DNA from: Chloroflexota bacterium
GTDB taxonomy: Bacteria > Chloroflexota > Dehalococcoidia > Lucifugimonadales > GCA-002723415
DNA: 64,000 bases
Direction: 5' to 3'
Assembly: GCA_002723415.1 (NCBI GenBank)
Contig: PBOA01000008.1
Location: forward strand, 5,607 to 69,606
The notes beneath the pieces were generated by a model, which worked only from the letters and a program-made list of their open reading frames with translations, ran no database searches and was not told the DNA's origin. This document shows, piece by piece, positions 1-64,000 of this stretch. Each line of letters begins with the position of its first letter. The first letter of the stretch is position 1. The position numbers and the translations under genes were made by a program.

Positions 1-22
1 TTTTCTAGTTATGAAAATGTAT

Positions 23-64
23 AAAAAAGATTAGGCGGTGATTAATAATCGCCTAATCTTTTTT
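23..64. terminator. Bidirectional rho-independent terminator hairpin
   Basis: Perfect 10-bp inverted repeat AGATTAGGCG (28-37) / CGCCTAATCT (50-59) with a 12-nt loop. It is flanked by an A-run (23-27) and a T-run (60-64), so it reads as hairpin plus U-tract on both strands. It lies just downstream of the stop of the minus-strand ORF ending at 92. Confidence 0.6.
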
Positions 65-91
65 ATACTAATATTTATTAAATATTATATT

Positions 92-769
92 TTACCTTAA
101 TCTATATATACCCATTCCAACTGACCAAGCAACAGTACCTCCGAAGCAGAAACCAGTTATTAGTTGAGAAATTTCAGCATTAATTGGATAAATAATTAAA
201 CTTGCAATTATTGCGACTACTCCAATTAAAATAGCTAAATATGTTAACCATTCATGGCTATAATGATTATGAAATAGAGCAAGCCCTATTAATATCATAC
301 CAGCTCCAAATGATACTGAACCTAGAACTGTAATTGCAACATTAGCACTATGTGCAACTCCACCAGCCATTACTAATTGTTGATCCATTGCTGTTCCAGT
401 AAGTTTTGCACCATATTCTATTTCTGTTAGAACTAAAGCTTGGCCAATAATAGCCCATGATATTACTGCAAAGCAAATTAATAAAAATCCTGGGCTTGCC
501 CATACTTTACCAGGTGTATCTTGTAATGCAGAATTTATTCCTGCAACACCTACAACCCATCCAAGAAGACCTATTGTTACTAATAAAGCACCCATAGTGG
601 CTTCGTCCTGGTTGCTTCCTAAAGATTGTAGCCATGTAGCAGCATCATCTGGGTTTAAACCTAAAGTTTGTTGCAACATGAAACCAGTTATAGCTATTAT
701 GGATCCAAGTATAAGTGCAATACCTGTGACGCTAGGTATTTTACTATGCATTTCATTGTCTTGAGACAT
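92..769 (-). CDS. Hypothetical polytopic membrane protein
   Basis: The ORF is almost entirely hydrophobic helices with no recognisable catalytic motif. Start moved to the internal ATG (MSQDNEMH...) because AAGGAG lies 6 nt upstream of it. Confidence 0.5.
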   Translation of the reverse strand: MSQDNEMHSKIPSVTGIALILGSIIAITGFMLQQTLGLNPDDAATWLQSLGSNQDEATMGALLVTIGLLGWVVGVAGINSALQDTPGKVWASPGFLLICFAVISWAIIGQALVLTEIEYGAKLTGTAMDQQLVMAGGVAHSANVAITVLGSVSFGAGMILIGLALFHNHYSHEWLTYLAILIGVVAIIASLIIYPINAEISQLITGFCFGGTVAWSVGMGIYRLR

Positions 770-959
770 TAGAAACTCCTTAATTTCTGTTTTTAATAGC
801 ATTAATATAAATCTAGTTATTTAATGATAATAGTAGTTTTAGGTATATTTTTTGCTTTATTTTATTAAATCTTTGGATATTTAGTTGATATAAATAAATT
901 TTTATAGTTTTAAGTTTCAATTTTTTTAAAAATATGTTAAATGTATTGTAAGGTAAATT

Positions 960-2009
960 ATGAATTTTGAATCAAATAAAGGCAAGATTTTAACAGTTAA
1001 TGGATTAATAGATCCTGAAGATTTAGGGTTTACTCTCCCGCATGAACATTTTTACGTGGATTTAAGAAAAAATCATCCATTGCCTAATGATTTTACTAAA
1101 GAAGAATTAGATTACTGTAATGCTAAATTAGATTTGTCTAATTTAGCTTATGCAAGAGCAGGGTACCCATTGCAAGATAATTATGTTTTGAGTCCAAAAG
1201 AAGAAGATTTAATTATCCAAGAAGTATTCGAATTTAAGAAAAGGGGAGGTAAGTCTTTAGTAGATCCAACTAGTATTGGATTAGGAAGAAATCCATTGGC
1301 AATTAAAAAGATATCAGATCTTACAGGCTTAAATATTGTATTAGGTTGCAGTTGGTATCAAAAAGTATTCCATCCTGAAAATCTTGATCAAAAAAACATA
1401 GAAGAGTTAACAGATCAGATATTAAACGAAATTAATTGTGGTATAGATAATACAGGTATAAAACCAGGTATAATTGGCGAAATTGGAGTAAATGCAAAAC
1501 CATTGATAGAAAATGAAATAAAAGTTATCAAAGCTTCTGCTATTGCTAGTAAGGTTTCGGGTTTATCTATGTTATTCCATGGCCCTCCATATGAAGAACA
1601 TAATACAGTTTTAGACATGGTGGAGGATCAAGGAGTTGATCCTAGTAGGGTTATATTCGGTCATTGTGATCGTTTGGCTGAAGATATCCCAAAGCTTATT
1701 TCAACTTTAAATAGAGGTGTATACGTTGAATTTGATTGTTTAGGGAATGATGGTTCTGCAAAGCCTTGGGATATGGCTACTATCATAGTTGCTAAAGCTA
1801 TTCCTGAATTGATAGATGCTGGTTATGTGAATAGAATTTTGATCTCTCAAGATATTTGTAAGAAAGTCCATTTGAAAAAGTTTGGTGGAACAGGGTATTC
1901 TTTTATTTTAGAAGAATTTATTCCATTTTTACAGAACATTGGAATAAGTAATTCTGATATAATCCAAATTACAGAAAATAATCCAAAGGATTTATTAACT
2001 ATTATTTAA
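960..2009 (+). CDS. Phosphotriesterase-family (PTE/Php) amidohydrolase-superfamily hydrolase, probably a lactonase
   Basis: N-terminal LPHEHF (H-x-H metal motif in the position typical of PTE homology proteins). Length is about 350 aa, with a TIM-barrel-like pattern including later His/Asp (MLFHGPP, FGHCD, SQD). Confidence 0.75.
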   Translation: MNFESNKGKILTVNGLIDPEDLGFTLPHEHFYVDLRKNHPLPNDFTKEELDYCNAKLDLSNLAYARAGYPLQDNYVLSPKEEDLIIQEVFEFKKRGGKSLVDPTSIGLGRNPLAIKKISDLTGLNIVLGCSWYQKVFHPENLDQKNIEELTDQILNEINCGIDNTGIKPGIIGEIGVNAKPLIENEIKVIKASAIASKVSGLSMLFHGPPYEEHNTVLDMVEDQGVDPSRVIFGHCDRLAEDIPKLISTLNRGVYVEFDCLGNDGSAKPWDMATIIVAKAIPELIDAGYVNRILISQDICKKVHLKKFGGTGYSFILEEFIPFLQNIGISNSDIIQITENNPKDLLTII

Positions 2010-2033
2010 TTTTGAATAGTAAAGGTATATGAA

Positions 2034-2792
2034 TTGGGCGAAGTAGACATAGATTTTAAATCATCCGTACCAGTATTTGATTGTAATGTATCTTTAGGTA
2101 GGGTACATACGAGACGTCTAGTTGTTGATTCTGCAGAAGGCACAATATCAGCTATGGATCATGTAGGGGTTGGACATGCATTAATACATAATCCTTATGG
2201 AGTAAACTATGATCCTGTTCATGGGAATAATAAGTTGATGGAATCAATCAATGGGATTCCCAGATTTATACCACAATTTACTTGCAATCCAGCAACATTT
2301 GATTTGGATTCATTTTCAAAGAATGTTGAAATTAATAATATTAAAGCTATAAGAATGGAACCACATAAGCAAAATTTCCCTTTTGTGAATTGGATTGTTG
2401 GTGAGTGTATGGAGTGGATTGTTAATAAACAATTAACACTTTTTATTCCAGTTACTGAGTTTAATCCAGAAGAATTTTATAATACCATTAAAATGTATCC
2501 TAATAGTAAAGTAGTACTTTGCGACCTTCATTATTCTCATGTGCCATGGGCTTTGCCTTTACTTAAAGCTTTGCCTAATTTATATGTGGAGGTATCAAAA
2601 TTTTCAATTTCTGATAGTTTATTAAGGTTACTTGAAATAGTTGGAGCAAGCCGAATTTTGTATGGTTCTAAGTTCCCTTATCAGCCAATGGGTCCGCAAT
2701 TATATAGTTTACACCGCTGGGGAATCTCTGAATCTACACTAAAAGCTATTTGTTCAGGAAATTTAGAAGCAATTTTAGGTATAAATATATGA
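2034..2792 (+). CDS. Amidohydrolase-2 (ACMSD/LigI-like TIM barrel) family protein with a degenerate metal-ligand set
   Basis: TTG start. It aligns along its length with the next ORF (ILYGSKFPY vs ILYGSDLPL), but H-x-H is replaced by FDCNVS and the C-terminal Asp by Lys. Confidence 0.6.
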   Translation: MGEVDIDFKSSVPVFDCNVSLGRVHTRRLVVDSAEGTISAMDHVGVGHALIHNPYGVNYDPVHGNNKLMESINGIPRFIPQFTCNPATFDLDSFSKNVEINNIKAIRMEPHKQNFPFVNWIVGECMEWIVNKQLTLFIPVTEFNPEEFYNTIKMYPNSKVVLCDLHYSHVPWALPLLKALPNLYVEVSKFSISDSLLRLLEIVGASRILYGSKFPYQPMGPQLYSLHRWGISESTLKAICSGNLEAILGINI

Positions 2793-3583
2793 ATATTATA
2801 AATACTTTAGTAATAGATTTTCATTCTCATGTTGGAAGAATGGGTAATTACAACATAATTGATGATATGGATTGGTATGTGAAAAATCTTGATGCAGCTG
2901 GAGTAGATAAATCTTTTGTAAGTTATATTTTTGATGGAAAAGCTTCTAATTGTAATGATATCGTATATGAGTTTGTTCAAAAGAATCCAAAAAGGTTTGG
3001 TGGCTTTGCACATGTAACGCCTCATTATATGGACGAGGCAATTCCAGAATTAGATAGAGCATTTAATAAGTTAGAAATGAAGGCTTTAAAAATCTACCCA
3101 CCATTTTATCCTAGGCCTGTTAATCATGAATCTTGGTATCCGATTTTTGAATGGTGTAACGCTAACAAAATACCTGTTAAGAGTCATACTCAATATGGTC
3201 CTGGAGAATTTAAAAATGACGATAGTGGAAGGCCGATCTTATTTTTAGATTTAGCTCAAAAATTTCCTAATATTAATTGGATTTTAGCTCATTCTGGAAA
3301 CATGGAAGAAGGGCGAATTGAATCAGTTCAAGCAGCAAAAGAGTGTTCTAATATTTATTTAGAAACGTGTAGTTCCTATGGCGACCATGGAACTATAGAA
3401 TATTTTGTTGATGAATTAGGGGATGATAGAATCTTATATGGCTCAGATCTTCCATTAATTGACGCTCGATTTGGAGTTGGAAGGATTGTTACAGCAAAAA
3501 TCAGTGAAGATTCTAAACGTAAAATATTGGGATTAAATGCGTTAAAGGTTTTAAATATAAATGAGTCTGAAATTAGTATTTGA
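2789..3583 (+). CDS. Amidohydrolase-2 family metal-dependent hydrolase
   Basis: VIDFHSHVG (H-x-H), KSHT, LAHSG and YGSDLP give a complete ligand set. Start set at ATG 2789, which overlaps the upstream stop as ATGA; the track start 2750 lies inside the upstream gene. Confidence 0.7.
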   Translation: MNIINTLVIDFHSHVGRMGNYNIIDDMDWYVKNLDAAGVDKSFVSYIFDGKASNCNDIVYEFVQKNPKRFGGFAHVTPHYMDEAIPELDRAFNKLEMKALKIYPPFYPRPVNHESWYPIFEWCNANKIPVKSHTQYGPGEFKNDDSGRPILFLDLAQKFPNINWILAHSGNMEEGRIESVQAAKECSNIYLETCSSYGDHGTIEYFVDELGDDRILYGSDLPLIDARFGVGRIVTAKISEDSKRKILGLNALKVLNINESEISI

Positions 3584-3612
3584 CCAATATTATTTGTTAA
3601 GAAACAATTGAA

Positions 3613-4824
3613 TTGATTTTTAATTCTTTAAATATTTTATCTGATAATAGGATATATACTAAAAAACTATTTTTTTCGGTATTAGTTCCGAGTCTTTTAG
3701 TTCAATTTGGAGTAGGTATGTTATTACCTATTGAACCTATTTTTATATCTAATTTAGATGTAGGGATTGCTTTAATAGGCCTAGGCCTTTCAGGAATACT
3801 TATAGGAAACACTATATTTGATATTCCATCAGGTATTTTAATTAAAAAAATTGGACATGACAAAACTTTGTTGTTGAGTGTGTTCGTGGTATCGATTAGC
3901 TCGATAATTACAGCGTTTGTTTCTAGTTTCTTATTTTTTTTTATTTTGCGTATTATTACTGGATGTGCATTGAGTATGTGGGATTTATCTAGAATGTCTT
4001 ATATCTCAGATACTATACCGAATAATCAAAGAGGTAAAGCTTTAGCAAGTTTAGGAGGTGTCCATAGGATTGGGTTATTTATAGGTCCAGTTATTGGTGG
4101 ACTTATTGGAGAATATTTTTCTATAGAATATGTGTTTGTTATTCAAGGTGTTCTGGTAGGGTTAATATTATTTTTCATTCTACCTAATTTAAGCAGTATA
4201 AATCATAAAGGAATTCAGGTTAGTAATAATTCTAAATCAATAAATATTTTGGTAAAGGAAAATAAATATATAATTGCTAGAGGTTCAATAGCAATTATGT
4301 CCTTACAGATGGTTCGAAAAGCTAAGGAATTATTATTGCCTCTTTGGGGGTTGTATTTAGGTTTAGATATAGACGAAATTGGATATGTAATAGGTGCTTC
4401 TTCAGCTTTAGATATGATTTTATTTTTACCAGTTGGATATATAATGGATAAACGTGGAAGAAAATGGATGTCAATTCCCACATGTTTCATTTTAGCTTTA
4501 GGTCTTTTTTTGATTCCGCTTACAGGTAATATATGGAGTTTTATTGTAGTGTCAATTTTGATTGGATTTGGAAATGGACTTGGAAGTGGAGCAATGATGG
4601 TATTAGGTTCTGATCTTGCACCTTCAGGCTATTCAGGGGAATTTTTAGGGATATGGAAATTGATTGGCGATGCTAGTGCTTCAAGTGCACCTATATTAAT
4701 TGGACAAATTGCTAATATATTAACATTAGGTACTTCATCTGTATTTATGGGTATAATTGGAGTAGTAGGTGGATTCGGAATGTATTTATTTGTTCCAGAA
4801 ACCTTGAAAAAGGATAAAAATTAG
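3613..4824 (+). CDS. MFS transporter
   Basis: About 12 predicted TM helices, an MFS-like loop motif (GILIKKIGHDK; DKRGRK) and 403 aa. TTG start from the track; start uncertain. Confidence 0.75.
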   Translation: MIFNSLNILSDNRIYTKKLFFSVLVPSLLVQFGVGMLLPIEPIFISNLDVGIALIGLGLSGILIGNTIFDIPSGILIKKIGHDKTLLLSVFVVSISSIITAFVSSFLFFFILRIITGCALSMWDLSRMSYISDTIPNNQRGKALASLGGVHRIGLFIGPVIGGLIGEYFSIEYVFVIQGVLVGLILFFILPNLSSINHKGIQVSNNSKSINILVKENKYIIARGSIAIMSLQMVRKAKELLLPLWGLYLGLDIDEIGYVIGASSALDMILFLPVGYIMDKRGRKWMSIPTCFILALGLFLIPLTGNIWSFIVVSILIGFGNGLGSGAMMVLGSDLAPSGYSGEFLGIWKLIGDASASSAPILIGQIANILTLGTSSVFMGIIGVVGGFGMYLFVPETLKKDKN

Positions 4825-4866
4825 CTAATGATTTAATTTAAAATAATTTTTAGGAATCAGATATTT

Positions 4867-6057
4867 TTATATATTCTTTATTTTAGTGTGATCCCAATTT
4901 CGAATTAATTTTTCTGGTATATCTATTCCAAACCCTGGTGCATTAGATGGAATAATATAGCCATCTTTAGGGGTCGCCATACCTGGTATAGGACATATTT
5001 CATTTAAAGGGATCCCTGGATCAGAGCCCATCCAATATTCTGCAATTAAAGATTCTGGCATAGAAAATGCGAAATGTTGTCCCCATGGTGTTCCTGCACC
5101 CATATGAGGTATAGTACTGATACCAGCAGATTCAGCTATATGATATATTTTAATTACTTCACTCAATCCACCTGCCCATTGTATATCAGGTTGAACAATA
5201 TCGACTACACGGTTTTTAATTAATTGATAGAAAGCTTGTCTTCCATGATGGTGCTCTCCGCTTGCTAGTGGTATCCAAGTTATAGCATTTTTTAAATATG
5301 ATAAACCATCTATATCTGTGGGTACTAAAGGTTCTTCAAGCCATCTTAGATTATAAGGCCGTAATTTTTCAGCTATTCTAAGAGCATATTCACTATTAAA
5401 TGACATAACTGGGTTATACATTAATTCTACATTGTGACCTACTATGTCTCTTGATTTAGATATATGTTCTTCTGCTAAATTTAGTCCTTCTTGGTCCATG
5501 CTGTAATGTACTGGATTGCTAACTTTAAAAGCTTTGAATCCTAACGTTTTTGCCCAATCTAAATCATCAGATGTAGCATATAGTTTAATTTTATCTCTAC
5601 ATGGGCCTCCTATTAGACTATATACAGGTACATCCAGTAATTTACCTTTTAGATCCCAAAGGGCAAGATCAATACCTGACATAGCTATGCTTGAGATTCC
5701 AGATGAACCAAAAAATTGAGATGCTCTCCACATAAGATCATTAAGATATTCTATAGCAAAAACGTCTTTATGCTTTAATAAAGGGGCATAAAAATAATCA
5801 ATTAGCCATGCCACGGGGCCTCCAAAATTACATGCACCTAATCCATATGTCCCATCTTCTGCAATCGCTTGAACCCACAATAAATTTTCTAGGTTTGTAC
5901 CAGGCACATTCCCAAAATGACTAGAAAATTCAGGGTAGAAATTTATAGGAAACGCTCTTTGCGTTCCACTTTTAATTGCTGATTTTCTCCAGGGCTTTGA
6001 ATGAGGTATTTGTTTAGGTAAATCTAAGTTTACTACACGGATTTGTTTAATTTTCAT
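4867..6057 (-). CDS. Enolase-superfamily enzyme (mandelate racemase/muconate lactonizing family; acid-sugar dehydratase-like)
   Basis: 396 aa. It has a capping domain plus barrel pattern with conserved acidic metal-ligand contexts (LRWLEEP, ASGEHH, DIVQPD) typical of MR-subgroup dehydratases. Confidence 0.7.
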   Translation of the reverse strand: MKIKQIRVVNLDLPKQIPHSKPWRKSAIKSGTQRAFPINFYPEFSSHFGNVPGTNLENLLWVQAIAEDGTYGLGACNFGGPVAWLIDYFYAPLLKHKDVFAIEYLNDLMWRASQFFGSSGISSIAMSGIDLALWDLKGKLLDVPVYSLIGGPCRDKIKLYATSDDLDWAKTLGFKAFKVSNPVHYSMDQEGLNLAEEHISKSRDIVGHNVELMYNPVMSFNSEYALRIAEKLRPYNLRWLEEPLVPTDIDGLSYLKNAITWIPLASGEHHHGRQAFYQLIKNRVVDIVQPDIQWAGGLSEVIKIYHIAESAGISTIPHMGAGTPWGQHFAFSMPESLIAEYWMGSDPGIPLNEICPIPGMATPKDGYIIPSNAPGFGIDIPEKLIRNWDHTKIKNI

Positions 6058-6499
6058 TGTTAATACATTCTTCTAAATTTATTGGAAATTTGCCATTAAA
6101 TATATTTGTTTTTGGCCATTTATGTTTAGGTAGTTCATAATATACCTCTATCTCATTTTTTTCTGGATCATTGAAGTATACTCCAATTGATATGCCGTGA
6201 TCTCCGATACCAAGAATAGGTATTTTATTCTTTTTAAGCTTAGAGTACAATTGTTTTAAACTATCGAATGTATCCATTTGCCAGGCAAAATGGTATAAAC
6301 CTGTATCCGCTTTGTTTGGATAATTAGCATTTTTAGATATAGACATTAGTCCTAATTCATGGGATGAGTCATTTGAAGCACTCATAAATATCATTTTATT
6401 TTCAATTTTTTCAGTAACTTGAAGCCCTAAGACGTTTTTATAAAATTTTACCATTGTAGTTATGTCTTTAACCTTTATAACTAAATGTCCTAATTTCAT
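6047..6499 (-). CDS. VOC (glyoxalase/bleomycin-resistance/extradiol dioxygenase) family protein
   Basis: MKLGHLVIKVKD...FYKNVLG N-terminus and a second beta-alpha-beta-beta-beta unit with HFAW...GDHG. It overlaps the downstream enolase-family gene by 11 nt. Confidence 0.65.
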   Translation of the reverse strand: MKLGHLVIKVKDITTMVKFYKNVLGLQVTEKIENKMIFMSASNDSSHELGLMSISKNANYPNKADTGLYHFAWQMDTFDSLKQLYSKLKKNKIPILGIGDHGISIGVYFNDPEKNEIEVYYELPKHKWPKTNIFNGKFPINLEECINNEN

Positions 6500-6531
6500 T
6501 GGTAATCTCCCATAGGTAAGTAGAAGTTATT

Positions 6532-7224
6532 TCATGACCCTATCATAATAAAAATGAGTAATATTTTCATTATAGGGTAAATTATAATAGGTAATATACT
6601 AAATTTTGGTATGACAAATGGTATAAATACTAATGATAACAATATTAAAGGGCCATATTTCTCTAATTTTGAAAAATCATAGGCAAGTTTTCTTGGCAGA
6701 ATTCCAATTGCTATTTTAAATCCGTCTAAAGGAGCTATAGGGAGAAGGTTGAAAGTTGCAAGTAATAGGTTTAGAAATATTGTTAGTCCAATAATATGTC
6801 CTATTGAAAAGGATGAGTTTATATAATTTAAATCTATTGATGATATATCTACAAATCCTAAGCGTATTGGAATGGTAGATATAAATGCTATAAATATGTT
6901 GGATCCTGGTCCAGCCAAGCTTACTAAACCCAAACCTGTTTTTGGATTTGGGGATAGATTTATAGGGTTTACAGGCACAGGCTTACCCCACCCGAAACCT
7001 GCGAAAAACAACATCATTGTACCCATTGGGTCAAGGTGTTTTGATGGATTTAATGTCAGTCGGCCTAAATTTTTTGAAGTTTTATCTCCTAATTTATTTG
7101 CAATATATGAATGACTAAATTCATGAAATGTTATTGTAATTAGTAAGATAGAACAAAATATCAATATATATATAATGGTATTTATAGGGTTATTAATTAG
7201 TTCGTCAAATAGCTGGATTATCAT
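6532..7224 (-). CDS. Site-2 protease family (peptidase M50) membrane metalloprotease
   Basis: HEFSHSY (HExxH) in the first TM region and NLLPIAPLDG (NxxPxxxLDG) in a later TM. Polytopic. Confidence 0.8.
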   Translation of the reverse strand: MIIQLFDELINNPINTIIYILIFCSILLITITFHEFSHSYIANKLGDKTSKNLGRLTLNPSKHLDPMGTMMLFFAGFGWGKPVPVNPINLSPNPKTGLGLVSLAGPGSNIFIAFISTIPIRLGFVDISSIDLNYINSSFSIGHIIGLTIFLNLLLATFNLLPIAPLDGFKIAIGILPRKLAYDFSKLEKYGPLILLSLVFIPFVIPKFSILPIIIYPIMKILLIFIMIGS

Positions 7225-7286
7225 ATAATTATTCTTTTTTTGTGATATGTATTATAATTCTACCAGATTAATCATTAGGACAAAAA

Positions 7287-8147
7287 ATGCAAGACATAGA
7301 TTTAATTATTAAGGATGTTCCAGCTGTTGTTGGTGTTGCGGCTAGGCATATTCAATCAGGAAAAAGTTTTTTTAATAAAGCTGATGAAGTGTTTTTTACT
7401 GCTAGTACACTTAAGATTCCTGTTATATTTGAGCTTTATCGTCAAGTAGATAAAGGGATTGTTAATCCTATGCAAAGAATTATTGTTGAAGATTATGATA
7501 AATCTCCTGGAAGTGGAGTGTTGAAAGACTTAACTGAAGGTATTAATCCTACAATATATGATCTTGCAACCCTTATGATTATTATTAGCGACAATACAGC
7601 AACGGATATAATTTATAAAATTATAGGTAAAGATAATATTCATAGCACATTATTAAATTTAAATTTAAAAAATACTTTTATTCCTATGACTTGCAAAGAA
7701 CTTTTATATAGCATGTATGGTGTAAATACTAATAATATTTATGAAGGTATAGAAATAGTTAAAGATAGATTAGATAAAGGAGAGATAGTTTTATCTTCAG
7801 ATGCTTTAGCTGAAGATAAGTCTGATGTTTCTTCCCCTAATGACATGATAAAACTTATGGAGATTATATACGAGAAAAAAATACTGACAGAAAAATCATC
7901 AAATATAATATTAGATATTATGTATCGTCAACAATCAAAAACGATTATTCCTTATTTTTTAGCTCCTGATATAAAAACGTTTCATAAAACAGGTGGCGTG
8001 ACAAGTGTAAGATGTGATGTAGGGATAGTTAATGGTAAGTCAGGACCATATTCAATTGCTATAATGGCTAAAGATGTTCAAGATCATAAGAATATAGATT
8101 TATATTTAGCTAAAATATCTGAGGCTTTATATAATTTTTTTAATTGA
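7287..8147 (+). CDS. Class A beta-lactamase-related serine hydrolase (no signal peptide)
   Basis: S-x-x-K (ASTLK), S-D-N (ISDNTA) and K-T-G (HKTGG) motifs occur in the canonical order and spacing. The N-terminus MQDIDLIIKDVPAVVG is not signal-like. Confidence 0.7.
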   Translation: MQDIDLIIKDVPAVVGVAARHIQSGKSFFNKADEVFFTASTLKIPVIFELYRQVDKGIVNPMQRIIVEDYDKSPGSGVLKDLTEGINPTIYDLATLMIIISDNTATDIIYKIIGKDNIHSTLLNLNLKNTFIPMTCKELLYSMYGVNTNNIYEGIEIVKDRLDKGEIVLSSDALAEDKSDVSSPNDMIKLMEIIYEKKILTEKSSNIILDIMYRQQSKTIIPYFLAPDIKTFHKTGGVTSVRCDVGIVNGKSGPYSIAIMAKDVQDHKNIDLYLAKISEALYNFFN

Positions 8148-8208
8148 AGTCATTATAGTATAATAAGGAAATATCTAGCAATCTGTTCATTTTATTGGAG
8201 AATTTTAT

Positions 8209-8907
8209 ATGAAAAAGAGATTTATATTATTCCCTTTTATATTTTTTATTATTGGAGGATTGTTTTTTGGAGGACTTATATTTGCTCAAGGACAACCTAA
8301 TAGCTCAGAAAGTAAGATTTACGGTGATTTTATAACTAAAGTATCTACTATCTTAGGTCTAGAAGAGAAAATTGTTATTAATGCTTTTAATGATGCTCTT
8401 ATACAAATTCACGATGAGAAAAATATACAAATAGAATTAGAACTTCAAAACAAAATAGATTCAGGATTTATTACTAAAGAAGAGGCTAATCAATGGCGTA
8501 CTAAGTTCTTGAAAAAGAAAACTCCAACTTTTGATGAATTTTTCAGAATGAAAAAGGATAAAAGCAAGATTGATAAACCTTATATGAATGGGTTTATTCA
8601 TCATGATAAAGGTAAATATCCGATAAGAAAAATGGATATAGAAAAAGTTAAAGAGAAAATAAATAAAGCTGTTGAGTCAGGTGAAATTACACAAGAAGAA
8701 GCAGATATTAAAATAAATAGTTTAAAAGTTGGCAAGCCATATATGAATGCCCCTCGTTCGTATAAAGAAAAAGACCTAAAGAAAGAATTTGATATATCAG
8801 TTATTACAAAAAGAATGGACCAAGCTATTAAGGCAGGTATTCTTAGTCAAGAAGATGCAAATACTAGGTTAGAGGCTTTTAAAAAATATAAAAAGAAATC
8901 TCGTTAA
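8209..8907 (+). CDS. Secreted Lys/Glu-rich repeat protein, function unknown
   Basis: N-terminal signal/anchor (MKKRFILFPFIFFIIGGLFFGGLIFAQG). Three helical repeats G-[FEI]-[IL]-[TS]-x-E-[ED]-A and two KPYMN[GA] motifs. Confidence 0.5.
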   Translation: MKKRFILFPFIFFIIGGLFFGGLIFAQGQPNSSESKIYGDFITKVSTILGLEEKIVINAFNDALIQIHDEKNIQIELELQNKIDSGFITKEEANQWRTKFLKKKTPTFDEFFRMKKDKSKIDKPYMNGFIHHDKGKYPIRKMDIEKVKEKINKAVESGEITQEEADIKINSLKVGKPYMNAPRSYKEKDLKKEFDISVITKRMDQAIKAGILSQEDANTRLEAFKKYKKKSR

Positions 8908-9515
8908 TTAATATTATTTGACTTAATTAATTTTACCAAAATGTATACAAAAGGAGTATCTGCAAAGGCTAAGCTTATTTTAATCAAATAAGTTATCCAA
9001 ATCATATTCCACATTTCATCTATTGAATATACGCCTGTAAACGCAATTGAAACAAATAAAAAAGTGTCAATACCTTGAGATACAATCGTAGAGGCGTTAT
9101 TCCTTAGCCATAAAAATTTTCCTTTAGTAAACTTTTTCCATATTTCAAAAGCAATCACATCGTGATTTTGGCTAACTAAATAGGCAATCATTGATGCTAA
9201 TACAATTCTAGGCACAGATCCAAGTATCTTATTATAAGCATCTTGCTCATTCCAAAAATTTGCTGAAGGCAGTTGCCCAGCAATAAATAGCATTGTAATC
9301 ATAATTAAATTTGCAAAAAATCCTATCCATATGATTTTTGTTGTTGTTTTTCTTCCGTAGACTTCAGATAGGACATCTGATAAAAGAAAAGTTAGGGGGT
9401 ATGCAATTATACCTGCATCTATACCTTCTGATCCAATAGCTATAATTTTAACAGCAGTAATATTTGCAGTTAAAAGTAAAGTAGTGAATATTATTGAAAG
9501 TGTTATTAAGTACAT
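8904..9515 (-). CDS. VUT/YhhQ (DUF165) family queuosine-precursor transporter
   Basis: AYPLTFLLSDVLSEVYG and LWLRNNASTIVSQGIDTFLF match remembered YhhQ-family signatures. Six TM helices. Convergent 4-nt overlap with the previous gene. Confidence 0.7.
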   Translation of the reverse strand: MYLITLSIIFTTLLLTANITAVKIIAIGSEGIDAGIIAYPLTFLLSDVLSEVYGRKTTTKIIWIGFFANLIMITMLFIAGQLPSANFWNEQDAYNKILGSVPRIVLASMIAYLVSQNHDVIAFEIWKKFTKGKFLWLRNNASTIVSQGIDTFLFVSIAFTGVYSIDEMWNMIWITYLIKISLAFADTPFVYILVKLIKSNNIN

Positions 9516-9583
9516 AATGAATAATAAAGGTTTTTCAGTTAATTTATTATATAATAAATTTCTAATACTTTATTGGAAAATTA

Positions 9584-10048
9584 ATGAATAATAGTCTACA
9601 TATAATTCTTTATAACCCTAAGATAGCATATAATACAGGGAATATTATTAGATTGTGTGCTAATATTGGGGCTGAATTACATTTAATTAAGCCACTAGGT
9701 TTCTCATTTGAGTCACGCCAATTAAAACGTGCTGCATTAGATTATTCTGATTTAACAAAAGTATTTTTACATGAAAATCTATGTGGATATTTAGAAAAAT
9801 TTCCCAATAGAGATATATTAGCATCTTCTATACATGGTAAATCTATATATACTGAGATTAATTACACTCTAAATCATTCTATTTTATTTGGTTCTGAGGA
9901 TGCTGGATTACCTAAAGACATATTAGATTGGCTAACTATAGACAGGTTAATTAAGATTCCTATGAAGCCGTTTAATAGAAGTATGAATGTTTCTAACACT
10001 GTAGCTATTATCGCTTATGAGGTGTGGCGACAAGTGGGTTTTGTTTAA
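9584..10048 (+). CDS. trmL: tRNA (cytidine/uridine-34 2'-O)-methyltransferase (SpoU/TrmL)
   Basis: 154 aa. NTGNIIRLCANIGAELHLIKPLGF and a C-terminal SMNVSNTVAI knot motif typical of TrmL. Confidence 0.85.
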   Translation: MNNSLHIILYNPKIAYNTGNIIRLCANIGAELHLIKPLGFSFESRQLKRAALDYSDLTKVFLHENLCGYLEKFPNRDILASSIHGKSIYTEINYTLNHSILFGSEDAGLPKDILDWLTIDRLIKIPMKPFNRSMNVSNTVAIIAYEVWRQVGFV

Positions 10049-10076
10049 ATTTTTGAGCATAGGATAACATTATTTC

Positions 10077-11279
10077 ATGTTAAACAATAAAAATTTTGCA
10101 ATTATTATTTGTAATTATTTTGCTGCTCAGATATCTAGGTTTTCACAATATACAATATTGATTTGGGTAATATTAGAAGGTAGCAAATCAGCTTTTTCGG
10201 TTGCTTTTGTTGGAGTATGTGCTTTTTTGCCTTATATATTATTTGGTACTATGGGTGGTTTATTAGCCGATAAATTTAAGAGAAAACATGTTTTAATTGT
10301 GACTCAATTAGTTCTTTTTTGTACTTCATCTATGCTTTTTTTCCTTTTTCATACAAAAGGAAATATATCTGTTGTAATAGCTTATTTAGTTATATTCATT
10401 AATGGATTAGTATATGTAATTGAAAAGCCTTCAAAAAGTTTAGCAGTGAGAGAATTAATTAATGCTAAATTTTTAACAAGAGCTCTAGCTTTAATAGGCT
10501 TTACTATTCAGGCTAGCCGTATGATTGGTCCTTTACTAGGTGGGTTTTTAATTTCATTAATTGGATTGAAATATTCTTATGGACCTATATTATTTATTCA
10601 TATATTTACAGTTTTTTCTCTATTTTTAGTTGATTTTCCAAATTCATTTAATACTTTATCTAGTTCTGATAATAAAACACTTATATATGAAATTAAAAGT
10701 AGTATAGATTATTTTTTTAGTGAACGAATTCTTCTTGCGGTTATGTTAATAACAATTACTATTCATCTTTTTGCATCATCATATTTTCAAATGATTTCTG
10801 TGGTTGCAACTAAAAATTTTGAAGTAGGAGCAGGATTAACTGGACTTTTAATGTCATGTGAAGGTATGGGTTCAATGTTGGGATTTTTTAACATCATGAT
10901 AATGGGTCAAATAAAAGCCCTAGGGAGACTATTTTATTTTGGGGCTTTGGTAATGTGTATTGGTATATTTTTCTTTTCTTTATCTAGCAGTTTTCTAGTT
11001 GCAGCTTTTTTAATTATTATAACTGGGTTCGGGTTTTCTTCTTTTGCAATAATGTTTGAGAATATTATACTACGTATTGTGCCTGTTAATATGCAAGGGA
11101 GGGTTTTAGGGATAGGAAATTTTGTTATTGGATTTCAAATAATAGGAGCATTAATAATTGGAGCTTTGTCAGAATATTTAGGGGTTAATAATGCACTAAG
11201 ATTAACATCTATTATTGGAGTATTATTAATTTGCTTTATAGTTATTCGAATAAATGAGATTAATAAAAAAAATATATAG
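10077..11279 (+). CDS. MFS transporter
   Basis: 400 aa, about 12 TM helices, and a GGLLADKFKRK loop 2-3 motif. Confidence 0.7.
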   Translation: MLNNKNFAIIICNYFAAQISRFSQYTILIWVILEGSKSAFSVAFVGVCAFLPYILFGTMGGLLADKFKRKHVLIVTQLVLFCTSSMLFFLFHTKGNISVVIAYLVIFINGLVYVIEKPSKSLAVRELINAKFLTRALALIGFTIQASRMIGPLLGGFLISLIGLKYSYGPILFIHIFTVFSLFLVDFPNSFNTLSSSDNKTLIYEIKSSIDYFFSERILLAVMLITITIHLFASSYFQMISVVATKNFEVGAGLTGLLMSCEGMGSMLGFFNIMIMGQIKALGRLFYFGALVMCIGIFFFSLSSSFLVAAFLIIITGFGFSSFAIMFENIILRIVPVNMQGRVLGIGNFVIGFQIIGALIIGALSEYLGVNNALRLTSIIGVLLICFIVIRINEINKKNI

Positions 11280-11295
11280 ACTTTTAATCGGTGTA

Positions 11296-11369
11296 TGGGC
11301 CGACTGGGACTCGAACCCAGGACACCCTGATTAAAAGTCAGGTGCTCTACCAAACTGAGCTACCGGCCC
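11296..11369 (-). tRNA. tRNA-Lys (anticodon UUU)
   Basis: Reverse complement GGGCCGGTAGCTCAGTTTGGTAGAGCACCTGACTTTTAATCAGGGTGTCCTGGGTTCGAGTCCCAGTCGGCCCA folds as a cloverleaf. Anticodon loop is CTTTTAA, T-loop is GGTTCGAGTCC, and CCA is not encoded. Confidence 0.9.
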
Positions 11370-11420
11370 AAAATTTTTTAACTATATTTACTTTATCATT
11401 ATTATTTAAAAGGTGAAATG

Positions 11421-11993
11421 CTAAAATAGCTTAAAATTATTTAAAGGCCAATAAATAATAAAAACTCTGCCAATAATATTTTTACTATTAAGTAGACCCC
11501 AGCTTCTAGAGTCATCACTTTGTAGCCTATTATCTCCTAATACGAATAAATGGTTTGGTGGAACTATAAAGCGTGGAATATTTGATTTCCCCAGGTTTGA
11601 CACATATCTTTCATTAAGAGGAGAATTGTTTACAATTACAGTCCCATTATTGATAGATATTTCATCTCCAGGTAGTCCGATAGCACGTTTAACAATTTTT
11701 ATATTGGGAATATTAGGAGATTTGAATACAACGATTTCACCTTTTTCTGGAGGGTTAAAGAAGTAAACATATTTGCTTTCTGATTTGTTTATGAAAGGAA
11801 AAGTCTTTGATAATTCTATTGAGGGAATTCTTTTATATATTAATTTGTTTACGAATAATCTTTCACCTTCGTTTAAAGTGGGTATCATACTAGGACCTTG
11901 CACTAGGTAATTTTGCAAACTAAATTGAAGTACAGCAAAAATTGTTAATGTAAGAATTGTTGTTTCAATTAATTCTCTAATTTGTGTTCTCAT
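11421..11993 (-). CDS. lepB: Signal peptidase I
   Basis: S26 boxes GPSMIPTL (catalytic Ser), KRAIGLPGD (catalytic Lys) and GDNRLQSDDSR. Confidence 0.9.
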   Translation of the reverse strand: MRTQIRELIETTILTLTIFAVLQFSLQNYLVQGPSMIPTLNEGERLFVNKLIYKRIPSIELSKTFPFINKSESKYVYFFNPPEKGEIVVFKSPNIPNIKIVKRAIGLPGDEISINNGTVIVNNSPLNERYVSNLGKSNIPRFIVPPNHLFVLGDNRLQSDDSRSWGLLNSKNIIGRVFIIYWPLNNFKLF

Positions 11994-12114
11994 AATAATT
12001 TATAAAGTTTTTTTATAATTATAACTTTCTTTCTTTATATATGCATCTAGAGTTGTGGTAATATTATATGCTTGCTACAATTTACTTAAATTAGTTATTA
12101 TCTTTGGAGGTCTT

Positions 12115-12678
12115 ATGGTTCTTAGTGATAAAACAATTAAAGAGGAGCTTGCAAAAGGTAGAATTGTAATTGATCCTTTAGGAGAAGGGTGTATTCAGCC
12201 AGCAAGCGTTGATGTTCATTTAGGTTCAGAAGTATTAATTTTTAGAAATTCTAAAGCTGCGTATATTGATATTCGTCAAGACTTGAGTGATTTAACTGAA
12301 GTTGTTCGAATTGAGGAAGATAGTCCATTTATATTACATCCTGGGGAATTTGTTTTAGGTAGCACAGTCGAACACATTGAATTACCTGATGATTTAGTTG
12401 CTAGGTTAGAGGGTAAAAGTTCGCTAGGGAGAATAGGGCTATTAATTCATTCTACGGCAGGCTATGTTGATCCGGGATGGAAAGGTAGATTAACTTTAGA
12501 GCTTAGCAATGTTGCTAATTTGCCAGTAACTCTTTATAAAGATATGAAAATAGGACAATTATCTTATTTGAGGCTTACTAGCAAGGTTGATAACCCGTAT
12601 GGTTCCGAAAATTTGAATAGTAAATACCAAGGTCAAACAGGAGCTATGGGAAGCCAAATATTTAAAGATTTTGCATAA
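12115..12678 (+). CDS. dcd: dCTP deaminase
   Basis: IQPASVDVHLG, GKSSLGRIG and GWKGRLTLELSN motifs. Start set at ATG 12115, preceded by GGAGG (12106-12110); the track GTG start at 12055 adds a non-conserved hydrophobic extension. Confidence 0.9.
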   Translation: MVLSDKTIKEELAKGRIVIDPLGEGCIQPASVDVHLGSEVLIFRNSKAAYIDIRQDLSDLTEVVRIEEDSPFILHPGEFVLGSTVEHIELPDDLVARLEGKSSLGRIGLLIHSTAGYVDPGWKGRLTLELSNVANLPVTLYKDMKIGQLSYLRLTSKVDNPYGSENLNSKYQGQTGAMGSQIFKDFA

Positions 12679-12690
12679 TGAGGTTAGCAT

Positions 12691-13776
12691 ATGTCTTATA
12701 TGGATCTTGCTATCAAACTAGCTAAAGATAATGTAAATTGTGTTAGTCCTAATCCATCTGTAGGAGCAATTTTAGTTAAGAATGGAATTGTTGTAGGAGA
12801 AGGGCAGACTCAAGAGTTAGGTAAATCTCATGCAGAGATTATTGCTATTAATCAAGCTAGAGATAATGCTTTTGGTGCCACTTTATATACTACTTTAGAA
12901 CCATGTTCTCATTTTGGTAAAACTCCTCCATGTGTAGATGCAATAATTAAATCAGGCATTTCGAAAGTTAGTTATTCAATTTTGGATCCTAATCCAATAG
13001 TTAATGGGAAAGGAATATCAAAATTAAGAGATGCTGGTGTCATAATAGAATCTGGGGAAAGATCATCAGATGCTATTGAAATTATTGAAGCTTATTCAAA
13101 ATTCATTAATTATAAAATTCCTTTTTTAACTGCAAAGTTTGCTATGTCTTTGGATGGGAAAATAGCTACTGATACTGGGAAGTCTAAATGGATATCTAGT
13201 ATTGACTCTAGAAAGTTTGTTCATTCTATGAGAGGGAAATCAGATGCTTTAATGGTTGGTATAAACACTGTATTAAAAGATAATCCTCTTTTAACGAATC
13301 GGTATCAATTAGAGAATATTATTCAACAACCTTTGAGGATAATAATTGATTCTCACGCTAGAACTCCATTAAATTCTAAGCTTTTAAATCAACCTGGAGA
13401 AACATTAATTTTTGTTGCTAATCCTAAAGACAAAACTTGTAATGATCTTATAAAAAATGGAGCTAAAATTGTTAAAATACCCGGGGAAAATAATCAAGTT
13501 GATTTGGTTAATGTAATAAAATATCTGGGAAGTCAAAATATTACTTCTATATTAGTTGAAGGGGGAAGTATTTTGTTAGGAGCATTATTTGAAGAAGGGT
13601 TAATTGATAAGGTTGTTGCTTTTGTTTCCCCCATAATAATTGGAGGAATGAAATCTAAATCTCCAATTCAAAATAATGGTATTGATTTCATAAAAGATGC
13701 TTATCTTTTGAAAAATATTAAAATTAATAAAATTAGAGATGATGTTGTAATATCTGGGTATATTAAAGGAAGTTAG
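12691..13776 (+). CDS. ribD: Bifunctional diaminohydroxyphosphoribosylaminopyrimidine deaminase / 5-amino-6-(5-phosphoribosylamino)uracil reductase
   Basis: Deaminase zinc motifs HAEIIAI and TLEPCSHFGKTPPC, followed by a C-terminal reductase domain (KFAMSLDGKIA). Confidence 0.92.
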   Translation: MSYMDLAIKLAKDNVNCVSPNPSVGAILVKNGIVVGEGQTQELGKSHAEIIAINQARDNAFGATLYTTLEPCSHFGKTPPCVDAIIKSGISKVSYSILDPNPIVNGKGISKLRDAGVIIESGERSSDAIEIIEAYSKFINYKIPFLTAKFAMSLDGKIATDTGKSKWISSIDSRKFVHSMRGKSDALMVGINTVLKDNPLLTNRYQLENIIQQPLRIIIDSHARTPLNSKLLNQPGETLIFVANPKDKTCNDLIKNGAKIVKIPGENNQVDLVNVIKYLGSQNITSILVEGGSILLGALFEEGLIDKVVAFVSPIIIGGMKSKSPIQNNGIDFIKDAYLLKNIKINKIRDDVVISGYIKGS

Positions 13777-14352
13777 ATGTTTACTGGAATAATAGAAGAA
13801 ATTGGTATAGTTAAGCATTTTAGTGATGGGGTTTTAGAAATAAATGCATCAATTGTAATAGAATCATTAATGATTAGTGAAAGTATATCAGTTAATGGTG
13901 TTTGTTTAACTGTAACGAATTTAAATCATAAAAGTTTTGTAGTAGATGTGGTGCCTGAAACATTAAGAAAAAGCAATTTATCTAAGTTAACTAAAGGTTC
14001 ATTTGTTAATTTAGAAAGATCTTTACCTTTAAATAGCAGGCTTGGAGGACATTTTGTGCAAGGACACGTAGAGAATATTGGCTCAATTGAATATATGGAA
14101 AAAGATGATAAAGCATTTATGGTAGGAATTAAAGCTTCGGAGACAATTATGAAATATGTTGTTGAAAAAGGTTTTATTGCTATAGATGGTATTAGCTTGA
14201 CTGTAGTGGAGTGTAAAAATTCATATTTTAATGTTACTATTGTACCTTATACTTGGGAAAATACTGTAATGAAGTATCGAAATGTTGGAGATTTAGTTAA
14301 TCTTGAAACTGATATCTTAGCTAAATATGTGGAAAAAATTAGTTTAAAATAG
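13777..14352 (+). CDS. ribE: Riboflavin synthase (alpha chain)
   Basis: MFTGIIEEIG start and duplicated lumazine-binding repeats (NGVCLTV / DGISLTV). Start abuts the ribD stop. Confidence 0.9.
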   Translation: MFTGIIEEIGIVKHFSDGVLEINASIVIESLMISESISVNGVCLTVTNLNHKSFVVDVVPETLRKSNLSKLTKGSFVNLERSLPLNSRLGGHFVQGHVENIGSIEYMEKDDKAFMVGIKASETIMKYVVEKGFIAIDGISLTVVECKNSYFNVTIVPYTWENTVMKYRNVGDLVNLETDILAKYVEKISLK

Positions 14353-14396
14353 AAGATGATTTTATTCGATTAATATATTTATAGGAAGGTATTTAA

Positions 14397-15608
14397 TTGC
14401 TTACAAATGTTCATAAAGCTATTGAAGAGCTTAGAGAAGGCAAGATGGTTATCATAGTTGATGATCAGGGTAGAGAAAATGAAGGGGACCTTGCTATTGC
14501 TGCAGAAAAGGTTACTCCTGAAGTGATAAATTTTATGGCAACTCACGCTAGAGGTTTAGTTTGTATGCCTATGTTAAGTGAAAGACTAGATGAGTTAAAC
14601 ATTCCTCCAATGGTAAATGATAATACATCTCAATTGAGAACAGCTTTTACAGTGTCGGTAGATTCGATGAAGAGAGGTGTAACGACAGGTATTTCAGCTT
14701 TCGATAGATCATCTACAGTTAAACATTTGATTGATCAAAACTCAAAACCTTCTGATTTTGGGCGTCCAGGTCATATTTTTCCGCTTCGATATGAACCTGG
14801 AGGGGTATTAGTTAGGGCGGGACATACTGAAGCAATTGTTGATTTAGTAAATGCAGCTGGGATGTACCCTGCTGGAGTTATATGTGAAATCATGGCAGAT
14901 TCCGGGGCAATGGCTAGGACTAAAGATTTAGAAAAATTAGCAAAAAAATATGATTTAAGTATAGTAAGTGTAGCAGATATAATTTCATATAGAAGAAATA
15001 ATGAAATCGTTATTGAAAGACTTGGAGAGGCAAGAATACCTACTCAATATGGAGAATTTAAAGCTTTATCTTATAAGAGTTTAGTTGACAGTGGAGAACA
15101 TGTTGCATTTGTTAAAGGAAAAATTACGCCAGACAAACCTACTCTAGTTAGAGTTCATAGTGAATGCGTAACTGGAGATGTGTTTGGAAGCATTAGGTGT
15201 GACTGTGGAGATCAAATGAAATTAGCTTTACAGAAGATAGCAGATGCTGATTCAGGTGTTTTAGTTTATATGAGGCAAGAAGGTAGAGGTATAGGTCTCC
15301 ATAATAAACTTAAAGCATATGCTCTTCAAGATGAAGAATTATTAGATACAGTTGATGCTAATGTTGAATTAGGGTTTAAGGAAGATCTTAGACATTTTGG
15401 AACTGGGGCTCAAATTTTAGCTGATTTAGGAGTTGTTAAGTTCAATTTATTAACTAATAACCCTAAAAAAGTTGTTGGTTTAGAAAGTTTTGGTTTAAAA
15501 ATAGAAAAAGTAGTCCCAATAGTTGTAGATGTAAATAAAGAAAATAAAAAATATTTAACTGCTAAATCTGATAGATTGGGCCATAACTTAGATACTTTGT
15601 TTAAATAA
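14397..15608 (+). CDS. ribBA: Bifunctional 3,4-dihydroxy-2-butanone-4-phosphate synthase / GTP cyclohydrolase II
   Basis: DHBP synthase motif GRENEGDL and the GCH II zinc motif ECVTGDVFGSIRCDCG. TTG start. Confidence 0.93.
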   Translation: MLTNVHKAIEELREGKMVIIVDDQGRENEGDLAIAAEKVTPEVINFMATHARGLVCMPMLSERLDELNIPPMVNDNTSQLRTAFTVSVDSMKRGVTTGISAFDRSSTVKHLIDQNSKPSDFGRPGHIFPLRYEPGGVLVRAGHTEAIVDLVNAAGMYPAGVICEIMADSGAMARTKDLEKLAKKYDLSIVSVADIISYRRNNEIVIERLGEARIPTQYGEFKALSYKSLVDSGEHVAFVKGKITPDKPTLVRVHSECVTGDVFGSIRCDCGDQMKLALQKIADADSGVLVYMRQEGRGIGLHNKLKAYALQDEELLDTVDANVELGFKEDLRHFGTGAQILADLGVVKFNLLTNNPKKVVGLESFGLKIEKVVPIVVDVNKENKKYLTAKSDRLGHNLDTLFK

Positions 15609-15627
15609 TATTTAAGGATTTTATTCT

Positions 15628-16098
15628 ATGAGCAATATTTTGCAAGGCGATATTGACGGATCAGATAGGAAAGTTGGAATAATTGTTTCAGAATTTAACG
15701 AAGCAATAAGTACAAATTTACTTAGTGGCACTTTAAATGCTTTGAATGATTGTAATGTAAATGAAAAAAATATTTTTATTGTAAAAGTGCCTGGAGCTTT
15801 TGAAATTCCTTTAATTGCATTACAATTAGCTAAAAAAAAGGAATATGATGTTTTAATTTGTCTTGGAGCTGTAATTAGAGGCGAGACCGGACATTATGAT
15901 TTTGTAGCTTCAGGTTCTGCACTTGGTATATCTAAAGTATCATTAGACACAGGAATTCCTGTGATTTTCGGTATTTTGACTACAGATAATCTTCAGCAAG
16001 CTATTGATAGATCTGGTGGGAAATATGGTAATAAAGGGTATGATTGTGGAATTACTGCAATAAAAATGTCTTCTATTAATAGTAAATTCTTAAAATGA
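15628..16098 (+). CDS. ribH: 6,7-dimethyl-8-ribityllumazine synthase
   Basis: VPGAFEIP and GAVIRGETGHYDFV signatures; 156 aa. Confidence 0.92.
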   Translation: MSNILQGDIDGSDRKVGIIVSEFNEAISTNLLSGTLNALNDCNVNEKNIFIVKVPGAFEIPLIALQLAKKKEYDVLICLGAVIRGETGHYDFVASGSALGISKVSLDTGIPVIFGILTTDNLQQAIDRSGGKYGNKGYDCGITAIKMSSINSKFLK

Positions 16099-16149
16099 AT
16101 TATTGAAATTATTTTAGATTTAAAAATAATTTTGTTGTTTAATTATTTT

Positions 16150-16158
16150 TGCTATACT
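16150..16158 (+). promoter_or_regulatory. Candidate extended -10 element (TGCTATACT) for the tRNA-Gln/tRNA-Glu pair
   Basis: TGnTATACT lies 11 nt upstream of the mature tRNA-Gln 5' end. AT-rich background makes chance matches common. Confidence 0.3.
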
Positions 16159-16168
16159 AGATATTTTA

Positions 16169-16239
16169 TGGGGATTGGTCTAGTGGTAGGACAACAGACT
16201 CTGGATCTGTAAGCCGAGGTTCGAATCCTCGATCCCCAG
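16169..16239 (+). tRNA. tRNA-Gln (anticodon CUG)
   Basis: TGGGGAT acceptor pairs with ATCCCCA. Anticodon stem-loop is ACAGA-CTCTGGA-TCTGT and T arm is CGAGG-TTCGAAT-CCTCG. It has the U1-A72 pair typical of bacterial tRNA-Gln, and CCA is not encoded. Confidence 0.9.
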
Positions 16240-16247
16240 TTTTGTTT

Positions 16248-16324
16248 GGCGCGTTCGTCTAGTGGCCTAGGACACCGCTCTCTCAAGGCGGAGATCACGG
16301 GTTCGAATCCCGTACGCGCTACCA
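16248..16324 (+). tRNA. tRNA-Glu (anticodon CUC), CCA encoded
   Basis: GGCGCGT acceptor pairs with ACGCGCT. Anticodon stem-loop is CCGCT-CTCTCAA-GGCGG, T arm is ACGGG-TTCGAAT-CCCGT, and the 3' end is ACCA. Confidence 0.88.
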
Positions 16325-16334
16325 GACTAAATAG

Positions 16335-17702
16335 CTAGTATTTACCAATATATTTTGACCTATAATCAGGAGCTTCAATTCTCAAGCAAGATCCTACCCA
16401 TGGATCTCTAACTCTAGACCTTATATGTTGTAAAGGACCATCTTCGGTAAAATCTATCATAGTAGTAATTACAGTTGGCATTCTGCCATTATGTCTGTGA
16501 GCAATTATCTGGAATAGTTTTTCTTCTGCCCAGGGACTACTACGTTCTCTTCCTAAATCATCTAATATCAAAAGTTTTGCGTTTTTAACTGAATCAAAAA
16601 CAGTATCATATGCTAATTTACTATCTGGAGCAAAAGTATTTCTTAAATGGTCAAGTAAATCAGGAACAAAAGCAAAATAAGTAAATTGATCTTTTTGTTT
16701 TCTAAATTCTGCAATTGCTATAGCCAAATGAGTTTTTCCTACACCAGTGTTGCCAAACAAAGTTAACCAACCATGAGGGTCATTAGCAAATTCTTTTGCT
16801 GCTTTGAAAGCCATCTCTAAGCTTAGTGCTTCATGAGCTCTAGGGTTATTTCCTCTGAAGTTAAAAGTTTTAAAATTCATTCTTTTAAATAATTCAGGAT
16901 TGATGTTGCCTTGACTTAAATTTTTGGAAAGATCCCAGGGTTTTAATATCACAGTTTTGCATAATTCTAAGTTGTTTATTTTACTACTTATTTGCGAGCT
17001 TAATTCTGATATAGGTCTCGATGTAGTAATAATAGTGGAAAGTTGATTGTTATACCGATGATTTAAAATCTGTTCTAGTTTTTCCTGGGCCCAAGGACTA
17101 GAGTTTTCTATTCCTAATCCATCTAATACAAGTATTGGTGTTTCTAAAACCAACTCAAATATATCGCTAAATTTAATTTCACTTGAAGGAGAAAATGTCG
17201 ATCGTAAATGGTCTAATAAATCAGGTACATAAATGAAAAATGCGGGGATGTTATTCTTTATATATTCTGAAGTCAAAGCAGCAGCTATATGTGTTTTCCC
17301 AGATCCATGTTCCCCAGATATAATTAGCCAGCCTTCGGGTTTAAGTGAGTAATCTTTTATAACTTGTAATGCTTTGTGATAGTTTTTTTGTTCATCTACG
17401 TTACTACTTAATCCATCATCATTTAGATTTGCGAAAGTAAATCGCGATAAATGTCCTAAGTTACTATACCTTAATAATTGAGATTGTTTTTCTAAATTTA
17501 AATTTTCTGTACGACATGTGCATGGGTTGATTTGGCCAAAACTTGGGTCACTAATTGGTTTGTCTTGAGATATCCATCCTCGTCCTTCACATATACTACA
17601 TTCATTATAAATTTCATTTGGAGCTTTAATTGATTTAGATTTTTTATTTTTCAAGTTGTGATCTATAGGCATACTTGAAAGTATTTCTCCAAATTTGTCC
17701 AT
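16335..17702 (-). CDS. Tandem-duplicated DnaC/DnaI/IstB-like AAA+ protein with N-terminal zinc ribbon (putative helicase loader)
   Basis: N-terminal CSICEGRGW...NPCTC. Two homologous AAA+ modules: GEHGSGKTH...VPDLLDHLRSTF...ILVLDGLG...SSPWAQEKL...IITTS and GNTGVGKTH...VPDLLDHLRNTF...LLILDDLG...SSPWAEEKL...VITT. It sits 45 nt downstream of dnaB. Confidence 0.75.
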   Translation of the reverse strand: MDKFGEILSSMPIDHNLKNKKSKSIKAPNEIYNECSICEGRGWISQDKPISDPSFGQINPCTCRTENLNLEKQSQLLRYSNLGHLSRFTFANLNDDGLSSNVDEQKNYHKALQVIKDYSLKPEGWLIISGEHGSGKTHIAAALTSEYIKNNIPAFFIYVPDLLDHLRSTFSPSSEIKFSDIFELVLETPILVLDGLGIENSSPWAQEKLEQILNHRYNNQLSTIITTSRPISELSSQISSKINNLELCKTVILKPWDLSKNLSQGNINPELFKRMNFKTFNFRGNNPRAHEALSLEMAFKAAKEFANDPHGWLTLFGNTGVGKTHLAIAIAEFRKQKDQFTYFAFVPDLLDHLRNTFAPDSKLAYDTVFDSVKNAKLLILDDLGRERSSPWAEEKLFQIIAHRHNGRMPTVITTMIDFTEDGPLQHIRSRVRDPWVGSCLRIEAPDYRSKYIGKY

Positions 17703-17747
17703 TTTGTCTCCTCAAGAATTTATTTTATATATTAAATTTCTTACGAA

Positions 17748-19118
17748 TTATTTTGATTTTTCGGTTAAGTTTTCGAATCTTACCATTGATCCTCTAAAAT
17801 ATAGAGGTATAGTTGCAAGAGGTCCGTTACGGTGTTTAGCTACAATTATTTCAGCTATATTTTCAGGATAGGGTTTAGTAGGGTTTTTGCTTTCCCATTC
17901 TTCTCGAGTAGTATAATGATCTTCTCTATATATAAATGCAACAATGTCCGCATCTTGTTCAATGCTTCCACTTTCTCTTAAATCAGATAAAATGGGCCTG
18001 TGGTTTGGGCGTTGCTCTACTGCCCTACTTAACTGAGAACAGGCTAATACTGGTACATCTAAATCCCTAGCAATTCCTTTTAAAGATCTAGATATTTCAC
18101 CCATTTCTTGAACTCTGTTTTCAGACCTCCATCCATTTGAAGTCCCACTTAGTAATTGCAAATAGTCTACAATTATAAGGTCAAGACCTTGCTCAGCTTG
18201 TAATCTTTTTGCTTTACTACGTATCTCCATTATATTTTGAATAGGTGTGTCATCGATGTATATAGGAAGGTCTGAAAGTTCTCCTATAGCGTCAAGTATT
18301 CGGCGTTCTTCAGTTTCATTAATTAATCCAACTCTTAATCTATGAGTATCTACATTTGATTCACTAGAGAGTAGCCTTAAAACGATTTGTTCATTACTCA
18401 TTTCTAAGCTAAAAATTCCAACAGAAGAACCATTTATTGCAGCATGTTTAGCAATGTTAAATACAAGGCTACTTTTACCTAAACTTGGTCTTGCTGCTAA
18501 TACAACCATATCAGAACGTTGTAATCCGCCTCCTATTAATTTATCAATATCTATGAATCCAGTCGATATTGGTGCAAGACGGTCTGAAGTACTATCTTGC
18601 ATAGCGGAACTTTCTTGCAGATATGCATCTAATACTTCTCGAATATGTTCAAAATCTCTTGATGCTCGGTCTGTTCTTATTTTGTAAATAGATTCTTCAG
18701 CTTCACTTAATGCTTGGTTTGTATCTGGCAAATTACTAAACCCAATATTTGTAATTTGACTTCCTGCTTGCACAATACGTCGCATTATTGAAGTTCTATG
18801 TATAATTCTTGCATATTCTTCAATATGTACTGAGGTTGGTACAATATTAACTAAATGATTTAAGTAGTCAATTCCTCCAATATTCTCTAATTTATCTTGA
18901 AGAGATAATTCATGAGCTAAGGATACTTGATTAATCCCTTCCATGCGTTCTAATAGTGATAAGCATGCTTGAAAACACCATTTTATTTTTTCACTATAAA
19001 TATCTTCAGATTTAAGAAAATGACTGATTTTAGTAATTGATTCAGAATCAATTAAAATAGAACCGATTAAAGATTCCTCTGCTTCTATATCGTGAGGTAA
19101 GAGCCTATCTGTATACAT
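17748..19118 (-). CDS. dnaB: Replicative DNA helicase
   Basis: N-terminal PHDIEAEESLIGSIL, Walker A ARPSLGKSS, Walker B IIVDYLQL and a C-terminal AKHRNGP motif. 456 aa with no intein. Confidence 0.95.
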   Translation of the reverse strand: MYTDRLLPHDIEAEESLIGSILIDSESITKISHFLKSEDIYSEKIKWCFQACLSLLERMEGINQVSLAHELSLQDKLENIGGIDYLNHLVNIVPTSVHIEEYARIIHRTSIMRRIVQAGSQITNIGFSNLPDTNQALSEAEESIYKIRTDRASRDFEHIREVLDAYLQESSAMQDSTSDRLAPISTGFIDIDKLIGGGLQRSDMVVLAARPSLGKSSLVFNIAKHAAINGSSVGIFSLEMSNEQIVLRLLSSESNVDTHRLRVGLINETEERRILDAIGELSDLPIYIDDTPIQNIMEIRSKAKRLQAEQGLDLIIVDYLQLLSGTSNGWRSENRVQEMGEISRSLKGIARDLDVPVLACSQLSRAVEQRPNHRPILSDLRESGSIEQDADIVAFIYREDHYTTREEWESKNPTKPYPENIAEIIVAKHRNGPLATIPLYFRGSMVRFENLTEKSK

Positions 19119-19270
19119 TATGTATAATCCATTCAGAAAATAAAGAAATATTTATAAAAATTACCAAAGGATAATTATTATAAAATAGTAATTTGAAAAA
19201 TAATACTCTGTTTTAACTTAAATACATTATGTTTAATTCTTTTTGAATATAATAATTATATTATTTTCTT

Positions 19271-19813
19271 TTAAATAGATTGAGAGGATTCTTCTTTTGC
19301 AGATTTTGCTTCAGCTGCGTCTTCTTTTCCTTCGATTTCAGCTGCGTCTTCCCATATGGGTTCTGTGCCTGTAGCATGTACAAGAAGTTTTATTGTTGCA
19401 GTTAATTCAGGGTATAAATTAACAGGGATATTATATATTCCTGTTTCTCTAATTGTGTCTTTAGCTTGAATCATTCTTCTATGTATATCTTTTTCTGTTA
19501 ATTCAGATAATTTTTGAGCAATGATTGTGTCTGTTACTGAACCAAATAATTTACCGTTTGCACCAGCTCTACTTTCAATGGATATTTGCATTCCATCTAA
19601 TTCTTCAGTTAAAGCTTTGAAATTGGCAATTACTTTGATTCTTTTTTCTTCAGCTTGTTTTGTTAATTTTTGGACTCTTTGCATAGAATTTTGTGTCGCA
19701 GGTATTGCAAGTTTTTTAGGTATTAAATAATTTCTTGCAAAACCATTTTTCACCTCTTTGATTTCACCACCATTTGCTACGCCTTGAACGTCTTCTAAGA
19801 ATACAACTTTCAT
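19271..19813 (-). CDS. rplI: 50S ribosomal protein L9 with acidic C-terminal tail
   Basis: MKVVFLEDV...GEIKEVKNGFARNYLIPKKLA N-domain, upstream of dnaB as in many bacteria. The tail has a repeated EDAAE motif. Confidence 0.92.
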   Translation of the reverse strand: MKVVFLEDVQGVANGGEIKEVKNGFARNYLIPKKLAIPATQNSMQRVQKLTKQAEEKRIKVIANFKALTEELDGMQISIESRAGANGKLFGSVTDTIIAQKLSELTEKDIHRRMIQAKDTIRETGIYNIPVNLYPELTATIKLLVHATGTEPIWEDAAEIEGKEDAAEAKSAKEESSQSI

Positions 19814-19942
19814 ACTTGAATCCTATTAAATAATATCGGGATTAAAATTAATATTTACAATTAAGATTATATCATAATATTTAACAACTACATAATTTAA
19901 ATTTTTAGAATTAAACTTTTTGATTAGATAGTAATTGTTTAG

Positions 19943-21142
19943 TTAGAAAAATTTTAAAAAGACTTCATTAGATAGTAATCGCCCCTTTGGGGTCAATTTA
20001 ATATTATCCTCCGTAATTTCAATTAGATTATGATTATTTAATTCGTCAAAATTATTTGAATATTTATCTAAAGGATTAATATCAAATCGAATTTTAAATT
20101 GTTCTATATCAATTCCAGAATTTAATCTAAGTCCCAACATTATTGTTTCCGACATTTCTAATTCGGTGTTTATTATTTCACTAGTGTCGATAAATTTTAA
20201 CTTTTCATTATTAATTAATCTAAAATTAAATTCATCTAAATTTAAATTATTTAAATGTTTTGTATATTCCCTTGGAGATTTTATGTTGCTAAATCTATAT
20301 GGGGGGATATAGGAATGTGCGCCTGGTCCAATACCTATATAAGTTTTATTTTTCCAATAGTTAATATTGTGCTTGCTTTCAAAACCTGAAATAGCCCAAT
20401 TAGATATTTCGTAATGTAAATAATTGTTTTTAGACATAATTTCTTCGGTTTTTGAATACATATCTGCAACTATGTCGTCATTTTGTTTGGGTAATTTACC
20501 TTCTTTTATCCATTCATTCATTGGAGTTCCTTCTTCAAGTGTTAAAGCATACATAGAGACATGTAAAGGTTTTAAAGATAATAGTTGATAAAGAGTATCT
20601 ACCCATTTATCAGTGCTTTGATTAGGAAGCCCATACATTAAATCTAAGTTGATATTTTTAAATCCGGATTCTTTAATTAGATAATATGCTTCAATAGCAT
20701 TTTGTGATGAATGTCTTCTTCCAAGTACTTTTAAAAGTGAGTTGTCAAATGTTTGTACTCCAAGACTTATTCTATTAATACCAGATTTATAATAAGTTTT
20801 TAAATTTGATTTAGTTAAATCATTAGGATTTGATTCTAAGGTGATTTCGGAATCTTTAGTAAGTTTAAATTTATAAAAAATTGTTTCCATTAATTTTTCT
20901 ATATACTTACTAGGTATATATGATGGCGTTCCTCCTCCAATAAATATAGATTTAATCTCTGTCTTATTAAAATAATTTGACCAAAATATAGCTTCTGATT
21001 CTAGCGCATTAATATAGGAAGGAATTAATGATTCTAATTTTGCGTAAGTATTGAAGTCACAATAAAAACATTTAGTTTGGCAAAAAGGTATATGGATGTA
21101 TAATGAAGCTTCATTAGCGATAGCAAAATTGTTATTGCTCAT
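19943..21142 (-). CDS. hemW: Radical SAM family heme chaperone HemW (oxygen-independent coproporphyrinogen oxidase-like)
   Basis: LYIHIPFCQTKCFYCDF (CxxxCxxC), GGGTPS, and a C-terminal HemN_C-like region. 399 aa. Confidence 0.85.
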   Translation of the reverse strand: MSNNNFAIANEASLYIHIPFCQTKCFYCDFNTYAKLESLIPSYINALESEAIFWSNYFNKTEIKSIFIGGGTPSYIPSKYIEKLMETIFYKFKLTKDSEITLESNPNDLTKSNLKTYYKSGINRISLGVQTFDNSLLKVLGRRHSSQNAIEAYYLIKESGFKNINLDLMYGLPNQSTDKWVDTLYQLLSLKPLHVSMYALTLEEGTPMNEWIKEGKLPKQNDDIVADMYSKTEEIMSKNNYLHYEISNWAISGFESKHNINYWKNKTYIGIGPGAHSYIPPYRFSNIKSPREYTKHLNNLNLDEFNFRLINNEKLKFIDTSEIINTELEMSETIMLGLRLNSGIDIEQFKIRFDINPLDKYSNNFDELNNHNLIEITEDNIKLTPKGRLLSNEVFLKFF

Positions 21143-21210
21143 ATGTCAAATAGTACACGTATTTCATATGTTTGTTTTACCACGTAAAGGGAGTACTATA
21201 ATTGAAATAT

Positions 21211-21570
21211 TCATTGTAAATTATCCCCCTGTTGTTCATCTTCATCATCGATAATTTTATAATCGTTTACTATAACTGAATTTTTTTGTTTATTGTCATT
21301 TGAATTTGCTATAATCTTTTTGGATGCTTTTCCAACAAAAAACATTATAGCAAGTAATATAATTAAAATATCATCAAAATATCCTAATATTGGTATGAAA
21401 TCTCTTATTAAATCTATGGGAGACATTAAATATAATAATGCTCCCGGTATTAAAATTTTATATTTAATAGGAACTCGTGGATCAATCATTAATTTATATA
21501 TTAATTTAGGTATTTTTGTTAAATTAGATAAAAATGGCAATAATCGAATAAAATTAATTAAAATATGCAT
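21211..21570 (-). CDS. DUF1232/YkvA family membrane protein
   Basis: DLIRDFIPILGYFDD matches the DUF1232 core motif; two TM segments. The antisense 96-aa ORF is disregarded. Confidence 0.65.
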   Translation of the reverse strand: MHILINFIRLLPFLSNLTKIPKLIYKLMIDPRVPIKYKILIPGALLYLMSPIDLIRDFIPILGYFDDILIILLAIMFFVGKASKKIIANSNDNKQKNSVIVNDYKIIDDEDEQQGDNLQ

Positions 21571-21635
21571 ATATGTAACTTAGTGAAGATTTTTTATTTA
21601 TTATATATTTATTTTCGTATCAATGGAAATTTAAT

Positions 21636-22607
21636 ATGAAAAACTTATTTTATGGTGAAAATTATTTAGCTTTAAATCAAGCTGTAACTGATATTATAAA
21701 TAGTATAGAGCCTAATGAGCTTAAAGATGTTAATTTTACTAAATTAGATATTGTGAAGACGTCTTATGATGATTTTGTAATATCTACTTCAGCAATACCA
21801 TTTATGGTGAATAAAAGAATTATAATTGTTCAAAATTTGATTTCTAATATAGAAAAATTAAAGAACAATCATTCTAACAATAATCAAACGAACTCTTGGA
21901 ATAACTTACCTAAATATTTGAAAAATTTTCCTGCAACAACGCATTTAGTAGTAATAGAAGAAGCAATAAAAATTAAAAATAATAACTTCATTCAAAAAAT
22001 ATTAGATGAATTCCAAATAAAAAATTTTCGGGCCCCAAGTATACAGGAACTCCCTGAATGGATTATGAAGAGGGCTGAGGTTAAAAATATTAGTATAGAT
22101 TTTAAAATTGCAAAAGCTATATCAGATGCTGTAGGTGTGAATCTTAGAATTATTGATTCGGAATTAGAAAAACTTAGTTTGTATACCAATAATATTACTG
22201 AAAAAGATGTTGAAAAAGTAGTATCTCATGCAACGGATCCAAACATTTTTCACGCTGTTGATGCTTTATTAGATAATAATAAATCTATCGCATTAAAACA
22301 TATTAAAGAGCTCTTTATTGATGGTAAGAGAGCTTCATATATTATTAATATGATTACTAGGCAACTACGATTAATATTATTTGCAAAACATTATTATAAT
22401 ATTGGATATAATGAATCTAGAATCGGTTCTTTATTATCTTTAAGAGGGTACCCTTTAAGAAAAATTTTAGAACAAAATCTGAGGATTAATAGAGAAATAC
22501 TTGTTGAAATATATTCTCAGTTAATTAAACTTGATACTTCGCTAAAGACTAGTAATATTGATGAAGAATTTGCTTTAGAAATATTTATTTCTGGATTAAG
22601 AGTTTAA
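21636..22607 (+). CDS. holA: DNA polymerase III subunit delta
   Basis: 323 aa. The N-terminal pattern (LFYGENYLA...), a central AIxxAVGxNLxxIxxELEKL-like segment (AISDAVGVNLRIIDSELEKLSLY) and length fit HolA. Sequence is divergent. Confidence 0.75.
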   Translation: MKNLFYGENYLALNQAVTDIINSIEPNELKDVNFTKLDIVKTSYDDFVISTSAIPFMVNKRIIIVQNLISNIEKLKNNHSNNNQTNSWNNLPKYLKNFPATTHLVVIEEAIKIKNNNFIQKILDEFQIKNFRAPSIQELPEWIMKRAEVKNISIDFKIAKAISDAVGVNLRIIDSELEKLSLYTNNITEKDVEKVVSHATDPNIFHAVDALLDNNKSIALKHIKELFIDGKRASYIINMITRQLRLILFAKHYYNIGYNESRIGSLLSLRGYPLRKILEQNLRINREILVEIYSQLIKLDTSLKTSNIDEEFALEIFISGLRV

Positions 22608-22610
22608 TAT

Positions 22611-23249
22611 TTATTTAAATTTAACTGAGCGAAAATTACCTGACTTGATTTCTCGAATTAAATCTTTAATATCTTTTATTGGGTTAAAAAATTCTGTAGC
22701 AAATGTTCCAATGTGTTCAATCTGATGTGCATCACTTGCTCCAGTACCTTTCATTTTTAATTTTTTAGTTAGGTCTGATGAGAATTTATTTTCTTTTTTT
22801 GATCCTTTACCATTGAATTCTTCAATTGCATCGGATAATTGGAATACTGGATTTTCTGAAGCTTTATCAATCATTTTTTTATAATTCACCTCATCTATAT
22901 CTTTATATTCTGAATAATTTCTTCTATATGGATGGGCAACTATAATTGCGCCGTTTTCTTCGTCAATTAATTTTTTTACAAAGGATGCTCTATGCATACC
23001 AAATATATATTTTTTGAGTCCGTAAACTAATAAATGGCCTTCTTCTGTAGTTACTTCACAGCCAGGCAATATAGTAAAGTTATAGTTATCCGCTAGCTTT
23101 TCTATATCTTTTGGTTTCCAAAAGCCATCATGATCTGTGATACATATTCCATCGAGGCCAATTCGTTTTGCTTCAGAAATTAATTGGTCTGGAGTAAGCC
23201 TACTATCATCAGAAGTTGGGTAAGTGTGAGTATGAAGATCTATAATCAA
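22611..23249 (-). CDS. PHP-domain metal-dependent phosphoesterase
   Basis: IDLHTHTYPTSDDS, ICITDHD, AHPYR and GASDAHQ give the His/Asp ligand pattern of PHP domains. It is a paralogue of 39056-39697. Confidence 0.7.
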   Translation of the reverse strand: MIIDLHTHTYPTSDDSRLTPDQLISEAKRIGLDGICITDHDGFWKPKDIEKLADNYNFTILPGCEVTTEEGHLLVYGLKKYIFGMHRASFVKKLIDEENGAIIVAHPYRRNYSEYKDIDEVNYKKMIDKASENPVFQLSDAIEEFNGKGSKKENKFSSDLTKKLKMKGTGASDAHQIEHIGTFATEFFNPIKDIKDLIREIKSGNFRSVKFK

Positions 23250-23337
23250 TTTTTATAACAGTATTTTTTAAAATTAGCATTGTAATTAGTTTCCCATTGG
23301 ACTTAAATTGTGTCAATATTATATAGAATTATTGTGA

Positions 23338-23880
23338 GTGAATAAATTGATTGATAATAAATTGCCAAATATGTATAAGTTAATAATCCTTGGGATTATT
23401 GGCTTTCTCGTTGCAGGACTAGCTATTTTACCTAGGTATTTATCAGTGACTGATATAGCTGGATATTATGGTGTATTTATGCTTAGCTTTCTAGGCAGTG
23501 TATCTATGGTACTTCCAGTCCCTGGGTTGATTTCTATGTGTGGATTAAGTGCACTGTTAAATCCAATATTATTAGGAATTGTAGCAGGAATTGCAGAAAC
23601 TGTCGGAGAGTTGTCTGGTTATATTCTGGGGTTTTTTGGATCGTATATTATAGAGAAAAAAAGGATATATTTAAAATTACATTCTCTAATGAAAAACAAA
23701 GGGTATTTGATAATATTTTTATTTTCTATTATTCCGAATCCTTTATTTGATATTATAGGGATATCTGCAGGAATTCTTAAGCTTTCAATATATAAATTTT
23801 TAATTGTTGTATTAATTGGTAAATTGATTAAAGGTATAGTTATTTCATTTGCGTGTAATTTAGGATTCAATATGTTTTAG
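23338..23880 (+). CDS. DedA/VTT (SNARE-associated)-like membrane protein
   Basis: Four or five TM helices and a GELSGYILGFFG motif resembling the DedA/YqaA core. GTG start. Confidence 0.55.
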   Translation: MNKLIDNKLPNMYKLIILGIIGFLVAGLAILPRYLSVTDIAGYYGVFMLSFLGSVSMVLPVPGLISMCGLSALLNPILLGIVAGIAETVGELSGYILGFFGSYIIEKKRIYLKLHSLMKNKGYLIIFLFSIIPNPLFDIIGISAGILKLSIYKFLIVVLIGKLIKGIVISFACNLGFNMF

Positions 23881-23973
23881 ATTAATTAATTCTATTTTTA
23901 GATTGATTTGAAATAGGAGTAGAGTATATAATCGATTAATAAATTACAATTAATTTCCTTGGAAAGGTTCATT

Positions 23974-24159
23974 ATGCGTTTTAATTTTGGTATTGATAAA
24001 GGTCTTACTAGAAGACAATTTATGAAAGGGTTACCCTTAGGCTTATTATCTGCTATAGCTGCAGGGATAGTATCGAGAAGAATTTTTGGATCTTCTGATA
24101 AGGAACGATATTCAAAAAGTTTACCCAAAGGTTCTATATATACTCCAAAAGACAGTTGA
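23974..24159 (+). CDS. 61-aa mini-protein consisting of a twin-arginine (Tat) signal plus a short polar tail
   Basis: LTRRQFMKGLPLGLLSAIAAGIV is close to the S/T-R-R-x-F-L-K consensus plus h-region. GGAAAGG lies 6 nt upstream of ATG 23974 (track TTG start 23959 is less likely). Confidence 0.4.
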   Translation: MRFNFGIDKGLTRRQFMKGLPLGLLSAIAAGIVSRRIFGSSDKERYSKSLPKGSIYTPKDS

Positions 24160-24232
24160 TTTTTAAAATTATATATATTTTTATAATAAGAGTAATTGGT
24201 TTATTTTAGAATTATTCAAAGAGGTTTTTCGT

Positions 24233-25678
24233 GTGTCATTGCAACCAGTAATATTATCAGGAGGTTCTGGTACTAGGCTTTGGCCACTTTCTAGAGAATT
24301 TTATCCTAAGCAATTTTTGAATTTATTGGGTGAAAATTCAATGTTCCAATTAACTATAAATAGATTAGATAATATAGTTGATGCTAATGATCCAATTATT
24401 GTTTGTAATGAAGAACATAGATTTTTAGTCCTTGAACAATTAAAAGAATTAAATTATAAAACTAATTCAATAATATTAGAGTCAATTGCTAGAAACACAG
24501 CCCCAGCTTTAACTTTGGCAGCATTAGATATTTTAAATAGTAACAATTCAGATACGGTTATGCTAGTATTGCCAGCTGACCATATAATAGGAAATACTTC
24601 TGAATTTCATAGAGTAATAAATTTAGGTAAAACACTTGCAGAAAAAAATAATATCGTGATGTTTGGAATTGAGCCTAAAATTCCCAATAATTCTTATGGG
24701 TACATTGAATTAGGAGATTTAATAAATATTGGGAAAGACTCTAAGTCAATTGGATATAGGATAAATAGTTTTATAGAAAAACCAGATATATCAATTGCTA
24801 GAGATTTAATTCAATCAGAGAGATATTTGTGGAATAGTGGTATTTTTATGTTAAAACCGTCTGTTTGGCTAAATGCAATAAAAAAATACCAACCAGATAT
24901 TTATGAAATATGTAGTAAGGCATATGACAAAGCCGAAATAGATGGGGAGTTTTTGAGGCCTGATTCAAGTTTTTTGCAAAAATGCCCTGAAGATTCTATT
25001 GATTATGCTGTTATGGAGAATTTAGATGGGCAAAAAGAATCGAATAGCTTTGTTTTACCATTTGATTCCATGTGGTCTGATTTAGGGTCTTGGTCAGCTT
25101 TATGGGGTATTAGGGATAAAGATTCAAAAGGTAATGTTCAAATAGGTGATATTCAAGCTGTTAAAGTAAAAAACTCTTTATTATTTTCAAATGATAAAAT
25201 GATTGCAGCATTAGGATTAGAAGATGTAATCGTTATTGAAACTTCTGATGCAGTTTTGGTTACTCATAGAGGTAATGATGAGGAAGTGAAACAACTTGTA
25301 AAAGATTTAAAGATTGATCAGAGGTCTGAATATCAGACACACAGGAAAGTCCATAGGCCTTGGGGGAATTATGAAATTTTAGATTCTGGAGAAGGGTTTC
25401 AGGTGAAAAAATTAAATGTTAAGCCTGGAGCTTCATTATCTTTACAAGTACATAATTATAGAGCTGAGCATTGGGTAGTTGTTTCAGGAATTGCTAGAGT
25501 TACAATAGGTGAAAATCAATTTTTATTAAAAGAAAATGAATCAACATATGTGCAGATTGGAGTAAAGCATAGGTTAGAAAATGTCGATTCTAAATTACTA
25601 GAAATTATTGAAGTGCAATCTGGTAATTATTTAGGCGAAGATGATATTAAGAGATTTGAAGATAAATATAACCGTTAA
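24233..25678 (+). CDS. manC: Mannose-1-phosphate guanylyltransferase / mannose-6-phosphate isomerase (type II PMI-GMP)
   Basis: N-terminal LSGGSGTRLWPLSR nucleotidyltransferase motif. C-terminal cupin has HRPWGNYE and HNYRAEHWVVVSG. GTG start. Confidence 0.88.
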   Translation: MSLQPVILSGGSGTRLWPLSREFYPKQFLNLLGENSMFQLTINRLDNIVDANDPIIVCNEEHRFLVLEQLKELNYKTNSIILESIARNTAPALTLAALDILNSNNSDTVMLVLPADHIIGNTSEFHRVINLGKTLAEKNNIVMFGIEPKIPNNSYGYIELGDLINIGKDSKSIGYRINSFIEKPDISIARDLIQSERYLWNSGIFMLKPSVWLNAIKKYQPDIYEICSKAYDKAEIDGEFLRPDSSFLQKCPEDSIDYAVMENLDGQKESNSFVLPFDSMWSDLGSWSALWGIRDKDSKGNVQIGDIQAVKVKNSLLFSNDKMIAALGLEDVIVIETSDAVLVTHRGNDEEVKQLVKDLKIDQRSEYQTHRKVHRPWGNYEILDSGEGFQVKKLNVKPGASLSLQVHNYRAEHWVVVSGIARVTIGENQFLLKENESTYVQIGVKHRLENVDSKLLEIIEVQSGNYLGEDDIKRFEDKYNR

Positions 25679-25714
25679 TTTTTTTGATAACCTAGGTATT
25701 GGATTTACTATTTA

Positions 25715-26731
25715 ATGTGGAAAATAATCACTCATGATCAAACTAAGAATCTAATAGTAAAAAGTTTTAGTAATGATACTTTTTTTCATGCGTATATCAT
25801 TTCTGGCAATAGGCATATAGGCAAAATGACTTTGGCTTTGGATATTGCTGCTTCTTTAAATTGTCTTTCAAATTCAGAATTATGTGGGTCTTGTAAACAA
25901 TGTGTTCGTGTATTTAATAACAACCATTCTGATATAAAGATTATAGGAGATGATAAAGAAGGATTAGATTATAATAATAAAACTATATCAATTGAAGTAA
26001 TTAGAAAAATTCAGTCAGAATCAAATTTAAAACCGTTTGAAGGTAAATATCGGGTTTACATCATTAATGGAGCTGAAAATTTAAGTATTGAAGCATCTAA
26101 TGCTTTATTAAAATTATTAGAAGAACCTCCTCAGCAAGTAGTATTTATTTTATTAACAATTGATAATGAGTTAATTCTTCCTACAGTTTTGTCTCGGTGT
26201 AAGCAAATTGTATTACGTCCGATTCAAAATAACTTAGTAGAAGAATATCTTCTTAACAATTATGATATTTCAGCAGATCAAGCTTCAGGCCTTAGTAGAG
26301 CTTCCAAAGGTTTATTAGGGTGGGCTATTAGAGCTTATTATGACTCAAATATAATTATAGAACGTGATCAAATATTAGATAAACTTCAGAAGTTAATTTT
26401 TGCAGACGATATCGATAGATTTGAATATGCAAAAGAGTTGTCAAATCGATTTGTAAAAAATAAGAATGATGTATATTCAGACCTAGAACTATGGGTAGAG
26501 TTATGGCGAGATATTTTATATATTAAATTGAATGTACCTGAATTAATAGTAAATACTTCTAGGAAAAAGTCTTTATATAAAGTTTCTCAGTTAATGAGTA
26601 ATTATAGTATTGTCAATTTGTTAAGAAAAATTGAAGAGACAGAATCAAATTTAAAAATCAATATAAATCCAAGATTAATTTTTGAATCATTAATGTTAGA
26701 TATTCCTATTTTACAATCAGATCATATTTGA
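25715..26731 (+). CDS. holB: DNA polymerase III subunit delta prime
   Basis: HAYIISGNRHIGK (degenerate P-loop), zinc module CLSNSELCGSCKQC, NALLKLLEEPP and SRC sensor motifs. Confidence 0.8.
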   Translation: MWKIITHDQTKNLIVKSFSNDTFFHAYIISGNRHIGKMTLALDIAASLNCLSNSELCGSCKQCVRVFNNNHSDIKIIGDDKEGLDYNNKTISIEVIRKIQSESNLKPFEGKYRVYIINGAENLSIEASNALLKLLEEPPQQVVFILLTIDNELILPTVLSRCKQIVLRPIQNNLVEEYLLNNYDISADQASGLSRASKGLLGWAIRAYYDSNIIIERDQILDKLQKLIFADDIDRFEYAKELSNRFVKNKNDVYSDLELWVELWRDILYIKLNVPELIVNTSRKKSLYKVSQLMSNYSIVNLLRKIEETESNLKININPRLIFESLMLDIPILQSDHI

Positions 26732-26747
26732 ATAATTTATTAAAACT

Positions 26748-27365
26748 TTAATCGTCGTTGTCAGCTTCTTCGTTAGCATCTTCAAGCAGTTCTATAGATA
26801 TTTGGAAATCAGAAGGTATAAAGCCAAGTGAGTTAGCAGGTAATTTATGTATAGTGTCTAGAAATATATCAACAGATGTTGAATCTACAAGCCTGTTTTG
26901 CAAACCTAATCTAACAGTTTTTACATCAATTTGGTCAGTAATGCTAGTTACAGTATCGTTATCAATGTTTTCAAAATCGTAAGCAAATCTTGCTGAAAAA
27001 ATTATTATTGATGAAGAAATAACTATACCTATGACTAATCCTAAAGTTATACCTCCTAAAGAGTCTATTAATGAAGATATTCCTAATGTTGCCACAGATA
27101 AAATAGGGCGTATAATTTTAGCAATCCAGCTACCTACCATTAATCCTGCAGAAATAATTATTATGTATGATACTACAGTGACTAATGTGTCAGAAGATAC
27201 TGAATCGGAAAAAGTAGAACCTAAATCATCAGCTAATTGACCTGCTATTAACCAGCCGACAAATCCACCAATCACCATTATTAAGGCTGTTATGATGCCA
27301 GTTCTCATACCAAAAACAGATGAACCTATGAGTACTATTAAAATTATTATATCTAGCCAATTCAT
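26748..27365 (-). CDS. cvpA: CvpA family membrane protein
   Basis: MNWLDIIILIVLIGSSVFGMRTGII N-terminus typical of CvpA, four TM helices and an acidic C-terminal tail. Confidence 0.75.
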   Translation of the reverse strand: MNWLDIIILIVLIGSSVFGMRTGIITALIMVIGGFVGWLIAGQLADDLGSTFSDSVSSDTLVTVVSYIIIISAGLMVGSWIAKIIRPILSVATLGISSLIDSLGGITLGLVIGIVISSSIIIFSARFAYDFENIDNDTVTSITDQIDVKTVRLGLQNRLVDSTSVDIFLDTIHKLPANSLGFIPSDFQISIELLEDANEEADNDD

Positions 27366-27386
27366 GATTTTATCCTATTCGAATTT

Positions 27387-28340
27387 TTATTTTTTTTGTG
27401 GAGGTACTGGATTAATTAATCCATTTGACAATGTAAATGGGATCAATTCCTCAAGTTCACTTAAGGTCCATCTACCATTTTTGTGTATAGTTCTTTCTAT
27501 ATGTCTAGGTGAATATAAATCTAAAGGCCAACCGTTAGTTCCTATCACTTGTCCCGTAATATTTCCTGCTGCTTCAGTACATAAATATGCAGCTTTTGGA
27601 GCATTATTAGCAGGATCCATATAATCTTCAGGGAAATCCCAATAAGACATTTCTGTAGATCCGTCATCTTCACTCCCTCCATGAGTTTGTTCAGATAGAT
27701 CTTTTCTAAGATCTCTAGTTGACTGAGGAACAGATTGAGCCATACGAGTATTACCACCAGGATATACAGCATTAGCTGTAATTCCGAATATTGATAATTC
27801 TCTTGAAATAGCTCTTACAAATCCCACCATACCTTCTTTAGCTGAAGCATAATTTGCTTGCCCTGAAGCGCCTAATCCTGAACCAGAAGAAAACAATACT
27901 ATTCTTCCGTAATTTTGCTCAATCATATGAGGAACTACATGTCTTACCATGTTGAATGCCCCATATAAATGAACTTTTAGGACAGCATCCCATTCATCTT
28001 CTGTCATATTAAATACCATTCGATCTCTTAGTATGCCAGCAACATGGCACATAATATCAACTCGTCCAAAATTATCTATTGCAGTTTGAACAATTTTTCC
28101 AGCAGTTTCAAATTCAGCAACAGATTCACCTGATGCTACAGCATTACCACCTAAGGATTTGATTTCTTCAACTACTTTTTGAGCTGGAGTAAGGTCTGAG
28201 CCTTCTCCTTCTAGTGAGCCTCCAAGGTCATTAATAACTACAGCGGCTCCTTCATCAACTAATTGCAATGCAGTATCTCTACCAATTCCTCGTCCAGATC
28301 CAGTTACTATTGCTACTCTACCTTCGAGTCTATTACCCAT
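27387..28340 (-). CDS. SDR oxidoreductase, MFE-2/HSD17B4-type (3R-hydroxyacyl-CoA dehydrogenase-like) with C-terminal extension
   Basis: TGSGRGIGR, VVINDLGG...GEGS, VHLYGAF, catalytic Ser (FSSGSG) and Y-x-x-x-K (NYASAK). GAGGTG SD upstream. Confidence 0.8.
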   Translation of the reverse strand: MGNRLEGRVAIVTGSGRGIGRDTALQLVDEGAAVVINDLGGSLEGEGSDLTPAQKVVEEIKSLGGNAVASGESVAEFETAGKIVQTAIDNFGRVDIMCHVAGILRDRMVFNMTEDEWDAVLKVHLYGAFNMVRHVVPHMIEQNYGRIVLFSSGSGLGASGQANYASAKEGMVGFVRAISRELSIFGITANAVYPGGNTRMAQSVPQSTRDLRKDLSEQTHGGSEDDGSTEMSYWDFPEDYMDPANNAPKAAYLCTEAAGNITGQVIGTNGWPLDLYSPRHIERTIHKNGRWTLSELEELIPFTLSNGLINPVPPQKK

Positions 28341-28371
28341 TTTTTACACCTCATTTGAAATTCAATTTGTC

Positions 28372-29295
28372 TTAATATCCGTTACCAATTATTTTGGGAA
28401 ATAATACATCCATTTCATCCATCGTAAATTTCCCACGTTTATAAACACTTTTTTCAGCTTTAGGATTTGAGTATAAAAATATACTTCCTCTTCTAACTCC
28501 AAAAATATAACCATTTATATTAGGAGAAGCATTAGTGGACAAATACACGGCTAGTGGAGCTATATTTTTGGGGTCATCTGGATGACCAGGACCTTCCCAT
28601 TCATCAATAACAGGCGATGGACCAATTCCAGCTCTTTCATCGGGTGTTGGATAAGGGCCTTCAGGTATTTTAAATTCATCAGTTGTGCCTGGGAAACTTC
28701 TTGTTTGAGCCATTGCAGAAATGCCATTAGCCGTTACTCCATATTTACCTAAATCTCTTGCAAGTGTTCTAGTTAGTCCAGCTAAACCTTCAGAGCTTGC
28801 TGCAAAATTTGATCTTCCTATATCACCAAGTCCAGCATCAGAAGTTAGGTTGACAATTTTTCCACTTCTTTGTTGTCTGAATACTATAGCAGCGAATTTT
28901 GAAACTGTAAAAGCTGCTTTTAGGTTATTGGTTATTACATTATCCCAGTCTTCAGGAGTCATTTGAAAAATCATTCTATCTCTTAATGTAACAGTACTAG
29001 TAATTAATATATCAATTTTCCCAAAATTATCTATAGCAGATTTAATAGTCTTTTCTGCTCCATCCATTTCTGCGACATTGTTATAATTTGCTATAGCTTT
29101 ACCCCCTTGACTTGTTATTTCAGCGACGGCACTGTCAGCAGGGATATTTGAAGAACCTGACCCGTCTATGTCACATCCCAGGTCATTTACAACTATCGAA
29201 GCACCTTCTTCTGCAAGTAAAAGAGATATTGCTTTTCCTATACCTCTTCCCCCTCCAGTTACAACGGCTACTTTTTCTTTTAATCGATCTCCCAT
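28372..29295 (-). CDS. SDR-fold paralogue lacking the catalytic Tyr/Lys (probable non-catalytic partner)
   Basis: TGGGRGIGK and VVNDLG are retained, but the aligned Y-x-x-x-K is NFAASS (Tyr to Phe, Lys to Ser) and NAG/VAG is TSTV. Start moved to ATG 29295 behind GGAGGA. Confidence 0.75.
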   Translation of the reverse strand: MGDRLKEKVAVVTGGGRGIGKAISLLLAEEGASIVVNDLGCDIDGSGSSNIPADSAVAEITSQGGKAIANYNNVAEMDGAEKTIKSAIDNFGKIDILITSTVTLRDRMIFQMTPEDWDNVITNNLKAAFTVSKFAAIVFRQQRSGKIVNLTSDAGLGDIGRSNFAASSEGLAGLTRTLARDLGKYGVTANGISAMAQTRSFPGTTDEFKIPEGPYPTPDERAGIGPSPVIDEWEGPGHPDDPKNIAPLAVYLSTNASPNINGYIFGVRRGSIFLYSNPKAEKSVYKRGKFTMDEMDVLFPKIIGNGY

Positions 29296-29382
29296 AAAAT
29301 CCTCCAAAATAAGATTTGGTAAATTAAATTAATTAATATTATAAACGCATATTAGGTTTTTTGCTATTTTTATTATAGATGA

Positions 29383-31641
29383 TTAAGGTAAAATTTCTCC
29401 AGATGAAAATTTTCTTAAAACATTTTCTGTCATTATGGATATATCGTTATCATAATTATTATAAGATAAAGATCCACACCAACTTATTGAGCCTACAGAG
29501 AAAACAGCTCCTCCATTTAATTTTTTTAAATAAACAATATCAGATCTAACTAAATCGCTTTTTGTTCCTCCTTCATCGGGATTCATTGCTACAACTTCTT
29601 CAACAACATGTTGATATGCATCAGAGAAATCTTGAGCACTCGCAATTAATTTAGCATTTGCTGGAGTTCCTAGTTTTTTGTCAGCCCTATCAATTTCAAA
29701 GCCTGCTGCTCCATCCATAACTAGTCCGTGATTACCAAGTGGCTGGTTTGTATTGACACCTTCAAAAATAAACTTAGTTTCATTATTGATACTTTCTTTT
29801 GATATTTTATAAGGAATACTTACATCAAATCCTTGAGAAGTGAATCCAACGCCAACATTTTTCTGAGGAGGTAGTCCTCTGTGTTTCCATATCCCTCCTA
29901 ATTCTCCTGTTGTACTATGGTAATATTCTCCTGGATTTGCTTCATATGTTTCAGTTCCATGCCACCTTCGAACTTCTAAAATATGTGGATTTTCGGTGTC
30001 AAAAGACGTCACCCAATAGAAACCATTACCCCCTAAATACATTAATTTACCACTAGTAGAAGTATATTTATTTAGAGATTGCAGCATAGTATGTGTCCAA
30101 TATTCTGGATGAGCGCCTGTGATAACAACTTTATATGGTTCAATGAGTTTATGCCCTTCATTATTGAGGTCTTCATCTGTTATAACATCGTAATTGAATC
30201 CTTTTTGTTCTAGCCAATCAATTAAATGTAGATCTGCTGACAAGGATATTGGAGCTGACTCTCCTAGTCCTAATAGAGTTGCTCTTGTATGAGGTCTAAG
30301 GTTCATCATAGGTCGCATTCTGGAAGAGTAAAAAACTCCACTTCCATCAGAATGAAAATCATATAAACTTAATAGGTTATTATTAATAATATATTCATTT
30401 TCGTTGGGGGTATAAATATTGGATGCAGGAGGTTTATTTACTAAATCTCTATATCTTTTTATTCGAGATTCTGCAATTTTTTGATTCCAGTTAGCATAGG
30501 CTATGTATGTTGCAGTAGGAACCAAGAAGACTATTTTGGAGTTTTGAGTTCCTTTTTGAGGGCGAACAAAGAAGGGGATATAGTCAATATGATTTTTTGC
30601 GGTAATTTTGACAGCATATATTCCACTTTTCCATTTTTTAGAAATTTTTAAGGTAAAAGTTTTTTTCCAATTACAGTCTGCAAGATCATCATCATGAAAA
30701 TATATAGCCCCATATTGTTCCAATTTGTTGGTATAATTAATTTCAGTTCCATCCCAATTATGTCCTGTCATAGCTCTAGCAGGCTGATTGATACTAGTTC
30801 CGTCAATATTATTATTGGAAATATCCTTAATAATGTTTGATGAAATATTTTTGGAGAAATCCCAAAAGGCTATCAAAGATTTTTTAGAAAGCATGGAAAA
30901 TTCATCATTGTATAGAAGTGCTCTTTGTGTGCTATTTAGGGTTTTTCCAAATATTTTTGGAGACTCTATTTTTCCATTAAAATGTTTATACATAAATTTA
31001 TGGTTTTTTGATGCCCCAATGAATATATCTTCACTTATATTGGGAAAATTATATGTAGAGAGGGATGTTTCCTTAAAGGAGTAAGAATTGTCGTTGGGTA
31101 ATAAATTTAATGGTTTTTGTTCTAGGTATAGTTTATTAGATATATTGTCATACATTATTAATATAAAATACCATTCATGAGTTCGGATTGTTTTTTCAGA
31201 ATTCATGGACAACTTATTTCCATTATTATTTATGGATATATTTAATTCACCAGCATTGCTGATTTCTATTTCTATATAAGAATTTTCCCCTGATTGGGAT
31301 ATGATTACTTGATTATCTTCATAAGGTTTGGTTGGGTATATCCAAGTTTGAAAGGTGAAGCTTTTGTTGAAGTTAATCTGTTTTGGATTGTTAATTTTTA
31401 TATATGAGCCAGTGTGAATAGTTTGAATGCTTCCTTTATAAAAACCATCTATATTTGAGGGGACTTTATTTTCTTTGTGGCCTGGCCCACTAGGATTTGT
31501 ATCGCCGTGTATTAACCTGACAACTTCAGCTTTGAATTTAGGTTCAGTTGAGCTAATCATGAAGTCTAATTCTTCGCAAGGCTGAACACTTAATTTGTTA
31601 CTATAGCCTACTAGGTGATTATCTTTAGAAATTGATTGCAA
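29383..31641 (-). CDS. N,N-dimethylformamidase large (beta) subunit family protein with LamG/concanavalin-like N-terminal region
   Basis: 752 aa. N-terminus LVGYSNKLSVQPCEELDFMISS...VRLIHGDTNPSGPG and later HPEYWT, YLGGNGFYW and GGAVFSVGSISWCGSL match my memory of this family (large subunit about 760 aa). No small-subunit gene is adjacent. Confidence 0.5.
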   Translation of the reverse strand: MQSISKDNHLVGYSNKLSVQPCEELDFMISSTEPKFKAEVVRLIHGDTNPSGPGHKENKVPSNIDGFYKGSIQTIHTGSYIKINNPKQINFNKSFTFQTWIYPTKPYEDNQVIISQSGENSYIEIEISNAGELNISINNNGNKLSMNSEKTIRTHEWYFILIMYDNISNKLYLEQKPLNLLPNDNSYSFKETSLSTYNFPNISEDIFIGASKNHKFMYKHFNGKIESPKIFGKTLNSTQRALLYNDEFSMLSKKSLIAFWDFSKNISSNIIKDISNNNIDGTSINQPARAMTGHNWDGTEINYTNKLEQYGAIYFHDDDLADCNWKKTFTLKISKKWKSGIYAVKITAKNHIDYIPFFVRPQKGTQNSKIVFLVPTATYIAYANWNQKIAESRIKRYRDLVNKPPASNIYTPNENEYIINNNLLSLYDFHSDGSGVFYSSRMRPMMNLRPHTRATLLGLGESAPISLSADLHLIDWLEQKGFNYDVITDEDLNNEGHKLIEPYKVVITGAHPEYWTHTMLQSLNKYTSTSGKLMYLGGNGFYWVTSFDTENPHILEVRRWHGTETYEANPGEYYHSTTGELGGIWKHRGLPPQKNVGVGFTSQGFDVSIPYKISKESINNETKFIFEGVNTNQPLGNHGLVMDGAAGFEIDRADKKLGTPANAKLIASAQDFSDAYQHVVEEVVAMNPDEGGTKSDLVRSDIVYLKKLNGGAVFSVGSISWCGSLSYNNYDNDISIMTENVLRKFSSGEILP

Positions 31642-31672
31642 AATTAATTTACCTGTTCTTAGTTAGGATATT

Positions 31673-34327
31673 TTAAATTGGGTTTCCATTATAATCTATT
31701 TTTACTATAGGTAAACCTATAGTTTCTATTTCAGATATTATTTTTTGATAATCGCCAACAATTAATATTTTGAGTTGGTCAGCTAAAATTCTTTTTTTAC
31801 TTACTTCAATTATTTCATCTAAAGTTAATTGGTTTAATTGATCAGGTAATTTAGAATAATAATTTAAGTCTAAATTAAATAAGGGTATATTAGAAATTTG
31901 TCTGATTATTTGTCTCAGAGTTTCAAATTGATTTGGAAGGTTTTTTAGAATACTTTGTTTGGTAATATTAAATTCTTTTTTTGAAACAAGCCTTGAAGAG
32001 TTTAATTCGCTATATTCTTTAATGGTTTCTAGTATGCTTTCTTTAGTGACAGTTGTATCTACTGAGCCCCCAGATATGAATGGAGAATTTACGCTTGACC
32101 ATTGAATAGCAGATGAAAAACCATAGGTATATCCTTTATCTTGTCTAAGGTTCATATTTAATCTTGCTGCAAAATGTCCGCCAAATAAATAGTTGTTAAA
32201 ACTTAAAGGTAAGAATTCGCTATGTTTTCTCGGAATTGTTAAATGTGCTATGCGTATTAATGATTGAGCTGCTCCAGGTTTATCAATTATATATATTTTC
32301 GACTCAGTATTTGCAGGTATATTAGGTTCAAATTTGTTTGTTAAATTTGATGATGAAATCGTCCATTTCCCAAAATATTTATCTAAGTTTTCAAATGTTT
32401 CTTTTTCATTGATATCTCCAGCTATTAATAAATATGTATTTGAAGGAGTAATGAACCTTTTACAGTAATCATAAATATTTTTTTGGTTAATTGATTTAAC
32501 AGACTCATTATTACCTTTTATAGGGTGTCCATAAGGTGTTTCATTTCCATAAAGTAATGATTGTATGCCTCTTGATGCAATAATGGATGGGTTGTCATTA
32601 ATTCTATTTAAATCAACAGTTGTTTCAGCAATTAATCTGTCAATTTCTGTTTGGGGGTATGTAGAACATTGTATTATATCGGATAGAATTTGAATCGTTG
32701 GCACAAAATTTTCTTTAGTAGTGTTAATTTGAATTTCTATAGATTCTTTTCGGATTTCTATATTTAAGTGCGAGCCTAAAATTTCTAATTTATGAGCAAT
32801 ATCCTGACTAGAAAAATTTGAAGTTCCTTCGTTTAGCATTAATCCAGCAATATAAGAGAGTCCTGGAAGATTTTTGGGGTCATAAATTGATCCTGCATTA
32901 AATATTAATGAAATTTCGATTAAAGGTAGATTAGATTTTTGTATATGTAATATGTTTAATCCATTATTTAATTTAATTGATTTCGGTACAGGAATTTCAA
33001 AATTAGACAATATTTTTGGTTTAGGTTTGTTTGTTCTAATAATATCTATTTTTGTGTATTTTAAATTTTTTTCAGGCAATATGGATAATTTTACTGAATT
33101 AGATTTCAGATTATGTAAAATAGATCCATGTAATGATTCGGGTGTTACATTCATATATCTCTCTAAATCAGAGTTTATTTTATTTGGATCATTTGCCATT
33201 ATGTTGTAATAATTTAATTGGTCAGCTTTTCCTCCAAAACCTCCACATTTTTCTAATTGTCGAATAAATTGAGCTTTTATTATATTTTTTGATTTTAAAA
33301 TTTCATCATAATTTATAGGTTTCTCTTGAATTGATTTAAGTTCTTCTTCTATTAAAAATTCAATTTCTGATAGAGTATGATTTTTATTTGCTGTTACCTC
33401 TATAACAAACTCTCCAGCGATTTCTTGAGAATATTGATATACATTAATGTCTTTTGCTATTTGTGTTTCGTAAACTAATTTTTTATAAAGCCTTGAACTT
33501 TTTCCATATCCTAAAATAATTGATAATAATTCTAATTCAGGTTGGTGTAATTTGAAATCCGGCACAGTTGGCCAAGCTATATATAATTTAGGTAATGTAA
33601 CTTTATCTCTTTCAGATAAAATTACATTCCCTTTTAATTGGGAATCTATTTGATGGATTTTATTAATTTCTTTTCCTGGTGGTATAGGCCCATAATATTT
33701 TTCTACGAGTTTTATTGTTTGTTCTTTATTGATATCTCCAGCAATAGAAATACTAGCATTTGAAGGGTGATAGTATTTGTTGAAGAAATTTTTTACATCA
33801 GATAAATGTGCTGAGTCAAGGTCTTCCATATAACCAATTGTTGGCCAATTATATGGATGGGGAGTAGGGAAGAGTTTTGATTGTAATATTAAATGAGCCA
33901 TTCCATAAGGTTGATTTTCATAATTCTCTCTTCGTTCATTTTTTACAACTTCTCTTTGTATGTTAAATCTTTTTTCATCTAAAGCATCTAGTAAAAAGCC
34001 CATTCTGTCAGATTCTAGCCATAATACTAATTCTAAATAATTTGAAGGTATATTTTCCCAATAATTTGTTCGATCAGACGATGTGGATCCATTTAAAGTA
34101 GCTCCGATTTCTTGCAAAGGTTTAAAAAAACTTTCATTATGGTTTTTTGATCCTTCAAACATTATATGTTCAAATAGATGAGCAAATCCTGTTTGTCCTG
34201 AATTTTCATTTTTTGATCCAACATGGAACCATGTGTTAACTGATATGAAAGGAATAGAATGGTCTTCATGTAGTATTAAATCTAGACCATTATTCAGAGT
34301 TATTTTTTCATAAGGTATTTTTAGCAT
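31673..34327 (-). CDS. Fused two-unit M16 (pitrilysin/insulinase) family zinc peptidase
   Basis: The first unit has the inverted zinc motif H-x-x-E-H (HLFEHIMFEGS). The second unit (about residues 450-884) is homologous but lacks it (GLMLNEGT). Confidence 0.85.
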   Translation of the reverse strand: MLKIPYEKITLNNGLDLILHEDHSIPFISVNTWFHVGSKNENSGQTGFAHLFEHIMFEGSKNHNESFFKPLQEIGATLNGSTSSDRTNYWENIPSNYLELVLWLESDRMGFLLDALDEKRFNIQREVVKNERRENYENQPYGMAHLILQSKLFPTPHPYNWPTIGYMEDLDSAHLSDVKNFFNKYYHPSNASISIAGDINKEQTIKLVEKYYGPIPPGKEINKIHQIDSQLKGNVILSERDKVTLPKLYIAWPTVPDFKLHQPELELLSIILGYGKSSRLYKKLVYETQIAKDINVYQYSQEIAGEFVIEVTANKNHTLSEIEFLIEEELKSIQEKPINYDEILKSKNIIKAQFIRQLEKCGGFGGKADQLNYYNIMANDPNKINSDLERYMNVTPESLHGSILHNLKSNSVKLSILPEKNLKYTKIDIIRTNKPKPKILSNFEIPVPKSIKLNNGLNILHIQKSNLPLIEISLIFNAGSIYDPKNLPGLSYIAGLMLNEGTSNFSSQDIAHKLEILGSHLNIEIRKESIEIQINTTKENFVPTIQILSDIIQCSTYPQTEIDRLIAETTVDLNRINDNPSIIASRGIQSLLYGNETPYGHPIKGNNESVKSINQKNIYDYCKRFITPSNTYLLIAGDINEKETFENLDKYFGKWTISSSNLTNKFEPNIPANTESKIYIIDKPGAAQSLIRIAHLTIPRKHSEFLPLSFNNYLFGGHFAARLNMNLRQDKGYTYGFSSAIQWSSVNSPFISGGSVDTTVTKESILETIKEYSELNSSRLVSKKEFNITKQSILKNLPNQFETLRQIIRQISNIPLFNLDLNYYSKLPDQLNQLTLDEIIEVSKKRILADQLKILIVGDYQKIISEIETIGLPIVKIDYNGNPI

Positions 34328-34401
34328 TGAATTAATTATCTATTGAAATTTCTATATTTATTATAATTATATCATTCTGTTCTTGTAAAATTTAGTTGTT
34401 G

Positions 34402-35310
34402 TCAATTTATTTGCGTATTTGTTCTAAGTTTTACTTTTGAGCGGTTTTCTTGAAGCGTTGAAGATATGACTCTTTCGTGATTTTCCCATCCATTATTCAT
34501 TGCTTCTAATATTTCCATTTCACATAAATTAACTAATCTTGTTGGTACTTTGTTTTCAAAACCTAAATTATTGAAAAGACGATAGTCTTTATATGCAAGT
34601 TTTAAAAAGAAATGGCTAGGTAGAAATTTTCCTTTAAAAAGAGTTTCTGGCATTCGTTTGTACAGACTTGAGTTTTCACCTAATATTTTTGCTTTATCTA
34701 CTGCCTTTAATAAATTATTTAAATTAACTCCTGATTTAACTGCAAGAGTGAAGCATTCTGTCATTAATAGATCTATACCCATAGTGAGGGCATTAACGCT
34801 TATTTTTGTTGTTGTTCCACTTCCAAGTTTACCTACGAAAACTACTTCATTTCCTATAGAATATAATAGTTTTTCTACTTTTTTAAAAATTGAAAAATCT
34901 CCTCCTACATAAAAAGTTAAAATCCCTTTGCTTATGCTTTGACGATCTCCCATTACTGGAGCATCTATCATGAAAGATTTTTTTTTGTTAATAAATTCTC
35001 CTGTTTTTTTTATAAATTCAGGGGAATTTGTAGTGTGGTCAATATAAATTGTATTTGGGTTTAATCCAGAAAGTACCCCATCATCCCCATATACTACTTT
35101 TTCTGCTTCTATTTCACTAGGTAACATAGTACAGATAATACTACTACGTAACGCTACTTCTTTAGGTGATTCGGCCCATTGCGCACCATTTTGCATAAGT
35201 TTTTCAGCAGATTTTTTATTTATATCGTGAATAATTAATTCGTATCCTTGCTTCATTAATGAAGCAGCCATTGCATTGCCCATGTTGCCTATACCAATAA
35301 AACCTATCAT
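34402..35310 (-). CDS. NAD(P)-dependent oxidoreductase, 3-hydroxyisobutyrate/6-phosphogluconate dehydrogenase (HIBADH) family
   Basis: MIGFIGIGNMGNAMA Rossmann motif and GxGxxxKxxxN-like GSGTTTKISVNAL. ATGA overlap with the upstream hydrolase gene. Confidence 0.8.
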   Translation of the reverse strand: MIGFIGIGNMGNAMAASLMKQGYELIIHDINKKSAEKLMQNGAQWAESPKEVALRSSIICTMLPSEIEAEKVVYGDDGVLSGLNPNTIYIDHTTNSPEFIKKTGEFINKKKSFMIDAPVMGDRQSISKGILTFYVGGDFSIFKKVEKLLYSIGNEVVFVGKLGSGTTTKISVNALTMGIDLLMTECFTLAVKSGVNLNNLLKAVDKAKILGENSSLYKRMPETLFKGKFLPSHFFLKLAYKDYRLFNNLGFENKVPTRLVNLCEMEILEAMNNGWENHERVISSTLQENRSKVKLRTNTQIN

Positions 35311-36119
35311 TCTTCTTTCTCCTTTTCTATTTTATTAATGAATTTCGACAATTCATTTATAAATGTAAACATATCTTCTGTAATTGCTCTATGACCAGCA
35401 TTAGCTAAATTAATATGAAAAGAATTTCTTAGATTGTTTTCAAGTAAATCTGATTGATATTGAGGAGTAATAATATCATCTTGACCAGAAACTATTAAGC
35501 AAGGAGTTGAAATTTTATTTAACCAAGTTCGAGAGTCAAATTGAAGCATAGAATTGACTTGTATTTCATATGTAAAAAAAGGAGTTAAATCTGGATGATT
35601 TATAGATTTCTTAATAGTTTTATAAAGCCAATCAGTGTTAGATAAAGTATTTTTACTATACATCAATGCAGCAGTTACATAAAAAAAGTCTTTGGGGTTT
35701 AATCTCTTAGCTAAAATTGGTAATGAAGACCATATCAGAGAAGTTCTTGAGTCAACAAAAGCTATGGTACTACAAAGTGTTAGACTTCTACAGATTTCAG
35801 GATGTTTATATGCTATTACTTGAGCAATTAATCCTCCCATTGATTGTCCTATTATATGAGCAGATTTTATGTTGAGTTTCTTAAGTAGTTTAATTGTATC
35901 TTGTGCCATATCATTAATAGAATAAGGTTCTGAAGGCTTATCTGATTTACCTACACCTCTGTTATCTATTGAAATACATCTGAAAGTTTTATTTAATTTT
36001 TCTACAATTACTTCCCAAGTGTCTAGTCTTGATCCTACTCCAGATAAAAAAACTAATGGAATTCCTTTGCCGGATTGATGGAAGTGTAGATTTATACCAT
36101 TTATCTTTGATGAAGGCAT
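35307..36119 (-). CDS. Alpha/beta-fold hydrolase
   Basis: Nucleophile elbow GQSMGG, HG-like oxyanion region (LVFLSGVGS) and C-terminal GH (NAGHRA). Start moved to ATG 36119 behind GAGGAG. Confidence 0.75.
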   Translation of the reverse strand: MPSSKINGINLHFHQSGKGIPLVFLSGVGSRLDTWEVIVEKLNKTFRCISIDNRGVGKSDKPSEPYSINDMAQDTIKLLKKLNIKSAHIIGQSMGGLIAQVIAYKHPEICRSLTLCSTIAFVDSRTSLIWSSLPILAKRLNPKDFFYVTAALMYSKNTLSNTDWLYKTIKKSINHPDLTPFFTYEIQVNSMLQFDSRTWLNKISTPCLIVSGQDDIITPQYQSDLLENNLRNSFHINLANAGHRAITEDMFTFINELSKFINKIEKEKEE

Positions 36120-36159
36120 ATAAGTGCTCCTCATTAGTTGGTTATATTAAATTTTAGTA

Positions 36160-36188
36160 TTGATGATAGCTTTACGCCATGCTAAACT
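36160..36188 (+). promoter_or_regulatory. Candidate sigma70-type promoter for gatCA (TTGATG-17 nt-TAAACT)
   Basis: -35 TTGATG at 36160-36165, exact 17-nt spacer, -10 TAAACT at 36183-36188. GGAG SD at 36204-36207, ATG at 36213. Confidence 0.4.
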
Positions 36189-36212
36189 GATTTTAATCTT
36201 TATGGAGTTAAA

Positions 36213-36506
36213 ATGTCTATAAATCAAGATGATATTATGCATATTGCAAACCTTGCGAGAATTGGTTTGTCTAAAGAAGATGTTAGTAATTTACAAGTTG
36301 AGATGGCTAATATTCTAGAGCATTTTGAAGTGTTAAAAAATATTGAGGTTAATAAAAAAGAACCTTTGATTCAATCAGATGAAATACAAAGTGTTACTAG
36401 AGAAGATTTAAATAATAATACTTTATCTAATATGAATAGCTCTATGTTATCAAATGCTCCGGAGTTACAAGAAGGCTTTATAAAAATACAATCTGTATTT
36501 GAATAA
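36213..36506 (+). CDS. gatC: Asp-tRNA(Asn)/Glu-tRNA(Gln) amidotransferase subunit C
   Basis: 97 aa, with the typical HIANLARIGLSKEDV N-terminus, immediately upstream of gatA. Confidence 0.88.
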   Translation: MSINQDDIMHIANLARIGLSKEDVSNLQVEMANILEHFEVLKNIEVNKKEPLIQSDEIQSVTREDLNNNTLSNMNSSMLSNAPELQEGFIKIQSVFE

Positions 36507-36529
36507 TAATTGTTCATAGAGTATATATA

Positions 36530-38005
36530 ATGAGTAAATCTAATTTAACAGAATTAACAATTTCCAAAGCAAGAAAATTACTGGATAAACGAGAAATCAG
36601 TTCTGTTGAATTGACTAAAGCATTTTTAGATAAGATTGCTGAAACTGACAATTTTGTGAAATCTTTTATTACTGTTACTCCGGAATTAGCCTTGAAGCAA
36701 GCTGAAAAGGCAGATCTACTTATTAAAGAAAATAATATTCATGATTTAACAGGAATCCCTTTACAAATAAAAGACAATATTTGTACATCTGGAGTTAATA
36801 CTACATGTTCGTCAAAAATGTTAGAAAACTTTGTACCTCCATATAATGCAACAATTGTAGATAAATTATATGATTCAGCTGCAATTTTACTTGGAAAAGG
36901 GAATTTAGATGAGTTTGCAATGGGTTCATCTACAGAAAATTCGTATTTTTATCCTACAAAAAACCCCTGGGATTTAGATAGAGTCCCTGGAGGGAGTAGC
37001 GGAGGGCCTGCAGCTTCTGTAAGTTCGGACCAAGTAATAAGTTCTATAGGGTCTGATACCGGGGGTAGCATAAGACAACCAGCATCTTTATGTGGTGTTG
37101 TAGGCCTTAAGCCAACATATGGTTTAGTTAGCAGGTATGGCTTGATAGCTTTTGCTAGTTCATTAGATCAAATTGGCCCAATTACTAAAGATGTTACTGA
37201 TTCAGCTTTGTTATTAAATGCTATATCTGGATATGATTCTAAAGATGCTACATCAATAAATTTTCAAACTCCAGATTATTGTAATTATTTAAAAGAAGAT
37301 TTATCTGGTATTAAAATTGCAATTCCTGAAGATTATTTTGGAGATGATATTGATAGTGGCGTTAAAAAAGTTGTTTATGAAGCAATTGAAGTTTTAAAAA
37401 AACTTGGTGCATCAATAGAAGAGATTTCTTTATCAGTAATGCAACAATTCGCTTTAGCAGTATATTATATTATTGCACCATCAGAGGCTTCAGCAAATTT
37501 ATCTAGATATGATGGAGTAAAGTATGGCTTTTCTGACAGGTTGAATTCTGGAGATTTGATGGAAACATTATATAAAACTCGTCAAAATGGATTTGGTCCT
37601 GAAGTAAAAAGAAGAATAATGTTAGGTACGTATGCACTTTCTTCCGGTTATTATGATGCATATTATTTAAAAGCACAGCAAGCAAAAAAAATGATTAAAT
37701 CTGAATATGAAGATACTTTTAAAAAATATGATGCCATAATAACTCCTACGTCCCCTACTGTGGCTTTCAAAATTGGTGAGAAATTTTCTAATCCGGTTCA
37801 GATGTATTTAAGTGATATATTAACAATTCCAGTTAATATAGCGGGTATTCCAGCTATATCTATTCCTTCGGGGTTTATAAATGGATTACCTGTAGGAATG
37901 CAAATTATTGCTCCAAGGTTGCGAGAAGATACTATTTTTCATATTGCTTATTCATATGAAAAAGCAACAAATTGGAGTAAATTCAAACCAAATTTTAATA
38001 CCTAA
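36530..38005 (+). CDS. gatA: Asp-tRNA(Asn)/Glu-tRNA(Gln) amidotransferase subunit A
   Basis: Amidase signature GGSSGGPAA...GSDTGGSIRQPA and KDNICT. 491 aa. Confidence 0.95.
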   Translation: MSKSNLTELTISKARKLLDKREISSVELTKAFLDKIAETDNFVKSFITVTPELALKQAEKADLLIKENNIHDLTGIPLQIKDNICTSGVNTTCSSKMLENFVPPYNATIVDKLYDSAAILLGKGNLDEFAMGSSTENSYFYPTKNPWDLDRVPGGSSGGPAASVSSDQVISSIGSDTGGSIRQPASLCGVVGLKPTYGLVSRYGLIAFASSLDQIGPITKDVTDSALLLNAISGYDSKDATSINFQTPDYCNYLKEDLSGIKIAIPEDYFGDDIDSGVKKVVYEAIEVLKKLGASIEEISLSVMQQFALAVYYIIAPSEASANLSRYDGVKYGFSDRLNSGDLMETLYKTRQNGFGPEVKRRIMLGTYALSSGYYDAYYLKAQQAKKMIKSEYEDTFKKYDAIITPTSPTVAFKIGEKFSNPVQMYLSDILTIPVNIAGIPAISIPSGFINGLPVGMQIIAPRLREDTIFHIAYSYEKATNWSKFKPNFNT

Positions 38006-38131
38006 AAATCTAATTATTGTTATTTTTGAGATTGGTTTTGAAATTTATAAAATAAAGATTAAATTACCGCGAATAAGTAATGTTTTTAAAATTAATCATC
38101 TCATTAGGATTGATGTTTAGATATTATATTT

Positions 38132-38563
38132 TCACTTTTTATTAACTATAATTGTTGATTTGCCAATAACTAATTTAACTTCATTCTCATCTTGCAAAAA
38201 AACATCACATTCAAGTTGATCTAAACCATCTTCAGTAAATTTGTCAGTAAAAATTCCTACTAATTTTAATCTAGTATTATGAGGTACCATATGTCTAAAT
38301 ATAACATCTAAAGTTTTTATTTTTAGATTTGGTGCCCAATTACTTATAAATTGAGCCATAACAGCAGTTGTTAGCGCTCCTGGGACTATGGGGCCACTTA
38401 ATCCTTCACTTTTAGCAAATTCAGAATCAGTAAACCTACTAGGCTCTATTTTTGATTCTAGTATTTTTACAAATTCAAATACTTGTTCAGTAGTTATGAC
38501 TTTGTTTGATGGTCCAATTTCGTCACCTAAATCTATATCGTCAAAAGTAATATTTTTATCCAA
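38132..38563 (-). CDS. MaoC-like hotdog-fold protein (acyl dehydratase family)
   Basis: 143 aa with hotdog pattern ...FAKSEGLSGPIVPGAL.... The canonical D-x-N-P-x-H hydratase motif is not evident (reads SKIEPSRF). Confidence 0.6.
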   Translation of the reverse strand: MDKNITFDDIDLGDEIGPSNKVITTEQVFEFVKILESKIEPSRFTDSEFAKSEGLSGPIVPGALTTAVMAQFISNWAPNLKIKTLDVIFRHMVPHNTRLKLVGIFTDKFTEDGLDQLECDVFLQDENEVKLVIGKSTIIVNKK

Positions 38564-38565
38564 TT

Positions 38566-39027
38566 TTAACTCCTCTTTCTATGCACGAAGGATTCACGTA
38601 CAAGCGTTGTTGTTAAGCCTTCTTGATTAGCAAATTTTGTTTCCCAAACTTCAAAGATCATTTTTCCTGACCGACCGGTTTTTGCAAATACTTCTTTCAA
38701 TCTAGTATTTACAGTTAATTTGTCACCGGGTTTAATAGGATTAACATTGTCAAGAGCTTGTCCTGCAAAGAAAGTCCCATCTCCAAATTCAATTTTTATA
38801 TCAGGCCTAGTTACTTTAGACATGAAAATATTACATAAAGTTGGCGGCGCAATGATTCCTCGGTGTTCAGAATTATTTGCATATTCTTCATCTGTAAATA
38901 ACGGATTGGTTTCTTCAGTCGACTTACAAAAACTATCTATCATTTCTTTTGTTATATTAAATTCACCGATATAAGATTCTTTGTTTAGCAGGCTTTTGTC
39001 ATATTTGATTTCTTCTTCTGTAGACAT
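38566..39027 (-). CDS. MaoC N-terminal-type (FAS1 dehydratase-like) hotdog-fold protein
   Basis: EETNPLFTDEEYA...GIIAPPTL resembles the MaoC_dehydrat_N pattern (NP-x-[YF]-x-D ... IAPPT). A 2-nt gap to the next hotdog gene suggests a heteromeric pair. Confidence 0.6.
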   Translation of the reverse strand: MSTEEEIKYDKSLLNKESYIGEFNITKEMIDSFCKSTEETNPLFTDEEYANNSEHRGIIAPPTLCNIFMSKVTRPDIKIEFGDGTFFAGQALDNVNPIKPGDKLTVNTRLKEVFAKTGRSGKMIFEVWETKFANQEGLTTTLVRESFVHRKRS

Positions 39028-39055
39028 TTTACTCCCTTGGTTTTTCAGTGTTTAT

Positions 39056-39697
39056 TTATTTTGTATCCTCAAGTTTAATTGGTTTGAATTTTTTGGTCAT
39101 TAATGCTTGTACTAACTCTTTTTCATTATTTACAGGATGATCAAATTTAGTTAAACAAGTACCAATTGCACTAACCATATGAGCATCGCTGCCACCTATA
39201 CCTAGATAACCTTTATCTGAAATTAATTTTTCTGTGCGGTCTTGTTCTCCGGGTCTATAACTTCCATTAAGATGTTCGACTATATTAATGGATTCAAAAT
39301 TATTACTATTAACATATTCTATGAATCCTATTCCAAATCTTCCAGGGTGAGCAGGAATAGCTATAGCCCCATTATTTAAACATACATCTATTAAGTGAAT
39401 TGCGCTCATATTAACATTATTAAATTTGATGTGTTTTGCTATTTCTTTTGTGATTCCATATACAAGAAAATGTCCAGAATCTGTATCTAGTTCAGCACCT
39501 TTTAATATAGTTATATTATTATCTTTAGATATTTGAGTGTAATCTATATCAAAATTAAACTGCCGATGCTCAGTTAATACAAATCCGTCTATATTATATC
39601 CTTTGCGTCTTAAAACATTTATCCATTTTACGTATTGTTCTACAGAAGCTCTAGAATCATCTGACAGTGTTGAATGAGTATGTAGGTCAAGAATCAT
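39056..39697 (-). CDS. PHP-domain metal-dependent phosphoesterase (paralogue of 22611-23249)
   Basis: ILDLHTHSTLSDDS, LTEHRQ, AHPGR and GGSDAHM. Same length and domain order as the other PHP protein. Confidence 0.7.
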   Translation of the reverse strand: MILDLHTHSTLSDDSRASVEQYVKWINVLRRKGYNIDGFVLTEHRQFNFDIDYTQISKDNNITILKGAELDTDSGHFLVYGITKEIAKHIKFNNVNMSAIHLIDVCLNNGAIAIPAHPGRFGIGFIEYVNSNNFESINIVEHLNGSYRPGEQDRTEKLISDKGYLGIGGSDAHMVSAIGTCLTKFDHPVNNEKELVQALMTKKFKPIKLEDTK

Positions 39698-39735
39698 TTT
39701 TTTATATTAGTCTAGTTTGGTAAGTACAGTCAATG

Positions 39736-40737
39736 TTAATTTAATTTTGATCTAAGTAAATCATTATTTAAAACTTCAGTATTAATAATATTGTCAGGCT
39801 TTTCTCCAATTAATACTTGTCCAACATATTGGGAAGCTCTTTTTTCAAGTTCAAGTACGGCTTCTTGTGAAAAAAAAGCAGTGTGAGGAGTTATGATGGT
39901 CTTAGAGTGTTGAATTAATCTATGATTTAAGTTGGGGTTAATATCAACCAATACATCTAATCCTGCACCTGCAATTTTATTTGTTTCTAAAGCTTCATAT
40001 AAAGCGTCTTCATTTATTAATCCTCCTCTTGCACAATTAATTAAAAATGCGTCCTCTCTCATTTGATTAAATTGGTCATAATTAATCATTTCAGATGTTT
40101 TTTCAATAAGTGGAGAGTGCAATGAGATAAAATGGCTTTCGGAAAGCAATTTGTCTAAGGTAACTTTTGTCGCATCAAAGTTGTTCATAGAATTTTTATC
40201 AACATTTGGGTCAAAAGCTAAAATATCCAATCCAAATGCTCTAGCTTTTTGTGCTACAGATTTTCCAATTCTTCCAAATCCCACAATTCCTAATTTTTTA
40301 CCTTTAAGTCTCATTATTCGCATATTTAAACCAGCTGTGCCCCATCCATTATTTTTAGTATCTTCATTATGTAATATAATTCTCCTATTCCAGCTTAACA
40401 TTAGTGCTATTACATGATCAGCTACTTCTTCTACACAATAGTCTGGAACATAAGTTACAATTATTCCTTGCTTAGTTGCTTCTACAACATCAATATTATC
40501 AACCCCAACTCCATATCTACCAATTACTTTGCAATTTTTTGCTGCTTGAACAACTTTTTTAGTTACTTTAGCAAAGCAAGTTAATATTCCATCTACATTC
40601 TTTGCCATTTTTATCAAAGTTTCTTCGTTGCTATTAGGAGCTACTATTATTTCTACATTATATTTTGATAATATTTCTTTTTCTGGATCTATAGAAGGCC
40701 ATACATAATCGGTTATAAGTACAGTTTTTGAGCCCAT
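39736..40737 (-). CDS. D-isomer-specific 2-hydroxyacid dehydrogenase family protein (CtBP/PGDH-like)
   Basis: NAD motif LGIVGFGRIGKSVA, catalytic context CARGGLIxE and TPHTAF. Confidence 0.85.
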   Translation of the reverse strand: MGSKTVLITDYVWPSIDPEKEILSKYNVEIIVAPNSNEETLIKMAKNVDGILTCFAKVTKKVVQAAKNCKVIGRYGVGVDNIDVVEATKQGIIVTYVPDYCVEEVADHVIALMLSWNRRIILHNEDTKNNGWGTAGLNMRIMRLKGKKLGIVGFGRIGKSVAQKARAFGLDILAFDPNVDKNSMNNFDATKVTLDKLLSESHFISLHSPLIEKTSEMINYDQFNQMREDAFLINCARGGLINEDALYEALETNKIAGAGLDVLVDINPNLNHRLIQHSKTIITPHTAFFSQEAVLELEKRASQYVGQVLIGEKPDNIINTEVLNNDLLRSKLN

Positions 40738-40756
40738 ATTTTCTCCTTATATAATA

Positions 40757-42370
40757 TTAATTTTTCATTGGTGAGAATTGACATCCATCTACAAATAAGT
40801 CAAAAAAGTCTTCAGTTGTTTCCAGTTCAATATGTTCTATATTTTTGCATATTTCTTCAGATTCATATCGGATTTTTGAAGAAAGGAGCATTTTTGTTGC
40901 TCCCTCTATGGATGTATTACCAACTTGATGAATTTTATTTTGGTCTATGTTTAATATAAAGCCTATCTCGATAGCATTATTTATATTTATATAATTTCCA
41001 AAACCACCTGCAATATAAACATTGGAGATTTTTTCAGTAGGAATACCGTATTTTCGTAGGACTATTTTTTGTCCACAATAATTTGCTGCTTTAGCTTGAG
41101 CTAAAGAACTTATATCTTTTCTAGATATAGTGATATTATTTTTTGAATCAATGATAAATTCATTTTGCTGGTTTTCTAATACTCCTAAATGGTTCATTCT
41201 AGAAGTTAGTTTAAGTTGAGCTAATATATCAATTAAGCCAGATCCACATATGCCTATAGGGTTTTTGTTGCCAATAGTTTGAAATTCTAATTGATTATTC
41301 TTAAATTCAATCTTTTCAATTGCACCATTATATGCGGGCATTCCATATTTGATTTCGCCTCCTTCAAATGCAGGACCAGCAGGGCAAGATGCGGCAAGTA
41401 ATTTATTTTTATTTCCTAATACAACTTCGGTATTTGTTCCTACATCTATCAGCATAGATATTTCTTCATTGTAAGGTATTTCTGTAGTAATTAAATCTGC
41501 TGCTACATCTGACCCGACATGTGAACCAATTAAAGGTCCTCCATAAATATTTGCTTCAGGGAAAATACGTATATCTAAATATTTTGCTTTGGAATTTATA
41601 GCAGTAGATTTCCTTTTACCGTTTTCATATTCAGATTCTATTATAGATTTATATGGCTTCTCTCCAATACTACTTACATCTATTCCAAAAAATATATCTC
41701 TCATAGTTGAATTTCCTACTACAACTATTTCATATATTAGTCGTCTGTGAATTTTTAATTTTCTAGAAATTTGTCCAATTTCAAAGTTTATAGAAGATAG
41801 TAATACTTTTTTTAATTCCCCTTTAAAATGAGTAGAGTCGTATGAAATTCTATTCATTATGTCACTTCCGCCAAATTTCTGGGGATTTTCAAATGAGGAA
41901 ATGTATACTATTTCTCCATTTTCGAGATTTACTAAGTTCATAACTATAGTTGTAGTTCCAATATCTATAGATAAACCATAGATAGCTCCACGATATTCAT
42001 CTATTACTTTACCGTTAAATTCAACATTATTTTCTTTTTGTTTAGTTAAAGGATTAATTTTAAATTTTGTCTGGATTGATTTAGTCAGTATTTTTGGTTC
42101 TCTGCGTAAAACAGAAAATTCTACATCATCTTTTAAATTATTGATTTTTGCCTGACATGCTAACCTAAAATTATCGGTAAGAAAACTTTCTGATTCTGTT
42201 GGTTTATTTAATGAATTAATTCCATTTTTAATTTCTATAATACATTCATGGCATTTGCCATTTCTTCCACATGAAGTTGGCACTCTTACATTTAGAATAT
42301 CAGCATATTGAAAAAGAGTTTTTTCTTTAATTGATTTTGATCTTTTAGAACCAAAAATAATAGATGACAT
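40757..42370 (-). CDS. Corrinoid reductive activase (RACE/RamA-functional analogue): N-terminal [2Fe-2S] ferredoxin + ASKHA ATPase (DUF4445)
   Basis: Plant-type ferredoxin cysteines SCGRNGKCHEC...LACQ. ASKHA phosphate motifs DIGTTTIV and DVGTNTEV, plus CGSGLID. Confidence 0.85.
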   Translation of the reverse strand: MSSIIFGSKRSKSIKEKTLFQYADILNVRVPTSCGRNGKCHECIIEIKNGINSLNKPTESESFLTDNFRLACQAKINNLKDDVEFSVLRREPKILTKSIQTKFKINPLTKQKENNVEFNGKVIDEYRGAIYGLSIDIGTTTIVMNLVNLENGEIVYISSFENPQKFGGSDIMNRISYDSTHFKGELKKVLLSSINFEIGQISRKLKIHRRLIYEIVVVGNSTMRDIFFGIDVSSIGEKPYKSIIESEYENGKRKSTAINSKAKYLDIRIFPEANIYGGPLIGSHVGSDVAADLITTEIPYNEEISMLIDVGTNTEVVLGNKNKLLAASCPAGPAFEGGEIKYGMPAYNGAIEKIEFKNNQLEFQTIGNKNPIGICGSGLIDILAQLKLTSRMNHLGVLENQQNEFIIDSKNNITISRKDISSLAQAKAANYCGQKIVLRKYGIPTEKISNVYIAGGFGNYININNAIEIGFILNIDQNKIHQVGNTSIEGATKMLLSSKIRYESEEICKNIEHIELETTEDFFDLFVDGCQFSPMKN

Positions 42371-42434
42371 ATGAAGTCCTGGTGAATTTATAAATTATTT
42401 TTTAAATTAGAGTTTATATTTAGCTGAGAAAATT

Positions 42435-42702
42435 TTAGATTTCCCAAGCATTTCTATAGTCTAGATTATCACTACCAACGCAAAGAATGTTTGTTTTTTC
42501 TTTTTTCCTCAATTGATTTCGACAGCCAAAATTTGCTGTGCAAAAATTTTTAGCATTTTTATAAGGACATCGCCATTTGGAAACCTCAGAAACTGTTTCA
42601 GAAATAGATTTATAAACTAATTCTAATTTCTTGATACTTTCTTTATATTTTTCTTTATTGATATATTGAGAATTAATACTTTTTGGAATGATACTTGCTC
42701 AC
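42435..42702 (-). pseudogene. Interrupted small Cys-rich ORF (or unannotated small CDS with non-canonical start)
   Basis: My hand translation gives an 87-codon open frame (42698 down to stop 42437-42435): ASIIPKSINSQYINKEKYKESIKKLELVYKSISETVSEVSKWRCPYKNAKNFCTANFGCRNQLRKKEKTNILCVGSDNLDYRNAWEI. It has no ATG/GTG/TTG near its 5' end. A GTG at 42702-42700, 6 nt after the corrinoid-protein stop, opens a 9-codon frame that would join it if the A5 run (42680-42684) were A4. Confidence 0.3.
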
Positions 42703-42708
42703 TTTAAT

Positions 42709-43437
42709 TTATTTATTTGCCAATTCTTTAGCTAATTCTACACAATCAATTGCGTCCTTACCATATCCGTCTGCTCCCATATCGTCAGCAAATTCTTGAG
42801 TAACAGGAGCTCCTCCAACCATTATACTAACTTTTTCTCGTAAGCCTTCATCTTCAAAAGCTTCAATAACTCTACCCATATTTGGCATTGTAGTTGTAAG
42901 TAATGCAGACATACCAAGTATTTTTGCGTCATGTTTTTGTATAGCATCTATAAATTCAATTTCTTTAACATCGACTCCCAAATCATGAACTACAAAGCCT
43001 GCTCCTCTAAGCATCATGATACATAAATTTTTTCCTATATCGTGTAAATCTCCTTTTACAGTACCCATAATCACAGTACCTATAGGAGGAATATCGGATT
43101 CTGACAAGATTGGTTCTATATGAGCCATTCCTGCTTTCATAGCTCTTGCAGATATTAATACTTCAGGTACGAAAATAATATTGTCTCGAAATTTAATACC
43201 TACTATTGCCATGCCTGCAATTAACCCATCATCCATAATTGTATTTGCTGAGTAACCATTATCAAGAGAATCTTTAGTTAATTCATCTACTTTTTGGTTA
43301 TTTCCTGTAATTAATGCATATGCAATTTCTTGCATTAGGGGATCAGTTTTTTCATAAATCTCTTGTATATGTTTTAGTTCAGAAGGATTAGCTATATGTT
43401 TCATTTCTTCTAAAATACCTTCATTGACTATAGGCAT
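42709..43437 (-). CDS. Cobalamin-binding corrinoid protein (B12-binding cap + Rossmann domain, MetH module 3 / MtaC-like)
   Basis: D-x-H-x-x-G (GDLHDIGKN), MSALLTTTMP, VGGAPV and an N-terminal helical cap. 242 aa. Confidence 0.9.
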   Translation of the reverse strand: MPIVNEGILEEMKHIANPSELKHIQEIYEKTDPLMQEIAYALITGNNQKVDELTKDSLDNGYSANTIMDDGLIAGMAIVGIKFRDNIIFVPEVLISARAMKAGMAHIEPILSESDIPPIGTVIMGTVKGDLHDIGKNLCIMMLRGAGFVVHDLGVDVKEIEFIDAIQKHDAKILGMSALLTTTMPNMGRVIEAFEDEGLREKVSIMVGGAPVTQEFADDMGADGYGKDAIDCVELAKELANK

Positions 43438-43513
43438 ATTTTATTCTCCATAAGTGATTCTTAATTATTGTTATTACAACTATATTATACCTCTGTAAGA
43501 ATTAAATAGTAAC

Positions 43514-44539
43514 CTAATTCAGTTCTCCATCCCGGTAAGCTTTTAAATAATTCATGCAAAATTCATCTTTACCAGTTAACATGTTTATAGCTAATATAAA
43601 TTTTTTTGAATTAATGTCTATATCTTGTATTTCATTCAATTTAATTTGTATAGGATCTAGCAGTCCTGCGTTGATACCTGATTCTAGGCCTAAATAAATG
43701 AAAGCTTGATTAATTAGTTTTCTCATAGGCATACCAAATGATACATTACTTAATCCCATACCAATATATAATTCTTTTCCATATTGTTTTCTTATTTCTT
43801 TTACAGCATCAAAATAATGGTTTCCATATTGTGAATTTACTGATATAGGAAAAATAATTGCATCTAAGAAAATATCTTTTAAACTAAATCCTAAAGAAGT
43901 AGCTTTATCAATTATTTTTGCTGAGTTATCAATACGGTCTTTTGAGTCTTCAGGCATTCCAGATTCATTAGTAGCCATAGCAATTATTTTAGTTTTATAT
44001 TCCATTGCCATATCAAATACTTCAGGTCTTTCAAATGCAACAGAGTTAATTATTGGTTGCAGTTTTGAATTGGTGCAAGCTTTTAATCCTGATTCAATGA
44101 TCTCTGAATTTGAAGAATCTATACTTATAGGAACTGACGAATATTTTTGAATTATTTTTACAGCTTTATTCATGCAATCTTTTTGAATATTTAAATCATA
44201 ATGAACTTCATCCACATTTATATCAATATAATTTGCTCCTGATTTGATTTGCTTTTCAACTTCTGTTTTTATGTATTTTTCACCTTCAAGTCTAATATTG
44301 GGGTCATTGTCTCTTAGGTTTGTGATTGCAATCATAAAATGTTTGATTTGTCCTTGAGAGTAAGGTTGTGTATTTTTAAACCATTGAGGTATTTGCATTA
44401 ATTGGGTGTTTTTAAAATTATCTATATAATTTATATATTGACCTCCATCTTCAGTATTTGTAATTCTTTTTCCGGTTAATTTTAAAGACCTTGTCGCATG
44501 AATATTTTCTCCAACTACAATAAAATTGTTATTAGCCAT
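43514..44539 (-). CDS. Methyltetrahydrofolate:corrinoid methyltransferase (pterin-binding TIM barrel, MeTr/AcsE/MetH-module-2-like)
   Basis: VVGENIHATRS near the N-terminus and GMGLSNVSFGMP, the hallmark of pterin-binding methyltransferases. Its start overlaps the upstream gene by 8 nt. Confidence 0.8.
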   Translation of the reverse strand: MANNNFIVVGENIHATRSLKLTGKRITNTEDGGQYINYIDNFKNTQLMQIPQWFKNTQPYSQGQIKHFMIAITNLRDNDPNIRLEGEKYIKTEVEKQIKSGANYIDINVDEVHYDLNIQKDCMNKAVKIIQKYSSVPISIDSSNSEIIESGLKACTNSKLQPIINSVAFERPEVFDMAMEYKTKIIAMATNESGMPEDSKDRIDNSAKIIDKATSLGFSLKDIFLDAIIFPISVNSQYGNHYFDAVKEIRKQYGKELYIGMGLSNVSFGMPMRKLINQAFIYLGLESGINAGLLDPIQIKLNEIQDIDINSKKFILAINMLTGKDEFCMNYLKAYRDGELN

Positions 44540-45563
44540 TATTTCGTATTGTCCATTCTTTTACTGTTTTAGGTATTTCTAATAAATTTTCTAATTTAGT
44601 AGCTAGTGGTATTGCGCATTCGGGTGCAATTAATTGCACCCCAGCTTCAAGGCATTTTTCAACTTCAATTTTTACATCTTCAGTGTTTTTGCTATATAAG
44701 GTTACAGGGTTATTTATGTTGCCAACTAATTTAATCCTATTATTGGCAATTTCCATAGCTTTTAATGGATCGTTCCTTGAATCAAAATGAAAGGCAGCCA
44801 TATTGTTTTCAGATATATAATCTAGTCTATCTAGTGTGTGTCCACAAATGTGAAGTATTAGTGGAACGTTTAATTCTTCAGCAGCTTCTTGATGTATCTC
44901 AAGAAGGAATTTTTTATAATATTCTCCGCTAACCAAATCTCCAGTAGCATGATCAGGGTATGTAAGTATATCAGCCCCTGCATCTATTTGAGCTTGGCCA
45001 AATAAATTAGAAATTTCTTTTAGTTTTATTAGGCATTCCATAGTCATTTTGGGGTCATCTATGGACAAGAGTAAAAATGTTTCTACTCCAAATACATGAT
45101 AGGCTAAAGTCCATGGCCCCATTGTTTTTCCAATGATTGCTACTTCGTTACCAAATTGTCTCTTCAAAATTTTAATTGAATTTATAATGGCTAAATTATC
45201 AGGGTGATCTAAAAAATTCGGAGGTATTTGGATATCATTTATAGATTTCCATATTGGATTACTCATTCTAACTGTAGGCCAGTTATCTTTTTGCTCCCAT
45301 TGCATTTCACATCCAAGAGCAGAAGATTCTTGGATTATAGAAAAATATGGAGCTATTGAATCAAATCCAAGCTCTGTATATCCAGTAGCTGCCAATTGTG
45401 CATTTAATTCAGGATTTCTACAAGCATCTGGGAATGGTGCTCCTACTAAATCCATTAATTCTACAGTAGCAACACTGGTTGGGTTTGAAACAGGAGTTCT
45501 ATCAACAGGGAGTCCATTAAGAGCATTCATTACTCGCTCTTTAGATGTCATGTTTTTTTTCAT
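44532..45563 (-). CDS. MtaA/CmuA-type methyltransferase (URO-D family), zinc site conserved
   Basis: ERVMNALNGLPVDRTPV N-terminus. It lacks the HemE RQAGRY motif. It has LILHICGHT (H-x-C) and APECAIP (Cys) at the positions of the MtaA zinc ligands. Confidence 0.8.
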   Translation of the reverse strand: MKKNMTSKERVMNALNGLPVDRTPVSNPTSVATVELMDLVGAPFPDACRNPELNAQLAATGYTELGFDSIAPYFSIIQESSALGCEMQWEQKDNWPTVRMSNPIWKSINDIQIPPNFLDHPDNLAIINSIKILKRQFGNEVAIIGKTMGPWTLAYHVFGVETFLLLSIDDPKMTMECLIKLKEISNLFGQAQIDAGADILTYPDHATGDLVSGEYYKKFLLEIHQEAAEELNVPLILHICGHTLDRLDYISENNMAAFHFDSRNDPLKAMEIANNRIKLVGNINNPVTLYSKNTEDVKIEVEKCLEAGVQLIAPECAIPLATKLENLLEIPKTVKEWTIRNNG

Positions 45564-45582
45564 AATTATTATCTCCGGTTAT

Positions 45583-46293
45583 TTATTCTTGGTTTGCGAA
45601 GCCCAGAGTGTTTGTTGTCATTTGGCCTTTTATTGAGTCAGCATCTAGCATGTCCTGAGTTCCTGTAATATTTCTTGCATAGGGCAATATTAAACGAACA
45701 AGGTTGTCAAGTTTTTCCCCATTACTAAATTTAACGCTACAACTATCAACTCTTTCCATAGTTCCATATTTAATTAATCCACGAATAATTGCATTTATAC
45801 GAATTTCTGGTTTTGTATGAACCTGCGAAACAGAATCACCTGAATTTTTTTCAGCAGTTGGTAGGCATGCAGAAACTTCGTAAATATTAGAAGAATTTAT
45901 CTCTTTAGGTGTAATAGTTATTTCTAAAGGAGAGCGTAAGTCTTTGATTTTTATTGGACCTATATTATGGCTAAAATTTGCTGGCTTTTCGACAGCTTGT
46001 TTAATTAAAAATTTCATAGGACGTTCATATACCTGGTTATTAGGATATTTAGCTTTATTATAAGTTTCAGTTATGGACTCCATTCCGCCTAAATTAATTA
46101 ATTGATCTCTTACTTCTTGTATTCTTTCTTTTACTCCAGCAATTTTGCTAAAAGACCAGACAGTAAAAATTCCATTTTTTTCATATAGTCCTATACTTAT
46201 GTTGTTAAAATGTGGATCTATAGAAATCAACTCTATACATCTTCCTAAATCTGATAATATATTATTGATATTATTTTTTTGAATGATCGTCAT
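45583..46293 (-). CDS. Hypothetical protein (236 aa) embedded in the corrinoid methyltransferase operon
   Basis: Clear ORF with 19- and 29-nt gaps to its neighbours. Soluble, no Cys motif, and no family signature I can recognise. Confidence 0.6.
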   Translation of the reverse strand: MTIIQKNNINNILSDLGRCIELISIDPHFNNISIGLYEKNGIFTVWSFSKIAGVKERIQEVRDQLINLGGMESITETYNKAKYPNNQVYERPMKFLIKQAVEKPANFSHNIGPIKIKDLRSPLEITITPKEINSSNIYEVSACLPTAEKNSGDSVSQVHTKPEIRINAIIRGLIKYGTMERVDSCSVKFSNGEKLDNLVRLILPYARNITGTQDMLDADSIKGQMTTNTLGFANQE

Positions 46294-46322
46294 TTTAATA
46301 ATTCCTTAAGTAATTTTATAAT

Positions 46323-47213
46323 TTAATTTATTATATTATGTATTTCTTTTATATGTTGAGGGGTAGTCCCACAACATCCTCCTATTATATCAATATTTAA
46401 ATCAATTAAATCTTTAAATTTTTCAGCCATATATTGTGGAGTTTCAGGATATACTATTCTGCCATTAATGATTTTTGGTATACCTGCATTACTATGTATT
46501 ATCATATGTCCATCATCGACTGATCTCATTTTATTTGCTATTTCTATCATGTTATCAATACCATTTCCGCAATTTGATCCAACTACGTCGGCCCCAGCTT
46601 TTCTGAGTTCATTAGCTGCCGTTTCTGGAGTTATTCCCATCATTGTGAAATATCCTTTTGGTCCTAAATCAAAGGTCATTGTTGCTAATATGACTAAATT
46701 AGTATTTTCTTTAGCAGACTCTATAGCTAGTTGTGCTTCTTCAAGAGCTGTCATAGTTTCAATTAATATTCCATCAGCTCCACCATTTTCTAAAGCTTTC
46801 ATTTGACTTATGAACCCTTTTTTCATTTCAGATTTAGTTGCTGAACCAAGTGGCTCAAGAAATTCACCTGTAGGCCCCACTGATCCAAGGACAAATTTTC
46901 CTTTTTGTGCTACAGATCTGGAAAGAGCCGCTGCTGCTCTATTGATTTCTGTTGTTTTATCTTTAAGACCGTATTTTTCTAACATATATGGATTACCACC
47001 AAATGTATTAGTAAGTACTATGTTAGAACCACTATCATAATAATCTTTACTCATTTTTTTTATTAAATTTGGGTTGTTTAAATTTAGCTCTTCAGGTGAA
47101 GCTCCTGCCTCTAGTCCATGTGATTGTAAGTAAGTGCCAGATGCTCCATCTGAGAGGATAGTTTTTGGTGATTTTAATGCATCTCTTAATGAGGGAAATA
47201 TTTTTTCATTCAT
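46323..47213 (-). CDS. Homocysteine S-methyltransferase-domain protein (stand-alone MetH module 1 / MmuM / BHMT-like)
   Basis: ILSDGASGTYL, VLTNTFG, zinc ligands NCG and GGCCGTTPQHI. Confidence 0.85.
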   Translation of the reverse strand: MNEKIFPSLRDALKSPKTILSDGASGTYLQSHGLEAGASPEELNLNNPNLIKKMSKDYYDSGSNIVLTNTFGGNPYMLEKYGLKDKTTEINRAAAALSRSVAQKGKFVLGSVGPTGEFLEPLGSATKSEMKKGFISQMKALENGGADGILIETMTALEEAQLAIESAKENTNLVILATMTFDLGPKGYFTMMGITPETAANELRKAGADVVGSNCGNGIDNMIEIANKMRSVDDGHMIIHSNAGIPKIINGRIVYPETPQYMAEKFKDLIDLNIDIIGGCCGTTPQHIKEIHNIIN

Positions 47214-47233
47214 TTATTTATAAAGTCCTTTTA

Positions 47234-47572
47234 TTATTTTATCCAGTGATCAATAGATCCAGGAGTACCTATTCTTTTACCTAACTTATCTAATTCTATA
47301 ATTCTAGATACAAAATTTTTCGGGAAATTATTATTATATTTTTGCAGAGTTAATTCTAATACTTTGTTAATCTCACCACTAGTTTCTTTAAATTGACCCC
47401 ATTGCCACGCGTTGATATATAAGTCACTACCATAACTTCCATCTTTCATTGCTATGGCATCTATTCCTTTTTGAAATCTTTCATCTAGCATTTGAGATTT
47501 TGTTTCGTTTTGAGATTTAACTTGTATTTGTGCAGGAATTTCTTTCCAATACATTATTCTAACTTTTATCAT
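47234..47572 (-). CDS. Small conserved protein of unknown function (112 aa)
   Basis: Compact ORF with 9/20-nt gaps. The N-terminal IMYWKEIPAQIQV resembles, from memory, the uncharacterised Pfam 'Virulence_fact' family (YW[RK]DIPAQV). Low confidence in that assignment. Confidence 0.55.
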   Translation of the reverse strand: MIKVRIMYWKEIPAQIQVKSQNETKSQMLDERFQKGIDAIAMKDGSYGSDLYINAWQWGQFKETSGEINKVLELTLQKYNNNFPKNFVSRIIELDKLGKRIGTPGSIDHWIK

Positions 47573-47581
47573 TTTTTTACC

Positions 47582-47974
<393 letters not shown>

Positions 47975-47975
47975 A

Positions 47976-48416
47976 TTAATTTAATTCTTTTATACTGTTT
48001 TTATCTACTAATTCAACAAGTGTTCCATGAGTTGATTTTGGGTGTATAAATGCTATATCTCCTGCAAGTCCTTTTCTTGGCTTTTTGTCAATAAGTTCAA
48101 TATCACTTGAGTCAAGGTTATTTAATGTTTGCTCTAAGTTATCTACTTCAAAACATATATGATGAATGCCTTCTCCTCGTTTTTGAATAAATTTTGCTAT
48201 ACTTCCATTAACATCTAATGGTTGTATAAACTCTAAATGAGTGTTGCCTAGAGAAATTAAAGTTGCTAGTACTCCTTGATCAGATATTTCAGTGACTTCG
48301 GTAGCTTTGGTTCCAAAAATTTTACTATAAAAGTCGATAGATTTGTTAATATTATTAACAGCAATACAAACATGGTTCAAATTTTCTACTTTACATAACG
48401 AGTTAGAATTTTTCAT
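47976..48416 (-). CDS. mce: Methylmalonyl-CoA epimerase (VOC family)
   Basis: LNHVCIAV...FY and GEGIHHICFEV...HP metal-ligand pattern. It sits between the mutase subunits. Confidence 0.8.
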   Translation of the reverse strand: MKNSNSLCKVENLNHVCIAVNNINKSIDFYSKIFGTKATEVTEISDQGVLATLISLGNTHLEFIQPLDVNGSIAKFIQKRGEGIHHICFEVDNLEQTLNNLDSSDIELIDKKPRKGLAGDIAFIHPKSTHGTLVELVDKNSIKELN

Positions 48417-48440
48417 AAAACCTGAATCCTTTCATTATTA

Positions 48441-49580
48441 TTACAAGCTTAGTAACTTCCTTGCAATAATCATTTGTTGAATTTGAGTAGTCCCTTCATA
48501 TATTTCTGTAACTTTAGCATCTCTATAAAATCTTTCTATGTCGCTTGGGGCAAAATAACCAGCTCCTCCATGAATTTGCATTGATTTATTAGCACATTCT
48601 ACAGCAACCTTTGAAGCCATTAATTTTGCCATAGACGCTTGGGTTACAAATTCTAAATTATTATCTTTTAGTGTTGCTGCTTCAAAAACAAGTAATCTAG
48701 CTGCATGTATTTCTGTTGCCATATCTGCAATCATATTTTGGATAGATTGAAATTCAGATATGTTTTTGCCAAATGCTTTTCTGTTTTTAGCATATTTAAT
48801 TGCTGCTTCATATGAAGCTTGAGCAATCCCTATACATTGCGCAGCAACTGCAATACGACTACAGTTTAAAGATTGCATTGCTAAACGAAAACCTGCGCCT
48901 TCTTCTCCAATTCGGTTTTGAATAGGTATTTCAACATTTGAAAATGTAATTTGGCCTGTACTAGAAGCTTTTATCCCCATTTTACCAATTTGTTTAATTA
49001 CTTCAATGCCTTTACTTTTTTCTACTATTAAAGCTTCAATTCCTTTATTTTTTAATAATTTATTTTTAGTTGCTAACACTATGAATATACCTGCTTCAGG
49101 TGCATTAGTAATGTAAGTTTTAGATCCATTTAAAATATAATGATCATTAATTAATTCTAGTGTTGAATTTAAGCCTCCAGCATCACTACCAGCATCTGGT
49201 TCTGTGAGTGCAAAAGCACCTATTTTGTTAGCATTTACTAATTCGGGTAAGTATTTTTCCTTTTGGTCTTTATTTCCATGCATTTGTATTAATTGTGCAC
49301 ATAATGATAAATGAGCTATATAAATTATACCTGTAGATGCACATGCTTTAGATATTTCTTCCACTACTATGCATAGTTGACGCATGCTTCCACCAGTACC
49401 TCCATATTTTTCTTCTATAGTTAATCCAAACATTCCAAGTTCAGCTAATCCCTGAATATTGCTCCAAGGAAATTCATTGTTTAAGTCATAATTAGAAGCT
49501 CTTGGTGCAATTTTTTGATTCGAGTAATCTTTAATAGTGTTTTTTATTAACTTTTCATCTTCAGATAAAAGACTATACAT
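48441..49580 (-). CDS. Acyl-CoA dehydrogenase
   Basis: ALTEPDAGSDAG, KTYITNA and a C-terminal IYEGTTQIQQMIIAR with the catalytic Glu context. 379 aa. Confidence 0.9.
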   Translation of the reverse strand: MYSLLSEDEKLIKNTIKDYSNQKIAPRASNYDLNNEFPWSNIQGLAELGMFGLTIEEKYGGTGGSMRQLCIVVEEISKACASTGIIYIAHLSLCAQLIQMHGNKDQKEKYLPELVNANKIGAFALTEPDAGSDAGGLNSTLELINDHYILNGSKTYITNAPEAGIFIVLATKNKLLKNKGIEALIVEKSKGIEVIKQIGKMGIKASSTGQITFSNVEIPIQNRIGEEGAGFRLAMQSLNCSRIAVAAQCIGIAQASYEAAIKYAKNRKAFGKNISEFQSIQNMIADMATEIHAARLLVFEAATLKDNNLEFVTQASMAKLMASKVAVECANKSMQIHGGAGYFAPSDIERFYRDAKVTEIYEGTTQIQQMIIARKLLSL

Positions 49581-49600
49581 ATTTTCTCCTGAATTTTATA

Positions 49601-51253
49601 TTATAAAGAATTTAACTGCGTGTATTCACCAAATACTTCTCGTAATACGTTTGATATTTCACCTAAAGTTGCATAGCATTCAACGCATTTTAAAATTTGC
49701 GGGAAAATGTTTTCTTTTGTACTTGCTATTTCTTTTAAGGTCTTTAAAGATGCTTTTACTTGTTTATCAGATCGGTTATTTTTAGTTCTGTTAAGACGAT
49801 TCAATTGTTTTTTAGTTTCCTGTGGGTCAATAGATTGTATTTTATCTATTTTGAATTTTTCTGATTGAAATTTGTTTACACCTACTACAATTCTTTTATT
49901 AGTATCAATTTCGTTTTGTAATTTATAAGCATTGTTGTGAATTTCATCAACCTGAAAATTTCTATCTAAAGCTTTTAATGCTCCTCCCAAATGATCTATT
50001 TTATTTATATATTCTACAGCAGAATTCTCTAATTGACTTGTTAACTCTTCAATATAATAAGAACCAGCTAATGGGTCTACAGTTTCACTTATACCAGATT
50101 CATAAGCAAGAATTTGTTGGGTTCTAAGAGAAATTTGAGCAGATTCTTCTGTTGGAAGTCCTAATGCTTCATCTTTTGAATTTACATGTAATGATTGAGT
50201 TCCGCCTAGTATAGCTGCTAAAGCTTGTACTGTGGTGCGTATGATATTGTTGTCAGTTTGCTGAGCAGTTAGTGTAACTCCTGCTGTTTGTGTATGAAAT
50301 CTTAGCATACATGAACGAGGATTCTTAGCTTTGAACCTGTTTTTCATTATATTAGCCCAAATTCTTCTTGCAGCTCTAAATTTAGCAATTTCTTCGAATA
50401 AATTATTTTGTGACACAAAGAAAAAAGACAATTGTCCAGCAAAATCATCTATATTTAGACCTGCTTTGAGGGCATATTCTACATATGTTATTGCATTAGA
50501 AAATGTAAAAGCTAATTCTTGAATAGCAGTGGAGCCTGCTTCTCGTATATGGTAACCACTAACACTTATTGTATTCCATTTAGGTAAATTTTTACTACAA
50601 TATTCAAATATATCAGTTACTAGCCTCATTGATTGTTCGGGTGGATATATATATGTTCCACGAGCTATATATTCTTTTAAGATATCATTTTGAATAGTTC
50701 CTTTTAGTTCTTTAATATTTGCTCCCTGACGTTTAGCTACAGCAATATATAAAGCTAAAAGTATAGGAGCAGTTGCATTGATAGTCATAGAAGTACTAAC
50801 TTTTTCTAAAGGGATATCTTTAAAAAGTATTTCCATATCTGATAAACTTGAAATCGGAACTCCTGATTTCCCTACTTCTCCTAGTGACATTGGGTGATCA
50901 GAATCATAGCCAGTTTGGGTTGGTAAATCAAATGCAACACTTAATCCAGTTTGCCCTTGATCTAATAAATATCTATATCTATTGTTAGATTCTTCAGGTG
51001 AAGCCAGGCCTGCATACTGTCTCATACTCCATAATCTACCTCTATACATATTTGCTTGTACACCACGAGTATATGGATATTCACCTGGGTATCCTAAAGC
51101 TGTGGAATATTCAAAGTTGTTATCTTCATTAGTATATAGAGATTTTATAGGTATTCCCGAATCAGTATAAAAGTTTTCTTTTCGCTCTTTAAATCGATTT
51201 TTAAGAGGATTAAGGGTTTGTTCATGCCATTCTTTTTTTGATTTACTTTGCAT
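49601..51253 (-). CDS. Methylmalonyl-CoA mutase, catalytic (N-terminal barrel) subunit
   Basis: MRQYAGLAS (Tyr retained) and [21 protein letters not shown] (Arg retained). Both are substrate-carboxylate determinants of MCM rather than isobutyryl-CoA mutase. Confidence 0.9.
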
Positions 51254-51412
51254 ATAAATTCCTTATAAATATATATAATAATATAGTTTTAATCTTATTT
51301 AGTAACTTTTTGATATAAGTATTATAGTATTATAATATGATAATTGATTATTGACACTTTTGATTTGTGAAAAAGTTACTGAAAGATTTTTTCAATATTT
51401 AGTGAGAGTTTT

Positions 51413-52441
51413 ATGGAAAAACGTGTTGTTTCTGGCAATATATTAGAAGAAGATAACTCAGAAAAAAGTCTTAGACCTAAGCGTTTAAAAGATTACGTTG
51501 GTCAAAATAATATTAAAGAAAATCTTAGTATTGCCATTAAGGCTTCAAAAAAAAGAGGCGAACCTTTAGATCATGTTTTATTGTATGGACCTCCAGGCTT
51601 AGGTAAAACAACTCTAGCTAATATCTTAGCAAATGAAATGGAAGTAAGAATTAAGACGACTTCTGGTCCCGCTATTGAGCGTTCAGGTGATATGGTTGCA
51701 ATTTTAACTCAATTACAAAAAGGGGATATTTTATTTATAGATGAAATTCATCGTTTAAGTAGAGTAGTTGAAGAAATATTATATTCTGCAATGGAAGATT
51801 TTTTTGTTTCATGGGTTATGGATAAAGGTTTGAAAGCTAGAAATATGAAATTGAGTTTGAAGCCTTTTACTATTATTGGTGCTACAACGAGATATGGAAT
51901 GGTTACAGGACCTTTAAGAGACAGGTTTGGATTGATCAATAGGCTTAATTATTATAACTTGGATGATATGGCTACAGTAGTTAAAAGATCAGCGAATATA
52001 TTAAAAATAAAAGGAGATTCTCTAGGGTTCAATGAAATTGCTAAGAGGTCACGCGGGACTCCGCGTGTTGCGAATAGGTTGCTTAGAAGAGTGAGCGATT
52101 ATTCTTTAGTATTAGATGATAATTCAATAAACCAAAAGATTGCAAAAGAATCTTTAGGTAAGTTGGAAATTGATGAACTTGGTTTAGATTCAGTAGATTA
52201 TATGATATTAAAAGCTATAATTGAAAAATTTTCTGGGGGCCCTGTAGGACTAGATACTTTATCAGCTTCTATAAGCGAAGAAGCCGAGACGATAGAAGAG
52301 GTATATGAGCCTTATCTGCTTCAGTTAGGCTTTCTCGATAGAACAAGTAGGGGTAGAATGGTGACAAAAAGAGTGTATGAACACTTAGGCATTAAGTTGC
52401 CATCCAAGAAAGGCTTAAATCAAGCAACTCTTTTTGATTGA
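51413..52441 (+). CDS. ruvB: Holliday junction branch-migration helicase RuvB
   Basis: LRPKRLKDYVGQ, Walker A GPPGLGKTT, Walker B ILFIDEIHRL and RGTPRVANRLLRRV. Confidence 0.95.
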   Translation: MEKRVVSGNILEEDNSEKSLRPKRLKDYVGQNNIKENLSIAIKASKKRGEPLDHVLLYGPPGLGKTTLANILANEMEVRIKTTSGPAIERSGDMVAILTQLQKGDILFIDEIHRLSRVVEEILYSAMEDFFVSWVMDKGLKARNMKLSLKPFTIIGATTRYGMVTGPLRDRFGLINRLNYYNLDDMATVVKRSANILKIKGDSLGFNEIAKRSRGTPRVANRLLRRVSDYSLVLDDNSINQKIAKESLGKLEIDELGLDSVDYMILKAIIEKFSGGPVGLDTLSASISEEAETIEEVYEPYLLQLGFLDRTSRGRMVTKRVYEHLGIKLPSKKGLNQATLFD

Positions 52442-52449
52442 ATTATATA

Positions 52450-54258
52450 TTATTTGTTAGCAAGCTCGATACTGTCATAATTGAAGTCATATAGTTTTTT
52501 GTATAAGCCATTAGATTTGATTAGTTCTATATGATTACCTACTTCTATTAGGCTCCCTTGATCCATAACAGCTATTTTATCAGCGTCCCGGATTGTTGAT
52601 AGTCTGTGTGCAATAATAATGGCAGTTCTTTTATGGACTAAATTTTTAAGAGCGTTTTGAATAAGGTCTTCTGTTGTACTGTCAATATTTGCTGTTGCTT
52701 CATCAAGTATCAATATTTTAGGGTTTGATAATATTGCTCTTGCAAAACTTATTAATTGTCTTTGTCCTGTACTTAAATTTGAGCCTCTTTCAAGGATTCG
52801 AGTATCATAACCTAATTCTAAATCACTTATAAAGTTATGCGCATTAACTGTTTTTGATGCGTTTATCACTTCTTCTCTTGATGATTCAGTAAGTCTATAT
52901 TTAATATTGTCCATAATTGTTCCGGAAAATAAAAATGGCTCTTGTAATACTATTGACATTTGGTTTAACAATGAATCTCTTGTAACATTTTGAATATTAA
53001 TACCATCAATCTCTATTGACCCACTTTCTAAGGGTATATTGTATAAACGTGATAGCAAAGAGATCAGTGTAGTCTTCCCTGAACCAGTGTGACCTACAAT
53101 TGCTAAAGTTTCGCCACTTTTGACTTCTAGGTTAATATTTTTTAGTACGGGGTTATTATGTGTATAGCTAAATGTTAGGTTATTAAATGCTATATTCCCT
53201 TCGATACTTTTTAATTCTTTACTCCTTATAGATTCATTTATTTCAGGTTTGATATCCATTATTTCAAATATTCTGTTTCCAGAAGCCATCGCCCTTTGAA
53301 ATTGAGTATAAGACATTGTAATTTGTCTTAGAGGATCAAAAAACCTTTGTACATACATTACAAATGCTATTAACACACCTATATCTAATGAATGGCCAAT
53401 CATTTGTGATCCAAAAAATATCACTAAACTAATGGCTATACTTGTTAAAAAATCAACTCCAGGTAATACTCCAGATGATACATATGTAGCTGATTTAGAG
53501 GTTTTTAAAAGGTGTGAATTCTTCGTGTCAAACAATTGCATATTTGTTTTTTGTCTTGTTAATATTTGAATTATTTTAGATCCATTAATAGTTTCTGCTA
53601 AATTATTGATCGTAACAGAATGAGATATTCTATTCTCAATGTATAATTTTTTTGCTAACTTTTGCCAAACTATAAGCAGTATGAATAGGGCTGGTACGAC
53701 AATTAAAGTTATTATTGCTAATTTAAAGCTCATAATCATTAAAAATATTATTATTCCAATTAAGCTTAATAATTCTCCAGAAGTGGCTACAATTAGAGCT
53801 CCAACCTCTTGTAATTGTCCTACGTCTCCATGCATTCTAGACATTAGTCGTCCTACTTCAGTTTTGTCGTAAAAAGACATTGGTAGTTTTTGTAAGTGAG
53901 AGAATAATTTACTTCGTAAATTCTGTAATACTCCTTGACTCATTCTAGAAGCAAATGTTTCTTGTAGATATCCAGATCCCCAGTTAATGAATGCAATTGA
54001 TATAAAAGCAACAAATACCCAAGTTAGTCCTTCAATATCTTTAGTTAAAATGTGGTTATCTATTCCTATTTTTATAATATAAGGAAAAGATGATTGAGTA
54101 ATTACAAATATTAGCATTGCACTAATAGCCATAAAAAGTAACTTTTTTTGAGGCTTTAGAAAAGGCACAAGCCTGCTTATTACTTTATGGTCATAAGCTT
54201 TACCAAATATTTCTTCTATCTGGTTATCTACAGAAGTTCCTTGAGGACGGTATTTCAT
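52450..54258 (-). CDS. ABC exporter half-transporter (TMD-NBD), consensus-site subunit
   Basis: Six TM helices plus an NBD with GHTGSGKTT, LILDEATANID (catalytic Glu present) and IAHRLST (H-loop His present), but signature LSTGQ instead of LSGGQ. Confidence 0.9.
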   Translation of the reverse strand: MKYRPQGTSVDNQIEEIFGKAYDHKVISRLVPFLKPQKKLLFMAISAMLIFVITQSSFPYIIKIGIDNHILTKDIEGLTWVFVAFISIAFINWGSGYLQETFASRMSQGVLQNLRSKLFSHLQKLPMSFYDKTEVGRLMSRMHGDVGQLQEVGALIVATSGELLSLIGIIIFLMIMSFKLAIITLIVVPALFILLIVWQKLAKKLYIENRISHSVTINNLAETINGSKIIQILTRQKTNMQLFDTKNSHLLKTSKSATYVSSGVLPGVDFLTSIAISLVIFFGSQMIGHSLDIGVLIAFVMYVQRFFDPLRQITMSYTQFQRAMASGNRIFEIMDIKPEINESIRSKELKSIEGNIAFNNLTFSYTHNNPVLKNINLEVKSGETLAIVGHTGSGKTTLISLLSRLYNIPLESGSIEIDGINIQNVTRDSLLNQMSIVLQEPFLFSGTIMDNIKYRLTESSREEVINASKTVNAHNFISDLELGYDTRILERGSNLSTGQRQLISFARAILSNPKILILDEATANIDSTTEDLIQNALKNLVHKRTAIIIAHRLSTIRDADKIAVMDQGSLIEVGNHIELIKSNGLYKKLYDFNYDSIELANK

Positions 54259-54272
54259 ATTTATAATTGACC

Positions 54273-56075
54273 TTATTTAATAGTATTTTTTGATTGGGTT
54301 TCTGTTGGCTTTAATTGTAGGTTATATATATTTTTATATATACCATTTTTTTCTAATAATTCTTGATGTAAGCCTTCTTCGATTATTTCTCCTTGTTCAA
54401 GGACAAAGATTTTATTAGCTTTTTGTACAGTACTAATTCTGTTAGATATAATTAATGTGGTTCTATTTTTCATAATAGACTCTAAAGATTGGTTAATTAG
54501 AGTTTCTGTTTCTGTATCCACACTAGATGTTGTGTCATCCATTATTAAGATTGATGGGTTAAGAATTACTGCTCTTGCAATTCCTAATCGTTGTCTTTGC
54601 CCTCCAGATAAATCTGTGCCTCTTTCACCTAGTATAGTGTCGTATCCTTTATCTAAAGTCTGGATATAATTATGGATTTGAGCAGTTTTTGCAGCTTGGA
54701 TTACTTCTTCCATAGTGGCGTCTTCTTTACCATAGGAAATATTTTCTTTTATTGTTGTAGCAAATAGAAAAATATCTTGTTGAATTAATCCTATATTTCT
54801 GCGTAACGAATTTAAATTAATTTGTTTTATATCAATATTATCTAAAAGGATTTTGCCACCTGTTACGTCATAAAACCTGGGGATTAAATTTGCTATTGTT
54901 GTTTTACCACTACCAGGGGGCCCAATTATTGCAATTTTTTCTCCAGTTTTAATCTCGAGATTTAAATTTTTTAATACTAAATTATTTTCATCATATCCAA
55001 AAGATACATCTTTAAATAATATATGGCCATTACTTTTGTTAATCTTCAAAGTATTGCTTGTTTCTTTTAGTTTAGATTTTGAGTCTAGGATTTCAAATAA
55101 TCTTTCACCTGAAGACACTGCTCTTGCATAAGCATTTACTAGCCATGCTGCCATACTTACAGGCATGGATAAGATTTGCATATATATAATAAATTGTGTA
55201 AGTTCTCCCCAGGTTAGTTCTTCATTTATAACTAATCTTCCTCCAATTAAAAGTACTATTCCGATTGAAACAGTGAATGCAAATCGCATAAATGTAGCAT
55301 TTTTTGCCCTTAATTTTTCTGCATCAACAGTTTGATAGAATATTTCTTGGTTTTTTGAATCGAATTTAGACTGCTCATATTTTGAACTTGCAAATGATCT
55401 GACTACTTTAGCACCAGAAAAATTTTCTTGAGATATTGTGCTTAGTTCTGCTGTAGTTTTTTGTATTTTATGTAATAGCCTACGCATTTTTAGACGTACA
55501 TTAATTGAGTTTAATGATATTATAGGCATGAATGCTATACTGATAATACCTAATAACCAATGTAAATTAATAAGCAATATAGAAACAATTATAAACATGG
55601 CAAGGAAATAGGGGGCTCTCATTAACCCCATATTTATAGACATCCTGACGTTCTCAATATCTGAAATAGCTCTAGAAATTAATTCTCCTGTATGCCATCT
55701 GTCATGAAAATCAAAGCTGATTGTCTGGACTTTATTAAAGAACATATTTCTAAGACTATAAGCTATTTTATGTGATAAATTTTCCCCTAATGATGTTTGC
55801 CAAAATGATAGAAAACCTCGGATAGACATTAACAATACTATAGCTATTATAGTTTCAATAATTAAACTAGTTGGTATTATTCCTTCGTTATAAGAGCTAG
55901 ATATTTTGTCTACAGCTTTACCGATGAATTTTGGGGTTATCAGAAAAGATGTTGTTGCTCCTAGCATACATAAGTATGCAAGTATAAGATTCCATTTATG
56001 GCATGTAGCCATTTTGGTTAATCTTAGTATAATATTCATTCTGGGTATTTTATTTATTACTATAGTTTGATGCAA
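54273..56075 (-). CDS. ABC exporter half-transporter (TMD-NBD), degenerate-site subunit
   Basis: GPPGSGKTT and a canonical LSGGQRQR signature, but Walker B is ILIMDDTTS (Glu to Asp) and the H-loop is ISNRIS (His to Asn). The start codon is uncertain, with several in-frame Met. Confidence 0.88.
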   Translation of the reverse strand: MHQTIVINKIPRMNIILRLTKMATCHKWNLILAYLCMLGATTSFLITPKFIGKAVDKISSSYNEGIIPTSLIIETIIAIVLLMSIRGFLSFWQTSLGENLSHKIAYSLRNMFFNKVQTISFDFHDRWHTGELISRAISDIENVRMSINMGLMRAPYFLAMFIIVSILLINLHWLLGIISIAFMPIISLNSINVRLKMRRLLHKIQKTTAELSTISQENFSGAKVVRSFASSKYEQSKFDSKNQEIFYQTVDAEKLRAKNATFMRFAFTVSIGIVLLIGGRLVINEELTWGELTQFIIYMQILSMPVSMAAWLVNAYARAVSSGERLFEILDSKSKLKETSNTLKINKSNGHILFKDVSFGYDENNLVLKNLNLEIKTGEKIAIIGPPGSGKTTIANLIPRFYDVTGGKILLDNIDIKQINLNSLRRNIGLIQQDIFLFATTIKENISYGKEDATMEEVIQAAKTAQIHNYIQTLDKGYDTILGERGTDLSGGQRQRLGIARAVILNPSILIMDDTTSSVDTETETLINQSLESIMKNRTTLIISNRISTVQKANKIFVLEQGEIIEEGLHQELLEKNGIYKNIYNLQLKPTETQSKNTIK

Positions 56076-56134
56076 GGGGTTTTATATACAATATTTCGTA
56101 ATATTAATTACATGAATTGTATTTCATATTAATT

Positions 56135-56773
56135 ATGTTATTTATTTCAAAAAAAATTCCGAATAAAAAATTTAGAATAAAACTTATGAAAAATAAGCAT
56201 ATAGATGATTGTGAGAAATTAGATAAAAAGATATTTAATAGTAACTCTTCTAGAACTGATTTTAATAAAGAATTAAATAAGAATAATACAGAATATTTCA
56301 TTCTTATTATGGAAGATAAAATCAATATATCTTTAACATTATCAAAAGTAAAATTTTATATTTTACATATATTATTAAAATCATTTTTTAGTAAATATCA
56401 GACTGAATTTAAAATAGTTGGGTATATTGGATTATGGTATGTTTTAGATGAAGTGCATATTGTCTCTATAGCTGTAGATAATGATTATAGGAGTTGCGGT
56501 TTAGGTGAATTTTTAATGATAGGAGCTATTGATAGTGCAATTAACAATAGCTCAGAACTATTAACATTGGAAGTTAGGGTGTCAAATCATAAAGCTCAAA
56601 AATTATATAGTAAATTTGGTTTTAAACAAAAAGGAGTACGAAAGAATTACTATTTGGATGACCGTGAAGATGCTTTAATTATGACTACAGAGTCCATATT
56701 AAATTCGAATTATCAAAATTTATTTGACAATATTTATCAAAATCAATTAAATATTTATAATGAATTTAGCTGA
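56135..56773 (+). CDS. rimI: GNAT N-acetyltransferase, RimI-like (ribosomal-protein-alanine acetyltransferase)
   Basis: IVGYIGLWYVLDEVHIVSIAVDNDYRSCGLGEFLM and LEVRVSNHKAQKLYSKFGF...EDALIM match the RimI core. The start is ambiguous (TTG 56117, ATG 56135, ATG 56186). Confidence 0.7.
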   Translation: MLFISKKIPNKKFRIKLMKNKHIDDCEKLDKKIFNSNSSRTDFNKELNKNNTEYFILIMEDKINISLTLSKVKFYILHILLKSFFSKYQTEFKIVGYIGLWYVLDEVHIVSIAVDNDYRSCGLGEFLMIGAIDSAINNSSELLTLEVRVSNHKAQKLYSKFGFKQKGVRKNYYLDDREDALIMTTESILNSNYQNLFDNIYQNQLNIYNEFS

Positions 56774-57693
56774 TCTAATATTTCTTTATCAAGTGTGATG
56801 CCAGTTGCTTTCGAATTAGAAAGAATTTGAGTTTTTTTACTTGCTCCAACAATTACAGAAGAAACAGCAGGCCGAGACAAAGCCCAAGCTATTGTTAATT
56901 CTATAGAGTTATATCCAGTTTTTTTTTGGATTGATTTTAATTTATTGATCATATTAAAACTGTTATCGTTCCAGTATTTATTTTTCGCTCTTTGAGCATG
57001 AACAGATGCAAGGTGTGAATTATCGGTAGGTTTTGAATTTTTTGAATATTTGCCTGTGAGTAATCCTCCCATAAGGATTTGATAAGGGATTATACTGATA
57101 TTTTGATCTATACATAAATGCATAAGTTCTTTTTCTATATCTTTTTGAAGGAAATTATATTCAGGTTGTACTGATTCAAATCTTTCGTAATTGTTTTTGT
57201 CACTTACCCATAAAGATTTGCATAATTGCCAGGCAGCAAAATTAGAACATCCAAGGTAACGTATTTTGCCTTGATGTACCATGTCATTTAGAGTATTAAT
57301 TGTTTCATCTATAGGACATTCAGGGTCCCAGTAATGTAATTGATATAAATCAATATAATCAGTAGATAACCTTTTTAAGCTTTTTTCTACAGCAGTAATT
57401 ATATGTTTTCTGGATAAACCTTTAGAATTAATATCTTCATTAGTTGGCATGAATCCTTTTGTTGCTATTACGAAATTATTACGTTGGGTTTTTATGGCGT
57501 TTCCAATGATTTTTTCAGAACGACCTTCATTATAAAAATCCGCGGTGTCTATGAAATTTATTCCTTGTTCATAAGATTCTTTTATTACTAATTCAGCTTC
57601 AATATCTGTTACATAAGAAGCGCCAAACATGTTTGTACCTAAGCATATATTGGATATTTTCAAGCCAGTACGGCCAAGTTTATTATATTGCAT
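56755..57693 (-). CDS. Aldo/keto reductase
   Basis: MQYNKLGRTGLKIS, INFIDTADFYNEGRSE and YLGCSNF motifs. Its start ATG shares one base with the E2 stop (TAATG). Confidence 0.88.
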   Translation of the reverse strand: MQYNKLGRTGLKISNICLGTNMFGASYVTDIEAELVIKESYEQGINFIDTADFYNEGRSEKIIGNAIKTQRNNFVIATKGFMPTNEDINSKGLSRKHIITAVEKSLKRLSTDYIDLYQLHYWDPECPIDETINTLNDMVHQGKIRYLGCSNFAAWQLCKSLWVSDKNNYERFESVQPEYNFLQKDIEKELMHLCIDQNISIIPYQILMGGLLTGKYSKNSKPTDNSHLASVHAQRAKNKYWNDNSFNMINKLKSIQKKTGYNSIELTIAWALSRPAVSSVIVGASKKTQILSNSKATGITLDKEILDQLNSL

Positions 57694-58880
57694 TATTTTT
57701 CCTTAAATAAATTTTTGGGAGATTCTATGGTTTGTTGAAATGTTCTTAAAAATTTAGCTGCATCTGCTCCATCTATTGATTGATGATCAGCAGTTAGGCT
57801 TATTGTAGCCATTTCTCTAATTGTAATCTCATTATTTATTACAACAGGTTTTTTCACACTTCTACCTAAACCTAAAATTGCACTTTGACCTTTGTTTAAA
57901 ATTGGAGTAAATCCATCAACTGTACCTAATATACTTACAGTGAAGGTTCCTCCTGATACTTCATTAGGGTTGAGTTGATTTGATCTCGCTTTATTAGCTA
58001 AATCTATGACTTCTTCGTTTATTTTGAATATCGTTTTTTGATCGGCATTTTTTATTGTTGGAACAATAAGACCAATATTAAGTGCTACAGCAAAACCAAT
58101 ATTGATTTGATCAAAGTATAAAATTTCATTTGAATTTTTATCAATTATGCTATTTAATTTGGGGTTTTTTATCAATGAATGGGCTGCAGCTTTAATGACG
58201 ACATTTCCTAATGATATAGGTTTAGAAAGTGATTTAGATTTTAATCTTCGTATCTTTTGTGCTTCGGTTACATCTATTTCTAGAAAATAGGATAATTGAG
58301 CAGAAGAAGATAAGCTCTTTAACATATGTTCAGCAATAGATTTACGTATACCAGTAATATTTTCTATTCTTGATGGTTTTATTGACGTGATGTCTGTAGA
58401 GTCATCTTTTATCATATGATTTTCTACATCTTGTTCTGAAATTCTTCCTCCAGGTCCAGTTGGAGTTACAGACTTGAGGTCTAAATTCATTTTTTTTGCT
58501 AATTTTCTAGCACCCGGTGTAGAAGGGATTATTTTAGTTTCTTGGATAGTGTCATCTTGTTCATTTATTTCAATTGAATTTTCTATAGTTTGTGAATTGA
58601 TTTGGGTATCATTTAAATTTACATTTGGTTTAGGAGGGGATTCTCCATCCGAAAGTAAATATCCGATGATCCCATCAACTAAAATAGTATCACCTATATT
58701 AGTTTCAGTATAGAATATTCCTTCTCCAATTGATTCTAGATCATAAGTAATTTTTTCAGTTTCTATTTCAACTATAATTTCATCTTGTTTGATGAAATCT
58801 CCAGATACTTTGTAAATTTTTGTAATTACCCCTTCGGTCATAAAATCACCTAGTCTAGGCATTATTATTGGAGTACTCAT
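57693..58880 (-). CDS. 2-oxoacid (pyruvate/branched-chain/acetoin) dehydrogenase complex E2 dihydrolipoamide acyltransferase
   Basis: N-terminal lipoyl domain (EIETEKITYDLES), a peripheral subunit-binding domain (TPGARKLAKKMNLDL) and a catalytic domain with DHQSIDG (variant of DHRxxDG). Confidence 0.88.
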   Translation of the reverse strand: MSTPIIMPRLGDFMTEGVITKIYKVSGDFIKQDEIIVEIETEKITYDLESIGEGIFYTETNIGDTILVDGIIGYLLSDGESPPKPNVNLNDTQINSQTIENSIEINEQDDTIQETKIIPSTPGARKLAKKMNLDLKSVTPTGPGGRISEQDVENHMIKDDSTDITSIKPSRIENITGIRKSIAEHMLKSLSSSAQLSYFLEIDVTEAQKIRRLKSKSLSKPISLGNVVIKAAAHSLIKNPKLNSIIDKNSNEILYFDQINIGFAVALNIGLIVPTIKNADQKTIFKINEEVIDLANKARSNQLNPNEVSGGTFTVSILGTVDGFTPILNKGQSAILGLGRSVKKPVVINNEITIREMATISLTADHQSIDGADAAKFLRTFQQTIESPKNLFKEK

Positions 58881-58897
58881 ATTAAATATTCCTTCAA

Positions 58898-59908
58898 TTA
58901 TTCTAATAGATTTTTAGCATTTTTTATTATTGTTTCTTTATTTGGAGCATATAAACTTTCTAATGGTTTACTGTAGGGAACAGGTGTGTGTGGTGGATTT
59001 ATTCTTTTTGGGGGTGCATCTAAATAATCAAATGCTTGCTCAGATATTAATGCCGAAATATCTGCTGCAATGCTACACCTAGGATAATCTTCGTCAACTA
59101 TAATTACTTTTTTAGTTTTTTTAACTGATTTTATTATTGTTTCTTCATCCATTGGGGATAGTGAAATTAAATCTATAACTTCTATTGAAAAGCCTTTTGA
59201 TTCTAAAATTTTTGCTGCTTCTAAGCATAAATATGTAGTATATCCAATTCCTATTAAAGTTAGGTCTGTCCCGGGTTTTTCAATGTTTGCTTTACCAATT
59301 TTTAATGTATAAGGGTCTTCAGGTACGTCATAGGTTGGTTTTAAACCCATTAGTTGACGGTTATTAAATATAATTACGGGATCGTCATCTCGTATTGCAG
59401 CAGTCATTAACCCTTTAGCATTATATGGATTAGAAGGAACAATACATTTTAAACCAGGAAAGTGGGTAAAGATTGAATATAGCGTTTCAGAATGTTGAGC
59501 GGCCTTGTTCCCTCCTACACCCATAGCTGTCATTATAGTAAGAGGTACTTTTACTTTACCTCCAAACATATAATGAATTTTTGCTGCATTATTGGTAATT
59601 TGATCTGCGCATACTCCATAAAAACTAACATACATTAAATCTACTACTGGCCTTAATCCAGCAGCAGCAGCTCCAACTCCTGCTCCTACAAATCCTGCTT
59701 CTGAAATTGGTGTATCTTTTACTCTATCGCGTCCAAATTCTTTAACTAAACCTTTCGTTAATCTCATTGGACCACCCCATGCATCTAGCTTGTCATCTCT
59801 ACTGCCTCCACCTGCAACATCTTCTCCCATTATGATTACGTTTTCATTGCTTTTCATTTCATGTCTTAAAGATTCATTGATGGCTTGAATATAAGAAATT
59901 TTACGCAT
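58898..59908 (-). CDS. 2-oxoacid dehydrogenase E1 component beta subunit
   Basis: Transketolase-like pyrimidine-binding pattern (IMGEDV..., DTPISEAGFVGAGVGAA) and a C-terminal domain. 336 aa. Confidence 0.9.
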   Translation of the reverse strand: MRKISYIQAINESLRHEMKSNENVIIMGEDVAGGGSRDDKLDAWGGPMRLTKGLVKEFGRDRVKDTPISEAGFVGAGVGAAAAGLRPVVDLMYVSFYGVCADQITNNAAKIHYMFGGKVKVPLTIMTAMGVGGNKAAQHSETLYSIFTHFPGLKCIVPSNPYNAKGLMTAAIRDDDPVIIFNNRQLMGLKPTYDVPEDPYTLKIGKANIEKPGTDLTLIGIGYTTYLCLEAAKILESKGFSIEVIDLISLSPMDEETIIKSVKKTKKVIIVDEDYPRCSIAADISALISEQAFDYLDAPPKRINPPHTPVPYSKPLESLYAPNKETIIKNAKNLLE

Positions 59909-59922
59909 ATTTCTTCCCTTAC

Positions 59923-60906
59923 TTATTTATATGACACATATACATCTGAAAATAATTCTTCTGGGGCAGGAAATGGACTTTCATTCGCAAAATCAGTAGC
60001 TTCATTGACAGATTCTAAGGACTTTTCATATATTTTGTCTAAATTTTCTTGATTAGTAATTTCATTTGAAAGTAAATACTTTTTAAGTCTTTCTATACAA
60101 TCTCTTTCTTTGTAATAATTTTCTTCGGTTTCTGTCCTGTAACTTAAAGGGTTGTCTGCCCCGAAATGGCCTTTATATCTATAAGTTTTAGCTTCAATTA
60201 ATGTTGGGCCTTTGCCAGATCTTGCTCTTTCAATTGCAATTTTACTGCTTTTGTAGATATCTATTACAGATTGTCCATCAACAGTTATCCCAGGGATTTT
60301 ATACCCACTTGCTCTATCAGCAATTGATTTTCCTGCAACTGCATATTCATATGGGGTTGATTCAGCATATAGATTATTTTCACATACAAAGATTATAGGT
60401 AAATCCCATATACTTGCTAGATTCATTGATTCATGTAAACTTCCTTGACTAGATGCTCCATCTCCAAAAAATACAACAGTTACTTGATTAGTATTCTTAA
60501 TTTTTGCTGATAATGCTACTCCAGTTGCAACGGGTATATTTGAGCCTACTACTCCATTTGCTCCAAGCATGCCTTTATTAATATCAGCAATGTGCATAGT
60601 TCCACCTTTTCCTTTATTGGTACCAGTTGCTTTGCCAAGGAGCTCAGCCATCATATTTTTGAGTTCTACACCTTTAGCGATGCAATGATGATGACTGCGA
60701 TGTGTCCCTAACACATAATCGTTTGATTCTAATAAAGAACAGATTCCAGTAGGAACAGCTTCTTGACCTATTGATGAATGCATACCTAAAAGTTTTCCAG
60801 CATCTGCTTCTCGATTTGCTTGAGTTTCAAATAATCTGATAGTTAACATTTTTTCGTACATCCATAAGAGGGTGGTTTTTGAAATTTCTGTAGAGTGCTC
60901 TTTCAT
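59923..60906 (-). CDS. 2-oxoacid dehydrogenase E1 component alpha subunit (ThDP-dependent)
   Basis: ThDP motif FFGDGASSQGSLHESMNLA...ENN and YRYKGH. 327 aa. Confidence 0.9.
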   Translation of the reverse strand: MKEHSTEISKTTLLWMYEKMLTIRLFETQANREADAGKLLGMHSSIGQEAVPTGICSLLESNDYVLGTHRSHHHCIAKGVELKNMMAELLGKATGTNKGKGGTMHIADINKGMLGANGVVGSNIPVATGVALSAKIKNTNQVTVVFFGDGASSQGSLHESMNLASIWDLPIIFVCENNLYAESTPYEYAVAGKSIADRASGYKIPGITVDGQSVIDIYKSSKIAIERARSGKGPTLIEAKTYRYKGHFGADNPLSYRTETEENYYKERDCIERLKKYLLSNEITNQENLDKIYEKSLESVNEATDFANESPFPAPEELFSDVYVSYK

Positions 60907-60962
60907 ATTTTGTCCTTAAAAGTCTTTTTTAGCCTAGATAATATAAAATAGAGTGTATGTAA

Positions 60963-62774
60963 TTAACTTTCTTCTTTAGTAGTATTAATTGATATATTTA
61001 ATTCATTAAGTTGTTCATAGTCTACAGGTCCAGGGGATTCAAATAAAGGGTCTATTCCATTTTGAGTCTTAGGGAATGCAATTACATCTCTAATATTATT
61101 ACTATCTGTAAGAAGCATAAGTAATCTGTCTATTCCAGGAGCAATCCCTCCATGAGGAGGTGCTCCATATTTTAAAGCATTTACTAATTGCCCGAAACGT
61201 AAATCTATTTGTTCATCTGTATATCCTAAAATGTTGAAAATTTTGCTTTGCAATTCAAAATCATGATTCCTAATACTTCCACTTGCTAATTCTTCTCCAT
61301 TACAAACAAGGTCATAACAATTAGCGATTACAGCACCTGGATCAGTTTCAATTAAACCTTGGAATTCTTCTTTTGGCATTGTAAATGGATGATGTGTAGC
61401 ATCCCATCTTTTTTCATCCTCATTATAGTCAAAGAGAGGAAAATCAACTACAAATGCAAAAGCTAGCATATTGGGATCAGCGAGAGATAGATCTTCACCT
61501 AATTTGTTTCTTAAAGCACTTAGTGAAGCGTTCGTTGTTTTTTCAGGTCCAGCAACTATTAATATCAAGTCTCCTTTTTTGGCATTTCCTTTGCGAGAAA
61601 TATCTCTAAGTTGTTCTAGTGTAAGGAATTTACTAATATTAGATTTAAAATTTGAAATCTCTAATTTATCAAACTTGATTGTATCATCATCAATTAATCC
61701 AATAGTGATTAAACCTTTAGCTCCTTTTGAAATAGTAAATTTTGTTAGAGCGTCTATTTTTTTTCTAGATAAAGATGCTCCATTTGGGACAGTAAATCCT
61801 TTAATAATTCCGTTTTGTTCAATTGTAGATTTAAATACTAGTAAATCTGTTTTAGAAGCTATGTCAGAAAAATCTATAAAAGTTAAATCGAATCTTAAAT
61901 CAGGTTTGTCTGTTCCGTATTTTAACATTGATTCTTTATAGGTTAGCCTTGGAAAAGGGTTTAGTATATTTTTATTTGGAAATAATTGTTCGATTATATT
62001 TACATACAAATCTTCAATTAAATTTAATATGTCTTCTTGGTCAATAAAGCTCATTTCAATATCTAGTTGAGTATGTTCAGGTTGCCTGTCAGCTCTTAAA
62101 TCTTCATCTCTAAAACATCTTGCAATTTGAAAGTATTTTTCTATACCTCCAACCATTAACAACTGCTTCAATTGCTGAGGAGATTGAGGTAAGGCATAAA
62201 AATTTCCTGGATACAATCTACTTGGAACTAAATAATCTCTCGCACCCTCTGGAGTACTTTTGATTAGTATTGGAGTTTCGATTTCTAAAAAACCTTGATC
62301 AGATAAATAATCTCTTATGAATTTGACTACTTTATGTCTTGCCTTTAAAGCATTATTCATTTTTGGTCTACGAATATCTAAATATCTATATTTTAACCTT
62401 AAAAGTTCATCTATTTCTATTTTTTCATCGTTAATATAAAAAGGAGGAGTTTCTGATTGATTTAAAATCGTGATGTTTTTTGCATCAATTTCAATTTCTC
62501 CAGTGATCATTTCGGGATTTATTGTTCCTGCAGGCCTAGATTGAACAGTCCCTGAAATCTGCACAACCCATTCATTCCTTAATTTTTCACCGATATTATG
62601 TAGATCTGTTCCATTTTCGGGATTAATGACAACTTGAACAATTCCCTTGCTATCTCTTAAATCTATAAATATCAAACCTCCATGGTCTCTCCTTCTATGT
62701 ACCCAGCCTGCAATAGTCACTGATTGGTCAATATGTTGTGAATTTATTTCCCCACATTCTATACTTCTGAACAC
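60963..62774 (-). CDS. aspS: Aspartate--tRNA ligase (bacterial type)
   Basis: Class II motif 2 CFRDEDLRADRQPEHTQLD and motif 3 GGIAPGIDRL, an N-terminal OB fold and a bacterial insertion domain. GTG start behind TAAGGA. Confidence 0.95.
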   Translation of the reverse strand: MFRSIECGEINSQHIDQSVTIAGWVHRRRDHGGLIFIDLRDSKGIVQVVINPENGTDLHNIGEKLRNEWVVQISGTVQSRPAGTINPEMITGEIEIDAKNITILNQSETPPFYINDEKIEIDELLRLKYRYLDIRRPKMNNALKARHKVVKFIRDYLSDQGFLEIETPILIKSTPEGARDYLVPSRLYPGNFYALPQSPQQLKQLLMVGGIEKYFQIARCFRDEDLRADRQPEHTQLDIEMSFIDQEDILNLIEDLYVNIIEQLFPNKNILNPFPRLTYKESMLKYGTDKPDLRFDLTFIDFSDIASKTDLLVFKSTIEQNGIIKGFTVPNGASLSRKKIDALTKFTISKGAKGLITIGLIDDDTIKFDKLEISNFKSNISKFLTLEQLRDISRKGNAKKGDLILIVAGPEKTTNASLSALRNKLGEDLSLADPNMLAFAFVVDFPLFDYNEDEKRWDATHHPFTMPKEEFQGLIETDPGAVIANCYDLVCNGEELASGSIRNHDFELQSKIFNILGYTDEQIDLRFGQLVNALKYGAPPHGGIAPGIDRLLMLLTDSNNIRDVIAFPKTQNGIDPLFESPGPVDYEQLNELNISINTTKEES

Positions 62775-62823
62775 TTCAAATCCTTACTTTTTTATTATTT
62801 TTAGATACAATATATTAAATATT

Positions 62824-62852
62824 AAGTTAAGATAACTTCTAAGATATGTCAA
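62824..62852 (-). promoter_or_regulatory. Candidate promoter for aspS (TTGACA-17 nt-TAACTT on the minus strand)
   Basis: Minus-strand TTGACA at 62852-62847, 17-nt spacer, TAACTT at 62829-62824, about 50 nt upstream of the GTG start. AT-rich context lowers specificity. Confidence 0.3.
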
Positions 62853-62863
62853 ACAAAATATAT

Positions 62864-63373
62864 TTAAAATTTATCAACTGATAAATATGCTCCTATTATA
62901 ATTGACGCAGCTCCAAATATTGAAAACAGATTGATTAACATCAATTTATTTATAACTATTATCAAAATAATTCCAATTATAAATGATATTGCTGCTATTA
63001 ATTTGAGAAATTTACCTCTTTTGTAATTTACTGAAAAGCTTAATATTTGACCTATTAAGAAACCAAGTACAATTATTGATAATAAATTTATAAGTATCCC
63101 TGAAATAATGTATGAATTTAAAAAATATAATCCAATAGTAAATAATGTTAAAGTGATAATGACAGAAATAATTCCACGAATGAAATAAATAGGAGTCATT
63201 TCAAAAGTAGGAATTTTTTTTAAATTAGCACAGTTTTTACATTTGATTCCTGTTGGTGTATGAATAACACATTTAATACATATACTAAATTCGCATATTG
63301 CACAGCTTAAATTTGTTGTTTGGGATTTGTGTTTATAACAAGTATTACTCATTTTGGTAGTCTGTTTATCCAT
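62864..63373 (-). CDS. Membrane protein with N-terminal B-box-like Cys/His zinc finger
   Basis: CYKHKSQTTNLSCAICEFSICIKCVIHTPTGIKCKNCA (8 Cys/His ligand candidates) followed by about four TM helices. It overlaps the plsY 3' end by 25 nt. Confidence 0.5.
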   Translation of the reverse strand: MDKQTTKMSNTCYKHKSQTTNLSCAICEFSICIKCVIHTPTGIKCKNCANLKKIPTFEMTPIYFIRGIISVIITLTLFTIGLYFLNSYIISGILINLLSIIVLGFLIGQILSFSVNYKRGKFLKLIAAISFIIGIILIIVINKLMLINLFSIFGAASIIIGAYLSVDKF

Positions 63374-64000
63374 TTTTGTTTGTTTTTAATATCTCTATCC
63401 CAAATAGCTCTATTTAACATTAGTCTAAAAATAGATTGTTTTTGATTAATTGGTTCCCAATTTGCAGTAAGTCTTTTAAAAATCAGAATTAAACCGATTG
63501 ATAATGATAAATAAATTATTTCAGTTGGTCTGTGAAATAGTAAATTTAGTATTATTAATATAGGTATAGAAATTGCTGCCCATATGCTAGTTTCTTTAAA
63601 TATTATTCCACCTAAAATACCCATTATTAATGTTAAAATTATAATTTCTGGCAACAGATTAAAACCTATTACTACTCCAACACTAGTCGCTACTCCTCTG
63701 CCTCCAGTAAATTTAATGTATGGAGACCAGCAATGACCAATAATTGTAAACAAACCTGATAAAATTTGTATAGTAATATTAAATTCAAGAAATTTACATA
63801 AAAGTATTACGCAAGTTCCTTTAATGAAAGAATCAAAAAGACCAATAGAGAAACCGCTTATTTTACCGATTTGAGTAATTGCATTTGCTGCCCCAATATT
63901 GCCTGAGCCATAGTTTCTTATGTCTATATTTTTTTTGTGTTTAGCAATTAAATATGATGTAGGAATTCCTCCAAATAAATAAGACAAAATTATTATAAGA
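63349..64000 (-). CDS. plsY: Glycerol-3-phosphate acyltransferase PlsY (5' end probably outside the window)
   Basis: YLFGGIPTSYLIAK and GSGNIGAANA motifs. The frame stays open upstream of the track TTG start to the window edge (..LIII..), so the true start may lie beyond 64000. Confidence 0.85.
   Translation of the reverse strand, partial: LIIILSYLFGGIPTSYLIAKHKKNIDIRNYGSGNIGAANAITQIGKISGFSIGLFDSFIKGTCVILLCKFLEFNITIQILSGLFTIIGHCWSPYIKFTGGRGVATSVGVVIGFNLLPEIIILTLIMGILGGIIFKETSIWAAISIPILIILNLLFHRPTEIIYLSLSIGLILIFKRLTANWEPINQKQSIFRLMLNRAIWDRDIKNKQKWINRLPK

Follow-up and report, generated by a model that had tools for sequence, protein, structure and literature searches.

A candidate replicative-helicase loader with two tandem AAA+ modules, encoded beside dnaB in marine Chloroflexota

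The window, by which we mean the whole stretch of 64,000 nucleotides of Chloroflexota DNA that was analysed, carries on its minus strand the genes rplI and dnaB followed by a 455-residue open reading frame (Table 1). The frame is uninterrupted, begins 45 nt after the stop codon of dnaB, and is preceded by a ribosome-binding site that can be read from the sequence; its N-terminus, MDKFGEIL, lines up with the near-invariant family start MExLGxIL. The GC content of the gene (about 0.32) matches that of its surroundings, and holA and holB-like genes also lie nearby within the window. A scan of the operon for promoters and terminators was uninformative, as shuffled versions of this DNA, which has 30% GC, gave the same counts.

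Table 1. Features of the rplI-dnaB-loader locus, with positions in the window and residue numbers in the encoded protein.
Feature	Position	Strand	Remarks
rplI (ribosomal protein L9)	19271..19813	minus	opens the conserved gene order rplI-dnaB-loader
dnaB replicative helicase, 456 aa	17748..19118	minus	PF00772 + PF03796, E=7e-98
Ribosome-binding site GAGGAG	17708..17713	minus	5 nt before ATG
Loader-candidate ORF, 455 aa	16335..17702	minus	ATG start
Zinc ribbon, aa 33-63	17514..17606	minus	C35-x2-C38 ... C61-x-C63, with GxGW
AAA+ module 1, aa 84-253	16944..17453	minus	PF01695 E=1e-13; PRK08116 105 bits; PHROG 50 E=2.5e-38
Module 1 Walker A GEHGSGKT, aa 130-137	17292..17315	minus	K136 and T137 invariant, 198/198
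Module 1 Walker B ILVLDGLG, aa 190-197	17112..17135	minus	Gly195 replaces second acidic residue
Module 1 Box VII position, Lys241	16980..16982	minus	family Arg: R 175, K 20, H 3 of 198
Inter-module linker, aa 254-273	16884..16943	minus	
AAA+ module 2, aa 274-448	16359..16883	minus	PF01695 E=1.5e-14; PRK08116 108 bits; PHROG 50 E=1.9e-34
Module 2 Walker A GNTGVGKT, aa 317-324	16731..16754	minus	K323 and T324 invariant, 198/198
Module 2 Walker B LLILDDLG, aa 377-384	16551..16574	minus	D381 197/198, D382 196/198
Module 2 Box VII arginine R430	16413..16415	minus	R in 197/198
Module 2 sensor II arginine R448 (PDYR)	16359..16361	minus	R in 184/198

The original prediction described a single polypeptide with a zinc ribbon followed by two DnaC/DnaI-type AAA+ modules, and all of the motifs that it quoted are present as written. 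This architecture is established by the uninterrupted frame and by comparison of the two halves, which align by BLASTP with 36% identity over 172 residues (E=8e-40), a homology far above chance; matches to Pfam PF01695 and to the NCBIfam models each fall in two separate stretches of the protein. The cysteines of the CxxC...CxC element are invariant in 196 to 198 of 198 homologues. The linker between the modules is 20 residues long in 178 of 198 proteins, and its sequence is poorly conserved (mean identity 0.40 and 0.21). In an AF2 model of the single chain the domains are confident, with a pLDDT of 66-75 in the linker and an overall pTM of only 0.57. Each module has the helical insertion (ISM) of initiator type, which the model shows between strand 2 and Walker B as two helices, at residues 159-168 and 178-187 in module 1 and at 346-355 and 365-373 in module 2; these align with the same segment of the solved structures 3ECC and 2W58. 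An ISM-like motif, VPDLLDHLR, is near-invariant in both modules, its arginines (R167 and R354) each being present in 198 of 198 homologues. We also considered whether module 2 might be made on its own from an internal start at the near-invariant Met275, and rejected this, there being no Shine-Dalgarno sequence upstream; the methionine of the RMTF motif is also found mid-chain in single-module relatives, so Met275 is best seen as a structural residue.

Each half was classified separately, as had been proposed. PF01695, which represents AAA+ domains of the DnaC/DnaI/IstB clade, matches the whole protein in two stretches with 103 bits against a cutoff of 24, and the two halves with 52 and 55 bits. 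Among the NCBIfam models, the scores for modules 1 and 2 are 105 and 108 bits with PRK08116, 69 and 63 with DnaI, 60 and 70 with IstB, 49 and 41 with DnaC, and 43 and 35 with DnaA. The nearest curated models are PRK08116, PRK06835 and PRK06921, all named "ATP-binding protein" and describing single-module proteins of 266-330 positions, in contrast to the two modules here; it takes the summed scores of both modules to bring the window protein above the PRK08116 cutoff. The alignments with PRK06835 and PRK06921 also cover the zinc-ribbon region, and a relation between this ribbon and the N-terminal domain of DnaI was not detectable. The whole protein falls below the cutoffs of the equivalog models for DnaI (PRK08939, 128.6 bits against 228) and DnaC (PRK07952, 87 against 357), of the DnaA models (74 and 57 against 410 and 344), of the Hda model (48 against 195) and of the IS21 helper model NF038214, IS21_help_AAA (128 against 200). 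The shortfall against the DnaI and DnaC cutoffs, the summing needed for PRK08116 and the lack of a detectable link between the ribbon and the DnaI domain are counterpoints to the loader reading. A sequence search of the PDB finds Aquifex DnaC (3ECC) as the best match (E=7e-17), then Geobacillus DnaI (E=4e-12) and E. coli DnaC. A similar picture emerges from Foldseek, where the TM-scores are 0.76 for 3ECC (rmsd 3.4 A), 0.73 for DnaI (2W58), 0.72-0.75 for the phage 77 loader (5HE8) and 0.71 for IstB, and from the strong matches of both halves (E about 1e-38 and 1e-34) to PHROG 50, "DnaC-like helicase loader". With PRK08116, DnaI, Aquifex DnaC and PHROG 50 all favoured, both halves group, on profile and fold comparisons, with replicative helicase loaders, as opposed to DnaA or the transposition helpers of the IstB type, and the loader homology of each half is established.

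The asymmetry between the modules that was originally pointed out is likewise established. Three motifs are changed in module 1 of the window protein: the second acidic residue of Walker B is glycine (D-G), serine stands at the TT[N] position, and Lys241 occupies the place of the Box VII arginine. Across the family, the sensor II arginine of module 2 has no conserved counterpart anywhere in module 1 among the 198 homologues, and its absence from one module and retention in the other is the broader asymmetry. The original prediction singled out the lost acidic residue, and here the picture is divided. The position is G in 112 and D in 82 of the 198 homologues; the window protein has D-G, as do 111 of the 117 homologues closest to it, and 79 of 80 less closely related genome loci have D-D, though no frequency is claimed from these counts because the two samples are biased, one consisting of nearest hits and the other of loci retrieved via peptide patterns. 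The change is thus real and, given the D-D of the more distant loci, specific to a clade; with so many tandem loaders keeping D-D in module 1, a module 1 that does not hydrolyse ATP is no general property of the family. Glycine at this position occurs together with alanine at TT[N] in 91 proteins and with asparagine in none. Purifying selection acts on both modules. Pairs of proteins within the D-G clade have an average identity of 0.63 in module 1 and of 0.72 in module 2, module 1 evolving somewhat faster.

An identical 455-residue protein with the same neighbours occurs on 14 independently assembled marine metagenome contigs from different samples. This shared context, the GC content of the gene and the absence of a transposase among the called genes around the locus on four contigs identify it as resident, not mobile. 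A survey of related genomes found the two modules, free of internal stops, in 80 of 80 Chloroflexota loci, and the two-module form is, as far as these loci indicate, common in this group; it is conserved throughout the phylum, abundant ocean lineages of Dehalococcoidia/SAR202 type included. In 77 of the 80 a co-oriented dnaB lies upstream, usually preceded by rplI, and the order rplI-dnaB-(dnaD-like)-loader is conserved across Dehalococcoidia and Anaerolineae, so that the synteny with dnaB is established and the predicted rplI-dnaB-loader arrangement is confirmed.

The prediction that the loader gene directly follows dnaB describes the window correctly but not the usual operon. In 76 of the 80 Chloroflexota loci a DnaD-like gene (PF07261) adjoins the loader, and the usual operon of the relatives has this gene between dnaB and the loader, whereas the lineage of the window lacks it; the direct succession is a derived state of that lineage. 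When the 64 kb window was searched in all six reading frames, by tblastn and with an HMM built from 76 homologues, no DnaD-like gene was found: the best HMM match has E=0.15 and is an out-of-frame fragment, compared to 3.5e-83 for the positive control. Either the pathway differs in this lineage or the gene sits outside the 64 kb window. That the partner kept by most relatives is missing here is a counterpoint to reading the protein as a loader.

The number of modules per chain in the loader family is 1, 2, 3 or 4, and is evolutionarily labile. For instance, in another lineage a single-module member fills the same slot, 3 nt after dnaB, and another AT-rich lineage, without the DnaD-like gene, has one module only. 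Natural single-module forms include P0227 and P0267, and P0227 is nested among the module 2 sequences with 96.5% bootstrap support, and a module can therefore be lost without loss of the gene. The duplication is old within Dehalococcoidia. In the module tree, the module 1 clade of Dehalococcoidia has 54.5% bootstrap support and the joining of Anaerolineae module 1 to it only 3%, values that would favour neither one nor several duplications as the origin of the tandems in the two groups. Among viruses, no tandem loader was found in 562 phage records, the 80 best IMG/VR loci or the BFVD structures, the phage and viral relatives all matching as single modules with identities of at most about 36%.

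To our knowledge, the characterised bacterial helicase loaders (DnaC, DnaI, DciA, lambda P and the phage loaders) are either single-module or non-ATPase proteins. The likeness to DnaI of Bacillus and Geobacillus (2W58, 4M4W) extends from the shared AAA+ clade to a zinc-binding head at the N-terminus ahead of the ATPase, and the PF07261 (DnaD/DnaB_2) neighbour in most Chloroflexota resembles the Firmicute dnaB-dnaI pairing with DnaD/DnaB co-loaders. Unlike DnaI, the loader of the window would be a covalent dimer with one head per two ATPase modules, its gene is linked to that of the helicase itself, and its lineage is without the DnaD-like gene. DnaC of Aquifex aeolicus (3ECC/3EC2), the best solved match for a single module, and DnaC of E. 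coli share the D-D Walker B, the ISM helices and the Box VII arginine, but in DnaC (Aquifex; E. coli 6QEL/6QEM) there is one module per chain, six chains and six N-terminal helices serve each DnaB hexamer, and there is no zinc ribbon. IstB of IS21/IS5376 (5BQ5, 8Q3W), which shares PF01695 and the fold, is single-module, whereas the window protein has neither an IstA partner nor a mobile-element context. The DnaC-like loaders of Bacillus phage IEBH and Staphylococcus phage 77 have PHROG 50 in common with it, but are again single-module. Two modules per chain, often one degenerate and one active, are known from type II AAA+ proteins such as p97/Cdc48 and NSF, which form stacked rings; these belong to a different AAA+ clade, and the likeness is one of analogy only. 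We rejected a p97-like double ring, as the modules are of the initiator clade and the Foldseek matches (TMq 0.22-0.25, rmsd 17-22 A) arise because the protein has two AAA domains.

Our search of the literature agrees with the original prediction in that no description of a tandem-module helicase loader was found among searchable publications, though the gene itself is not new: Brezellec et al. 2016 (PMC5109545) had already catalogued the resident dna[CI] gene of Chloroflexi, with no mention of its architecture. Their survey has one PF01695 protein in cultured Chloroflexi and apparently no DciA in the table, and it takes the dna[CI] genes to have been domesticated from phages (PMC5109545).

Taken together, we think it probable that this gene specifies the replicative-helicase loader resident in a low-GC marine lineage of Chloroflexota (Dehalococcoidia-like), a covalent pseudo-dimer with asymmetric ATP sites, whose presumed client is the product of the adjacent dnaB. 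The zinc-ribbon head would dock on DnaB, and three chains, with six AAA+ modules between them, could sit behind the DnaB hexamer. Such a 3:6 stoichiometry would be the covalent equivalent of the arrangement in PDB 4M4W, where three DnaI dimers are bound per helicase hexamer (PMC9912922), and would also suit the N-terminal collar of DnaB with its three-fold symmetry. Both modules would bind ATP and use their ISM-like VPDLLDHLR segments to oligomerise on single-stranded DNA. If the arginines are assigned to the correct sites, only module 2, with its D-D Walker B, Box VII arginine and sensor II arginine, would have a complete hydrolytic site, and module 1 of the D-G clade, without sensor II and with lysine at Box VII in the lineage of the window, would bind nucleotide and hydrolyse it poorly or not at all. 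With module 2 alone hydrolytically complete, the assembled loader would have alternating competent and degenerate ATP sites. A bolder form of this proposal, which we regard as possible but doubtful, is that module number (1-4) is evolvable, that the two-module form makes a three-chain, six-module spiral on DnaB with strictly alternating sites (module 2 hydrolysing, module 1 only binding), and that the streamlined marine lineage of the window has dispensed with a DnaD-like co-loader that its relatives require. Were this true, bacteria would have, in a single gene, a counterpart of the eukaryotic loaders ORC-Cdc6 and RFC, which are hetero-oligomeric and partly degenerate.

The features on which the asymmetric loader is built could also be read as those of a plain fused dimer with equivalent modules, in which D-G, Lys241 and the sensor II differences are tolerated drift and fusion does no more than set local concentration and stoichiometry. 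The D-D in module 1 of nearly all the more distant genome loci fits this, as do the range of one to four modules, the single-module members in the same operon slot, and the position of P0227 with the module loss that it implies. We nevertheless consider it unlikely, since the sensor II arginine, so widely kept in module 2, is missing from module 1 throughout the family, and since D-G is fixed in the clade of the window and covaries with loss of the polar residue at TT[N], which resembles a stable division of labour and not noise; the somewhat faster evolution of module 1 also speaks against equivalence. Module 1 might instead have become an adaptor or co-loader within the chain, standing in for the missing DnaD-like partner and not acting as a nucleotide-dependent loader subunit, a possibility suggested by the coincidence, in the window lineage, of the vacant place between dnaB and the loader with the three altered motifs of module 1. 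We find this very improbable, as two relatives in the D-G clade (P0007 and P0010) have a degenerate module 1 yet keep the DnaD-like gene, the other AT-rich lineage that lacks the gene has a single module, and the invariant lysine and threonine of the module 1 P-loop argue that nucleotide binding is retained.

Outside replication, the best Pfam family carries the name IstB_IS21, and there are weak matches to nSTAND3, Avs2 and a defence model, so that one could imagine an IstB-like transposition helper or a STAND/defence NTPase lying by chance beside dnaB. The odds of this seem to us slimmer still: no IstA transposase or other mobile-element gene is found nearby, the IS21 helper model stays below its cutoff, the STAND and defence matches are confined to the P-loop region and far under theirs, the composition of the gene is that of the host, and a chance neighbour would have to be squared with a gene order kept from Dehalococcoidia to Anaerolineae. 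The original prediction had itself raised the possibility that two adjacent loader genes were fused in assembly or annotation. Nothing was found in favour of this, and it is ruled out for practical purposes by the same protein on the 14 independent contigs from different samples and by the 80 loci free of internal stops, and most of the best 150 of the 454 cluster representatives (E<=1e-30) are collinear with the protein from end to end.

How many of the six ATP sites of a loader need to bind or hydrolyse ATP, and in which order, is still argued from point mutants. If the asymmetric loader is correct, this naturally occurring covalent dimer would pair an intact site with a degenerate one and fix the order and stoichiometry of the subunits, so that roles of particular sites could be tested directly by mutating one module alone. 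The 1-, 3- and 4-module relatives would provide natural controls. The four-module variant, not being evenly divisible into six, is a counterpoint to the three-chain model. Proteins of this kind currently carry the database labels "ATP-binding protein" or "DnaC", with their architecture unmentioned.

All of the motifs quoted in the original prediction were found in the 455-residue reading frame, and the two halves that it had called homologous (residues 1–259 and 260–455) do align with each other, 172 residues at 36% identity (E = 8e-40). Two separate stretches of the protein are also matched by PF01695 (IstB_IS21) and by each of several NCBIfam loader models. Such an arrangement might be an assembly fusion of two adjacent genes. 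The exact protein, however, occurs on 14 marine metagenome contigs that were assembled independently, TARA samples included, with constant neighbours (holA, DUF1232, a HemN-like radical-SAM gene, rplI, dnaB, the loader and the convergent rib operon). A search of 5.8 billion proteins gave 5095 matches, the best 120 of which are nearly all 428–487 residues long, with 46–54% identity over 89–100% of the query, and an exhaustive search of 1.84 billion cluster representatives gave 454 at E ≤ 1e-30; among the top 150 listed, most are collinear with the loader from end to end. In GTDB, taking one genome per species, 221 stretches encode a relative, and the best 80 are all from Chloroflexota (Dehalococcoidia including SAR202, and Anaerolineae including Pelolinea). 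The same fusion, which the original prediction had proposed to look for in related genomes, is present in all of these 80 loci, none of which has an internal stop codon. An assembly fusion is thus ruled out by the 14 contigs, the collinear homologues and the lack of internal stops.

Features at the loader locus, elsewhere in the window and at related loci (the latter, marked L, in their own coordinates)
Feature	Coordinates	Strand	Remarks
dcd, ribD, ribE, ribBA, ribH	12055-16098	+	convergent toward loader 3' end
tRNA-Gln(CTG), tRNA-Glu(CTC)	16169-16324	+	after rib genes, convergent, just downstream of loader
Loader	16335-17702	-	455 aa, ATG start, uninterrupted
dnaB	17748-19118	-	complete helicase, PF00772 + PF03796, E=7e-98; upstream of loader, same strand
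rplI	19271-19813		precedes dnaB
holA (DNA polymerase III delta)	21636-22607	+	replication gene near locus
Small PHP-domain protein	22611-23249	-	near locus
holB-like (delta-prime)	25715-26731	+	PF13177; near locus
752-aa protein	29383-31641	-	concanavalin-like (Laminin_G_3) domain; N,N-dimethylformamidase beta-subunit-like C-terminal domain, PF20254, E=4e-91
Amidase	36530-38005		
DnaD-like gene, L002	5376-6080		
DnaD-like gene, L166	4376-5044		
DnaD-like gene, L168	4376-5044		

Scanned separately against NCBIfam models, the two halves score (half 1/half 2, in bits) 105/108 for the PRK08116 subfamily, 70/71 for PRK06835, 69/63 for DnaI, 60/71 for IstB, 49/41 for DnaC and 43/35 for DnaA. The top PDB sequence match of the loader is Aquifex DnaC (PDB ID: 3ECC; 7e-17), followed by Geobacillus DnaI, a Streptococcus primosome component, E. 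coli DnaC, the phage 77 loader and IstB. Single modules from an AlphaFold model of the loader (mean pLDDT 84.3, pTM 0.57) superpose on 3ECC with a TM of 0.76 and an rmsd of 3.4 Å, on DnaI (2W58) with 0.73, on 5HE8 with 0.72–0.75 and on IstB (5BQ5) with 0.71, and both halves match PHROG 50, "DnaC-like helicase loader" (E = 2.5e-38 and 1.9e-34). The proposed classification of each half by profile and structure thus shows both modules to be initiator-clade AAA+ domains of the helicase-loader type. Ortholog-level identity with DnaI or DnaC was rejected because the whole loader reaches none of the equivalog cutoffs (DnaI 228, DnaC 357, IstB 200), and matches to p97/Cdc48 arise only because both proteins have two AAA domains (TM ~0.25, rmsd ~20 Å). 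Phage and viral relatives differ in being all single-module, with at most about 36% identity to the loader.

Brezellec et al. 2016 (PMC5109545) already catalogued, for Chloroflexi, a dna[CI] gene that is resident and "domesticated"; their table gives one PF01695 protein each in Anaerolinea, Chloroflexus, Roseiflexus and Dehalococcoides and, as we read its last column, no DciA for them; the tandem architecture is not mentioned there. The gene is therefore known, and what would be new is the architecture: as had been suspected, full-text searches of the literature gave no description of a tandem-module helicase loader, and a PDB sequence search returned no chain with two modules. In databases the relatives bear the generic names "ATP-binding protein" or "DNA replication protein DnaC".

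The predicted order rplI-dnaB-loader is present in the window, with 45 nt between the dnaB stop and the loader start (17703-17747) and, on reading the sequence, a GAGGAG ribosome-binding site 5 nt before the ATG. Of the best 80 related loci, 77 have dnaB upstream in the same orientation, usually preceded by rplI. The loader's position directly after dnaB holds for the window but fails as a family rule, since in 76 of the 80 loci a gene of 215–235 residues intervenes, carrying the DnaD/DnaB co-loader domain PF07261 (DnaB_2; E = 5e-10 and 1e-8). The same DnaD-like gene is found in two relatives of about 50% identity, P0010 and P0007, where it overlaps the loader start. These loci give rplI-dnaB-dnaD-like-loader as the ancestral operon, which resembles the DnaD/DnaB-DnaI logic of Firmicutes. 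The gene is missing at this locus from the window lineage and from its relative of 81% identity (P0003; locus L085), as well as from L046, L052 and L057, and tblastn and a family HMM found no DnaD-like gene in the 64-kb window (best E = 0.15; positive control 3.5e-83). It is likewise lacking in the lineage of P0267, a marine, AT-rich group (30% GC) with a DnaB 54% identical to that of the window, in which a single-module loader gene starts 3 nt after dnaB (L169, 74-2218; also L170-L172). Two streamlined marine lineages may thus have lost the DnaD-like gene independently of each other. The helicase evolves far more slowly than its loader: DnaB and loader are 96% and 81% identical between the window and the nearest lineage (L085), and 70% and 52% between the window and P0007.

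Motifs were counted over 198 tandem proteins. The Walker A Lys/Thr is kept in both modules of all 198, and the four zinc-ribbon cysteines, present as quoted in the original prediction, are invariant. The second Walker B residue is Gly in 112 and Asp in 82 first modules and Asp in 196 second modules; Box VII is Arg in 175, Lys in 20 (Lys241 in the window) and His in 3 first modules and Arg in 197 second modules; and the sensor II Arg (PDYR), found in 184 second modules, has no conserved counterpart in module 1. The predicted loss of the second Walker B acid from module 1 (D-G for D-D) stands for the window and 111 of its 117 nearest homologues but not family-wide, 79 of 80 genome loci having D-D; the two samples are each biased and give no relative frequency of the two states. 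The D-G state is specific to one clade, to which P0007 and P0010 belong. It goes with a module 1 TT[N] position that has lost its polar residue (91 G+A, 0 G+N); the Asn is retained in 32 D-D forms. In AAA+ proteins the catalytic base is the second Walker B acid, and its replacement leaves ATP bound and not hydrolysed, as in the E167Q trap mutant of IstB (PDB 8Q4D); the original prediction that module 1 may bind ATP without hydrolysing it is therefore reasonable for the D-G clade. Module 1 is not decaying; in this clade, it and the zinc domain both have a mean pairwise identity of 0.63, against 0.72 in module 2. Both modules carry a near-invariant ISM-like VPDLLDHLR (R167 and R354 in 198/198). 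The inter-module linker, though poorly conserved in sequence, has a length of 20 residues in 178 of the 198, which points to a fixed inter-module geometry. Two proteins, P0153 and P0154 (458 and 456 residues), show the reverse polarity, with D-D, TTN, SRL and APDYR in module 1 and no sensor II motif in module 2; the best match of the window's module 2 is their module 1.

Module number is labile in the family, whose members with one, two, three and four modules share a common head, MESLGDILKR...CxxCxGxGW...CxC. Single modules occur in P0227 (281 residues; a cluster of 27, including NCBI Dehalococcoidia MAG proteins), P0267 (252 residues; 43 members, Tara samples), P0236, P0262, P0268 and P0257; three in P0004 and P0005 (792 and 794 residues, with a repeated C-terminal extension); and four in P0121 (827 residues). 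In a neighbour-joining tree of modules (200 bootstrap replicates), the two N-terminal modules of P0004 are sisters (100%), and given that these module 1 copies are 83% identical, the three-module form comes from a recent duplication of module 1. Modules 1–3 of P0121 form a clade (99%), and the single modules of P0227 (96.5%) and P0236 (79%) fall inside module 2 sequences, which amounts to loss of module 1. A single clade of Dehalococcoidia module 1 sequences without any module 2 has 54.5% support, and the joining of Anaerolineae module 1 sequences to it 3%. These groupings imply at least one old duplication followed by several gains and losses.

The protein is probably a replicative helicase loader. 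In E. coli, six DnaC bind DnaB as a spiral via the LH-DH module, and in the Geobacillus/Bacillus complex 4M4W three DnaI dimers bind each helicase hexamer (PMC9912922). Three tandem chains per DnaB hexamer would supply six AAA+ modules and three zinc-ribbon heads, each chain being the covalent counterpart of a DnaI dimer. Both modules would bind ATP and add ISM contacts, with hydrolysis by module 2 and, in the D-G clade, a binding-only or slow site in module 1, giving the assembled loader alternating types of ATP site. We give this stoichiometry and asymmetry, taken jointly, even chances. What the sequences show directly is the architecture, the loader-type homology of both modules, the conserved linkage to dnaB and a DnaD-like gene, the asymmetric motifs and the fact that both modules are under constraint. 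As a natural system, the tandem loader lends itself to dissecting how individual ATP sites are used when helicase is loaded.

Replication genes beyond dnaB cluster around the locus (holA, the PHP-domain gene and the holB-like gene), and the tRNA-Glu called by ARAGORN ends 10 nt from the loader stop codon. No mobile-element genes lie near the loader, and its locus has the same GC (~30%) as the remaining window, which is uniform at 27–33% and holds no rRNA in its 64 kb. The uniform low GC, the recurrence of the exact loader in TARA and other ocean metagenomes and the closest homologues, all Chloroflexota (Dehalococcoidia, SAR202), suggest a streamlined, marine Dehalococcoidia-like genome. The 752-residue protein and the amidase may be relevant to how this marine lineage metabolises organic nitrogen.
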